From: Fonticula alba ATCC 38817
Taxonomy: Eukaryota > Protista > Nucleariida
Strand: one strand, 5' to 3'
DNA: 64,000 nucleotides
NCBI GenBank assembly: GCA_000388065.2
Contig: KB932204.1
Shown here: piece after piece, positions 1 through 64,000 of the stretch
How the letters are laid out: every line of letters begins with the position of its first letter
How positions within the stretch are numbered: position 1 is the first letter of the stretch
Notes under the pieces: model-generated
Seen by the model: the letters and a program-made list of their open reading frames with translations, nothing else
Databases searched by the model: none
What the model was told of the DNA's origin: nothing
Made by a program: the position numbers and the translations under genes

Positions 1-1029
1 AGCCACGGGCACAGCCACTCGCTTCAGGCGCATGTCTCTCTCTCTCTCTCCCTCTCGTGGTCTCTCTGTCCGTCATTTGTATGTTCGGCTCGCGCCCTTC
101 CTCCGTCTTCTCGGGACGGTTACCGGGATGCTTGGTGTGTTGGTGGCTGTATCCTTTGGAGCTTCCCTCTGGAGATGTCGTGCGTTTGTGTATGTCGGGT
201 CACCCTCCCCCCGGACCTCTGTGTTCCGCGGGGCTGCCATCTAGCCCCGGACTCGGGAGGGGTCCCCGACCGCATGCGTCCGCGAGGCCCTCCGATGTCT
301 CGGGCAGATCGACAATCCTCGACAAAGAGGATACTCCTCTTTGCAAACACCGAAGTGGGCGGGGGGGGGGGGGGAGGAGCGGCGGAGAGGGGGACNNNNN
401 NNNNNNNNNNNNNNNNNNNNNNNNNNNNNNNNNNNNNNNNNNNNNNNNNNNNNNNNNNNNNNNNNNNNNNNNNNNNNNNNNNNNTTGTGTGTGCGGGGTG
501 TACCCGCGTGAGCTGAGGAAGAGGCTGGACGAAGGGCGGAGCAGGCCCCGGAGCCGGTGCGCCTCAGGGGCCGAGATATAAATATGCCCATTGGCAGGGC
601 CATGGAAAGCAGCCATCCACCACCCATCCTCCACCCCCTTCCTCCCGCATCCCCCTGCCTGACATTTAGACATACATGCGCACGTAGTAGACCACTGGCT
701 TCGAGACACTCGCGTCTTCCCGCTTCTCTACCGACCTGAAAAGCACCTCGTTGGCTCAAGAGCCCCCCTATTCTCTCTCTCCCTCTCCCTCTCCCTCCTT
801 CTTGGCCTCCCCCACGGACTCCCTTTCTCCTCACTGAGTTATCTCTCTTTCTCGGTCATCCCCTGGTTCGTTACCACCATCTCCCTCTCCGGCTCCCCCT
901 CCTTGCCCCGCCCCCCTGCTCCCCCCCCCCCACCCCGCCCGGTGTTTTGGCCTGCTCCTCCATCTTCGTGCCGCTCTTGGCTAACCCCTCTCCCCTCTCT
1001 TTTCCCCCTCCCTCGCCGGCACAGACAAC

Positions 1030-2763
1030 ATGCTTTTCGGTATCCTCGCGAGCTCGATGCTCGCTTCGATGTCCACATCGGCCAGCCATGGCAGCCACTC
1101 GGATCACAGCCACAGCCATGACAGCCACTCGGATCACAGCCACAGCCATGACAGCCACTCGGATCACAGCCACAGCCATGGCAGTCACTCGGATCACAGT
1201 CTTGGCCATCATGATGAGCCTTCGGTCCCCATTTACTCGATCATCGGCATCCCGCTGATCTTCCTGCTGGGCCTGCTCGGCACCATGACCCCCTTCTTGA
1301 TCATGTCGTACCTCCGCCGCCGGGCCAAGGGCGAGACCACCACGGTCGGCCTCAATCGCAGCCCCTTCCTGAAGTTTGTCCAGGGCATCAGTGCCGGTGT
1401 GGTCATCGCCGTGGCTCTGATGCACTCGCTGCCGGAGGCCCTGGAATTCGGTGAGGAGGTCTTTGATCATGGCCATGAGGATGATAGCCACGGGCACAGC
1501 CACTCGCTTCAGGCGCATGCGGCTTCCGGGCCGGAAGCCGCCGATCCGCATGAGGGCCACAACCACGGCTTCAGCTGGGTCTTCTTCATTACGATGCTCG
1601 GTGCCCTGGCCACGCTGGTGGTGGAGGAGCTCTTCATGCACTCCGGCATCTTCGGCGCCAGTGCCCACGACCACCATGATCTGAGCTTGCCAGCGGTGGT
1701 CCCCGTTTCCGAGCCCGAGGCCATTGTCCTGGAGCCGATCCTGCCCAAGCCCGATCCGACGCCCGCCTGCGATGCCGGTCCTGCCTGCCCGGACCCGGAG
1801 GGTGCGGCGGTCGCCGAGCTTGACTGCTCTCCCTCGTGCGACGAGGTCGCCGATGACTGTGTGTCCTCCTGCGAGCCGGTCGATTGCGACTCTTCCTGCG
1901 AGCCGGTTGAGTGTGATGACTCTTCTTGTGATGAGATCGAGGATGTCGGGGTGACGATGGCCCCGGCTCCGGTGGTCCTGCATGCTTCGGTGTCGTCTCT
2001 GGCCTCGCCGGCCAGCGCCACGGCCGCCATCTCCATCAAGGAGAAGTCCCTGATGGCCATGGAGGCCGACTCGCCCGGGTCGCTGGCCACCAGTGGCAAG
2101 GAGCACGACCTGGAGAAGGGCGACCATCACGATCTCCACGCGGACCACTCGCATGGTGGCCACCATCATCATGATCACTCGCACGGCTTCCACCATGATA
2201 CCCTCGGGTACCATTCGCATGGAGACCACCATGGTCACTCGCATTCGCATGGGCATTCGCACTCGCATGGCCATGCCATGGATGCCGCCACCCGGGCTCG
2301 CATGGAGATCACCGGCATGTGGGTCATGCTGATTGGCCTGTGCCTGCATTCGGTCTTCGTTGGATTGGCTCTCGGTCTGTCCAACAGCATGGGGCTCTTC
2401 CTGGCCATTGTGGCCCACCAGTACTTCGAGGGGATGGCCCTCGGTGCGCGCATGGTCCGCACCCAGGTCAGCCGCCGGATGTCCATCTATCTGAATGCCT
2501 TCTTCTCTCTGAGCACTCCGGTGGGCATCGGCATCGGCATGGTCCTCTACTACACCGTGGGCACCGGCTATGTGTTTGCCCTGCTGAATGTCATCTTCCA
2601 GTCGGTGTCGGCCGGTATCCTGTTGTATGTGGGCTTCGTCCATCTGCTCACCGAGGAGCTGGCCCTGCCGGAGTACTTCCAGCGGCCCGTCCTGCGCGTG
2701 GTTCTCGGCCTCGGCGCCATCGTCGGTGTGGCGGCCATGTCTGTCATCGCCATCTGGGGCTAA
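1030..2763 (+). CDS. ZIP (ZRT/IRT-like, SLC39) zinc/iron transporter, intronless, 577 aa
   Basis: Multiple TM segments; TM4 LHSVFVGLALG and TM5 AHQYFEG metal-site motifs; His-rich N-terminus and TM3-4 loop; strong GC3 codon bias. Confidence 0.95.
   Translation: MLFGILASSMLASMSTSASHGSHSDHSHSHDSHSDHSHSHDSHSDHSHSHGSHSDHSLGHHDEPSVPIYSIIGIPLIFLLGLLGTMTPFLIMSYLRRRAKGETTTVGLNRSPFLKFVQGISAGVVIAVALMHSLPEALEFGEEVFDHGHEDDSHGHSHSLQAHAASGPEAADPHEGHNHGFSWVFFITMLGALATLVVEELFMHSGIFGASAHDHHDLSLPAVVPVSEPEAIVLEPILPKPDPTPACDAGPACPDPEGAAVAELDCSPSCDEVADDCVSSCEPVDCDSSCEPVECDDSSCDEIEDVGVTMAPAPVVLHASVSSLASPASATAAISIKEKSLMAMEADSPGSLATSGKEHDLEKGDHHDLHADHSHGGHHHHDHSHGFHHDTLGYHSHGDHHGHSHSHGHSHSHGHAMDAATRARMEITGMWVMLIGLCLHSVFVGLALGLSNSMGLFLAIVAHQYFEGMALGARMVRTQVSRRMSIYLNAFFSLSTPVGIGIGMVLYYTVGTGYVFALLNVIFQSVSAGILLYVGFVHLLTEELALPEYFQRPVLRVVLGLGAIVGVAAMSVIAIWG
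1083..1200 (+). repeat. 30-bp coding tandem repeat x4 encoding SH(G/D)SHSDHSH
   Basis: Unit agccatg(g/a)cagccactcggatcacagccac repeated about 4 times. Confidence 0.9.
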
Positions 2764-3799
2764 TGCGAGGAAACTCGGCCATTGGCCCAGGCATGAGGGG
2801 GAGGTGGGCGGGCGATTGCGCTCCCTCCTTCGCGCGCACCGCGCGCCTCCCTCCGGCCCCCGGTCGGCTTGTTGTCCGCGTAGCTGCCTTTTTTTTTTTA
2901 TTACCCTCCGTCTTTAGATGCTGCCACAGCCCCACCCGCCCGTCGGCCAATGTGCCGGACGCCGGGCGCCGGGTCTCTTTTGGCCCTCTTCATGTCCTTG
3001 AGTTTTCCCTGGCGCGGCGCGTGCATCGGAGTCCTCGCTCCTCCCGCCACTATGTCTCTCTTCTGTCACGCGCCAGCAGGAGGGCCCTCTGTTGCGCCGT
3101 TTCCCTCTTTTCCCCTCCCTCCCTCCCTCCCTGTCTTTCTCTCCCTCGAGCGACAGCCACGGGGCGGGGGCCTGCCTCCTCCCTCTCCTCCAAGACTCTC
3201 TCTCTCTTTTCTCCTTGTGTATTGCTGCCTAGCCCCCTTCTACCATGCACGTATCAGGGGTTCTTGTCCTTGTGGTCTTCTTCCTCCTATCATTCCTCAC
3301 CGGAAAATAGACTCCCTCTCTTTCTCCGTCATTTGGCTGTCGCAGGATTCTCTTGTGCTTTCATGTGGTTCTCGTGTGCTTCCATGTCTTTCTCTCTCTT
3401 TTCCTCACGTTGTGGTGTTCCCCTGATGCTCGAGCCTGGACGGCCAAAGACAGTCAAATCCCACCGGGCGCGTGGCTGTCCTCCCCCGGGGGAATGTGGT
3501 CACTCTCTTGTCATTTCCCCCCCCGGTTATCAGCAGTAGGGCCCCCGATCCGCCGATGACGACAGTGGAGACATCCGCTCCCTCCTGCTATGGGAGGGAA
3601 GGTGCGCGCGCGCGTGTGTGTGAGTGTGTGTGTGTGTGTGTGTGGGAGGGGGGGGGAGAGAGGGAAGGGAAAAAAAACAAAAAAACAAAGGCAGGGCGAC
3701 CTCGCCTGCCGAGCCTTTGGCATGAAACAGTATATTTTCTTCTTTTCCCGAGAGCCTGGGGCGACAAAAGCACAAGGGCATGTGGCCCGGTCGCCGGCA

Positions 3800-4651
3800 T
3801 CAGACATCGCCACTGTCATCAGCCTCTTCGGCAGTGGACTCGCCAGTCTCGCCAGTCTCGCCATCCTCATCCTCATCGCCTTCCCCGAGGATGGTGGCAT
3901 TTTGCAGGATCTGGGACAGGGCCGCCATGACCTGGTTCATGTCGGCACCCTCGGGCATGCTGGCGCGGAACTGCTCCAGCAGCTCGGTCATCTCCGGGCT
4001 CATGGTGTCCAGCGGCTCGGGCAGCAGGTCGGCCAGCTTGTCCTCGGGCAGCAGACGGGCCAGCTCGTCATACACATCCTGACTCAGGGTGAACTGGTCC
4101 TTGGTGAAGTGCCCAGCCAGCAGGAGATCTGCCACAAAGTCCAGGTCTTCGGTGAAGATGTACGATTCGATGGGCTTCAAGATGTGCACATGTGTGTGAG
4201 AAGGCGGTGGGAGGGGGGGGAGAAGCAGCCATGGAGCGGCATGTGCGTGGGGCCACGTACCGACTGGCCGGCCGAGTCAACGGCAGTAAGGTCGGCACCA
4301 GCGGCCTTAAGGAACTCGAAAGCCTCCAGGCACTCGGCGTAGTGCAGGGGGGTGGCACCACGCTGGTCGCGCGCCTCCAAATTGGCGCCGAGTTCCAGCA
4401 GCCGCCGGCAAAGGGCGATGTTGTTGTAGGAGACCGCGGCCATGCTTCAGCAGGGAGCCGTGGCGATGGTGGTGAGATGGGCCTGGCAATGGGGACAGCG
4501 GGGGTGTCATGGGGTGGGGATCTGCGCACAGCGGAGTGTAACCGTAGTCGTCCTTCTCGTCGACGGAGACCGCGCCACTGTCGATCATGGCCAGGGCCTC
4601 GTCGGTCATGCCGTCGGAGATGAGAAGCCAGATGTTGGTGTCCGTGCTCAT
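3800..4651 (-). CDS. Small ankyrin-repeat protein with acidic tail (Ycr051w-like family)
   Basis: Exons 4651-4530, 4444-4261, 4174-3800 join in frame: MSTDTNIWLLISDG..DDYGYTPLMAAVSYNN..RDQRGATPLHYA..; ankyrin TPLH motifs. Confidence 0.88.
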
Positions 4652-5548
4652 GTTGCTGGGGTTGAAAAGGGCAAAGGGGGAGGAGGGGAGAGGGGAGGGA
4701 AGAGAGGGGGGGGGGAGGAGAGTGTGTGTGCGCGCGCGAAGCGGATTGGTTGGGCGGGTGTGGCTGACTTGGAGACTGGCGGCCGATAAGGGATACAGTC
4801 TACCGGGGCTGATGGGAGGGTGGATTGCGCATTCCCTGCAGGGGGGGGGGGGGCTGAGGACGGGAGAGCACCCGAAAACACACGCGTTTCCTTCGGAGAC
4901 AGTGCTCCCACTGGAGGCCCAAGGAGGACCAGCGGACGGAGCATCCTTTCCTTCTTTATTTGCCACTGGGGCCCCCTTGTCGGAGTCTCAGTCAGCCCCC
5001 CCCCCGGGGAGGGGCCAGGGGACTGGCAGACACAAACGCACATGCGTGCTGGAAGTCCCGGCCGGGCAGTGTGCATACGCATGTGGGTGCGGGAGAATGA
5101 GGGGCGGCCTCCTCGGCGCCACGGGACGCAATCACGTGCGAGACACTGGCCGCAAAGGCTACCCCACAACACTCGATCGAGTTCGACCGAGGACACTTCT
5201 TGGGCGTCAGGCGGGCGGGCGGGCGGGCGGGGGGGGGGGATTCTGGGTCGCCCCTCCGTCCGTGCGAACTCGCCAAACCCCTCCGGGAGGGGAAGAACCG
5301 GGGGAGTCTCTTAACCCCAGGTGGATATCTCCGACTCGCCCTCGCGCGTGTAAAACGGTGCCCGGGCCCCAGCGTGGCGTCCAGGCAGAAGAGACACCTG
5401 CCTGGCAGCCTGGCAAGCGGCCGCCACTAGCCCCCCCCCCCCCCCCCTTCTTTCTCCCCCTTTTATGGAAGCCAGCTTATGCCTTCCCTTTTGATATCTT
5501 GACATCACTTCTTGCTCTCGACGCAAACCAAGCAACAAGTAATCGGAC

Positions 5549-8313
5549 ATGGCTGATCTCGAGTCCCATGCTCATTCGATCCCCGGGATCTCATTGGATT
5601 CGCTGGTGTCCAGCGAGGCGAGCTCCGTCGGGGCAGCAGCCCAGCCCGATGCAAACCGCCCCGCATTGACGGTGGGCATCGACTTCGGGCATGGAGACTT
5701 GACCGGTAGTGCCCTGCTCCAGAGTGGGAGCTCGGCCATTCACACGAGCTCCCCAATGATGACCACGGCCCCCAGCACCCCGGCCGACATCCCGATTCTC
5801 CCTTGGGACGCCAGTCGAGTGCAGGATGAGTGGCGGCAGCGGGACCAAGTCCGACGCCGGCGCGGGCCCGCTGGCATGCCCTTGCCACCGGCCGTGTCCG
5901 GCAGTGAGCGCCGGGCCCTGCGCAATTTCGACGCCTTCCCGAAGGCTGACCCGTCGGTGCAAGAAACCTCGCGCGCCAGTGGACTCGGTACGTGTCGGGC
6001 GGGCGGGCGGGCCGGCTTCGGGGAGGGCTGACACACTCCTGACTCACCGCGCTTCCTCGGTACACAGTGTCGGCCGGGCTGCTTTTGTGCCTGGTCCTGG
6101 TGGGGCTCTACGAGTGGAACGAGTATGGCCGCGTCATTCGAACATACTCCTACTCGATCGACACCTCGACGCACAAGGACCTGCCTTTGACAATCGACTT
6201 GTGGATGGGCATCGCTTGTCAAGGTGCGCTTTGGTGGCAAGCCATACATCGGCAGGCTCAGGGGTCCATCCTTGGGTAGCAACTGACGCTGTAACCCTCT
6301 CTCTCTCTCTCTCTCTCTCTCGCTCTCGCTCCCTCTTTCACTCGCGCACACAAAAGATGTCGGCGTATTGACGCAAGACATCACCGGCGAGACAACGGAC
6401 ATCAGCGGGCGGTTCAATATGGAGTCGGTGCGCGCATCTTGCCTTTTCCACCATCCCGTCGTGGGTGTTGGGCTGCGCCGAGGTCAACACATGCTCCTGC
6501 CTCGCGGGGCGCATTCTCATGATCCTTCTCCCCATTAGGGCTCCTTCCTGGCCCCTCACTCGGGGGAGATCTTCATTTCGCCCGAGTCCCGGACGGCCGA
6601 CTTCTCCCGGCCTGCCACACTGCAGGGCAGTGACCTGTCCGGGAGTGTGGTTTCTTTCCAGGCAGCGCCGACCAGCGGTTGTCGCATTCGAGGGAAGACA
6701 TTCATCAAGAAGGTGCCCGAGCAGCTTTGATGCGCGATCCCCCGTTCGGGGCGGTCGGTGGCCCCCCATGCGTCCTCAATGCTGACACCGTCCTTGACGT
6801 CTGACACATGGGCCACCTGGTGCCAAGCAGCCTCGGGCTCAGCTTATCTTCACGAGCAAGGCCATCCTCGATCGGAGCTACCATGATGGGCACCATATGG
6901 ACGACCTGGCCTCGCTCTATGGCATCAAGCACACCCAGGCCCAAGGCCAGGGGCATGACCGAGGCGACGACCATGGGGGCCACATGGCCCCGATGATGGG
7001 TATGGGGGATCTGCACATCGGTCGGAACCGGGCCCGGCACGGGCATGGCCACGGGCACGATCATGGCCACGGGCACGGTCAGGATCATGGCCACGATCAT
7101 GGCCATGCTCCCAAGGCCGAGCGGCGACACTCCCGCCGGGAGGAGGGCGACAATGCGGAGGCCGCAAGCAGGGGACACCGCGGTCATGGGCACGGCGGGC
7201 CGGCCGCCAACCGGCCGATTCCCCAAGCATCCATGGCCAATGAGGAGCCCCTGGCAGAGGCCACGCAGCGCCACATGGCGGCCAGCCCGGTGAACATGAC
7301 CCACCGGTTTAACGCCCTCGCTTTTGGCCCGCGCTTCCCGGACCTCGAAGCCCAGCTGGATGGCCTGATGGCCACCCCGCCGAAGTGTATGTTCCAGCTT
7401 CCCGTCCCCCCGGCCCCCTCCCCTAGGGGAAAGTAGGGCGCCCCTTCCGCCGAGGCATGATCTGACCTTCGTGTGGCCTCTCGCCCGAATGGAACTCCCC
7501 ATCCGCAGCCCAGTACATGTACCGGTACTTCCTGGACGTGGTGCCCACCCTGTACTGGGACCGGACTGGTCGTCTGACCTTCTCCCCGGAAGAAGTGTGG
7601 CCCTTCGCCGCGGCCGCCAGCCAGGGCCGGCCGACATCCATGGTCCAGTCGGCGCAATTTGCTTTCAACCTTTTCCACCGGCCGGTGGATGTGCATTCCG
7701 GCAACACCGGCTTCGCAGGTAGGCAGATGGATCTTTCGAGAGTCCGCACACATAAAGACACACAGGGACAAGCCGAACTTGCCCGCTTTCTCTTTCGCCC
7801 CATCTCCCCCCCCCCACCCCCAGGGGTCCCCGGGCGGCCATACGTGCATGGCCTCCACCAGGCATGGAAAGGTTAATCGCATGAGCCGCCGCCACTGACA
7901 CGCACTTCTGTTGGCATCCATCCCTATCAGGCATCGTGTTGTCCATCAATTCCGAGCCGCTTCGAGTGATGATCTCCGACCAGTACGCTCGGTCCATGGC
8001 TGACTCCTGGATTAGCGGGCTATTCAGCAGCGGTGCCGGTGGCAGCGGCAGCAATCTTCGCGAGGGGGGCAATTTTGATGCCTCCCGCGAGGCTGCCCGA
8101 CTCATGGACAACCTGTGGGGGATGTCCACGTCGGTGGGCGAGCGCCTGACCGCGTCGCTCCTGGATGGGCCTCTTCGGCTGCTTGTGCGGCTGATGGCCA
8201 TCGGCGGGGGGCTGATTTACTTTTCCCAAATCCTGGCCCGTGTTTCCATCCACCTGGCCGGGCGCCTGGCCGCCCGAGGCGGCCATGCCACGGGCAAGAT
8301 CCACAGCAGCTGA
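5549..8313 (+). CDS. ERV41: ER-Golgi intermediate compartment protein, Erv41/ERGIC2-like
   Basis: Exons about 5549-5987, 6068-6223, 6357-6427, 6539-6712, 6830-7386, 7509-7718, 7931-8313. Motifs LRNFDAFPK, TM1, GCRIRG, NMTHRFNALAFG, YRYFLDVVPTLY, TM2 AIGGGLIY. Lacks the Cys-rich segment of Erv46. Confidence 0.85.
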
Positions 8314-8701
8314 ATTCCATGCTCCATATGGTATGGGCCGCGGTACGCCCGGAGCCCAGGGGTGTTTTCGACGCCGCTCAGCGAGCGCTTGGTCGCCGCA
8401 TATGCCACTCTTTCTCCCCTCCCTCCCCCCCCCCCCCCCTCTCCCGCCGCCCATCCAATCCAGCGATTCAAACATGGGAATAATACAGGGTAGATGTGAG
8501 ATGCCCAGATGTGGGGGGTCATTGGTGGTGCTCTGTCCGCCGTTCGTCCAACGTGTTGGAGGGGCGGGAATCGGGGATGCAGGGCCCTACCGCCGCAGCC
8601 GGGAAGAAAGAGGAGCAAAGGAGGAGCAAAAGAGGGGGAGGGAGAGGGGAGGCAAAGGGACGGGAGAAGAACGGGGCAGGGGGGAAGAAGATGGAATGAT
8701 G

Positions 8702-9414
8702 TCAGGCCCGAGAAAAGTGCGGCAGATACACCTCCGGGGTGGCTTGCATGCCCACACGGCAGCCAGAGCCACCCTCCGGAAGGGGGGCGCCATTCTTGAG
8801 CGGCACTTGGGGGCCCTCCTCCGGCAGGGGGTCCGCCTCGCCAGGGAGGAGATCCCGGGCCGGACCGATATCCCGCAGGAGCGCCTCGCAAACGGCCGCC
8901 ACGCGCAGGAGAAGATGCTCATCCCACCAGCGCCCAGCCAACTGCAGGCCCAAGGGCCGTCCCTGACGATCAACCCCGACCGGGACCACAATTGACGGCA
9001 CGCCGGTCAGATTGGCGAGGGAGGAGAAGCGCATGATCCGACTGAGCGGCGTGGCCTCCAGGGCATCTCCACGACCGGGAACCATGGAGTAAGGAACGTC
9101 CGGGGCCGCAATGCCAGTGGCCGGGGAGGCAATCAGCGACAAGGGCCGATGCCGGGCCGGCATGCTGGAATCCTCCGAACTGGAGTACCGGTTCGAGCCG
9201 AGTGCTCCGGTGGGGTCACCGTCGAACATGCGCCGGAGGTATTCGATGGCACGAGTGCGCTGACGCTGGGCCCGCACAAGATCCGTGCTGTTTGCAAGGG
9301 CGATTGAGGATGGGATGGTCAGTGATGGTAGCAGCAGCAGCAGCAGCAGTGGCAACAACAACAGCAGCAGCAGCAGTGGCAACAACAACAGCAGCAGCAG
9401 CAGCGGCAACAGCA

Positions 9415-9454
<40 letters not shown>

Positions 9455-11543
9455 CAAGGACAATATGATCAACAAACACAATGGCAGTGCAGCAGTAGCA
9501 GCAGCGGTGCCGAAGGCGAGACAAGAGAGGAAACCTCAAAGAGAGGAATGTCCGGGTGCTTTGACGTACGGCGTCAGCGTATCCATCATGGAGAGGCAAA
9601 TGCGCGTGCTGGGGGCCATGCCGGCGGCGGCGGCACCACCGCCATAGGCATCCGAGAAGGACTGCATCTCGGAGGTGATGCTGATCAAGTGTGCCACACG
9701 GGACTCCTCGAGCTCGGGCAAGGCGCACGGAACCAGCTCAACGCCAGTTCGATCGCGCAAAATCCTCAAGAAGGCGCGAGGACCCTCAACACAGGCACTC
9801 TCAAACACATGGCGGAAGTAGTGCCGCGGGATGCCGATGCGCACGCCGGCCAGGCTGCCGGCCAGAGTGTCGGACTTCAGACGCAGGGCCGCGCGAACCC
9901 CGGCCAGATGCGGAGTCGGCTGCAGAGACACCACCGGATCGACGCCAGCCGGGTCGGGGCCTGCCATGGCCAGGTACCCGGCGGCCAGGTCGGCCACATT
10001 CGTGGCCAAAGGGCCCGCATGACCGACCGAGCACACCAGCGGCACCGCCCCGGCCTCGGAAACCCGGCCGAAAGTCGGCTTCAAGCCCCAAATGCCACAG
10101 AAGGAGGCCGGGATGCGGACCGACCCGCCGCCATCGGCTCCGACTCCGAGTGGGCACAGCCCGGCCGCCACGGCGGAGGCAGTGCCCGAGGAGGAGCCCC
10201 CGGTTGCGAAGCCCAATGCCCGGGGATTGACCGGGGTCCCGTGGTGAATGTTGGTCCCGGTCACGCCCAGTCCCAGCTCATGCATGTTCGTCTTGCCCAC
10301 AAGCAGGGCCCCAGCCCGACGGAGGAGGGCCACGCATGCTGCCTCCTCCGAGCCTGGGGTGTCCCCCTGCAGGCCGAACTCCCCCGGGGCCCCGGTCAAG
10401 ACGCATGAGCCGCCCGTCGTCAAGGGATAGGCACTCTGGCGGAATTCATCCTTCACGCATACCGGCACTCCATCCAGCGGAGAGAGGGGGCTGCCAGCGC
10501 GCCAGCGGCTGGCAGATGCCTCGGCCTGGGCCAGCAGGTCCGCTTCATTGATGGCCACGAAGGCACGGAGGTTTTCCCCCGCAGAGCCCTGAGCACGAGC
10601 CAGGAAGGACTATGATTCCCGGCCGGCGCGCAGACAGGGAGGAGCAGGTTAGAAAGAGGCCACTCCCGCCCTCCCACCCGCCTCCCCCTCAACAAAAGCA
10701 CCGGAACCACGCCCCCTGATGCCCTTCCCACACGAACCTTGGCCACGTCCACTGGCGAAAGCTTGCCCGAGGCATATAGAGTACGCAGCATGGCCGACGT
10801 TTCCGGGACAAAAGTGCCCTCAGATGCGCCAGATGGGACCCCAGGAGGGGCTTCCTCATCGGCAAACAGGTCGCGCAGCTGGCCCAGCGGGCCCCTGGCA
10901 GCTTGTGTCTGAGCCAGGGCCTTCTGAGCATGACTGCATGAGTAGCACCATCATGCACAAGCAGGGGGGCAAGGGGCGCGGTGTGTGTGTGTGTGTGTGT
11001 GTGTGTCCACTCGCAGGAGTTAGGCCTTTGTGGAGCATGTGGTCCCAGGGAGTGGGCGCCGTTTGAAACGCACGTCGGAAGAACCAGAGGGAGGGCCGAG
11101 GGAGGGTCGCGTGGGCCGGTCTGTCGGAGGAGGAAGAGCTGGCCAAGTGGATTGCCCCGTGCACATGTGGGTGAGTGTCTGTGTGCGGACAGGCGGGAGG
11201 CTGACAGGCTGACGCATCCCATGCAGGCAGAGAGGATGCGAATGAGGACAAGCGTGTGTTTGGCGCGCACGTTGCTGTCGGTGGACAGGCGGTTCTTCAC
11301 CGGGGGGACGGTTTCGATGACCGGAGCAGCCAGGTCCAGCATCTTGCCGAAGAGAGATGGAGCATAAATATCCTGCAGGTCATAGGGGACGGCATCTAGC
11401 TCGGCATCGGTCGGGTCGGCTCCTCCATCGGGCAGCCAGTGCGTCAGGTGGTGATATGCATTGTGGGCCTGGTCAGCTGGCAAGGCCAGGATGTCCTCCA
11501 GGGCTGGTGGGCGGGCCTCATCACCAGGGGCAACCATGATCAT
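8702..11543 (-). CDS. Amidase-signature enzyme, fatty acid amide hydrolase-like
   Basis: Exons 11543-11271, 11138-11074, 10933-10738, 10609-9570, 9287-8702 join in frame. Catalytic Lys (VPVCVKDE), GGSSSG, DGGGSVRIPAS, GLKPTFGRVS, ANLTGVPSIVVP. Confidence 0.92.
9330..9456 (-). repeat. Intronic compound (CTG)n/(TTG)n trinucleotide repeat
   Basis: CAG runs interrupted by CAA and TGG on the + strand, inside amidase intron 9288-9569. Confidence 0.9.
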
Positions 11544-12408
11544 CCAATGGGGGGGAGGAGGGGGCGCAAGAAAAGGGCAGGGAATGGGGAGGCGAAAGGG
11601 GGGGGGGGGGGGGGAGGAGAACCTTGAAGCGGCATCCTGCTCGTCGGTGCGCCGCCAGTCCTCTTGCAGAAGACTTTCCCCCTTGCACCGTCAGCCCCTT
11701 CGCCGACCACAGATGTAATAAGGCTCGCACCTCGCCGCTTCGGCTGCCTCTCAGAAGGCCGGTCATTTGCAGGACCTTGCCGCGGGGTCCCCCCCCTCCC
11801 GAGAAAATGCAGAAACTCCTGTGCGGAGGAGGTGAGGGATGCCCCTTGCGGTGCCGGCGAGACCGGCGGTCCTTCGCCGGCCCGTGTGGTGTTCGTCATG
11901 CCTGACCAAACCGACGCCCAAATCGGCCGCCCTTTTGGGGCGCAGCCCAGCTGGAATCCCACGTCCCCTGGTCGCCGCGGCTCTTGAGAATCCTGGCGCC
12001 CAGGGGGGAGGGGGTAGGCAGGCATCTGCCCCCCCGCCGCCCGGGGAGGCCAAGCAGCTAGGGAGGGGTCTCAGTTGTTCGCCATGACCGTGGGATGCTG
12101 CCAACGCACAAGACGCGCCTTGTTTACGATCTAATGGGTTGGCACTTGGGCGCCGTTCTCCCCTGGTCCCCCGAGCCCTTGCCTGTGCTTGGCACACACA
12201 CACACACACACACACACGCGCGCGTCCGGTCCGCCGGGTTTACGTCCCCCCCGGTGAGGAGGCCCGCCCGCGGCTCGGGCTCGGGAGAAGCAGCATGCTC
12301 GATCTCCTCGCCACTCTCACGACGAGGGCCCACCGCTCGGGGGATGACCATGTGTTTCTCTGCCAAACATGCAGTCTCTGGGCCTCTGGGCCCGGGTGGG
12401 CGAGAATG

Positions 12409-12478
12409 TGGCCGTGTGTGTGGCCGTGTGTATGGCCGTGTGTGTGTGGCCGTGTGTATGGCCTTGTGTGCGGCCGCT
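12409..12478. repeat. Degenerate 12-14 bp tandem repeat (tggccgtgtgt-r) in the amidase/MTRR divergent intergenic region
   Basis: About 5-6 units visible directly. Confidence 0.75.
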
Positions 12479-12724
12479 AGTTTGTCATTTGGGACGGCAT
12501 TCACCATGTCACGGACCACCGACGACACACACCCCCCCCCCCCCCCCCCCCCCCCTGAACGCCAGCCCCCATTTAATAATTGAACTCCGCCGCTTCTTGG
12601 GTCATTGTCACGGATCCCCCCCCCCCCCCCCCCCCCTCCTCACCCCCTCCTCTCCGCCTTCACCTTTTCCCTCGCCGAGTGTTCTGCGCGCCTCTTTGCC
12701 CTCCTCCCCTCCCCACTCGGCCCA

Positions 12725-15700
12725 ATGACCGCCGACCCTCGGACTCCGCCGCCCAACGCGGCTCTCTATGTATGGTATGCGTCGCAATCTGGCAACGCCG
12801 AAAGCATCGCCCGTGGTCTCGCTGCCGAGGCTACCTCCCTCGGCTACCAGGTCACTACTAGCTCGCTGGATGATTCTCCCCTGGTCCGTGCTTGGCCGCT
12901 CATGGCTGTGTTCTCTCCCCCTCTATATATATCTCTCTCTCCTCCTTCCGGCCGGCTGACACCCTGCTCCCTCTTCCCTGTCTCTGCTCGTGCATTTTAC
13001 TGGGCCTTTCTCTGCGTACATGGCCCGGGTGTCCATCGGGCATCTGCAGGTCCGTAGCAACGCCGAGTCCAGCCGGCATCTGGCGGTGATCGTCTGCTCG
13101 ACAACCGGCGACGGCGAGGTCCCGGACAACGGAAACCGCTTCTACCGGAACCTGCGCAAGCGCACGCACGGCCCGGCTGCCTTCAGCCAACTCACCTATG
13201 GCCTCCTTTGTCTGGGTGATACGAACTATGATTCCTTCTGTGGCGGTGGGCGCCGGCTCAAGAAGGGTCTCGATCGGCTGGGTGCGGTTGAGCTCTGCCC
13301 CATCGGGCTGGCTGATGAGGTGACTGGGTATGTAAAAATGTCGTCCCTTTGCCATTCCCCTTTCTTCCCCCTTCTTCTCTCTACTAACACACACTCTCGC
13401 AATCACGCCCATCACGCCCATCACGCCCATCACGCTCTTGCTCACTCAGACTCGAGACCGTCATGGACCCCTGGGTGGCTAACATGTGGCCGCGGCTGGC
13501 GGAAGCCGCGCGCGCGGCCCTGCCCCCCGGCTGGTCCGAGGATGAGCTCAAGTCCGGGACCGAGGCTGCTGCTCAGCCTGATGCTGCCTCCGCGGCGGCG
13601 GTCACCACGCCCGAGGTGGCTTCCCCTGACACTGTGGCCGCCCCGATGACTGGCACTTTCACATGTGACATCCCAGCTGGCACCATGGGTGTGGCAGTTG
13701 TGCCGCCGATTGATCCGGCCCTGCCGGGGCTCCCACGCCCGGAGGACCCGGTCCTCACGGAGCAAGAGCATGATGCTTGGGCTGCCAAGCTGGGTTTGCC
13801 GCGCTTGGCGGTTCCCCGGTCGGTGGCCATCTCTGTTGGCCGGGCCCCACGGCTGAGCGCCCTTCGACTGCATCCAACCATTGCCGGGGGGGCCCCGGCC
13901 GATGGTGCGCCCATCCGCTGGCGGCATCTGGAGCTCGGTACCATGATCCCTGTGGCCGCGCGCGTGGCCACCGCCCCCGGGGCCGTGCGGACGACCATCG
14001 AGCTGGCCTTGCGCATTGGCGACGGTTTTGGCGGCTTCGAGGCCACCGGCGAGCCGCGCCATGCTCCGGCCCTTGAGACTGGCAATGATGCCCACCTGAG
14101 CCGCTGGCGCGGGGGCGATGCCATGGGCATCATTGCTCCCAATGATCGGTCCCTGGTGCTTGCCCTGTGTCAGCGACTTGGCGTGGACCCGCGCGAGCAG
14201 TTCCAGCTGGTGGCCCCGAGCCAGGCGTCCGCGCCGGCCGAGGAGCTTGCCGCCGCGGAGAACCCCCTGCCGCATGTCCCCTCGCCGGCCACCGCGCATG
14301 ACATGCTTTCCTTCGGGCCGGAGCTGCGTGAGATGCCGCCGAAGGCGGCGATCCGGGCGCTGGCGGCCGAGGCCCCCACCGGGTCCTACTCACAGCGGAT
14401 CCTCCTCTTCCTGTCCAGCCGCTCCGGGGTGGCGCTGTATAATGCCTGGCGAGCGGACTTCCGGCCGACGGTGCTGGATCTGCTGGCCCTGGCGCCGGAG
14501 TGTCGCCCTCCTCTGGCCCGGCTGCTTGAGATCCTCACGCCGCTGACGCCGCGGTACTACTCGGTGGCCGGGTTTGGCCGGTCGGCCGAGCCGAATGACC
14601 GGTCCGTCGTGCGGGTTCTTTTCAATGTCCTTCGCGATCAGACACCGGCTGGAGCCGCGCGCGCTGGCCTGGCCACCACTTGGCTGGAGGGGCTGCTCGG
14701 GGGTCCCGGGGCCCTGGCGGCCGGGCCCTTCGCCGAGCAGCCGGCCTCGCTGGTCGAGGGCCCGGAGCTTGGGACCGAGGTTCGCCCCGGCGGGGCGCTG
14801 GATGCCTCATGCGATTGGTCCCAGCTGGCTGGGCATGATGGGCAGCCGCTGCCGATGCCGGAGCTGGCGGCCTTCCTCCAGCCGTCGTTGCACTTCCGCC
14901 TGCCTCCGGCCGGGCAGGAGCGTCGGCCGCTGGTGCTTGTCGGCCCGGGCACCGGGGTGGCTCCTTTCCTGGCCTTTTTGCAGGAGCGCATGGCGGCGCT
15001 GTCCTCGCGCGGCCTGTTGCTTAATGCCGGGCCTGATGGGGCGCCGGTTTTCGGTCCGATTGTCATGTATGCCGGCTGCCGGGGCCTGGATGTGGACCTC
15101 CTCGGGGCGGATGTGCTGCTCAAGGCCCTGAAGGCCGGGGTGTTGACCCGGCTGTCGGTGTCGGTGTCGCGCCAGGCCGGCCCACCGACCGGGACCCTGG
15201 CCGATGCGCCGGCCGGGTCCCTGCTGGGGACCGTGCATCATCTGCTGGCCCATCCGGCGGTGTTTGTTCGATACGGCGCGCATGTTTCCCATGCCATCAG
15301 CCTTGATGCTGACATTCTCCAGCCGCTGCTGCTGGGCGCGGGGCTGTCGGACGATGGCGGCCCGGACGCCGCGCGGACCTACGTCTGTGGGTGCGTGCTT
15401 GGTTTGTTCTTCCCCTTTGTCCCTCCACTTCTGCCAGGCCGTGCTGCCATGTGTTTCCTTCTGCCCTGGTGTCTTTTGTTGCCCCACTCCGCCATCCGGC
15501 TCCCCTTTTTGAGGCACGCTTTTAGGCTGACATCTTTCCCGTCCATCACAGCGATGCCGCGGCCATGGCAACCGGCGTGCGTCGGGCCTTTGCCGGCGTG
15601 CTTGCCGGTGTTCGAACCTTCGCCGACAGTCTCCCGGCCCAGGAGACCCTGGAGCCGCTGGGGCCGGAAGATGAGGCCTCCGTGGCCGAGAATCTCACGG

Positions 15701-15753
15701 CCATCCTCCAGTGGACTCGGCGCCAGCGTTACGTGCAGGACATTTGGACTTAG
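12725..15753 (+). CDS. MTRR: Methionine synthase reductase (diflavin oxidoreductase)
   Basis: Exons 12725-12883, 13050-13327, 13450-15390, 15552-15753. FMN motifs YASQSGNAE, CSTTGDGEVPDN, LGDTNYDSFC; DEVTGLETVMDPW; FAD motif PRYYSVA; VGPGTGVAPF; YVCGDA; C-terminal RYVQDIWT. No membrane anchor. Confidence 0.85.
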
Positions 15754-16253
15754 AAGAGGGGTGCCACTTGAAGCGGGAATGTCGGCCTTTTTTGCTGCCC
15801 CCCCCCCCCTCCTTCACTTCCGTGTGCTCCTCCTCGTCTCGTGCTGGGCCACGAAATCCCATGGGAAATGCAAGTGTGGACCTTCCGTTTGCTCGTCCCT
15901 CCCCCTCCCGCGCATGAAGTATAGAACCCCCATGACCACACAAGAGCCGTTTCCTTCCCCCACTTGCCCCCTCCCATTCCCCCTCCCGCAGAAGGAGCAC
16001 AGCCAAGTCGGCCCGTCTAGGCGGGGAAGAGGAGGTGGTAGACCCGAATATTGGGAGATGACAAGTGTGCTGAGCAAATGCGGAGGCCATGTAAATATAT
16101 ATACATCCATGCATGCATGAATATGTGTGAGCACGAGAGGGGGAGGGAGAGGGAGAGAGAGAGAGAGAGGGAGAGAGAGAGAGAGAGCACCAGACCCATC
16201 TATCAAGGGTAAGGTCAAGGGAAAAGGGTAAGAGGAACCCCCAACACCCTGCT

Positions 16254-19200
16254 TCACTCGGAGGAGTCGGTGGTTTCGGCGTCGGCAATGAGCAGCCACT
16301 CCGCAAAGCGCAGGAGCACATGGCGGAAAAGACCGCCCTCGGTGGCGCCGGGTCGGGTGCCAGGAAGAATGATGGGTGGCAGCTGGGCCCACGAGTGGAA
16401 GGCATGCTCATCGACCACCTCCTGATCGTAGAGCTGGTGTGCCAGCAGGAGGATCTCCTTGGAGCCGGACCACAGGCCGAAGGCGGCACTCCGCTGGCAG
16501 GCGGCCACTTCCTCGGGCGAGGCGCCCGCCGGGGGCAGAGGAATGACCGCCGCCTCGGCGGCCTCCAACTCAAGCAGGAAGGAGATCTGCAACGAGGGGG
16601 AGTTGATGAAGCGCCGGATGAGGTCCAGGCGTTGAGTGAGGATGTCCCCGGCGCCGGGGATCGGCTTGTCCGTGGTATTCCGGCGTTCGGACCAGACAAT
16701 GGCCTGGATCAGGCCGCCCAGGAGGACGGCCTGCGAGCCGAGGGCCGTGGCCGAAGAGGTGGCCCCCGAACCGAGGGCCGAAAAGGAGCTGTGCGCCGCG
16801 GCAATGTTCCGGTACAGGGTGTTGGCATTCGGCGACTCGAGAGTCCGCGCGTCCAGCAGATAATGTGCAAAGGAGGTGGCCGGCCGGCGGGAGGCATGCA
16901 CTGGCGAAGGGCGCGAGGGCCGGGAAGGGGACTCGGTGGAGTCGTCGTTTCCGGCGGCGGCGGCGGCCGACCCAGCACCGGCACCGGCACCGGCACCGGC
17001 ACCGGCACCGGCACCGGCACCGGCACCGGCACCGGCACCGGAGGCGGGGGCACCGGTGCCCCCGAGACTGAAGGATTGGAAGAGGGTTTCCAGCTGGGTG
17101 GGGGCTTTCCCGGGGGAAGGAGCAGCATCAGCGGAAGTGGAGGTGGAAGACCCCCCAGTCATTGGGGCCAGGGGGGTGCCGGAGGCAGGGCGCCGAGGCG
17201 CCGAAGCACTGCCAGCCGGGAGGGATCCCGATGGGGGGGTCTTGCCGGGGGGAACCGACGTCGGGAGGGGAGGCGGGCGGGACCGGGCCCCGGGAGTCGT
17301 GGGCAACAGATTCAGGAACAACGGGGACGAGGCAAAGGCCGATGGGGGTGCCACGGGGGTGGCCGGGGCGGACATCGCGGCCGCAGACGAGCCCTTCGCC
17401 ACACTGGGGCCCGAGACGGAGCTGGCCGCCGAGGTGGAGGACCGGGCGCCCGGGGAGGGCCATTGGGCATGGTTGCTGGAGCTGAGTGGCGAGTCGGCCG
17501 GCGAGTGGCCAGAGGAAAAGGCACGCCCCGGCCGGAGGTCCCGGCGATCGTGGCGGAAGTCCCGATAGTCGCGACTGGTCTCGGTGTTGCTCCGGAAGTC
17601 CCGGGCCCCGTCGATGCCATTGCCGCGGAAGTCTCGGCCGACGTCGCTGCTGCGGAAGTCCCGGCCATCAACCGCGCCGCGAGGGTCGCGCGCATCGCCG
17701 GCACCCCGGAAGTCCCGGCCATCGATGGGACCACGGAAGTCCCGGCTGCTCTCGGGACGGCTGCCAGTGCGGAAGTCACTGCGGAAGTCGCTGCGGAAGT
17801 CGCTGCGGAAGTCCCGGTGACTGCTGCTGATGCTACCGCCGCTCCCGCGGAAGTCCCGAGAGGAGTCACGGCCATCGCGGGTGAAGGAGGCGGGCGGCTG
17901 GCCGGGGCTGGGCGACCGGTGTGAGCCGAAGGGATCCATATGGCTGGCTCCTGCGCTCGACTGGGGACGAGTGGGGGCACGGGTGGATGGGCCCCGACCG
18001 GGTGGCATGGGGCGCAACTCGCCTGGGCCGTGGGCATATGGACAGGTCCGGCCTCGGGTACACACGCCGGAGCGATCGAAATTCTGCGAACAGGGGAGAA
18101 GTCGCCATGAGGAAGCCGGTCAGCAAGAGGGAGATAGAGAGGAAGAGAGGGAGAGGGGGAGAGAGGAAGAGAGGGAGAGGGGGAGAGAGGGAGAGGGGGA
18201 GAGAGAGGGAGAGAGGGAGAAAAATGGGGCAAGGATGACAGGCAAACCCCAGGACGCACTCGACAGGCGCTGGTCCGGTATGTGCGGCTCGCAATCTGCT
18301 GGTCAACCTCCTGAGTAACGACAGGCGGAAAGGGAGGGAAGAAGGGGAGGGGAGGGGGGCAGGGGGTTGGTAAGTAGGAGGGAGGGAGTGGGAGAGGGAC
18401 AGAGAAAAGAAAGTGTCCCAAGACCCTGATGATCAGCAGGAGACACACGCACGGGGCTGAAATCACAGAAAACATAGCCCTCATGAAGGCGGCTGCCAAT
18501 CATCTCCGAGCAGAACTGCCCGAAGAGAGTTCGAATATTGCTGTATGTAATGCTGAGAAGGCCGGAGAAGGCGCGGGGGGCGCACATCAAAGGGCGAGGG
18601 GGAGGAGGAGGAGGGGAGGAGAAGGTGAGCACCGGGGACAGGGGAAGAGGGAGGGAGAAGGGGTCCATCAGCCAGGCAAGGGAGCACACGCACATCTTAT
18701 TGACGTCAGCCATGGGGCGCCACTGAATCCTGACATTGTTCGAGTCGGGGATGAGCTTCAGCGAGGTGCGGAAGCTGGCATGAGCCAGAAAGAAGGTGAT
18801 CGGACTGGTGTCTCCGCTCTCCGTGAGAATGCTAGGGAGGGTGGCGGGTGAAGCAGCGGTAAGAATCGGGCACGGGGGCACATGTGCGAGGAACCAAAGA
18901 CCCCAGGGGAGGCAGGGACTCGAGCGGTGGGGGAGCGAGGGGGGGGGGGGGGGGNNNNNNNNNNGGGAGGGAGGGAGGAAATGTACCGAGAGCTCGAGGG
19001 GGGGACATATTCGATGTGAAGGTTGCTGGAGGAGAAGCCAAAGAGCTCCTCCACCTCGCGCACTACCGAGGAGAGGCAGTCGGCCGAGGGGCGCACCGGC
19101 CTGGGGCAGGGCGAGGCACAGCGATGGGGGGAGGAGCACACGTAAGTAAGTGCACGGGGAGGGGGCAGATGAGCGCGGACCAGGCGGGCGACCGACAAAG

Positions 19201-19506
19201 GCAGGGCAAGATGCGGCGCGCAACGAACACCTTGGGGAAGAAGAGCTGGGACGACGGATCGAAGGGATCATAGCAGAGGAGAAACTCCACGAGACCGCGA
19301 TCGAGAATCTCCGCCGGGCGGAAGCGCGCCGGCTGGGTGAAGCGCTGTGCGAGGTTACCGGGCGCTGGCGCGCCGTCAGAAGAGGCAGAATAGTAGGGTG
19401 AAGCGGGGCTGTGACCGGCGACGGCCGAGGAGGGGATGGATGCGCTGGGGTTCACACGGTAGATGATGAGGGCAGAGTACTTCTCCGTCGATGAGCGATG
19501 GTCCAT
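16254..19506 (-). CDS. Putative RNA-binding protein: RRM-like N-terminus + CCCH zinc finger + low-complexity region + C-terminal W2 domain
   Basis: Six inferred exons; first junction uncertain; last exon 18083-16254. RNP1-like EGYVFCDF; spliced finger YRTSAC-RNFDRSGV-C-TRGRT-C-PYA-H-GPGELR; W2-like AHQLYDQEVVDEHAFHSW..RFAEWLLIADAETTDSSE. Confidence 0.8.
16975..17040 (-). repeat. (GGTGCC)11 coding hexamer repeat encoding poly(Gly-Ala)
   Basis: gcaccg x11 on the + strand. Confidence 0.95.
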
Positions 19507-21400
19507 GGTGTGCGTGCGGGGGACGAGTGAAAAGACGGGGCGGGGGAGGAGGGGGGAATGGAGGGAGGGGGAGAAGGAGGGGGAGGAGAGAGAGGGTGGG
19601 GGGGGGGAGGGGGGCGGAAAGTGGGGCAGGGGGGGGTGTTGGGAAGAAGTAGAGAAGGCGGGGAGAAGAAGGGAGAGACCTCGGCCCAGTCGGTGCTGGC
19701 GCGTCGCCGCTCGCGGACTCCGAGTCTGCAAAGGGACTTTTCAGGCAACACCTTGCGGCGGGGGGGGGGGGGGGGGGGGGGGGGGGACCCGGGGCCCCCC
19801 CCCCCACCCCCAACCCCCCCCCCCCGGGGGGGGGGGGGGGGGGGACGGGGCGGGACACCGGGGTCCTCCCCCCGATCACCAGACCCCATCGCCCGAGGAG
19901 GGGCCGGGGGATCGGACGGGGACCGGACAGGGGGTATCCTGCCGAGTGGTCGGGCGGGGGCGGGTCGCCCGCCCACCCGCGCGCGCGCGCGCGCCTGTGC
20001 GTGCCGTAACCTTGCGTCAAGGACCACGCAGAAGAACATCTTTCAAGACGGGACGCGCCACCAATCCCCGCCCGGCTCGGCGCGCGTCCCACGGGCAACA
20101 CCCGGCCCCTTCCAAGAGCGACCCTGGGGGTATCCCTGTGCAGGACAGGGAGGCCGGGGGGCGGGGGGGGGGGCTGCCCAAGATGACATCGAAGTGTCGA
20201 GAAGCGGGGACGGCCAACTGTGCGTGGTCTGATGGGGGGGGGAGTCCTGCGCGAGGGCAGCAAGGCGTGCCTAATGACATTAGGTTCTGCCTCAAGGGGA
20301 GCGCGCCCCGGGCCCGAGCGCCCTCACCATCTTCCCGCGGTAGATTGGGACTCACAACCGAGGGGAGGGAATAATTGGTTTTTAATAATCGGCCGAACAA
20401 GCAAGCAGGGCACCTTCACGCAGTTTCGCGCCCATTTCTCTCGCTCTCTCTTTCTCCTTCTTTGGCCTCGGGGCTTTATGGATTTTGTCGCATCCCCTCG
20501 GACCGCCCTCGGATATTGGAGCCCGGTGCCTGGTGCCGCGAGACCCCCCTACCCCTTGGTTGTGCCCGCTCGGGGGGGAGGGGGAGCAGTGGAGGGGGGG
20601 CACATTCGCACAGGAGGGCGAGATGGCGTTCGCGAGAGCCCCTTCCTCCCCCACACTCTCGGACCTGGGAGGTCAAACATTTTCCCCTATGGCTAATGGC
20701 TACCGGCGTTAGATCACAGTGCCTCGGCCATGGCCGCCGAAGCGCGAAAGCCCCAACGGAAATAGGCTGCCACCCCCGGAGGTCAGGGCGTCTGGCGCCC
20801 GATCGTTGGCTCTTGGAGGGTCCGGCCCGAGGGCAGCATAATGCTATTTCATCGCCATATGCCGACGATCATGTCACTTCCATGCGGGGCACGCCGGGGA
20901 TCTTCTTCCCGGCCCCCCGGCTGCGCCTGGCTCGGCCATCGGACGGTCTTTGTAAGACACCCCGAAGCCGCAGGGCCCTCCTGTGGCCCCCCCCCCCCCC
21001 CCCTCCCCCGGCTCGTTGCTTGGCCGGGAGGCCACGCGTTGGATCCCGGCCGAGGGTCCACGTTTTCGAAACTCTGGCGCGTTATCCCTGTGTTCACCTG
21101 CCCTTCCCCTCCCTCGGCCTTGCGTCTGCCGGCGGCTGGCGGGGGGCCCTCGGGATTGTGTCTCCTGCCCCGAAGGCGGCGGCCCATGGGGTGGGGGCAG
21201 GCAGGCAGGCGGGAGGCCGACGCGGTGGGGGTCTCTGCGGCAGCGGCCACCGCTTCAGCCAGGGGGGGGGGGGGGGGAGGCGCCAGCCGAATAGCCAGCA
21301 CCCAGGCGCCCCTCCGGGGGCTGCCCGGTGGGGCTGGGCAGCACCCTTCGCTCTCCCCTTCCTCCTTACCCTCCTCCCCTACTCGCTACTCGGTTCTACC

Positions 21401-22863
21401 ATGCTCTCTGTTGTCAGCTCGGCTTCTCGCACCTCCCTGTTTGGTGGTGCTCGCGTGTCGGCTGTGTCCCTGGCTCGCGCGCACTTCACCACCGGCAATG
21501 TGGTGGCTTCGTCCGATGCCGCCCCCGGCGATGAGGTGAAGCCGGACATGAAGCTCCTTTCGCGCCTGCGCAAGGAGACCGAGCTCAGCATCAAGCAGTG
21601 CGTTCGCCAGCTGGCCAGCCGGGTCCTCCTGCTCACCACGCCCCTGCGGCGATGGGGGTTTCCCGTCCCCCGTATCTGACCATGTGCGCTGTCATTCGGC
21701 TGACCCCTCCCCACTCCCCCCGGCTCATCTCGCAGCGTGCGCACTGCTCTGATCAAGACCAACAATGACTATGACCTGGCCCTTGAGGAGCTGCGCAAGC
21801 TCGGCGCCTCGGTCGCCGCCAAGGTGTCCGGCCGCTCGATGGGCGAGGGTCTGGTCTTCTCTTTTGTCAAGGCTTCCGACGCCTCCTCCTCCCTGATGAT
21901 GGAGGTGCGTAATGCATGTCACCGTCAAATGGCACCCCCCTCCCCCCCCTCTCCCCGGAGAGGGCTCCATGTGTCATTTCCCCCGCTTTGCCCTTTTCAT
22001 TGCCGGCGTCACTGCCGCCGCCGCCGCCGCCGCCGCCGCCGCCTGCGTTCCATCCTGCGCAGTCGCTAACCCAACGCCGAATATGCCAGATGAGCTGCGA
22101 GACCGACTTCGTCGCCTACAGCCAGCTCATGCAGAAGACCTCCACTTCGGTGGGCGAGCGCCTGCGCGCCATCTATGAGGCTTCGCCTTCGGTGACTGCC
22201 GGCGCCCTGCGCTCGGCCACCCCGTCCGAGGAGCTTACCACCGACCCGGAGGTCAGCGCCTCCATGCACGAGCTGGTTGGCAAGCTGAGCGAGAACATTG
22301 CCCTGCAGCGTGCGGTCCTGCTGAAGGCCCCGCGCGGTGGTCTGGTCGGGTCGTACACCCATCTGCGCACCGCTGAGGACATCGGCGGGCGCCTGTCGGC
22401 CTCGGTGGTCTTCGCCCCGGCGGCCCCGGTGGAGGAGGACTTCACCCCGTCCGAGGAGCTGAAGGACTTCGCCAACAAGGTTGCCCAGCATGTGGTTGGC
22501 TCCACCGGCCCCGGTGCTGTCGGTGTTACTGTGGCCGATCTGCTGGAGCAGCCCTTCCTCTTCGACCCGTCGACCACCGTCGCCAACCGTGCGTTCCCGC
22601 GGCACCGGTCTCCGGTTGGGCCACCTCCGCGACTTTTCGCTGCCTGCTCTTCCTCTCTCTCTCTCTCTCTTACTTTGCCTAACCTCCCCGTTATTCTGCT
22701 CCCCCCCCTGTTCCTCAACACACACACACACACAGTGATCAAGAAGCACGCCCAGTCCACTCCCGGTGGTCTCGAGCTGGCCGGCTTCGAGCGCTTCGAC
22801 GTTGGTGTTGGCCCCGCCTTCGCTCTGGCTTCCGGCGAGTCCAGCACTGAGGCTTCCAACTAA
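21401..22863 (+). CDS. TSFM: Mitochondrial translation elongation factor Ts
   Basis: Exons 21401-21598, 21736-21904, 22090-22588, 22736-22863. Presequence-like N-terminus; LRKETELSIKH..ALIKTNNDYDLA; EMSCETDFVA; KLSENIALQR; FERFDVG. Confidence 0.93.
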
Positions 22864-23167
22864 GAGCTCTCCTCTCTCCCCCTCCCCCCCCCCCTCAACC
22901 CGCCCCTCCTCCCTGTCCCCCATCATTCGGCGTCCGCAAATTGTACTACCTTCCTTTCCTTCCAAACAATGTACCTCCAGGATGCATGTCACCCATTGAG
23001 TCCCTCATTCCCCGGCCGCCCTGGCCTTTTCCCCTGTCCCTGGTTCTGCCTCGCCCCCGCTTCGCTCTCTTGCTCGCCGAATTCGCCGAAGGATTTCCCG
23101 AGCTCGCTTTGCCACTGTGGCAATCTATTTTGGGCCATTTTCCGGATTCCCCCAACCGGGTGTCATT

Positions 23168-25152
23168 TTACTTCCGACCGAGAGACGAAAGAATTTGAGC
23201 GGCTTCGGCCCGGGTGGCGGCAATACGCCGCTGGCGCTCAACCTCATCAGGGGAGTCCGATTGGGCCGCCTGCTGTCGGGCCGCTCCCGAGCCAGCCTCC
23301 GGACCCGGGGGCCCGTCCCGGCTGGCAGGGGTGGCCGAGGAGCCCGGCCCCGAGAGGGAGGGGGCTCTCCCCATAATCGGGGCGGGCTGTTGGTTCCCCA
23401 TGGGCGACTGGCGCTCAATGGCCGTGGCCTCCGGGGGCTGGTCCCCGAGCTCATGCGCACTCAGGAACACATCCGGCCGGAGGCCCTCCGTCTCGAAGAG
23501 AATGAAGTGGTACTTAGGATTGCCGGCCAGGCCGGCTGGGCCGTAGTTGGTCGCGCCCGTGGGATCCGGGGCACCGGCGATCACGCGCCGGCGAATGTAC
23601 GGCGCGACAATTTCCCGGGCAATCTGGTCGACCAGGGAGAGGGCCGCATCGCGGTGACGCTTCGGCCGGAGTTCAGACCCATGGTCAGCATGTTCTCCCT
23701 GATCCAGGGTCGGTCCGTCGCAGGGGCATTCATCCGGCCAGCAGCGGCCACCCGTGTCGAGGGCCACGCCATCGCTACATCCGAAGAGGGCATTCCAGCC
23801 GAGAGGAAGCGGTCGCCCGGCCACTCGACATGCCAGATCCACTGCGGCACAGGTGACCACCACTGGCTCATACTTGACCAGCAGATTGGTCACCAGGGCG
23901 TCATTGCAGAAGTTCCATGCTCGTTGGATGAGGTGGTAGTCCGAATCGAGGAGGCGCTCCCGAATGGCGGGCGGCAAGCTCTTCAGGTACGGCGATAGGG
24001 AGGAGCGGCTGGAGGGCGATGCCGGTGCCGGGGCCGTCGCTTCGTCGGCTTCATCGGCTTCATCCGCGTCATTTGTCGACTCGTCGGTCCGGTGGTGCAG
24101 GTCGTGCAAGCCCAGCACATTGGCATAGATGAGCAGCGATGCATGGGGAAGCTCCACATGGAGGTGGAAGCCCAAGGCTCGAATGATGACCTTTTCCATG
24201 GTAAAGAGAATATTCTCAAGCCGAGTGTACTCCTGAGGCCCGGCCCAGGGCCAGGAGAGGTGTCAAAGTGAGGGGCGGAAAAAAAAGTCCCCCAGCCGGC
24301 AAATGGTTAATGCGCCGAGAGGAAGGGGTGGGAGAAGAGGGGAGAGGGAGAGAGAGGGAGGAAGAAAGAGGGCAAAAGCGACGCCCACCAGTGAGGACAG
24401 GCAGCCGGATGGAAGTGTGGCGCACATCACTGAAGGAGACCAGCGGCGAGTAACCCGCATCCAGGGGGAGGCTGGGTGCACTTGCGTCGCCACCCGCACT
24501 GGAGGCCAAGCCGGTGCGCATGCGATCCGATGTTGGCGTGGCGTCCAGCGGATTGTCGCCCTCCAGACGCTGGCGCTCTTTCTGCCGAGCGGTCTTCAAG
24601 TCGGCCTCGGTGGGCTGGGCAATGACCGCACGCGACTGCGGGGCGGACCCCTGCTGCGCGCGCCACGCCAGGTAGTGGTACACGAAAATGGCATCACGAT
24701 GATGGCGTGGGCGCTCGCACAGCTTGGATGCCAGGAAGACAGCCGCCAGGGCGGTCGGCCCGGCGGGGCTTCGGCTGAAGGACACCTGGTAGTAGTACCG
24801 TTGGAGGAGAACCTGCGCCGTGGAGATGACGTTCTGGGGGCTGATCCAGCGCAAAAGGTAGGTCCGGGTCAGTCGGGGAGGGAGCGGGGGGTGCAGGGAG
24901 AGGGGGGGGGGAGCGGGCGAAGAGGAGGAGGAAGAAGGAAGCGCGAACAAATGCCGCATGCACGAACAGAGTCAGAGCGATGCCAAGCTCCCAAACGAAG
25001 TCGCAGGTCCAGACGCGAAGGTCATACTCCAGTTCCGGCGAGAGGCCCTCCTTCGTGGAGGGCGAGGCGGCAAGGATGGAGTCCGGGAGGATGACATTTC
25101 CCAGGAAGAGATTGGGCGCCGGCGGGGCGCTTTGGGGCGAGCGGTCGTGCAT
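23168..25152 (-). CDS. Cyclin L-like transcriptional cyclin without an RS tail
   Basis: Exons 25152-24968, 24840-24426, 24232-23168. Motifs SPSTKEGLSPELEYDLR, LPQNVISTAQVLLQRYY, AVFLASKLCERPR, MEKVIIRALGFHLHVELPH, AWNFCNDAL. Confidence 0.88.
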
Positions 25153-25586
25153 GCGAGAGGGCGGCAAAGACAGCGGAGCGGAGGCGAGGATGACCAAGAG
25201 GCGTGGGGGTGGCAGGGAGAACAGAGCGAGGCGCCCGGTGGCACACGCGCAGCCCGCACGGCCTCTTGTATAGCGGCGCGCGCCCCCCCCCGAGCGATCG
25301 GGGGAGTGTTACGCCTGGAGGCGCATCATGTGATCGCTCGAATGGCTTCGTGGGCCCTCCACCAGTGGAGGGGGGGGGGGGAAGTACGGCATACGGGCCC
25401 AGCAATCCGTACTCTTCGGTTCCGGCCGGACTGCTGAGGGTCGGGGCTTTTTTGGCGGGCCGATCTGCCGGTAGTCCTGCCTACCAGGAGGGGACACCCC
25501 CCCCCCCCCCCCCCCCCCACCCACCACCCCCCCCTTGCCGCCCTGCTGCTCCTCCCGTGTTTCTTTCCTCACTCCAACTCCGAGGC

Positions 25587-25979
25587 ATGTCTCTCTCCGC
25601 CGACACCATGACACCGGCCGAGGCCCGGCAGTCGGTAGCCTCCTTCCTGGGTCACTTCCTGCGGGTGACGCTGACAGATCAGCGGACACTGACCGGGAAG
25701 TTTATCTGCGTCGACCACAACTGCAGCCTGGTACTGGACAACGCTGAGGAGGCCTTTGGTGGTGCGGGTTTCCTTTGTGCACATTTGGGGCTGGCCTTTT
25801 GTGGCGTGCTTCATTTTTCCATTTCTCTTTTGCCCTTCTGCCACCCCTATTTTGCGGCCCTCTTCGCCTGCCTCCTTCCTGACCCCCGGCCCCTGCCAGC
25901 TGACAAGCGGTTCATCGGGAGCGCTGTCATTGCCAAGCAATTCATCCAGTCCATCGAGGTGGATTCCATCGCGCTGTGA
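25587..25979 (+). CDS. NAA38: NatC auxiliary Sm-like subunit (NAA38/Mak31/LSMD1)
   Basis: Exons 25587-25761, 25900-25979. Sm1 LRVTLTDQRTLTGKFICVDHNCSLVL and Sm2 KRFIGSAVIAKQFIQSIEV. Confidence 0.8.
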   Translation: MSLSADTMTPAEARQSVASFLGHFLRVTLTDQRTLTGKFICVDHNCSLVLDNAEEAFGGAGFLCAHLGLAFCGVLHFSISLLPFCHPYFAALFACLLPDPRPLPADKRFIGSAVIAKQFIQSIEVDSIAL

Positions 25980-26253
25980 GGACTTCGCAGCCATGTCCCC
26001 TGTCCATCCCTGCATTCTGATACATGAGCTGATTTTTTTTTTCACATCTATGGTGCATTCTATGAGTCATGATACATGGATCGGTGGCCCCTTGATGAAG
26101 AGGGTGCGAGAAACTAGGGCAGGAGACCCGCGCCGCCGAGGCACAAATAAAAAAGTGGCGAAGCGGCAAAACGGGAGCGGGGGAGGTCGGGCGGGGGGGG
26201 GGAGTGAGAAGAATGGTAGCCCTGATGGATGGGGAGGACGACAATCCCGACTT

Positions 26254-28585
26254 TCACCGGCCACGCTTGTCTAGGTCCTTGCGCGAGACGTATTCATACT
26301 TGACGAAGAGGCCGTCCTGCTTCTTGTTGGCCTTCTTGGCCTTCTTCTTGGCCTTCCTCCGCTCGACCACCTCCGGGTCGAGAACCCGAGCCGATGGAGC
26401 AGGCGACGCAGGTCCAGCCGAGGTGTCCTCAGCAGAGCTGGGCACGGGGGCAACCGGAACGACAGGCTGCTGGGCATGGTCGCCGGGGGCCGAGGTGTTC
26501 TTGGCAGACGTTCCGGACGGATTCACAAGGCGCAGTCCGAAGCAGGAGGCCGCCTCGCGGCGGAGCTGGGCCACACCGGCACCCGTGCGCGAACTCACAA
26601 ACATAACTTCCTTAACGGCATACTTGTAGTCCGCGAGTTCCTGGCGCACAAAGACATTAGCGATGTGTGTGTGTGTGTGTGTGAGTGTGTGGATGCGCGG
26701 ATGTGTGAGCACGCTCGCAACTAGGGAAGATGGGGAGGGAAGGCCCGTCTGACCGGCGAGCGGGAGAGAGCAACATATACCTTCTCAATGGACTGGGCCA
26801 CTTGCAGGAGGTCGCGTTCCTTGACCAGATCGCACTTGGTCAGGACAACCTGGAACTTAGCGCGATTGTACTTGTAGATGGTTGGTCCAGACTCCAGGTC
26901 ATCGTCGGACAGGGCCCCGGCATCAAGCGGCGTATCGGCCAGCAGAGGGGGCCAAACATCGCCCTCCTTGGTGATGGTGGTGCCAGGCTCCGGGGGGACG
27001 GTCGGCCGAACCGGGCGCGGCGGGACCCATCCCGGTGGGGGGGTGGGGCAATTCTCGAAGCGCCGGATGAAGTCGCGATCGCTGGCCTTCAGACCGTGAC
27101 GGGCATCGGCCAACAGGAAAACCCGCGAGAGTCCAGGTCGGAAGGCGGCAAACTCCAGCATCTTCAAAAAAGGGGCCAGTGACGGGGCGGAGGGGGCAAT
27201 CCACAGGAGGAGCGGCGAGGGAGTGGAGAAGGGAGTCGGTCGGGGGGGGGGGAGGGAGGAGAGCGGGCTCTACATGAGGGGCACGCACCATCCTGCGCCA
27301 GGAGTGCACGCGGGCCGCACGGCCGAAGGCAAACCCATAGCCGGGCAGATCAACGAGGACGGCGCGATTTTCCGGCTGGTCGGCCTTGGTCGGGCCAATG
27401 CCCTCGAGGCCCTTGACACGGTAGAAGTTGAAAGTCCGCGTCTCACCCGGGCGATCGCTGACCGGGGCAAAGGTGCTGCCAGTCAGGCGGTTGAGCAGCG
27501 AGGATTTGCCGACATTGGAACGGCCTGAACGTCCGGCCCGGGAGAACCAAAGGGGAGGCGGAAAAGCGCCACCGAGAGCAGGAGAGGGGGGGGGGTGGCC
27601 CGCCAGACATCGGGGTTGTGGTTAGCGAGGCGGAGAGGACGCGGGGCAGGGTGGAGAGGGAGTAGATCAACGCACCGAGGAAAGCAATTTCCGTGCCGAC
27701 GCGGCGACGGCGCTTGTTGGGGTTCGGGGACTCGCGCTTCTGCTCATCGGAGTAGGGGAAGTCGGCCGGGTGGTTGCAGAAGACCACCTTGGAAAAGCCG
27801 GTGCGGAACATCTGACCAAATGACCAGGGGGGTCAGTTGGTGCTGAGGACGGCCCTGGGGCTGCCTGCGCAAAAAAAAAAAAAGGGGAGGGGGGGGGGAG
27901 GACAAAAGAGGGAGATGAAGGATGACACAGGGCCCCGGCAGGGGACACACACCTCCTGCAGGCTCTTGTCCTCGGGGGTCATCAGGCGATTGATGACGGA
28001 GGCAGTTTGCCCGCGCAGTTGCGCGTCATCCGGGACGGAGAAGCGTGCGACCTTCTGATTCCGGATGAGAGTCATAATTTCGCGATCAGTGCGCGAGCTT
28101 CCGCCGGAGCCAGGCCCAGCGGTGCCACTGGCAGCGGCGGCCGCCGCGGCGGCATCCTCCCGACGACGACGGGTCCGCGCCACGGCCGCAGGAATGGACA
28201 GCAGCTTGCCCTTGCGGGAGGCTGCAGCCGAAGCACCGGCGCGGCCCATTCCCGATGCCTGCTGGACGCGCTGCTGGTGCTGGAAGATCTCCTTCGAGGC
28301 GCTGGTGCGAGTTTGTCCGATACGTGCGCTAAATGAGGGCCTCGGCCGGGAGGGGGTGGACCCATCGCCGAATTGCCGGGTGATCCCGGCCTTCCGGCGA
28401 GCCGAGGAGAAGTCCCGGGTGGCGAGGGTGGCGCCAAAGGTGCCCGGCGCGAGGCCCACGCGTGGCGCCAGAAGCCCTCCGAGGCAGCGGGGGCCGGGGG
28501 CGGTGGCAAGCATGGCCGGCACCCGGGCAGCGGCCGAGGCCGTGCCAATGAGGGTCCGCGAAAGGAGGGCCGAGCGAGCAAGCAT
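26254..28585 (-). CDS. EngB/YihA-family GTPase with mitochondrial presequence (GTPBP8-like)
   Basis: Exons 28585-27953, 27811-27676, 27524-27289, 27161-26781, 26640-26254. G1 GRSNVGKS, G2 PGET, G3 DLPGYG, LADARHG, G4 LTKCD, SSRTGAG. Confidence 0.9.
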
Positions 28586-29449
28586 GGCCAGGATCCAGCG
28601 CGGGACAGATGGGGACAGGGAAGGAGGGGAAAGGGGAGAGGGGAAGGAGGGGGGGGGGGGAGAAGGGCGGGAGGAGCACAGGAGGGGCAGGTAGGCGGCT
28701 GGAGTGGGCTGGCGCATTGGCGAGCCCCCGGCCGGGCGGCCTCTTCGGGCTGGGGACTTTCGTGAGGGCGGGGGGCCGGCGATCCGGCTGCTCCAGCGCG
28801 TTGGAGATGGGGACCGCATGCGTGTGTGGCCAGGGGGCGCGCGGGGGCGAGGCCGAATAGATGCCGGCGGATGCACGATCGGCCGGAACGTGACCCGGCC
28901 GCACGCGCGTCTCCATTTCCCGCATCACGCTACCGCGCGCCCGTCCCCCCGATCGCGGACGTTGTGTGTCAAAGCCCCCCCCCCCCCGCCCGTTCCTCCG
29001 GCCAGCCGGTCGCGTCTGCTGGGTGCCGGCTCGGCCGCATTCCCCCAAGTTGCTGAGCTGAGTTTGTGGGTGTGTCCGTGAGTGTGTGCGGNNNNNNNNN
29101 NNNNNNNNNNNNNNNNNNNNNNNNNNNNNNNNNNNNNNNNNNNNNNNNNNNNNNNNNNNNNNNNNNNNNNNNNNNNNNNNNNNNNNNNNNNNNNNNNNNN
29201 NNNNNNNNNNNNNNNNNNNNNNNNNNNNNNNNNNNNNNNNNNNNNNNNNNNNNNNNNNNNNNNNNNNNNNNNNNNNNNNNNNNNNNNNNNNNNNNNNNNN
29301 NNNNNGCCTCTTTCCCCCCCTCTTCGCCACGTGCGCCTGTGCGCGCTCCCCAGGCGCCGGCACACTCCCCTCGCCTTTCACGTGTCGCCCCCCCTCCTCC
29401 CCTTGCCCTCTTTCTCCCCCGATCCACACGTAGGCCGACCCCTCCGGCC

Positions 29450-32400
29450 ATGGGTGACGGCTTTGTCGCTCCGCTGACCGGGCTCTTCCCGATGGAGCAC
29501 AGTTTCGGGCCCTTCTCCAGTGCATTGAGCGCACGGCGTCGCCCCCCGGCGGGTGACCTGCCCGCGGGTCAGATCGGGTCGCCTTCCGGAGCCGCCTCGG
29601 CGGCGACCGTGCCGGCACCCTCGGCGGAGGCCCCGCTGCCTGAGGCACCGGAGACCCCAGTGCGTCGGCCACCCGGCGGCGCCGCTGCACCGACCGTAAC
29701 CCCCGGCAGTGCGGGCGGATTGTTCCTCTCGCCCGCCGCATTGGCCGCCCTGTCGCAAGATCTGCCCCATGTGGGATCTTCGCTGGCAGCCCGGGGGACA
29801 GCTGGCTCCGGTCGAGCCGCCGGCGATTTGGATGGGCTTCTGCTTGGATCCGAGATGGCCGGCCTATCGACCATCGAGGAGCAGGCGGCGATTGTGGCCG
29901 GGCTGCGGAAGGAAAACTTCGACCTGAAGCTGCAAATATACCAGCTGGAGCTGCGCATGAGCCGCTTGGATGCAAATGGCGCGCCGACTGCCATGGCCAC
30001 CGAGCAGGGGGGTCCTACGAGCGAACAGGTGTCCCTGCTATCGGTGTGTCTTGCCTCGCCTGCTTGTGTATCATGCATCTGGCACTGCGTGTTTTTCGTT
30101 GCTCCTGTCCCTGCTTGGCACTTATCCGTGAGAACCGTCTCTTCCGTCCCCCCCTCCTGAAGGAGCAACTTGCCGCGGCCGAATCCCAGGTCCAGGAATA
30201 TGCCGAGAAGTATGACTCAATTAGTCACGGTGCGTGGCGTGTTGCCCTCGTTCCCCCCCCTCCTCCCCTCTCTTCCTTCCTTCTTCTCTCTCTCTCTCTC
30301 CCTCGGAAATCAGCGCCCTTCCTTGTGTCCATGCTCAGGGCCTTCCTTCTGTTGCCCCTCGCGATGGGTGTCCACCGCGTCTTGCACATACTCACATGCA
30401 GCCCCTCGGCCCTGTTTTGGCCTCTCCCCTCCCTTCGGCCCACAGAAATGGCCGAGCTCCGTTCGCAACTCGCCGAGAGCGAGAGCACCAACAAGTACCT
30501 TTGCCCCGTTTGCCTGCCGGCTCCCTCCGCGAAACTGCCCCTCGCCCCTCTTCCACTTTTGGCGCTCCGCTCACACCTGCTGACCTTCGCTGCTTCCTTT
30601 GAGCTCCCTCAATGCGGACCTTGCCCGTGCCCAAGCCCAAGTGGAGGCCCTCCAGCGGCGAATTTCCACGCACGATGAGCAGGTCTCCCGGCTGTCGGGG
30701 CAGGTGGACCGGGAGCAGGCTCTGCAGAGGGATTTATTGGCCCAGCTTGATCGCCGAACTGCGGCCGATGGACATCTGTCCTCGGAGCAGCTGGCCCAGG
30801 CCGAGGCCCGGGCCCTGGCGGCCGAGCGCCGGGCGCTGGATGCCCTGAGCCAGCGCGACGAGGCGCAGCGGCAAATGGCTCGTCTTCAGGCGGAGGCCAA
30901 AGCGCAGACCGATTCGGTCGGCGTGGCACGGGCTCGGCTGGCAGACATGACGGCGTCCTTTGAGCGGGAGCTGGCGGCGGCTTTTGAGCGGGGCCGAGCC
31001 ACCGCGGCCCCGGCGGCCAGTCTGCTGCACCAGGTGGACGACGAAATGCGCCGGGCCGAGGCGGTGATTGGCCGCGCGTCCGGCAGCATGGCTGGGTCAG
31101 CGGGTCCGGCGATGGGTCCTCCTGCGGCGCCTGGCGATGTCCAACTGGCCCGGGAGATGGCGCCGCTCTTGCAGGAAGCCATCACCTCGCTGCTGGTGGG
31201 CATGCGCGAGGAGGCGCTCCTGGCGGCCGGTGGGGACGCCGGGCCCCGCGGCCGGGCCGCCCTTGAGGATGCCCTCGGTGACTTGGAGGAAACCATCCGC
31301 CAGTCGCTCCCGACGGACCTCGGGTCACTGCAGGGGCTACTGGCACGGCTGCTTCGGGAGTCTCCATCGGCGGGTGGGGCCGGCGCCCGTGAGGCACGGC
31401 ATTTGCGAGCCCTCCGGCGGACGGCCGAGCGTCTGGCCGACACCGAGAGCCGGCTGCTGGACGCCGAGGAGGCTCTGATGCAGCTTCTCCGACAGGGCAC
31501 CGACCAGCAACAGTGGTATGCGCGCCTGTGTGTGGCGAATGGCAAGATTTTGTCGGCCGAGAGTGCAGCCGCGCAATTGGAAGCCCGCCTGCTTCAGGCC
31601 ACCACGCGGGCCGAGACGGCCGAAGCCTCGGCCCAGGACCTCCGCCACACGGTGGGGCAATTGGAGCGGCGCCTGGCAGCGGCCCTGGAGCGTCGGGCTC
31701 CCCCGCCGGCGAAGGTACTTTTGACAGGGGGCTTGGGTGTCCTGCTTTTGCTGTGGGCCTTTTCCGAGCGTCCTTTTGTGTGTCGGCCTCAGCATGGCCT
31801 GCCTGCTTGCCACCTCTCTCTCTCTCTCTCTCTGCCCCCTCCGCATGTACCTTGGCCTCGTCGCTCACTCTTCCCCTCGTCGCCATCCATCTGCCCCCTC
31901 TTTCGCCCTCTGTCCCGCTCTCCTCAGCCACTGATGGACCAGTTGCTGGCCGGTGAGGAGTCCGATTCGGAGGTCGATGCCCTGTCCGGCCCGGCGATGG
32001 AGCTGCTGCTTGCCGAAAACCGGGCCCTCATCTTCCGCCTGGGCCAGCGAGAGAAACTCCTCAATGAGGCTCTCGACCGGTTGGAGCTTTTAAGCCATGT
32101 CCCCCAGGCGGTCCTTCGGCAGTATGCCGGGTCCTCGCGGGGGAGCAAGATGCCCGGTTCGGGCGCCGAGAGTGGCCCAGCCCCCCTGGGCCCGGCCGGG
32201 TCGATTCCCTTGGCTGCCGTCCCGGCGGAACCCCCGGCCAGCGCCCCGGCAGCCGGGGCCACTACCTCGCCCTTTGTGCAACTGGCCCGGGAGCTGCTAC
32301 CCACCGATGGCAGGGGGCCCGGCGAGTCGGCGTCATCGACAGCATCAACAGCCGGGCCAAGTCCAAGCCCGAGCGGCGAAACGAAGCCCGCGGCCACCGA

Positions 32401-32890
32401 GGCCACCGACCGGGCACGTCGAGAGAAGGCCGTCCTGGCTGGGCTCGAGAAGCTTCGGGCCGCGCTCGAGGTTGAGCGCAGTCTGATGGAGGGGCTTCTG
32501 CCCCGGGCGGCGGCGGCACCGCCACCGCCGCCGGAGCAGATTGCCTTCTCCCCTCAGCCGACGAAGCAAGCCTTCCACTCCGCCGGCACGGAGCACCAAT
32601 ACCAGCCCCATCACTACCAGCGTCAGGATTATCATCATCATCATCATCATCCTCAGCAGCAGCAGCAGCAGCTCAATTCCAGTGTCGGGCCCTATGCAGC
32701 CGCCCCGGCCTTCGGGCCGACTGGGCCACCACCGGCACTTTCCTCGGGCGGTGCCCACGCGCACCAAGCGCCCGGACACGGGCCACCATTCTCTCACCTC
32801 CCACAGCAGTTGCCCTACCAGCCGCAGGCATACCATGCGCAGCAGCCCTTCGTCGCCGGGTCGGCGAGAGGCCAATACCATCCCCACTGA
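29450..32890 (+). CDS. Centrosomin N-terminal motif 1 (CM1) coiled-coil protein (Mto1/CDK5RAP2-like)
   Basis: Exons about 29450-30028, 30163-30229, 30447-30494, 30604-31714, 31928-32890. CM1-like STIEEQAAIVAGLRKENFDLKLQIYQLE; long coiled coils; Q/H/P-rich tail. Confidence 0.8.
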
Positions 32891-33152
32891 GGGAGGGCCT
32901 GTATGGCGCCTTCCCCACAATACACCAAATGCCAACGGTGGTACTTCCGTCGTCAATTGCCTGAGTGCCCATTCACAATGTCCCCGTGACATGGAATGCT
33001 GTTCTCTCGGAGAAGGTGCCCCTATGAGACTGACCGTCGCGAGTGCCGCTGCGCTCGGCCCGGCGCCGCCGGCAACAACCCCCCTGTTTGTGTGTGTGTG
33101 TGCATTTCGTCCACACCTCTCCCTCCTCTTTCCTCCTTTCTCCCTCTTCATC

Positions 33153-33927
33153 ATGGTTAGTCTTCCCCTTTGCGCTCGTTCTCGTTCTGCCCCCCGCTCC
33201 CCACCTCTTTCTCTTTCTCTCTCTCTCTCTCTCCCCCCTCGGCCTCGAGGGTGATTGTTTCCTCTCGCTCGTTTCGCCTTCATCTGTCCCCTTTCCTCCT
33301 TTTGTGCTGCCTGTGACTGCCTCTTTGTGTCGTCCTGTGCTGTGTGTGTGTCTGTCTGTCTGTCTGCAGCTTTGGCTCTCCGCTTTGAGCCCCTCTCCTC
33401 TCCACCTTCTCCCCTGCTTTTTTCTGCTCCCTCCCCCTTGGCATGGACTGGTCCTCCTTGTTGCCTTTGCTCCCGGCCTTGCCCCGAGCTCGTCTCTGAC
33501 TCCCTCTCCCGCCGAATGTCTCCTCTCCCCAGGGTGCCGGCTCTCAGTTCCCCTACCCCAAGTGGGTCTGGTCGCCGTCTGGTGGCTGGTGGACCCATCA
33601 GCCGCACTGGGTGCGCAACACCGCCATCGTCTATGGTCTGGCAGCGGTCTTCATCATCTACCCCTGCTACCGCTTCTCCAAGAACAACGAGGTTCGCTAC
33701 AACCAGCGCGAGCTGCCGGTGCGTGTGCTCTCCTCCAACATCTCTGCCTCTCTCTCCTCTGCCCCCCTTTCCCGCCTTTTGTCCTCGAGTATTCCCGCAC
33801 ACCTTTTGCCTTTGGGTTCTGCAATCCACTGACTCCGGCCCTGGCCTATTCACCTCCCTCCCCACACTTGGCCTTCCCCCCGTCCCCATCGGCTTTCGGT
33901 CTACAGAAGCCCTACGTTGTCGAGTAG
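33153..33927 (+). CDS. Small single-TM protein, fungal-type complex I accessory subunit (NUUM-like), about 69 aa
   Basis: ATG-only exon 33153-33155, exon 33533-33718, exon 33907-33927: MGAGSQFPYPKWVWSPSGGWWTHQPHWVRNTAIVYGLAAVFIIY..ELPKPYVVE. The YPKxVWSPxGGWW..NTAI signature is recalled from fungal complex I subunits. Confidence 0.7.
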
Positions 33928-34312
33928 ACACACCCTTCTTGATCGGTGTGCGGCCCACTCCTTCGGTGCACTGACAAGCGCCCCGTGTGTGGCGGGTCCC
34001 AGTGTGAGGCCCCTTGCCGATGGCATGTGCGCACCCTCTCCCTCCCCCCCCCCCTCTCTCTTCATATACACATATACGCGCGACATCTCCACTTCGCGAG
34101 AGCATAATACACCCCTTTTGGCTCCGGGGTCCTCAGCTTGCTTGTGCATGGGCGCGCGCTTCTGCGCATGCCAATCCCCTCTCTCTTGCCCATCTCCCCG
34201 CCCCTCCTCCGACTCCGCTCCCGTGAGGGAGGGAGGAGGGGGATCAGGCGTGCAGCTGGCCCAGGGGAGGGGGGGGTGGATTTCAATTATTGTATTGGGG
34301 TTCTCTCTACCT

Positions 34313-35089
34313 TCAGGGCGGTGTCAGCAGAGTGGGGTCGTGGCGCATGAGCTGCGATTGGAAGGTCGAGGGAGGTGGCGCGGGGGTCAGTCAGTGATCC
34401 GTGGTGGGGGATGTCGGCTAAGAGGAGCAAGGGGGCCGGGAGACACACCTTCCAGGAGTAGAGCCAGTAATGGTACTGCAGGCCATGTGTGGCCTGAACG
34501 ATGTCCGTCGAATGGACCAGCTGGTAGCGGAAGGTTGGGCACTGGAGGAGCTCCAAGAAGTAGAGGGCATGGGGGTAGCTGTGGGAGGCCGGTCAGGGAG
34601 GAGCCTCGGTCGCAGGGAGGGACGGAGCGAAGAGGGGGGGGGGGGGGAGCAGGGATGCATCAGGACGGGGATGCCGGCCCCGAACGTACGAAATATACTT
34701 GGCATATTGCGGCTGCTTCCAGTACATCAGGTACCGGAGATACCGAACAAAGGCCGGGTCGGTGAGGCAGCGCCGGTCATGGGCCAGAACTTGAAGCGCG
34801 AGCGGGGCCGATGGTGTTGGTTAGAGTCCAAGCGAGGCGGGGAGGGAGAGGGGGAAAGGTCGAAGCAACAGGGAGAAGGTGCCCAGGGGTATGTACAGAT
34901 GAGATACTGCGGATTGGCCAGGCACTGGACAAACTCCAGCTCCACCTGGAAACGCCGGGTTTCTGGGCAGAGGGCCGGCACCTCGACGTCGGTGGGCCCG
35001 CCCCCGGGCTCCGGGCCCCCGGCACCTGAAGGTGGGCCTTCCGATAGGGTAGTGTCCGAGGAGGGGGTCTGCGCAATGGCGGCCTGCAT
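34313..35089 (-). CDS. MED31: Mediator subunit 31 (SOH1)
   Basis: Exons 35089-34897, 34789-34690, 34578-34449, 34351-34313. RFQVELEFVQCLANPQYL, FVRYLRYLMYWKQPQYAKYISYPHALYFLELLQ. Confidence 0.95.
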
Positions 35090-36635
35090 AGCGAGGAGGG
35101 CAGTGCAGCAGGGAGGAGAAACTGGCGGAGGAGGAAGAAGGGGGAGGGGGGGGGGGGGGGGGGAACGGCCTGGCAAGGGAATTGTCATCTCCCGCAGGGT
35201 GATGGCTGATCGAGGGGCAGAGCTGCCGAGTCGGGGTGGGGGGGGGAGGACCTGCCGCGAGTGCGGCGTCCGCCTCGTCCTCCTGCTCCCTTGATGGGCT
35301 TGGCCTGGCTGGTGGGATTTGCGCGGCTGCCGGGAACGATTCGAGACGAAGGACAATCCAGCACCTGACCAGTCGTGCCAGATGACCACTCCCCTGGAGT
35401 CACGTGTAGTCGACATTTCTGACTGGATTGCGATCTTGCTCGCACGGTCGCCCCCCCCCNNNNNNNNNNNNNNNNNNNNNNNNNNNNNNNNNNNNNNNNN
35501 NNNNNNNNNNNNNNNNNNNNNNNNNNNNNNNNNNNNNNNNNNNNNNNNNNNNNNNNNNNNNNNNNNNNNNNNNNNNNNNNNNNNCCCCCCCCCCTCGGCC
35601 CGCCCCGCCGCCGTGAAGAGGGGCCCTATTCCCCAATCTTCCAGGGCCCCTGGGCCGGTTGGCGCTCTGCCCCCGGTTCTACATCAGTCGCGCGGGTGGC
35701 GGCCTCTTGGCCCAGGGGGCGGCAACCGCGCACTCAGGCCTCCCCTCCCCGGCCTCCTCCCTGCCCGGCAGGAAGGCCCCGCCAGGTAGTAGCCCGAGGG
35801 GCTTGGGACGATCGGACCGCGCGATCATCCCGGCGGGCGCGGGAGGCCGGGGAACAAGATGAGGTGGCGCCGGTGCGCGTCCACACTCTTGCGCGCCCGG
35901 ACTAATGTGTCCGGGGAAGAGAATCGGCGGAAAGGGGGCTGAACGATGGACCGCCTTTTCCCCGAATCAGTCAAGCCGTGAGGCCCTGCGCCGACCAAAC
36001 AGGAAACCGAGCGAGCTGTCTTCATTCCGGTGCCCCCCTAGCGCCCGTCCCNNNNNNNNNNNNNNNNNNNNNNNNNNNNNNNNNNNNNNNNNNNNNNNNN
36101 NNNNNNNNNNNNNNNNNNNNNNNNNNNNNNNNNNNNNNNNNNNNNNNNNNNNNNNNNNNNNNNNNNNNNNNNNNNNNNNNNNNNNNNNNNNNNNNNNNNN
36201 NNNNNNNNNNNNNNNNNNNNNNNNNNNNNNNNNNNNNNNNNNNNNNNNNNNNNNNNNNNNNNNNNNNNNNNNNNNNNNNNNNNNNNNNNNNNNNNNNNNN
36301 NNNNNNNNNNNNNNNNNNNNNNNNNNNNNNNNNNNNNNNNNNNNNNNNNNNNNNNNNNNNNNNNNNNNNNNNNNNNNNNNNNNNNNNNNNNNNNNNNNNN
36401 NNNNNNNNNNNNNNTCTCCTTCTTGCTGGCCCTCCGCCTGGCTTTGTCTTCTCCCCCTTTCCTTCCCGGCTCTCCCTCTCCCCCCCCCCCCCCCCCGCCC
36501 CCCGTTGCCACACCTTCCCTGTTCCCGGCCCCTCTCCCCTGCCTTTGCTACTGTTCCTGTCTCGTCAACTTCCAGGCCGAGCCTCCCGCCTTCTTTGTGC
36601 GCGTGTGCGCGCGCACCCCCTCCCTCCGGCTACCA

Positions 36636-37183
36636 ATGCACCCGGACTACTGTGTCCAGCTGTCAGTGTCGTCATCGGTACCGGCAGCCGCCCGATGCCG
36701 GTACCCTCTTCACAGTGCCATCTGGGACAACAATGTGACGGCACTCCGGTCGATGATCACCCTGCTTCGTGTCCGGTGCGTTCATGCCCTCGGGCCATGC
36801 TCTCGGGACTTTGTCTTCCCGACGCCCGGGTCCCTCCCTGTCTCTCCGGGTCTCCGCTCGCTTGTCTTTCTCACCCTTTCCCCCTTTCTCCTCCTCCCTC
36901 TTGCCGTTGGGTCGCCCGGTGCCCATCCTCAGCGGCGTCAAGCCCCAAGACCCGGGGGGGATCGACGAGCCCGATCTCCGTGGGTATACCCCCCTGCACC
37001 TGTGTGTTCTCTTGCCCGATCGGGAGGAGTGTCTCTTTGCCCTGTTCAGCCAGAGCAGCCCGGAGACCCGGGTCAAGTGCGTGGCCTGGCCTGTGGACCG
37101 CTCTTTCCTTGCCCTGCCTTTGGGTGTCCTATTTCTCAAGACATGCCAGCCATCCTGCTTGCTCCCTCCCTCTTACACACACT

Positions 37184-37216
<33 letters not shown>

Positions 37217-39984
37217 GCGCAAACACACTCCCTCCCTTTTGGTGCCCTCCTTCCCTCCTGGCTACCGCGGGACATGGCTCAAAGATGTCCGGACGGCTGG
37301 TCCCCCCTTAGCGAGGCCATTTGCCAGGATAATGTCAATGCTTTGAGTCGAATTCTGGAGCACCGCTTCAAGAAGATCGGCGGCCGGTCGATGCCGATCT
37401 CGCCGGCCATCCGGAATCTCATCAGCCAAATGTCCGACGTGCGCGGCTGATCTTGGGCCTCTCTCTTTTCGTTTCTCTCTCTCTCTCTCCCTCTTCCCCT
37501 GTGGTGTCCCGATTGCCACTGACGATGACCCGTTTGTCCAGATCCCGGACTTCACCGTGGAGATCGACTGGTATGCTTGTCCCTCTCTTTTTTGGCTCGC
37601 CACAACTCCTTCCCCGTCCTCTCCCCTTTTGAGTGCCCCCTTCCACCGGGCCTCTCTCTGTTTGTTTTTCCTTTTCCCCCTTTCCCCCGACCATTTGCCT
37701 GCTCCTGACACGTACTCCCTGCCCCTTTCCTTCCCTCCTTTCCTCCCCCCCCCCCCTCCCCCCCCTCTCTCTCTCTCTCCCCTCGTCACAGGCTCCTCAA
37801 GACCCACGTGCCGCTGCTTGGCCGCCTGACGCCGCGCGATACCCTGCGCCTGACGAAGATCGGTTCGGCCCTGCGCATTGACATGACAGCCATCGGGTTG
37901 AATGTGTCGGCCAGCAACATCATTTCCGGCGATTCGGTTGAGCGGGGCAATGTGAGTCTCTTCATCTTGGGCAATTGCGACGATTCGGTGCTGGACAGTG
38001 ACAATCCGATTGTCAGTGCGTGTGGGACATGGCTGGCTCGGGCTCGCTGTTGTTTGTTCCTCTTTGACCTTTGTCTCTTCCGTGCCGGGTCCTTCTGCTG
38101 GGTCCTTTTTTCTTTTTTGCGCCCCTCCCGCATTTGCAGCGCCGGGCTCACTCCCTCCTCCCCCTCCCCCCCCTGCGCCATCACGCCATCCGCGCACGCC
38201 CCCCCCCCCCCCCCCCCCCCCCCCCGCCGAACGGGCCACCGGCTGGTAGTTGCCCATTGCGACACGTCCATTTGCTTGAGGTCGCAATTCAGCAATTCCA
38301 TCGTCTTTGTGGATCATGACAAGCAAATCATCACCCGGCTGCCGGATTTCGAGGACCTCGAGCGGGACCGGCTCCGAAACAACAACATCTTCAGCACGAA
38401 CCTCCGGCGGCTGCGGGGGAAGAAGCGCACCTGCACGCGGGTCCTGCTGAACCAGTGGACCTGTGTGGAGCGCCCCCCGCGAGTGGGCATGGCCAGCCGG
38501 ATTGGCGGGTGGTTTCGTGGGTTCCGTGGGGCCGGCGGCCGAGTGGTGGTCGGGCCGGCCAGCGACGCCGAGCCGCATTATGTCCTGCAAAATGGCTTCC
38601 CCTGTCGGGTGTATGACATCTCGGGGATTCTTTTCGAGCGCACGGTCCGCCGCCTAGACGTGCCACTTGACCGCGGGTCGGCCGGTCGAAAGGATGCCAC
38701 GGCGTCGGCCGTCACCGGCGCTGTGTCGCCAACCGCCGCCGTCACCGCCGCCGTCACCGCCGCCGCCACCTCGGCTCACCAGTCTGACGGGATAGATCCC
38801 TCGGGGGACATTGAGGATGACGATTCGGCTCCTGGGGACATGAGCCAAGATGACGCGGACCTGGGCTTCGACGACTCGGACTCCGACGATGAGAATTTCG
38901 TCGAGGCGGTTGAAGGCCCGGCCGGGGGGCTGGCGGCCATGCCGCTGGCCGACGGGCAGGCCGCCTCGCCGGGGTACTACTTCGATCCGGCGCTGCCGCC
39001 CCTGCGCCCGGAGAATCTGACCGGCAAGCGGCGTGTGCAGCAGGTCCGGTCCTTCTCGCTGAACCTCTCGGTACGTGGGCCTGTCGGTGGCGGTTGCTTC
39101 TTTTTTGTCTTCGCCCTCCCCCCCCCCTGCCCCCTGTCGCTTTTCCTNNNNNNNNNNNNNNNNNNNNNNNNNNNNNNNNNNNNNNNNNNNNNNNNNNNNN
39201 NNNNNNNNNNNNNNNNNNNNNNNNNNNNNNNNNNNNNNNNNNNNNNNNNNNNNNNNNNNNNNNNNNNNNNNNNNNNNNNNNNNNNNNNNNNNCCCCCCCC
39301 CCCCCCCTTGCCCCGAAGCATGTGCACCCATGTGTCTGTGTGTGTGTGTGCCCGTCTGCTGACACTCGCGCCTGGTAGATCTCCTCGAGCACCGAGTTCC
39401 CCCTGCAGATTGAGCATCTTGTGCCGGTGATCCGGGCCTTGCGCTCCTCCTTCACAGTCTTCCACCACGTGGCGGCGGTCTTCGGCGTGACGGACTCGCC
39501 CCCGGGGCCGGAGAGTCATCTTCCGGCTGTCGGCGGTGCGGCCCCGGCCTCGGCGCGGCTCCCGCCTGGCTTCCCGGTTCGCATTGAGGTGCCCTTCTTC
39601 AAGATCGCGCAGCTGGTGGTGGATTTCGGCCGGGCCACGGTATTTGACGCGGCCGGCCTGTCGTCCTCGATGGGGGGATCCCCCGCCGGCAGTTTGCCGG
39701 ACACTGGCGCCGGGCCGGCTCAAGCAACTCCCCCCGGGCTCGAGGGGGCCTCTCTGCCGACGACTTCGCAGCTGGACTCGGTCTTCGAGCCGAATGGCCC
39801 GATGGCCGAGGTGGCCGGGGCCGCCGGGGCATGCGCGTCACCGGAAGGTCACTCAGCCTCCGGCGCGGTGTCCCCCCCTGCCGGGTCCCAGGCTGAGCAG
39901 TATGTCCAATGCCAGGGGCTATTCTATTTGCCTGACTCCTATGTGGAGGTGGAGCACCAAAGCCTCCCGCACCAGTCATCTTGA
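36636..39984 (+). CDS. ANKRD13: Ankyrin repeat domain-containing protein 13 family (GPCR-chaperone domain)
   Basis: Seven inferred exons with a gap inside the last intron. YPLHSAIW, DLRGYTPLH, DGWSPLSEAI, PDFTVEIDW, VPLLGRLTPRDTLRLTKIGSALRIDMT, EFPLQIEHLVPVI, GFPVRIEVPFF. Confidence 0.85.
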
Positions 39985-40289
39985 CCTGTCGGCGTGGTAC
40001 TTGCCCTTGTGCCCCTGCCTTTGGGCCGCCCCTCCCCCTCGTGCGAAGGGTCTCCCCCCTCGCTCCTTGCCTTCCCCCTCCCCCTCGGGGTCTAGATGCA
40101 GGGTGCCTGCGGAGGTGTGCAGCGAAAAATGCATCTCCTTGTTCCCTCCCTTTGGGGTGTGTCTCTGGTGTTTCGTTTATTTCTCCGGGTGTGCCCGGGG
40201 AGCCTGTATGGGGAAACCCGGGATCACTTTCGCCGCTGGCGGTGGTCCGCATGCGTGGAGGGGGAGGGGGGGGGTGCCTTTCCGGTGCA

Positions 40290-40530
40290 CGCGGTGCGTG
40301 TGTGTGTGCGTGGTGTCTGGGCTGGGTGTGGGTGGTGGGGGGGGTGGCTCGTGTGCGGGTGTGGGTGTGTGGGTGTATGTTGTGCGTGTGTGGGGGGGTG
40401 GTTGTGTGCGGTGCGTGTGTGTGTGGGTGTGGGTGTGTGTGTGGGTGTGTGTGTGTGTATGTGTGTGTGTGTGTGTGTGTATGTGTGTGTATGTGCGTGT
40501 GTGCGTATGTGTGCGTATGTGTGCGTATGT
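40290..40530. repeat. Compound GT-rich microsatellite
   Basis: Runs of gt, gtgg and gtat between the ANKRD13 stop and tRNA-Asp. Confidence 0.85.
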
Positions 40531-40654
40531 GTGCTCCCCTGCCGCCTCTGGGGTTGGTACTTTTTCTCGGGTGGTCACATCCTCCAGCTATGGGCCCGGG
40601 CCAGAAGAGAGGGGGAGAAAAAAGAGGCAGACCGACCGTCATCAAAAAAGGATG

Positions 40655-40726
40655 CTCCCGATCCGGGAATTGAACCCGGGCCTCCCGCGTGACAGGCGGG
40701 GATTCTCACCACTATACTAATCGGGA
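40655..40726 (-). tRNA. tRNA-Asp(GTC)
   Basis: TCCCGAT/ATCGGGA acceptor stem; anticodon loop CTGTCAC; TTCAATT T-loop; T6 terminator at 40644-40649. Confidence 0.97.
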
Positions 40727-41120
40727 CTTCGTTAACTAGAGGGCCGGGAAAATGCTATAACAACACTTGGCAGGGGCCCGGTGCGGGCGCGTCCCCTCTC
40801 TGTCCGGACTCTCACCGGGTGCATGGGGTCGTTGGTGTGATTCGCCCCCTGCCCGGCCCCGACCGTCCCGGATGAGCCCCGCCACGCACAACAACCAATT
40901 CCCCGCGCGCCCCGCCCCAGGGCCCGAGCGAGAGTACTGCCAGAAGAATGATCGGGCTTTGGGCGGATGGAACTGGGGGATAGCCGCGCATGCGCAGGGC
41001 ATTCTGATTGGCCAACTTTGTCGCCTCCTGGGCGGAAGGCCCGAAGTGCACAGGGCAAACGCGGTGCATCTCCAAAGCAAAGAGAATATTATGTCTTTCG
41101 GAGGGTAACTCCACAACGAG

Positions 41121-41194
41121 GGCCCCATAGCTCAGTTGGTTAGAGCGTCGTGCTAATAACGCGAAGGTCGTCAGTTCGATCCTGGCTGGGGCCA
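41121..41194 (+). tRNA. tRNA-Ile(AAT)
   Basis: GGCCCCA/TGGGGCC acceptor stem; loop CTAATAA; TTCGATC T-loop; T4 downstream. Confidence 0.97.
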
Positions 41195-41958
41195 TTCCTT
41201 TTGGGCCGGCCTGGACGGTGTGGTGGACCGTGGGGGCAGGCCCATGCCCGGGGGGGGGGGGGAAATATGCCTCAAAAAATCCCACCTCTGTGCCTGCACA
41301 TTTTTGTTGTTTATTTTGTGCCCACTTCGGAGGTCGCGTGTGGGGCCGATCGCAAACAAAGAAGCCACCAGCCCGGCCCCCCTTCGCCGGGGCCCCCCCC
41401 CCCCACGGGGGAGCGGGGCGGCCGGAGAAGGAGCCAGCGATCGCAACCGGGTTTTTTTTTTTTTGGCCGGATCGTGTCGATCGGGCGAGGTCGGCGCCCC
41501 AGATCGCTGGGGCTTTTTCGGCCGGCTCGGGCCCCTGCCGGGGCGGGATGGCTGGCATCCACCCCCCCCCCCCCCTATCCGCCCCTCCTTGCGTGCCTGC
41601 TCACTTCGCTGCCTTATCCGGCCCGCCGCCGCCGCCCCTTCCCTCCTTCCCCTGCTGCCCGGTGTTCGGCGCTGTTCCTGGTCCTCCGGCCTTTGGGTTG
41701 GACGTGCCCTTCAACATGCCGGAGCTGATTGAGTGTGCGAGCGCAAATGCCGCTCGCGGGCCCGCCCAACAAGCCGTTCCCCTGCCGGCCTGATGCTGAC
41801 ATGCTGCCCCCCGTGCGCCCGTTGGCCGATCCTCGGCTCCCCTCACACCACCACGACCATGGGGCAGATCGCCTCGGACGTCGCGACAAGGGCATCCCCG
41901 TGGGTACGACCTTCCTGGGGCCTTTCCCCCGACCACCGCCCTGCCTGGCATCCGAACA

Positions 41959-44164
41959 ATGGCTGACCCGGTGGATGTCTCAGAAACCCGCATCTCCCCG
42001 CTTTGCCAGCTGGAAAGCGACATTCACAATGCCCACTCCCTGCGCCTGGATGGTACGTGGGTCGCCTGCCTCCTTTCTTCCCTGCCCTCGTCGAGACACC
42101 TCCTGCGGGGGGGGCGCTAACTTCCCCGGCGGCGTGCATGCGGGTGTGGCCGGGCTTTCATGGCGGGTCCAGTCCCGGCGTCTGGATGGCCGCCGCAGAG
42201 CGTTCGCCTCCTGTCGGAAACCCTCAGCGAAGCGTCAAGCCTGCGGGTCTTCTCGCTGAATGGTGCGGCAGCCGGCAGGCGGAGGGGTCTTCCGGCTCGC
42301 GGTGGCTCGCCAGTGACTGACACCCGGGCCGTGCATGGGCCAGGCGCCCTTGGCCTGTCGACGGGAGATTTGGCCTTCTTCTTCATGAATGTCCTCCAGT
42401 GCCGGTCTTTGCGCATCCTCCAGCTAAGCGGTGCGCCCATGGCTGTTTCCCTTGCCCCTCAACCGACACAGACACACACGCGCACACACACACGCACACA
42501 CACACGCACACACACATGCACACTTTAGCCGGTGGCTGCGGCCAAGGACCCTGCCCCCTCGGTGGCCCGTCCACACGGGCCTATGCTGCCCACCGGCACA
42601 CGCGTCTCAAAGTACCTCCTTTAGCCAATTGAATGTCCGGTCTGGTGGGCCTCGGTGCCAGTGTGTCAATGTGCCGGCCTAACGTGCTGTCCCACCTTTG
42701 CTCCGGGCGCTGTCCCACCGGGCGGACACAGACATACCGCTGGATCAGCTATCCCCGAAGCAGCTGGCCCAAGTGCTTGCCTTCACGCCGGAAAGTGCCG
42801 GGCTCGAGTCGATTTCCTTCATCAGTATGTCCGCACCCGGCGCGTGGGGGCGGCTCCGAGACACCCAGAGCGGGGGCCAAATGGCCAGGCCCGCCTGCCG
42901 CCCGTGGATACGCCTCGCTGACCCTCTGCAACCTCCGGTCCTTGGGTGATGGCACCCTTGCCTGCGCCCGGCCCCCTCTCCCTCCCTTCCGCGGCCTGCC
43001 TCCCCTCGGAGATGCCCATCTATCCGGGGAGCACCTGATCTCGGTGGTGCATTTCCTTCGGTCCTGGCCACGGCTGCGTCGAATCAACTTCCATGGTATG
43101 CCAGACCCCGGGACATGCCATGTCACCCTACTCGACCGAGGGAAAGGACGGCGGCCTTTCGGACACCCCTGACAGCCCCATGCGCCCCTTCCCGTGACCA
43201 CCCTATCAAACCGGGCCCAGGAAACATCTTTGGACATGATCAGATCCTGGCCCTGGTGGCCCTGCTCGAGAGCGCTCCCTCGATCACCGATGTCGATCTA
43301 ACCAGTGCGTTGGGCTGGACGATGCCCGGCATCGAGGGCGGTAAGGGAGCGGGATGGGGGGGGGGGGGGGGGGGGGGGGGGCGGACGGGCGGGCGGGTGA
43401 CAAAGAAGACGCAAGGGCCGGGACCCGGGGCGGGGACGCCGGCCCCGGGGGACCCTGCCACGGGCGGAGGGGATCTAACCTGCGCATGGCCCGGGCGAAG
43501 ACTGCCACCTCGATGACCATGCCGTTCGACTGCTGGCCAACTCGCTGGATGACAACACCAGCATCCGCCGGTTGGTTCTCTCCGGTACGCGGACCCCCAC
43601 AAGGAGGGAAACTGGCCTTTTTCTTTCGCCCTCAAGGGAAGGAATGGGTCCATCGCACCGGGCCCGAGTGGAGCCGGCGGTTTAAACACTTTCGGCATGG
43701 GGGCGAGGAGGGAGGAGGGCTTCCCTCTCACACAGGCTGCTGACCGTTGACACGACTGCCGGGGGCGGGCGGGGGGGGCTACATGCGGCGCAGCCAATCC
43801 AATTGGTGTGCGTGGAGCCGCACGCCTTTCGACGATGCTTCGACGGAACTCCACCCTGGAGGCTTTGGACCTTTCCGGTGCGCCCTCGGCCATCTGCTCT
43901 TGAGGATGGCTCCCTGGCTGGAGGCGGCTGCCAGGGTGTCGCCGTGAGCGCAGGCAATCACACTCGCCCGCACCCACTGACAGCCTTTGCGCCATGGGAC
44001 TTTGAATGGCTCGCGCCCCGCCCCCCCCCCTTCCCCATACACTCCAAACTGCTATCGAAAACCCCGAAGGGATACGTATGGACCCCACTTCGATGGATGC
44101 CCTGGCGCAGGCCCTTGATGTGAACTTGACCCTGCGGACGCTTCTGCTGCCGATCGATCCTTGA
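41959..44164 (+). CDS. RNI-like leucine-rich-repeat-only protein, about 290 aa
   Basis: Exons 41959-42052, 42173-42430, 42732-42824, 43012-43095, 43221-43304, 43501-43584, 43794-43877, 44070-44164, all phase 1. Repeats such as LANSLDDNTSIRRLVLS-ANPIG and LSTMLRRNSTLEALDLS. Alternative start at 41716 possible. Confidence 0.8.
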
Positions 44165-44309
44165 GCATGCGGAGTGGAAGACAGGCGAGAACCGGACGCG
44201 GCCGGCGCGGTGGCCGTGCCTAGTGCTGGCGGCCACGCGACTCGGCCCTACCACGCCAGCCACGCGCGCAACCATCAAATAGCCGGATGCCTGATGTGCT
44301 CCCAAGACC

Positions 44310-44381
44310 GGGGGCTTAGCTCAGTGGTAGAGCACTCGACTCCAGATCGAGCGGTCAGTGGTTCGATCCCTCTAGTCCCCA
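44310..44381 (+). tRNA. tRNA-Trp(CCA)
   Basis: GGGGGCT/AGTCCCC acceptor stem; 5-bp anticodon stem CTCGA/TCGAG; loop CTCCAGA; one U-U mismatch in the T-stem; T-run terminator. Confidence 0.95.
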
Positions 44382-45336
44382 TTTCTTTTTGCTCGCCCCC
44401 TCTCCGACAGCAACCCCCGGCATCGGGCCGTGTGCGTGTCTGTCTTCTTCGCCCCCCCCTCCCCCCCCCGCCCTTTTGGTGTCCTGTGTCCGAAGCTGCC
44501 CCGCCCATGCCAAGGGCCGGGCCGAGGGAGGAATACACCGGAGTGGCCTTTTGCTACAACCCGGCCGTGTATCAGTTCGATGATGGTGCGTGTGCGGGGC
44601 GGCGGGCGGGCGAGGGCAGACACAATCGGTCAGGGGGAACTCCGGGCGAGCGAAAGGGCGAGGCTGCGGGAGGGGAGCGGCCCGAGGAGAAGCACCTTGG
44701 CCATGGCAAGCGAGGTTATGCATCTGCCCCCGGCGGGGTGGGGCTGGCGATCGGCCGCATCGGATTCCGGCCTCCCAAAAAGCGGGCCATGCGGATGCAC
44801 TTGCGGCGAGCAGGGGAGCCCCCATGGCTCTCTGCGCAGCAATGGTGCCTCTCGCGGGGAGGAGGACCGGAGGCGGGCTTTTTTGGGGTGCCCGACCGGG
44901 AGACCATTCGCGTGGGGGTGGGCCCTGGCCATCTCTCGGGCGGCGTCCGGGTCACCCCGAGAGACCGGGCCGGACGAAGCCCCACCCCTGGGAATCCGAG
45001 TCTGGGACCAGGCGAGACGGGCGAGGAGGTGTCGGGCAAGCAGCGCAACGGAGCGCCGGGAGGGGGATATATCGGGGTGGGAATTAAAAAACCAACCATT
45101 AGCCCGGAATCTGGCGGAGCTCCCTTCGATCTGTTCTCTCCGACTTGCCGGGTGCTGGCCGCTGGGGGCCAGCGAGCTTCGAAAGGGGCCGCCCTGCCTC
45201 GCCGCCTCATTGCCGAGAATGGTCCCGCGCACCCGGAGAATATGGCACTCCCCTGTGAGCGGGTTCGGGGACCGGCAAGAGGAGGGGGGGGGGAAAAAAA
45301 TAAAAGCCCCGGCTGCCAGTGGCAGCACAACCATCA

Positions 45337-45410
45337 GTCCGAATGGTGTAGTCGGTTATCACATTCGCCTCACACGCGAAAGGTCCCCAGTTCGAACCTG
45401 GGTTCGGACA
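45337..45410 (+). tRNA. tRNA-Val(CAC) copy 1
   Basis: GTCCGAA/TTCGGAC acceptor stem; loop CTCACAC; TTCGAAC T-loop. Confidence 0.97.
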
Positions 45411-45528
45411 GTTTGTTTTTGACCGCCTCCTCTCGCTNNNNNNNNNNNNNNNNNNNNNNNNNNNNNNNNNNNNNNNNNNNNNNNNNNNNNNNNNNNNNNN
45501 NNNNNNNCGCGTCAGCAGTCCATCGTCC

Positions 45529-45602
45529 GTCCGGATGGTGTAGTCGGTTATCACATTCGCCTCACACGCGAAAGGTCCCCAGTTCGAACCTGGGTTCGGA
45601 CA
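45529..45602 (+). tRNA. tRNA-Val(CAC) copy 2 (A6G variant, G6:U67)
   Basis: Identical to copy 1 except the 5' strand reads GTCCGGA. Confidence 0.96.
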
Positions 45603-46131
45603 CTTACATTTTGCCGCGCTTGCCCGCTGGGGAGCAGGCGGGCCGGCGCACGCCTCTCTCAGGTCTCTCCGGGGCTGCGGAGAAGAGAAAGAGAAGGGGG
45701 GGGGGGGCATGGGGATAGACATTATCACTGGCCAGGTTGTGGAGGTTCGACGTGGCGTAGGGTGGTGATGTGGCGTGCGGGGAATGGAAGGGCAGGCGGG
45801 GCAATGTTGACCGGCGGCGTGCGGGGGGTTCTAGCGCGGTCCGGCTTGCTTTTGGAGCTGGTGGCGCACTTGCCGTGTGTCTCGGCTTCGCGCTCTCTTT
45901 TTTCAGTTGCTCCTCGCCGCAGGGGGGACCCGCAGCTCCCGCTGCTGGCGGTCATCCTTCTCCTCCTGCGGACCCTGGCGCGGGGCGATCTTCTCCACCG
46001 CCGCACATTGTTTGTTTGCGCCTCAAGTGGTAGTGGCGACGCGAGGAACCGTGCATCCTTCGCGGGACCTAGGCATTGTGTCAATGGGCAAAATCTTATA
46101 AACATTCATTGGGCAGGTGCCTTCATCATCC

Positions 46132-46205
46132 GTCCGAATGGTGTAGTCGGTTATCACATTCGCCTCACACGCGAAAGGTCCCCAGTTCGAACCTGGGTTC
46201 GGACA
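46132..46205 (+). tRNA. tRNA-Val(CAC) copy 3
   Basis: Identical to copy 1; TATAAA at 46097-46102. Confidence 0.97.
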
Positions 46206-47335
46206 CTTTATCTTTTGACCCAGTGTCGGCTCCTTCCTCAACGCGTTCTTCGCCTGTGTGGGGGTGCTCTTTTCTCTCCGCGCCCCCCCACGCCCCCCGC
46301 TGCGGGGGAAAGGCCGGGGCGAGGGCGTGGGTTTTTCTTCCCCCGGACAAGTCGACGCGATGCCGACGGAGGGCGAGATCCGAGGGGGGGGTGGGTGGGT
46401 GGACCAAGAGCCAATGGGCGACTCCCTCCGGTCTGGCTGGAGGGGGGGTGCTGTTGCGCGCGGGGGGGGGGGGGGGGGAACGGGATTGCCCAGTCGGAGG
46501 GTTGGCCTTGGTGGGACCCCCCTCGATCGACCCGGTGGAGGGCTCTCCCGAGCCAGGCAGCAAGAAGGCCAGACGGCGGGCGGGGAGGGGCAGCGCCCTG
46601 TGCAGGGCCCATTTGCACGTTTGTATTCTCTCGCATGGCGCGGCATTCGGCTCGGCTGCTGGTGCATGTGGCCGGGGAGACTCGTTGCCTGCTGTCCAGG
46701 CTGCGGAGGCTTCGCCAGGCGGCCGCGAGCCCCGGTGATCCCCCGGCCAGGGGCCGCCTCCGGGGGGAGGGGGGAGGGGGGAGAGCATGTGGTGCCCTGT
46801 GAGCTGGGGGCATTTTGCCCGGGACAAGCGCCATGTAGGCCGTGCGAGGCAGGCCAAGGCCGATTGACCCATGCCGCTGGCCATTGAGAAGCCCTGGACC
46901 TGCTGAATGGCATGCGGTTCGTGGCACTATGGCTCCGTGCCCGTTAGGGAGGCGGGAGGGGGAGTAGGATGTGCCGGAGTGCGGGGCTTGTCTGTTGCCC
47001 GGGGGGGGGGGGGGGCCGGCAGGGACGGCACACGAGTCACAGACCGGCACACACTGGCCGGTCGCTGGGCCGAGCCTGCCCGTCTAAGTGCCCGCGAAGG
47101 CAGCAGGGGCCAGCCCTGTTCGGGCGGCGGGCATTTCCCTCCCCCCCTGTGGTCTCGCCTGGATCTGCCCTGGATGGAGCATCATTTCCCGAGGAACATG
47201 GCCTGGGAATGGCTCCGGCGGGGGAGGGGCCGGGCGAGCTGGATCCCCGGGCCCAAGGGGAATGCCCCCGCTGCGAGGCGCGGAATGGCGGCGAGAGAAT
47301 AAATACCATCAGGGGGAGGTTCGATTTCACCGCCC

Positions 47336-47409
47336 GTCCGAATGGTGTAGTCGGTTATCACATTCGCCTCACACGCGAAAGGTCCCCAGTTCGAACCTGG
47401 GTTCGGACA
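47336..47409 (+). tRNA. tRNA-Val(CAC) copy 4
   Basis: Identical to copy 1; T5 terminator. Confidence 0.97.
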
Positions 47410-47503
47410 CTTTATTTTTGTCGGCGTCCCCATTTTTCGCGGCCCCTCGCGCGCGCATCTCCCGGCCCCGCTCTTCTTGTGCATGTGTGGATGTGTGTGT
47501 GTT

Positions 47504-47504
<1 letters not shown>

Positions 47505-47574
<70 letters not shown>
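47505..47574 (+). repeat. Poly-G tract of about 70 nt
   Basis: Uninterrupted G run downstream of tRNA-Val copy 4. Confidence 0.85.
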
Positions 47575-48282
47575 CGGTTGTCCCTCCTGGCCGGGGGAGG
47601 GACAATGTGGTTTGGCCCCCTGAACGCAGCCATCTTTCTGTCGGGCTTCGGTCACCAACACCTGGTGTTTTTACTTCCTCTTGCCCTCGGTAGTGGGGGG
47701 TTTGGCCGGGCGATTGGGCGCGCGGACCCCGATCCAGCGGCCGGCCGTTCGGATGGCCAGAAGTCCTGAAAAAAGGAGCCAGCCGTCAAGGGAGCCTCTG
47801 GGCGGGTAGTGCCTTTATGGGAGCCTCCTCAAGGACTTCACACCCAGAGGTGGGTCCCACGATGGCGAGATGAAGGCCCGGACATTTGCCCGCGCGGTGC
47901 CCGGTCCTCGGAGGTGTATCTCTCTGGAGGCGATGCGGCGGATGGGGGGTGGGTGCCATCTTCTTGGGGGGCCTGTGTGGCTCGGCTCGCGGGCGGCCTT
48001 TTGCCGGGGCCAGGGCGGAGGGCAGTCATCCAGACAGGCAGCCGCCGGAGGTGCGAGCACGGTCGGAAAGGACAGGACACCAGCCAGTGTGCAGCATTGA
48101 GGTAAACACCCTCGAGGGGGGGGGGCCGGGAGTGGGCAAGGCCGGGCGCCAGCAGGGAAGGGAGGGCGAGCAGGGCTGGCATGGAGAGGGCTGACAAATC
48201 CTCATGCGGAGGAGCGTGTATTTCCGGGAGCCCACGAGAGGGCCGAGGGCGGGACAGGGAGCCGAGAGGGGGATGCCGGCGG

Positions 48283-51200
48283 CTACTCGCCCTCGATCAG
48301 TTCGAAGTCGTCATCCGACGAGGGGGCGGGCTGGCTGGAGCCGCGGGACCCGGGGCCCGTCGGGGGCGAAGCGAGGAGCGGGCGTGGGAAGAGCAGATCG
48401 CGGGCACGCTGCAGCGTCAGCAGCGGGAGAATGCCCTGGAGGAGTTCCGGCGCCATGCTGACCGCACGACGGCCACTGGGAGCAGGGGAGGACCAGCAGG
48501 GGCGCTCGAGGGGTGTGAGTCCGGGGCCGAGGGCGAGGGACCGGCAGAGAGGCCGAGAGGCAGCGGGAGAGCCGGCACACCAGGCTGGCAAAGGGCGGCG
48601 AGAGGAGGGGAGGCCGGTGGCCGAGGTGCGAGAAGGGAGGGAGGAGGGGGAAAAAAAAAAGGCCACACGCACGTCGAGGTGGCTGCCGACATGGCACCGC
48701 GAGCAACCCCATACAGCAGGGCGAAGCCGTAGGCCAGCTGCTTTTTGGACAACTCGCGCACCACCTGCCGAAGGAGGGCCGCCGTGCTGGACACCCCGCG
48801 AAGGACCAGCCCAGCAGCCGCGCCACTTTCGGCCCCGGCGCCCGGGGTCGAAAGCGAGTAGTCCCCCGGGGCCGGGGCCGAGGGCGACTCGGACAGGGAC
48901 ATGGTCGGATCGAAGAACGTGAGCAGGGTCGAGTCCAGCGGCACCAGGCGCAGGATGGTGGCCAGGGAGGAGGGCTTCCGCAGGAGGTCCCGGTAGTGCA
49001 GGGTCTTGCGCTCATTCCGGATGCGAACCTGCAGCGGGTGAATGTGAACATACTGGTAGAAGTAGGGAGCAGAGGGGGAGCCCCTGGCGGTGCCGGGGGA
49101 GCCGGAGGAAGGCTCGCCGGCGCCCGGGGCCCCAGGTCGCGAGGGCGCCTGGCCGGAGGAGGAGGCCGCCGCGGCCGACACCACGGCCGCCAGGACCGGC
49201 GACTCGGCCAGGATGTCCAGCCATGCCTCGAGGCTGGGATCCAAGGGCGAGGTGCTGGCGCTGGAGGAGCCACCCGGGGGGCCGGTGCCCGGTGACCGGC
49301 CGGTATCGACCGACAGCCGCCCGGCCGGGGGGCTCCGGCGTCCAGCCGGCGGATGGGCCCCGCCAGGGGGGTCGTGCGCCTCGCTGAACCCCGGGGTGGG
49401 CGGCGTTGTGGCCGACAGCGACAGGAACATCGACAGCGAGGCCAGGAAGTCCACGGCGTCGGCGTCGATGTACACACTGAGAGGGCGCTGTTGTTTTTTT
49501 TTTGCCCCCCCCCCACGCACAACGTGCACGAGCATCACCGGAGCAAGAGAGGGCGGAAGGTGAAGCAGCCCAAGGGCGAGACCCCGGGGCGGGGCGGAGA
49601 GGGCGACAGGGACATGGGGAGCGAGGTGAGGATATGGCTGCACAGGGGGCAGGAGCCGCGCGCGGGTGCCCGGGCGTCGGATGGCAAGAGGGGGAGGGGG
49701 GGGGGGAGCCCAGCAGGCGGGAAGGTGTGACCATCGCCACGCACCATGAACACTTCCACCCGGCGCTCGGTATTCAGGGGCTCGGTCAGCGGCCGTGGCC
49801 GGACAATGCGGAAGTCCAGCTCGGCCACCGAGCGCAGGGGCTCGCCGGTGGGAGCACCATGGGAGCTGCCCCACGCGGATGGGGGACCGGCCCCGGCCGG
49901 GTCCTCGCCGCCCTGGCCACCGGGACCCATTTGGGGGATGCTCTGGGCCGACTGATCGGATCCGAGGTAGAAAACATGCGGCGTCTGGGTGACCAAGCCG
50001 CCAGACTGGGCGGTGCTCTGCATGCCGATGTTTCCGTAGACGAGGATCTCGTGCAGCACCAGCCGCGCGTGGGACTGCGTGCCGGGCGGGTCGGCCAGCT
50101 CGCCGACCGGCACATCTTCCGGGTCGTAGTCGAGCCAGTCGACCCGCAGGCCGCGGAACCGAACGACCAGCTGCTCATTGACCACGCTGCAGGAGGCCGG
50201 CGTGAGGCCGGCCTGGACAGCCGCATCCGGCGAGCTGAAGGGCGTTGTCGGGGGGAGGGAGCCGCGGGCGCGCAGCCCCGGGCCAGCCGCCGGCCCGGGG
50301 GGATGGAGGCGCCCGGGCAGGCCGGCCGGGTGGGTGTCCTCGACCAGGCTCGAGGCCAGGCGGCTGTAGGGCCCGATGAAGGAGGGGAACTGGAGGCCAT
50401 TGTGGATGCGAAGCTCCAGGGCATCCAGCATGATGATCAGTCGCCGGGTGGGGTACAGCTGCGAGTCATTCCGCGGGACGTGGTTCCCCGGCGGGGAGGC
50501 CACCGCGTGCAGAGGGGCCGGCATGGCTGGCGTCAGCCAGGTCCCAGCGAAGTCCCCCTCGATCACGCCCTCCAGCAGGTCGCCCGATGGCCGGAGGAGA
50601 TCCAACCGCGGGGACACATGCGCCATGGGGGTGGCAGCCTCCGAGCCGGCGGCGGAGGCACCGGGCCCGGGGGAGGTCGCCGGGCCGGGCTCCGGGCCGC
50701 GGCCCGGCGCATCGGCCTTGCCATTGCTGCCGCCCTCTTCGCCGAAGTAGTAGTCCATGACGAACATGGCCAACTGCATGGTGTCAGCCGAGAGGTCGAA
50801 GCGAAGCTGGCCAAAGTCCACCTCCATGTTCTTCTGCGTGATGCCGGCCGGGTGAGTCTGCTCGGAGGCCGGGGCCGGAGAAGGGCAGCACAGCCGGCGC
50901 AAGTGCCCCCCATGGGGTGCCACATTCCGCCGGGAAGGGGGCACCGGCACGCGGGGGATCGGGAAATGGACGTCCGTCAGTTGGGGGCAATGGGGCAATG
51001 GGGAGGGGGGGGGGGGGGGAGACGGGCCGGGGCCCATGCCCGCCGGTGCACATGCGCAGGCATGTGCACGTACCACCGAATAGGAGCCATAGCTGACCGA
51101 TGCCACGCGGCTGAGGTTCTGTCCCAGCAGGTAGTCCGACACGGCGCCGGTCGGGTTCGTCGGGATCCGGGTCCACTTCCGGCCATTCTTGAAGAGTTCC

Positions 51201-52103
51201 TCCACAAGCCGGCGCCAAAAGCGCTCAACATGGCGCGGCGACAGGAGCGGCTCCAGCAGGGAGGGCGGCTGGTACAGGGGCCAGGCGGCTTCCGGATGCT
51301 CGGAGTAGGCCAGCCGGTCGAAGGGCAGGTCGGCCCCGGCGGAGGCAACATGGCTGTGGAGCAGGCGCCAGTGGGGGATGGCAAAGAGCTCGGCCCCGGC
51401 CGGGGCCGAGATGCACAGCGAAAATGTGGGCTGCTGGTGATCCGCAGGCCAGGCCCCGGGGGTGGAGGCCCCGCCGGGGCCGCCGGCGCTCGGGGGGATG
51501 GCCATCACCGGGGTGGTGGATGCCGGGCCACCCCCGGCGGGCCCGGGGGAAACGGGCCGGCCCCCGGGCGAGACACTCGGATCGGCCGGGCTGCCGAAGT
51601 CCTGGTGCAGCACCACCGCCGGGTGGGGGAAGCACGCCTGGCGAATGGACGGCTCCCCGAGGGAGGAGATGTCCACCAGCAGGCCATTGTAAAGGTGCCC
51701 CGAGAGGGTGTCATTGGAGTTCTGCCCCGGGCGCAGCAGGCCGCCGATGCTGTACCCGGCGGCAGGGGTGGGGTCGAATTTGTCCGGACCCCCGACATGG
51801 TGGCCGCCATGGCCGGCGGTCGATCCGGGCCCGGTCACCGGCCCGGCCTTGCCATCCCCGTGGCCCGCCTGTGTCCGGCCATAGCCCGAGGATATCGGCG
51901 GGCAGAGAGCCACCACAAAGGGAGCCGAGCAGGGGGTGGCCATGATCAGGAAGTCCGAGAAACGGAGCTTCAGCTGAGTCACCACCGATGGCCGGGTGCG
52001 CGGGCAAAGGAGCGAGAAGGGCCGAGGGCACATGCAGGACAAGCGTGTCAGTGGCGCATCGCCTGCCAGAGGGGCGCCCGGGCAAAGAAGGCAAACAACC
52101 ACG

Positions 52104-52161
<58 letters not shown>

Positions 52162-55100
52162 NNNNNNNNNNNNNNNNNNNNNNNNNNNNNNNNNNNNNNN
52201 NNNNNNNNNNNCCCCCCCCGGCCCCTCCCCGGCAAAAGTCCCCCGCAAAAGGCCAACTGCCCGGCCGGAGGGCAAGCACCCAAAAGGAACGAGGGGACGC
52301 ACATCGAAGGCAGTTTCGCCGGCCAGCGGCGAGTAGCCCCGGCAGAAGGGCCCGCCCCCGTGGAAGCCATCGGACACGGTGCCGAAAGTGCTGATGGCTC
52401 GTCCGATCGGAGCAAAGAGGTCTTCCGGCGGCAGGCGCAGCACCACCGGCTTGATGTAGACAAAGAAGCGCCGGGCCCCGGACACCGTGGACACATTCCA
52501 GGCAGGGCGCCCGGCGGGTCCGCCGGGCGAAGGGAGCTCCCCGGTGACCGGGGTGGCCGACTCCACCAGGTGGTAGGTCAGCCGCGCGTCGATCAGCGGC
52601 GAGAGGTTGAACATCTCGGACAGCTGGGCCGCCGAGGCGCTCGGCACGGTGGTGCTCAACTCGGCCACCGGTCGAGCCAAGTGACTGGAGATGAGCGAGG
52701 GCGACAGGGCCCGATAGAGAAGGCAATAGGCCTGGGCCCGGGCGGTCGGATGGGTGGGCAGGGCGGCCAGCGTTTCCGGGGAGAGGGACGCCGTCCGGAG
52801 CCCCGGGGCCCCGGTGCTCAGGATGTTGACAAATGCATGGCCGATGGTCAGGTGTGCTTGGTTGACGCCCGGGCTCCCGCGAACGCCATTGATGCGAATG
52901 ACCCGGAAGCGCCCGAGGACAATGTGCAGCGTCTCGGCCGGCGGTTGGCCATACCGGTTGAGCCCCGGGCCGGCGGCCGTCTCCGAGCAGACCCCGCGGC
53001 AAAGGGCCGCGCAAAGGGGCGGCAGGCAGGCCGGCCGCGAGCTCGGGCCCGGGGCCGTGGCGGTGGGGCCGGCATTCCGCGCCGCCGCGCCCGACGGCGT
53101 GTCGAAGGACAACGGAACGTGGATCGACAGGGAGTCCAGGGACACGACGATGACCAAATCATGCAAGCTATTCGAGCCGCCGGCTGGCGGGGCGTTGCCT
53201 CCCTCGGCCGAGGGGCCTGCGAGGCTGGCCTGAAGGCCGGCCGGGCCCGGCTGCAAGCCTATGAGCCGATGCACGAAGGCGCGTGTGTGTATGTGTGTGT
53301 GTGAGAGAGAGGAACGGGGAGAAGGGCGGAGAGGGGGGGGGGGGCACGAAAAAAAGCCCATGCGCGGATACGGGCGCGAGCAAGTGCAAGCGTACCGGCC
53401 TCCTTGGGGCATGGTCGCCAAATGAGCTCGGTCGGGAGGAAGGAGCTCAATTCGTCGTAGCACACGGCGGCCAGGGCCAGGCCGCACACCGGCAACGTGG
53501 GATTCAGCAGGTAGACACTGCTCGGGGTGGGGGACCGGGCCAGGCAGGGGGCCGCTGCCAGGACGCGACACCCGACGGAGCTGTCCCCAAAAGCCAGCTC
53601 CAAATGCACGCGCGTTCGAGCCAGTGTCGCCAGCGAGGGGGACCCACGTCGAGGGGGGGCAGGCCCGCCGGCGGCGGATTGGCCCGCCTCTGTGCCGGGG
53701 ACCCCGCCCGGGCCCGGGGCGCCTGTGGCCGAGGAGGAGCCACGGAGGTCGGGGCTCCGGCCCGACGGCGAGGCCGAACGCTCCCCGGGCGAGAGCCCGC
53801 TGGAGCCGGGGACGCCGGGGGCAGTCCCGGCGGCTGCCGGGCCACCGGGGCCCGAGTTGGTGGCCAGCCCGCCGGCAGGGTCGCCGAGCTGGACCGGCGG
53901 CACGCGGAAGGCCGTCAGCAGGGCCGGGCGGGAGGCATGTGCCAGGGCCGGATCGGCCACCGGGCCGATGCGCACGCGTGCCTCCAAGCTGCGAGAGTGG
54001 AAGACCGGCGGGAAGGCCGACAGGTCGCTGCCGGCCCGGGCTGGATAGTGCACACCGGGCGCCACAAGGAACACCAAGAAGTCCCCGCAGCCGGCTTCCA
54101 GATACAGGGGACAGGTGGCACGGCCGGCGGCACACCCGGCCCCGGGGGCGGGCACATGGCCGCCCAGGCCGGGCAGATGCGGCCCCCCGGTGGCCGCGTG
54201 GGGACCGGCATGGGGGGCCCCTGCCGAGGAGGGGGCCGGCGCACCGGCGGAGGCATTGGACCCGCCGGTGACGGGGCAGGCCCCCAGCCGGCTGGGCACC
54301 GGCTCGCAGCAATGCAACCGCCGGCCGAACGCCACGCGCGTTTGGCCCAGGACCAGGAGGATTTGCACATCCGGCCGCAGGTACGGCCGGGGCCGGGGAT
54401 CGGCCCGAGGGCCGGCTGCCTTGTCGGCAGCCACCCGGCGACTGTCCGGAACCGCGATGTTTACATGCACCGGATGCGGCAGGTCCAGCAGGCCGACCAT
54501 CATCCGGCGCTGGGGCGGCTCGGCCGGACTGACCACCGGGGGTTGTGTCCGGGGGGCGGCGGCGGCGCCGCCGCCGCCGCCGGGGGGTGCAGCCTCGTCG
54601 GCCAGCTCCCCCGGTCCCGGGCCCAGCAGGGCCAGGGCCGGGAGCAGGCGATCCGGCAGGAAGGGATCCAAGTCCAAGCTCAGGTGCCCGGGCACCGCGG
54701 CGAAGATGCCCAGCAGCCCATCCGGCAGCGAGGCGTCCCCCTCGGCCGGGGCCAGGCGCTCGCACAGGTCCCGGCCGGCATGCTCCACGGCCAGGGTCAG
54801 CACCTCGGCCGGGGCACCGGCCAGGGTGGACACCCGCGGCTCGATGGCCAGAATGCGGCAGTCAGTGCTCCGGCGTTCGGTGAGCGACATTTCCCCGAGC
54901 AGGGCCAATCGCATGGAGTAAACAAAGTGCCCGTGGGGGTCATCGGGTGTTTGGGGCGGCTCGGGGCCGGTGGCCGGGTCGGCCCCCGGGCCTGGCGCCG
55001 AGGCCCCATCGCCGGCCGGGTCGCCAGGATCCAGGAAGATGGGCGTCCGGATGGTGGCAGCCGTCAGGGTGGGCTGACTGGCGGCCAGGGTCCGCCGAAC

Positions 55101-58100
55101 CGTGGCCATCAGCCCGGCCGAGGGGCTGGCGTGGGAGTTCATGCGGAAGGTGAACCCCTGATCCAGGCGCACAGACAGCCGGTCCCGGGCAGCCAGACCG
55201 GCCCCGGCCTGGGAGATGTCCAAGTGAAGAGACACCGAGTCGAAGGTGGCTGAGGCAAACCCGGCCGGGGAGGATGCGCGGGTCAACATGGTGGCGAAGA
55301 GCGGCTGCGCCTCCGGCAAGCCAAATTGCGGGGGGGGGGGGGGGGGGGGATCTCATCCTCGCACTCCCCCCACCCCATAGTCACCTCTCTCGGGGGCCGC
55401 CGCACAGCACACCGGCCCGCGCGCCGCCTGTCCGTTGTGGGTTGGTCCCTCCTCCCGGGGGGGGGCGGAAGGGAGGCATATGGCAGGCCGCGAAAAGACC
55501 GGGGGCAAAGGCGAAAAAAAAAAGAAAGAAGAAGCCCCGACGCACCATTCATCAGGAAGCGAATGCAGCCGACGGGAACCAAAAAGAGGTTGGACAGCTC
55601 ATTGAAAAGGGACATGCTCTCGGGCTGGTCAGACAGGAGATCCCCCTCGAAGAGGAGATCCCCCTCCGGCAGGTCGGCCGAGGGGGTGCCGGCCGTCGGG
55701 CTGGAGCTCAGTAGATGGGCCAGCGATTCCGACGTCAGGGACAGCGAGGAGAGGGCATCGTAGAACACTTCATCATAGTCGTCATCCTCCTCGTCGGTGC
55801 TGTCGTCGGGGCCCGTGTCCGGGGGAGACGGCGCCCGGGAGCCGGGGGTGCTGGCATGGCCCGGCTCCGGCACAACGCCAGCCGCACAGCCGGCTTCATT
55901 GCCACGGGCAGGCGCGGTCAAGGGGCCGGGGGAATCCGGCCCGGCCAGCTCGTCGCCCGGGCCGGCGGCCAAGCTGGCCCGGTGAACCGCCGATGACAGG
56001 GCATCCAGATTGGTGCTCTGCCGGGAGGCTCGACCGGGGCGCTGCTTGGGCGAGGCCTTTTGAGATTGTCCTGGTTTTTTTTTTTTTCCCCCGCCCCCCG
56101 AGAAGATACGACAGCGCTGCGGTCAATAGCCGGAAAAGGGGGGGGGGGGAGACACAGTGGACACCGGACACCGGCCGCCCAAAGGCGGATGCCCCATTGA
56201 CGTACCCCGAATCCGGTGGAATTCATTGCGAAGCATGCGTCTGATGGTGGCCTGGCGACTGTGCACAGGTAGCCGGCATGGCCGCCGGGCGACGCGCAGC
56301 CAGGAGAGGCAGGGAAGAGGGGTCCTCGCCGAGGGTTAGGGATCCAAGAACCGGGGAGGGAGAGGAAGAGGGAGAGAGGAAGAGGGAGAGAGATTCACGT
56401 GTGGGGCCATTCGCGGGGTCGCACCGGCCCGAGGAGCTTTCAAACACTGGCCGCAGAGAGAAGGCCTGGTCGAAGGAGAACGCCGAAGGGGCACCTCCAC
56501 CCGGGGGCGCGTGGGTGCCCATGTCGGAATCCTGCGGATGGACCGGCATGAAGGAAGACTGCCCGAGATCGCCGACAGTGCCGAGGCCATGCATGGAGCT
56601 CATGGCCGACCCGGCCATGAAGCTGGACGCATTGTACAGGGACATCAGCCGACTAGGGTCAATGCTGACGGAGTTCAGGGCAATCGAGGACCGAACCGAT
56701 GGGGCCATGTAGAGCAGACTCATGAGGGAGTTCAGGCCCGGAGGCTGCTGGTGCAGTGGGTCGCCCCCGGGCGGGGGGGCGATGAAGCTGCGCAGGAATC
56801 CCCCGGCCGCCACGGGCCCAGATTGGAAGCACCTCCGGCAGGCGGCTGACTGGTGGGCGGATTCCTGGCAGGCGCAGGTTGCCGTGGCGGCGGCCGCATC
56901 GGCCAACCGGGAGAACCGGCTGAGGATCGCCAGCTGCCGGAGACCGACATACGATCGGACAGGCTGCCAGGCGCGGGTCGACGCATTGAAAGCAGTGAGG
57001 GCCGCGGGGTGAGTGCCATGTATGGAGGCAGAAAGGGGCGTGGAGGGGAGAAGGGGAGGGGGGGGCATGTTGCAGGTCGCGGCGAGGCGAGGCGAGGCGA
57101 GGCAAGCTCAGGCGGGTCGGATGGCAGGCGGAAGAAGAGCAGGGGACAAAGGGGAGGAGGGAGGGAAGCAGGCTGGGGCGCGGTCGGCTCGTACTCCCAC
57201 TTTCAGGTCGAAGCCCACCTCGAAGGAGGGCGCGCGCTGGGACAGGAGCGGGAAGAAGCCGGCCTGCTCGGCGCCGAGGGAAGCCGCCGACCGAGCCAGG
57301 CAGAGGGACATGCTGATGCTGGGGACTGGGGAAACCAGCGGATCGAATGGCCAGATGTGCTCCGGGGTGGAGGTCGGACGCAGGGGGTCCACCCAAACAA
57401 GCGGTCGCTCGGCATCTGCGTCGGCCGAGTCAGCCGCACGACCTTCCGGCGAGGGGGACCCGCCCGCGGCGGGCCCTCGTGGAACGCCCGGCTGTCCAAC
57501 AGCAATGTCATCCAACCACACCGACACCCCATTCAGGTGGGTGGTCAGCTGGCAGAAGGGCCGGAATTGGGGGCCCTGGGCCGGCTCGGCAGGGGGGTCG
57601 GCATCCGTTTGAGGCTCGCCGCCGGTTCGGCCGGCGGAAAAGCGATCAAGCCGGACCCCGGCCCGGGCGAGGGGCGAAAAGGCCGACAGCGAGCCGACCG
57701 CGGAGGCCGCCTCAATTTGGGCAAGAGTCATGGCATGGCACAGGTGCACGCTGAGCTCCAGGTCGCTGAGGCAGATCTTGGGACCCGGGCCGAGCAGGGG
57801 CCAGGGGAGAGGGGAGGGCGAGGGTGCAAAGGGGTGGCCAGGAGTCAGTGACACATGCATGGGGGGGGGGGGGGGGGCGGGGGTGCCAGCCAAGCCGACA
57901 ACCGGGGGGACATCTTGCCGATCCGATGCATGGACCAGCACACTCCTGGCTCGAGGGTACCTGGAGATTGTTCAGAGTCCGGTCCAGCAGCCAGCCAAGG
58001 ATCGACACGCCAGAGGTAATCATTTCGGCCGGATCATCGGTCCCCGGGGCCGGGGGAGCGGCAGAGGACAGGGCCGCCGGCTTGACCAAGTCCCGCACCG

Positions 58101-58227
58101 GAACCATGACCAGGGTGACATGGGCGTTCTCCATGCCGGCAAAAAAGGTGTCTGGAGCGCAGGAACATGGGATTCACAAGTCCAGTGAGTTAGAGTGCCC
58201 CACGTAAAGATATGCATGTGCGCGCGC

Positions 58228-58294
<67 letters not shown>

Positions 58295-59128
58295 GGCGGG
58301 GGAGGAGGAAGGCAAAGCAGAGGAGAACCGCCGCACCCGAGAAGAAAGATCGCCACGGGACTTTGAGAGAGATCTTGTCCACACCGGAGGAGATAATCTG
58401 GAAGCAGAAGCCCGATTCGCCGACGGCCTCCGGCTGACGCAAGAGGGCATTGATGCGCGCCTGGTTCAGGGTGATGTGGCGAAGCTCGCCATCGATCTGG
58501 GCAGGCAAAGGGTCAGTCGGAAGGGCGAGGACCGGAGGAGGGGGGGAGGGGACATCGGGCGGGTGTCAGTTCCAGCACCAGGGCAGGAAGCCGCGCTGAG
58601 GTCCACGCACGCGGAGGAAGTCCACGCCGACCACCACGCCGTAGTTGTTCTTCTCATCGGTGAAGTCGATCCACATGCCAAGGCCACGCTTGACCAGGCG
58701 CATGAGCACGCTGCGCCAAAGGTTGTTGGCCGCCCAGGCAAGTCCCCAGCCATTGCTCGATACCTGCGGCGGGGGTTGCGGATGCAGGCCCATCATAGGG
58801 AGAGGGGGCGCTGCTTGAGCGGCGCTGTCAAACTCGGAGAAGGTCATGCTGCAGCCAGGGGAAGGGAGGAGGGGGGACAAAGTCGGGGGAGGGGGTGAGC
58901 AGGGGAAGGTACGCAGGCAGGGGGGCGCCTAGTGTGAGATTCCGGTCAAAGCCGGTGGGGGGGGGGGGGGAGGACAGCGGATGCGCACCCGAGATTGCTG
59001 CCGGAGGCAGGTGGCTGGGCGGTGGCTGGATCCAGGAAGCATTCCGACGAGTTGCCATTCAAATTAACCACCGCGGACGCCGAGGGAGGGGCATCCTCCT
59101 CCGGGGTGGGGGATCGAACGGGGTCCAT
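48283..59128 (-). CDS. ATG2: Autophagy lipid-transfer protein ATG2 (chorein-N family), about 2,750 aa
   Basis: 14 inferred exons: 59128-58989, 58848-58611, 58496-58337, 58151-57961, 57776-57195, 56963-56425, 56258-56206, 56070-55546, 55249-53396, 53258-52303, 51973-51074, 50857-49745, 49487-48673, 48475-48283. Chorein-N (LVKRGLG..LRHITLNQARIN..VDKISLKVPW); spliced RVEVFMRPLSVYIDADAVDFL matching the ATG2 PLxxxIDxDA motif; IHPLQVRI..LVLRGVSS..KQL. Confidence 0.85.
58230..58293. repeat. (TG)~32 microsatellite in an ATG2 intron
   Basis: Direct reading. Confidence 0.95.
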
Positions 59129-60513
59129 GGGATCACCCGGGGAGCGGGGAGCAGGAGCGGGGCGGGAGGTGCCGGATCCGGAGGTGCGAGGGAGCTGGGT
59201 CGGGAGGGCGGGGAGCAGGAACAGTGGCAGGAGGAGAGGGGGGGAGGGGTGGTCGTTGGCGCCGCCGGGGGGCGCCTCCAGGCCAAGCCGGGCCGTGAAA
59301 TACCCGGCAGGGCATCTGGATGGATGGATGGATGTGTGGGGGCGGGGCGGGGCGGGGCGCCGGGGGGGGCCCCCCGGAGAGCCGGCTCGAGCCCAGATGT
59401 TCCAAACAACCGGCCCCCCCCCCCCTCAAACAATTCATTGCGCGATCGGCGCGCCGGCGAAGGTGCCGGGGCTTGGGCCAGGGGCATTTGGTCGAAGCAG
59501 CGCTCCCAGGAACATGGCTGAACCGAACACGAAATTAAGACCTTTTCAACGCGCTCATCGCCTTCGCCGCTCCCCCTCCCCCAAGGGGTGCGGCGTGCAG
59601 ACGGCCGCGGAAACGGACGACCCCGGTCTCCGTCCTGAGGAGCCCCTGGTCGATTGTCGCGCCGGTGGCACACGTACCAACGACGTGCCACCTTCGCCCC
59701 GCCCCCCCCCGGGCTGGCCGTGATCGGGAAGTGGCAGATCCAGGGATCGGCCGGTGCGGAGCGCGGACACGTAAATGCCCGCCGGCCGGCCCTTTGTGCC
59801 CCCCTCCCTGCACATTTTTCACCCCACCCCGCGCGCATTCTTCCCAGGTGCTGCGGGAGGCCCGACGACGCGTCCGGATGGTAGCCAGGTGGAGTGCCTT
59901 TGATGGTGGCATCGCCGGCCCTCCGGTCGCTCTCTCTGCTCGCTGTCTCTGCTCGCTGTCCCTGCTCGCTCTCACTGTCGCTGTGCTCACTCGGGAAAGT
60001 ACCCCCCGAGGAGCCTGCAAAGAGGCCCACACACCCCTGGCCCGTGGGATGCCACATTTGTGAGGTCACATTCGGAGGCACATTTTCTTCGGCGCCCAAA
60101 GATACATACGCAAATGCGTATTCGGGCGAGGGTTCTACGTAATCCCGGAATGCCAACGGATCGCCGGCCATTTGCCCGCGCCTGAGCCGCTTTTTTGAAC
60201 TTCCCCGCCGGCTAGCGATCAGGCATCCCCCCTTGGGTGGTCCTTTCGTTCTTCGGGGGGTGCGTGTGTTTCCCGGCCGGACGGAGGATGCCTCGAACGG
60301 GGACCGACCAATGCCGGCTAAGGGGCTCGCTCCCCGGGCGGGGGCAGCTCGGCGAACGGTCCAAGTGCCACTCGGGAGGCGGGCCGATCGAGCGCCAGCG
60401 AGGTGACCATGACCCCTCCCCCGTCCCCCCCCCCTGCCTAGCTCGCCCTCACACTGCTCTCTCTGGCTCCTTTTCGCCACGTCTGACGCCTGCCGTCCTG
60501 GTGACCCATCCGA

Positions 60514-61825
60514 ATGGGCGATCTGCCGCAGCAGGCGCGCAGTCCGCGCACCCCTGGCAGGTCGCCCTCTTTCGATGCGGGGCGTCTTCGTCAGCCGGGA
60601 CAACATCCGCCCCGTGAAGTCCGCAAGTCGGTGGAGGTGCGTCTCGCTGGGGGTTCTCTCTCTCTCTCTCTCTCTCCGGGAATTGCCGTCGCCGGTTGCC
60701 GCATCGGCTTCCTCCTGACCGCCGGACCTTTAACATGGGCTCCCCCCCCCCCCCCCCCCCCCCCCCCCCCTGCAGCAACTCCAACACTACCTGTCCTCCA
60801 AGGAGCAGGGACAAGTCCGATCGCAGGAGCTCCATGCCCTGGCGGGCTATCTGTATCAGCCGTACTTCCTGCACAGTCCGCGCTTCGCCGAGGCCGGGCC
60901 GGCATCGCCCTTGCTGGAGGGCAACACGGGCCCGTGGGCCGAGCCGCCGCGCGCGCACGCCGACCTCGGCACTCGCCAGCTGGTGGCCTGCTGCCTGGTG
61001 GATGTCCTCATTTTGTCGGCCCCGGAGCCGCCATTCCCCGATGGTCCGACCGGGCTGCTGCGTGTCATGCGGCTGCTGGTGGATTGTCTGCTGCGCTTCG
61101 AGGCGCCGGCGGGTCCCGGCTCCGCGGACGCTGGCGCCGACATCCAGGGACAGCCCAATCGCCGGGACGCCTATCTCCTTGGGCGGCTGGCTCTGAGCCA
61201 CTCATTGGCCATCCTGCCGGCATTGCGTGACGATCCCGAGGCTCTGGCCGGGCCGCCCGGCCCCTCGGGCATGGCCCAGCCCGTTGGCCGGCATGTGGCT
61301 GCCGAGGCCGACCGGCTGGTGGCCTGCGCCCTGGCCGGCCTGCTGGGGCTCCTTCGGCGCTTGGCTCAAAGTGGCGGGGCCGATCCGCACCGCCTCCGCG
61401 AGGCAGCCTACGAATGTGCCGAGCAGCTGATCGCCGAAGGGGACCTTGTTCCGGCGCTGCTGGTGGACATGCTGCTGCTGGACAATCTGGCTGACATGTG
61501 CGGGATCCTGGCCCGCGGCATGGGGGACGCCGTGCCCCCGGCCGGGGGGGCTTTCCCCTGCCACCAGTGCCTCGGCCCGGTGACGGAGGGCACACCCTCG
61601 CCCAGCATGGAGGACTTCCTCTGACGACTGTCTCTGCTGTCCGGCCGGGTGGCCCCCGGGCCGGCGACCTCCCTGGAGCCGGGCTTCATCCGGTGCTCCT
61701 GCTTTGCCGGCTACTGCGCTCGGTCGCTGGCCGGATCGCTGGTCACCAGGCGCCTCTTCCGCGCGCTTTGGGACATTCTCGGACCCCACGTTGAGCAGGT
61801 GCGCCTTTCGCCCGCCCGTGCACAT

Positions 61826-61879
<54 letters not shown>

Positions 61880-64000
61880 CCAAGAGGATCCCTCACCGGC
61901 TATGGGCAGTGGCTGCTCGCCTCGTCGGCCAGCTCTCGTCCGGATGCTCGCATGGTGGCTGACGCGCCGGCCATGCCCGGCAGGCACCTCCCCCGGCATG
62001 TGGTGAAAATGCGCATTCTAACAAGTCTCCCCCCTCTCCCCGCCCCGGTGCCCTGGAACACACACCCACTTCGATCGCGTCGGGAAACCCCCCACCCAGC
62101 GTTGCTCGAATCTCCTGGCTCCCGGGCCCCATGCATCGGCTGGCGATGCGCCTGTTGCCCCGGCACTGCCCCTGCCGACTCTCCTGCGGCGGCTTCCTGC
62201 CTTGCTGACCGGTGAGCCTGGGCTGCCGCCGGTGCTGGTCCATGCCCTTGGCGCGCGTGCGGCCTTTGTCGAGGGGGTCCTCCGCGTGCACCTTGGTGCT
62301 GGGGTCTTGCTGCCGGCTGGGATTCCCGCCGGGCCAACCTGTGCCGGACTCCTGGTAGCCGGCATGCTTGTGGGCCCTGGCGATCTGGCGGACCTGCTGC
62401 ATGGGCTCACGGTGCGATCGGCCATCTTCACCGACACCGAGGATCCCCTGCGCCTTGACCGCTGTCCATGGGGAGACAGTCCGGGCACCTCGCCAGGGCA
62501 GCTGGCTCCCAGACCGGTGCGGCTCTTTTCCCGGGCTCTGCTCGCTGCGCCGGGGCTGTCGCGCGGCCTGTTGCTCGCGCTGCTGGTGCTGCAGCGATCT
62601 CCGGCAGCCTGGCAGCGTGGGCTCAGCTGCGGTTTGCTGGCCGGGCTGCTGGGCTGCGAGTCTTTCCATCGGGCACAATCGGCGCCGGTGATGGTCGGAG
62701 CCATGGCGCCCGACCAGTCCCCCGGCGACTTGGCCCTGGCGGTGGGGGCCAAATTCGAGCATCTCGTCTGGCCGCTGCTCTTCGAGCGCCTGCGTGATCG
62801 GGATGTCTGGGTGCGCGCGGTGGCCGCCTCCTGGCTGGGGCGTTTGGTTCGGAAGCTTGTGACCGGTGGCGGGACGGAGTCGGGGCCGGAGGCCTTGCTC
62901 CGGCGCTTGGTCGGCCCCGGTGGCCAGTCGGCCACCTTGCGGGACCTGGGCCCGGGGGTCCGGCTGCTGGTGCAGGCATCGGGCGACACGGCCGACCGGG
63001 TCCGCCTGCAAGCCACCACCACCTTGGCCAGCTTCCTGGATGCGTTGCTCCAACAGGCAGACCGGCGGGCGGGCGGCTGGCTGGGGGCGTCTTTGCGGCG
63101 CGCCTTCGCCGAGCCGGCCCCGCCGGCCGGCGACCCGGCGCCCGGCGGCCTCCCCCCGGTCGAGGGCACCGAGGGGGCTCGCAGCACCGGCATGCGGCCA
63201 TGCTTGGCCTCGGTTGTCACGCGGCTGGCGGATTCCTGCCTCCAAGCGGAGGATATCCCCTCGGCCGCCGGCGCCGGCCGGGCACTGCATCGGCTGCTGA
63301 CGCTGATGCTGGTGCTGCCGGGCGGCGCGGCCGCCCCCACCGGGCCCGAGGTCCTGCGAGAGCTCCTCTGTCGTGATCCGCTTGGGGGCTTCTGCCGGGA
63401 GTGCCACATCCCGGCGTGTGGTCGCTTGCTGGCCGGCCGGCTGGCCGGCCTGAGCGCGGCCCGGGGGCTGGCGACGCGCGCGGCCTTCGGGCTGGCTTTC
63501 CCCTGGCCCGGAGCCACGGCCGCGGGCCGCGCCTCGGCCGACGCCGGCGACCCTGGGGCCGCGATTGGCTGGCTCCTGGCACGACTGGACCCGGAGCAGC
63601 AGCAGCAGCTGGCCCGGGGCACCGGGCGCCGGGAGGCCGAGGCCAGCGCCGCGCTGCTTCGCTGCCTGGCCATCGGGGAGGCGGTTCTCCGGGCGGATCC
63701 CGGGGCGCCACTGCCCGAGGCCCTGCAGGCGCAGTTGGCACGGGCGGGCTCGGCCCCCGCCGGGCCGGATGACCCTCGCCGGCGTCGTCAGCAACTTTTG
63801 CTGGCCTTCCAGGGGGACCTGGCCCGCGGGCTCGGCAGCGACCTCGGCGCACGGCACATGGGTCGCCTGGTGCTGCTGGCCGCGGAGGAGCGCCGGCAAA
63901 CCGGCCGGACGCTGGCCATCCCGGCGGCCTTGCCCCCGCCCGGGGGCTGGTTCCTCCCGGGCTGGACCCCGGTTCAGGTGCTGGAGGTGGTCCTCGGCCG
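60514..64000 (+). CDS. Large HEAT/ARM-like helical repeat protein, 3'-incomplete, family not identified
   Basis: Exons 60514-60636, 60776-at least 61498, uncertain middle, then an open frame from 62217 to the window end. HEAT-like LLFERLRDRDVWVRAVAASWLG and LVQASGDTADRVRLQATTTL. In-frame TGA at 61622-61624 is unresolved. Confidence 0.6.
61826..61879. repeat. (GCAC)~13 tetranucleotide repeat, intronic
   Basis: Direct reading; follows the donor gtgcgc at 61799. Confidence 0.9.

Follow-up and report, generated by a model that had tools for sequence, protein, structure and literature searches.

A Fonticula alba gene combining a TTP-type CCCH zinc finger with a probable W2 domain

An annotated yet uncharacterised gene of the amoeba Fonticula alba encodes an 836-aa product in which a zinc finger of the TTP/TIS11 type is followed, at the extreme C-terminus, by a probable W2 domain. 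The gene occupies positions 16254-19506, minus strand, of the window, the 64,000-nucleotide stretch of contig KB932204.1 that was analysed. The last three ligands of the finger and the W2-like domain share exon 6, and because this one uninterrupted 609-codon exon holds both, the pairing of CCCH and W2 is free of any splicing assumption. An RRM-CCCH-W2 fusion had been proposed in the earlier note; a single gene does carry both the CCCH finger and the W2-like domain, in part within the same exon, whereas the RRM part was not borne out. The best explanation, which we consider evenly poised between right and wrong, is that this is a real, lineage-specific gene of six exons whose product serves as an RNA-binding adaptor to the initiation machinery.

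That a single gene spans the region, as originally read from the DNA, agrees with the NCBI call, which has identical limits (11530-14782, minus strand, on L001, corresponding to 16254-19506 in the window) and the same product length; the gene adjoins H696_03156. The coding span runs from a start codon at 19506-19504 to a stop at 16256-16254. The exon model was read from the sequence and comprises six exons (19506-19229, 19100-18987, 18831-18694, 18552-18453, 18310-18260 and 18083-16254), which total 2511 nt, that is, 836 aa plus the stop, with no internal stop. The five introns (128, 155, 141, 142 and 176 nt) are all GT..AG, and the bias in GC content by codon position tracks the frames of the model. 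Exon 6 remains open over all its 609 codons, with third-position GC (GC3) of 0.64-0.90 throughout; its ORF, taken from the first ATG, had no exact product on record.

Exon 1 (19229-19506) supplies the N-terminal region as 92 codons plus 2 nt, opening in the context caccATGG. Its donor was picked to reach the annotated 836 aa; GC3 periodicity persists to about 19180, beyond 19229|19228, and this donor therefore has no independent proof. Among other donors considered, 19231|19230 was in the wrong phase, and those at 19193, 19181 and 19142 were in the right phase, but only 19229|19228 yields 836 aa. Exon 2 (18987-19100; GC3 0.84 in frame) is compatible in phase with exons 1 and 3, ends in phase 2 and takes its third base from exon 3. 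No recognisable family was returned for either of these exons by Pfam or by phmmer against the PDB. Intron 2 (18832-18986, GTACAT..CCCTAG) contains an assembly gap, a run of N at 18955-18964 within a poly-C tract, which leaves coding bases untouched; the other introns carry no N. Because the phases of exons 2 and 3 fit, the reading frame is independent of the length of the gap, which may hide an exon with a number of bases divisible by three.

The zinc finger is created by splicing. Exon 5 (18260-18310) ends with eight codons (18283-18260) encoding the lead-in TYRTSAC with the first Cys, and after intron 5 (18084-18259, GTGCGT..CGCAG, CT-rich), which interrupts the finger, exon 6 opens with C-x5-C-x3-H and an HG..EL tail (18030-18083). 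The join yields TYRTSAC-R-NFDRSGV-C-TRGRT-C-PYA-H, a C-x8-C-x5-C-x3-H finger about 225 residues from the N-terminus. With the 30 aa from exon 6 alone, PF00642 gave 24.6 bits against a cutoff of 20.5; the match occupies positions 8-27 of the profile, and the end of exon 5 provides exactly the missing positions 1-7. The top PDB matches were TTP (1m9o, E 2.7e-5) and TIS11d (1rgo), and Unkempt was also matched. The TTP-type finger first recognised in the earlier note is confirmed by these profile and sequence matches. The last-exon frame contains a single stretch of this kind, and no second C-x8-C-x5-C-x3-H finger was found in any exon translation. An arrangement like that of U2AF35, with a UHM and a finger, was considered and dropped, no U2AF chain being among the PDB matches of the finger.

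Downstream of the finger, about 170 residues carry twelve D-[FY]-R repeats (RDFRG/RDFRS; 17553-17855) in a zone rich in R, D, S and G that is presumably disordered, and a 12-nt tandem repeat lies inside it at 17768-17813. About 200 residues of linker rich in A, S, P and G follow, including an in-frame hexanucleotide microsatellite (16975-17041) that encodes (Gly-Ala)11. The finger and the C-terminal domain are in this way some 370 low-complexity residues apart.

The C-terminal domain (16257-16889) is a 211-aa segment, predicted to be all-helical, with in-frame GC3 of 0.74-0.90. It matched the Pfam W2 profile (PF02020) at 16266-16484 with 28.8 bits and E 1.3e-6, 1.2 bits short of the gathering cutoff of 30; the entire last-exon frame gave 26 bits and E 9.5e-6. 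The match covers profile positions 18-78 of 79 (61/79) and stops three residues short of the protein end. To our knowledge, W2 stands at the end of the protein in every W2 protein. Two conserved Trp lie in aromatic/acidic boxes at the extreme C-terminus (..HSW.. in ..LYDQEVVDEHAFHSW.. and ..AEWL.. in ..FAEWLLIADAETTDSSE-stop); the tail is acidic, with 11 acidic and 4 basic residues in the last 75, which make up the W2 match, and the acidity of box 2 is weak. In the ESM Atlas, W2 accounted for 26 of the 30 nearest clusters (score 0.93), and the ten best family-bearing matches were all W2, with 203 of 256 features in common; the 'recognition' value was 1762, known families usually reaching 2300. 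When the PDB was searched with phmmer, the top match of the domain was box 1 of the eIF4G1 W2 (LYDQEVVDEHAFHSW), matching human eIF4G1 at 11 of 15 aligned positions, and no eIF5, eIF2B-epsilon or 5MP chain appeared at E<=10.

AlphaFold prediction from the single sequence gave low-confidence models, of pLDDT 39.5 for the 211 aa, with eight predicted helices and no other element, and of pLDDT 47.4 for a 158-aa piece. A first Foldseek list against the PDB placed W2 structures at ranks 1, 3, 7, 26, 30, 31 and 43, none with E<=0.001; they were 9hve and 7f66 (eIF2-eIF2B), 1paq (the catalytic fragment of eIF2B-epsilon), DAP5 and eIF4G1. W2 was absent from a second list, in which nothing was significant, and a shape search of the ESM Atlas with the domain model likewise returned nothing significant. 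Judged from its sequence, the C-terminal domain is probably a W2 domain, as the earlier note had supposed: the profile E-value, the ESM clusters and the two Trp favour the assignment, against a bit score below the Pfam cutoff.

An RRM-like region had also been described upstream of the finger. The candidate is spread over exons 3, 4 and 5, which are read in different frames: exon 3 (18694-18831), with strong codon periodicity, ends in VRIQW..DVNK, proposed as RNP2, and exon 4 (18453-18552) would hold the core, IRTLFGQF .. EGYVFCDF. All profile, structure and feature searches were made per exon. At this level, Pfam at E<=10 found no RRM (PF00076) in any exon or in-frame read-through piece, ESM features gave no signal on exons 3 and 4 read through intron 3, and phmmer of exons 1 to 4 against the PDB returned nothing except a match of exon 4 to the RRM of RALY, from helix 1 to strand 3, which at E 1.7 is not significant. 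The RRM is accordingly not upheld by these searches.

Relatives of the C-terminal 211 aa were found neither by word search, at E<=0.001 or E<=10, nor by HMMER among 1.84 billion representatives, nor in metagenome contigs. The gene's own NCBI product was also missing from the matches, though its neighbour H696_03156 is present in the collection, so that the missing self-match is uninformative. As far as relatives were sought for this domain, the gene is a single-species orphan. Literature searches found no described family combining a TTP-type CCCH finger with W2, and nothing relevant on Fonticula translation or on the inferred neighbouring locus tag.

These data bear on several other readings of the gene. 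It is very improbable, in our judgement, that the annotation merges two genes with separate RNA-binding and W2 transcripts, or that an unseen intron trims exon 6. The long low-complexity stretch between the modules would suit such a merger, but C-x5-C-x3-H and W2 lie in one open frame with GC3 of 0.64-0.90 from end to end, NCBI calls a single gene, and, as indirect evidence, the runs contain 0.74 of the sampled words, in agreement with the 0.72-0.76 predicted for a spliced mRNA with the complete exon 6. Hardly more probable is a false-positive W2 match on an unrelated orphan helical domain. The score under the gathering cutoff, the want of relatives among the representatives searched by HMMER, the low-confidence models, the second fold search and the reduced ESM 'recognition' would all be expected of such a domain. 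Against this, the E-value of 1.3e-6 extends over most of the profile and the match ends where W2 proteins end, the best family-bearing ESM matches share the W2 features listed above, and the PDB search independently placed a W2 box of eIF4G on top.

If W2 is accepted, its role may still be read differently. W2 of eIF5, eIF2B-epsilon and 5MP binds eIF2-beta, and that of eIF5 and 5MP also eIF3 (PMC3201852); the DAP5 W2 binds eIF2-beta (PMC9945437), and the eIF4G W2 binds Mnk (PMC3201852), the partner of eIF4G1 being this kinase and not eIF2-beta (PMC3201852, PMC9945437). The likeness of box 1 to eIF4G1, together with a finger closest to TTP and TIS11d, which are decay factors, and with the R/D/S-rich repeats, would fit a TTP-like or splicing-factor-like mRNA-binding protein whose C-terminus is a generic HEAT module for protein interaction, docking for instance a kinase or factors of decay or splicing and playing no part in initiation, and whose RDFRS repeats work as RS/RD domains do in nuclear mRNP proteins. 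This reading appears rather unlikely: neither a NOT1-binding C-terminal motif nor an RS dipeptide run was seen in the protein, 26 of its 30 nearest ESM clusters belong to the W2 of initiation factors, and all described W2 domains belong to translation-initiation proteins (PMC3201852). A W2-like domain on a protein other than eIF5 might, alternatively, be supplied in trans as the rear half of a 'split eIF5', a general initiation factor that is not mRNA-selective. We regard this as improbable, given a box 1 that matches eIF4G1 and the absence of eIF5, eIF2B-epsilon and 5MP chains from the PDB matches at E<=10. The 'eIF5 mimic' of the earlier note is too specific for the same resemblance to eIF4G1 rather than to eIF5 or 5MP, and because 5MP- or MA3-type HEAT domains (PF25504, PF02847) were undetected at E<=10, the C-terminal 211 aa listing W2 only and the last exon being likewise without them.

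That the protein is an adaptor between mRNA and initiation factors, controlling selected transcripts, is a plausible proposal. The finger, perhaps with help from a degenerate RRM-like module immediately before it, would bind single-stranded U/A-rich RNA; a single TTP-type finger binds RNA weakly. The W2 HEAT domain would dock a partner in the initiation machinery, the known partners of W2 being eIF2-beta, eIF3, eIF1 or a Mnk-type kinase, and from these two activities together it may be supposed that bound mRNAs are repressed or favoured at initiation. A bolder proposal, which we think improbable, is that W2-mediated docking has moved off eIF5 onto a CCCH RNA-binding protein, so that the multifactor assembly of eIF2, eIF3 and eIF1 would be delivered by, or restricted to, bound mRNAs, the C-terminal function of eIF5 thereby being split off and tethered to mRNA. 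The W2 domains described to date all belong to core initiation factors or their mimics (eIF4G, DAP5, eIF5, eIF2B-epsilon and 5MP), where they organise contacts with the partners just named. If the adaptor reading is true, W2 joined to a sequence-reading finger of the TTP type would be a naturally occurring example of initiation-factor docking tethered to particular mRNAs, and the protein would be a compact tool as well as a case in which to test how W2 contacts govern start-site selection.

Among known systems, TTP/TIS11 (ZFP36) proteins have in common with the Fonticula protein the C-x8-C-x5-C-x3-H spacing, the Y-[KR]-T-x-x-C lead-in and the H-G-x-x-E-L-R tail. That family is defined by two fingers in tandem, 18 residues apart, whereas the Fonticula protein has one finger and a W2-like C-terminus. 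eIF4B consists of an RRM and a DRYG-rich region, and the presumed likeness to it is a possible RRM followed by short repeats of Asp-Arg-aromatic-Gly, here the twelve D[FY]R units; eIF4B, however, lacks both a CCCH finger and W2, the RRM of the Fonticula protein is unconfirmed, and the searches returned no sequence match to eIF4B. 5MP1 and 5MP2 (BZW2 and BZW1) are likewise non-catalytic carriers of W2, able in principle to compete for W2 partners (PMC3201852), but they have no RNA-binding finger, and box 1 of the Fonticula protein is eIF4G-like. The W2 proteins as a whole, with eIF4G1 and DAP5 nearest, share with it a C-terminal domain, helical by prediction in the Fonticula protein, that ends in aromatic/acidic boxes with two Trp. 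The Fonticula protein differs in a less acidic box 2, in a profile score slightly under the Pfam cutoff and in its upstream part: in place of a MIF4G, MA3, eIF5 N-terminal or NTP-transferase part, the W2-like domain is preceded by a CCCH finger and low-complexity repeats.

The minus-strand interval 16254-19506 of the window, which the earlier note had read as one gene, is letter for letter positions 11530-14782 (-) of the fetched region of KB932204.1 (assembly GCA_000388065.2). These are the limits of a single NCBI-called gene, whose 836-residue product has no recorded Pfam family. Reading the minus strand and following the frame-specific third-position G+C gave a six-exon model, with exons at 19506-19229, 19100-18987, 18831-18694, 18552-18453, 18310-18260 and 18083-16254. 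Joined, the exons run to 2511 nt: 836 codons, uninterrupted by stops, and the stop codon. This equals the NCBI product length; this agreement tests exons 2-6 as a set, the exon 1 donor having been chosen to fit that length. Alternative in-phase donors of exon 1 lie at 19193, 19181 and 19142, and its coding-like periodicity extends to about 19180. All five introns (128, 155, 141, 142 and 176 nt, respectively) are bounded by GT..AG, and three share the extended donor GTGCGT (starts 18259, 18452 and 18693, minus strand). The interiors of all five are CT-rich, with a low-complexity CT-rich core in intron 5 at 18142-18226.

An N gap at 18955-18964 lies within a poly-C run of intron 2. Since exon 3 supplies the third base after the phase-2 end of exon 2, the reading frame is independent of the gap length, and the gap does no harm to the gene model; it might hide an exon with a length that is a multiple of three. 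Intron 3 (18553-18693), at 141 nt also a multiple of three, reads through without a stop from exon 3 into exon 4, and its retention would add 47 residues and keep the frame. The minus-strand frame 19451-18306 is likewise open throughout (382 codons) despite crossing several introns. Annotation and frame continuity point to a single transcript. Of the words sampled from 16150-18950, each of four small 2012 runs, whose type was guessed as RNA, contained a share of 0.74; a spliced mRNA with all of exon 6 should retain 0.72-0.76 of 31-letter words, so this share fits, indirectly, such an mRNA.

The predicted CCCH zinc finger, of the C-x8-C-x5-C-x3-H type with a YRTxxC lead-in, was confirmed. It is assembled from the end of exon 5 (..TYRTSAC-R) and the start of exon 6 (NFDRSGV-C-TRGRT-C-PYA-H-GPGELR), and the lead-in and tail of the joined finger are of the tristetraprolin (TTP) type. 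The 30-residue exon 6 piece alone scored 24.6 bits against the Pfam zf-CCCH cutoff of 20.5, covering profile positions 8-27; the seven missing positions are those supplied by exon 5. The best solved matches of the finger were TTP (1m9o, E 2.7e-5), the C3H1 protein 9y10, TIS11d (1rgo, E 2e-4) and Unkempt.

The W2 domain (the C-terminal domain of eIF4G, eIF5 and eIF2B-epsilon) proposed for the C-terminus is probable. PF02020 matched the last 211 residues with 28.8 bits (E 1.3e-6), although this is 1.2 bits under the Pfam cutoff; of the 79 profile positions the match takes in 18-78, and the protein continues for three residues beyond it. W2 families made up 26 of the 30 nearest clusters by ESM Atlas features (score 0.93, 203 of 256 features shared), and no MA3, MIF4G or 5MP HEAT family was found on these residues by Pfam at E≤10. 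With an 88-aa query, phmmer against the PDB returned eIF4G1 as the sole match (E 0.12), aligning LYDQEVVDEHAFHSW to LYDEDVVKEDAFYSW; downstream of this segment come a second tryptophan (..FAEWL..) and an acidic Ser/Thr tail, the last 75 residues holding 11 acidic and 4 basic residues. GC3 in frame across the domain is 0.74-0.90. Models predicted without an alignment had pLDDT values of 39.5 and 47.4. From these low-pLDDT models, one Foldseek list placed W2 entries at ranks 1, 3, 7, 26, 30, 31 and 43, all at E>0.2 (the eIF2-eIF2B complexes 9hve and 7f66, the eIF2B-epsilon catalytic fragment 1paq, DAP5 and eIF4G1), and the other fold-search lists gave nothing. We consider true W2 homology highly probable, and the evidence leans weakly towards an eIF4G/DAP5 rather than an eIF5 type.

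The RRM part of the proposed fusion was not confirmed. Pfam, run exon by exon at E≤10, found no RRM family on the exons or on pieces read through in frame, ESM features of the stretch running from exon 3 through intron 3 into exon 4 gave nothing, and PDB searches with exons 1-3 singly returned chance matches. Exon 4 had one PDB match, the RALY RRM (E 1.7), over helix 1, strand 2 and RNP1 (..IRTLFGQF..HEGYVFCDF..). Beyond pattern, no support for an RRM was found; a possible second, upstream RRM had none at all. Any RRM-like module, if it exists, would be degenerate and run directly into the finger, leaving no space for a normal fourth strand. The earlier note was thus partly borne out, in its finger and probably in its W2 domain.

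The finger is followed by an R-, D-, S-, G- and F-rich stretch of about 170 residues, which has twelve D-[FY]-R units, most of them RDFRG or RDFRS, and is encoded in part by a 12-nt tandem repeat; we take these units to be reminiscent of the DRYG region in eIF4B or of RD/RS regions in mRNP proteins. Then comes an A-, S-, P- and G-rich stretch of about 200 residues, including (Gly-Ala)11, which derives from a perfect hexanucleotide microsatellite within the coding exon, (GCACCG)11.2 at 16975-17041, likely variable in length between strains.

The G+C content of the window is 65.5%, and eight assembly gaps interrupt it. The CCCH-W2 gene is convergent with the diflavin reductase gene H696_03156 and divergent from an EF-Ts gene, which lies about 1.9 kb upstream of it. 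The ORF at 13463-16117 (13463-16120, plus strand) matches, at 100% identity, the NCBI entry 'hypothetical protein H696_03156 [Fonticula alba]', which is placed on a contig of 3.07 Mb. The record of this diflavin reductase-like gene (8001-11029 of the fetched region) carries Flavodoxin_1 and FAD_binding_1 and, in contrast to Coemansia relatives, lacks NAD_binding_1. Its NCBI span, window 12725-15753, starts about 740 nt upstream of the ORF start and stops about 370 nt short of its stop, with 859 aa annotated versus 885 aa in the ORF. Between the CCCH-W2 gene (5' side) and the EF-Ts gene, G and C homopolymers of about 25-30 bases each at 19760-19845 may reflect poor assembly quality or be an unusual feature of the promoter region.

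The W2 domain of eIF4G binds Mnk; those of eIF5, eIF2B-epsilon and 5MP use their aromatic/acidic boxes to bind eIF2-beta at its lysine-rich N-terminus, and eIF5 and 5MP W2 also bind eIF3 (PMC3201852). DAP5 W2 binds eIF2-beta via a glutamate, the same position being lysine in eIF4G1 (PMC9945437). The most economical reading of the CCCH-W2 protein is an adaptor: the finger would select RNAs, perhaps aided by the adjoining degenerate RRM-like module and by repeat-driven self-association, and the W2 domain would bring or sequester a partner from the initiation machinery. The analysis shows the architecture; RNA binding, partner and direction of effect are inferred. That the protein instead serves in decay or as an mRNP component, its HEAT tail unrelated to initiation, is unlikely, the TTP-type finger speaking for it and the W2 similarity against it. 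A trans-acting replacement for the eIF5 C-terminal domain is improbable, the closest W2 match being eIF4G1; the protein, now of moderate interest, would be of high interest if a link to a W2-less eIF5 were true. A false W2 call, to which the sub-cutoff score would speak and the E value and ESM clusters would not, is quite improbable, and very improbable is a fusion of separate genes by the annotation, the frame of exon 6 being open throughout.

In 1.84 billion representatives, the C-terminal 211 residues had no relatives at E≤0.001; a word search at E≤10 gave none, nor did metagenome contigs. The gene's own deposited product was likewise not returned, an absence that is uninformative; since no other match was returned, these collections contain no orthologue whose W2 region is recognisably similar. 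No CCCH-W2 or RRM-CCCH-W2 protein was described in the papers searched. The TTP family has tandem fingers, whereas the F. alba protein has one finger only and is therefore not a member of that family; it combines known modules in a new way and is a single-species orphan.
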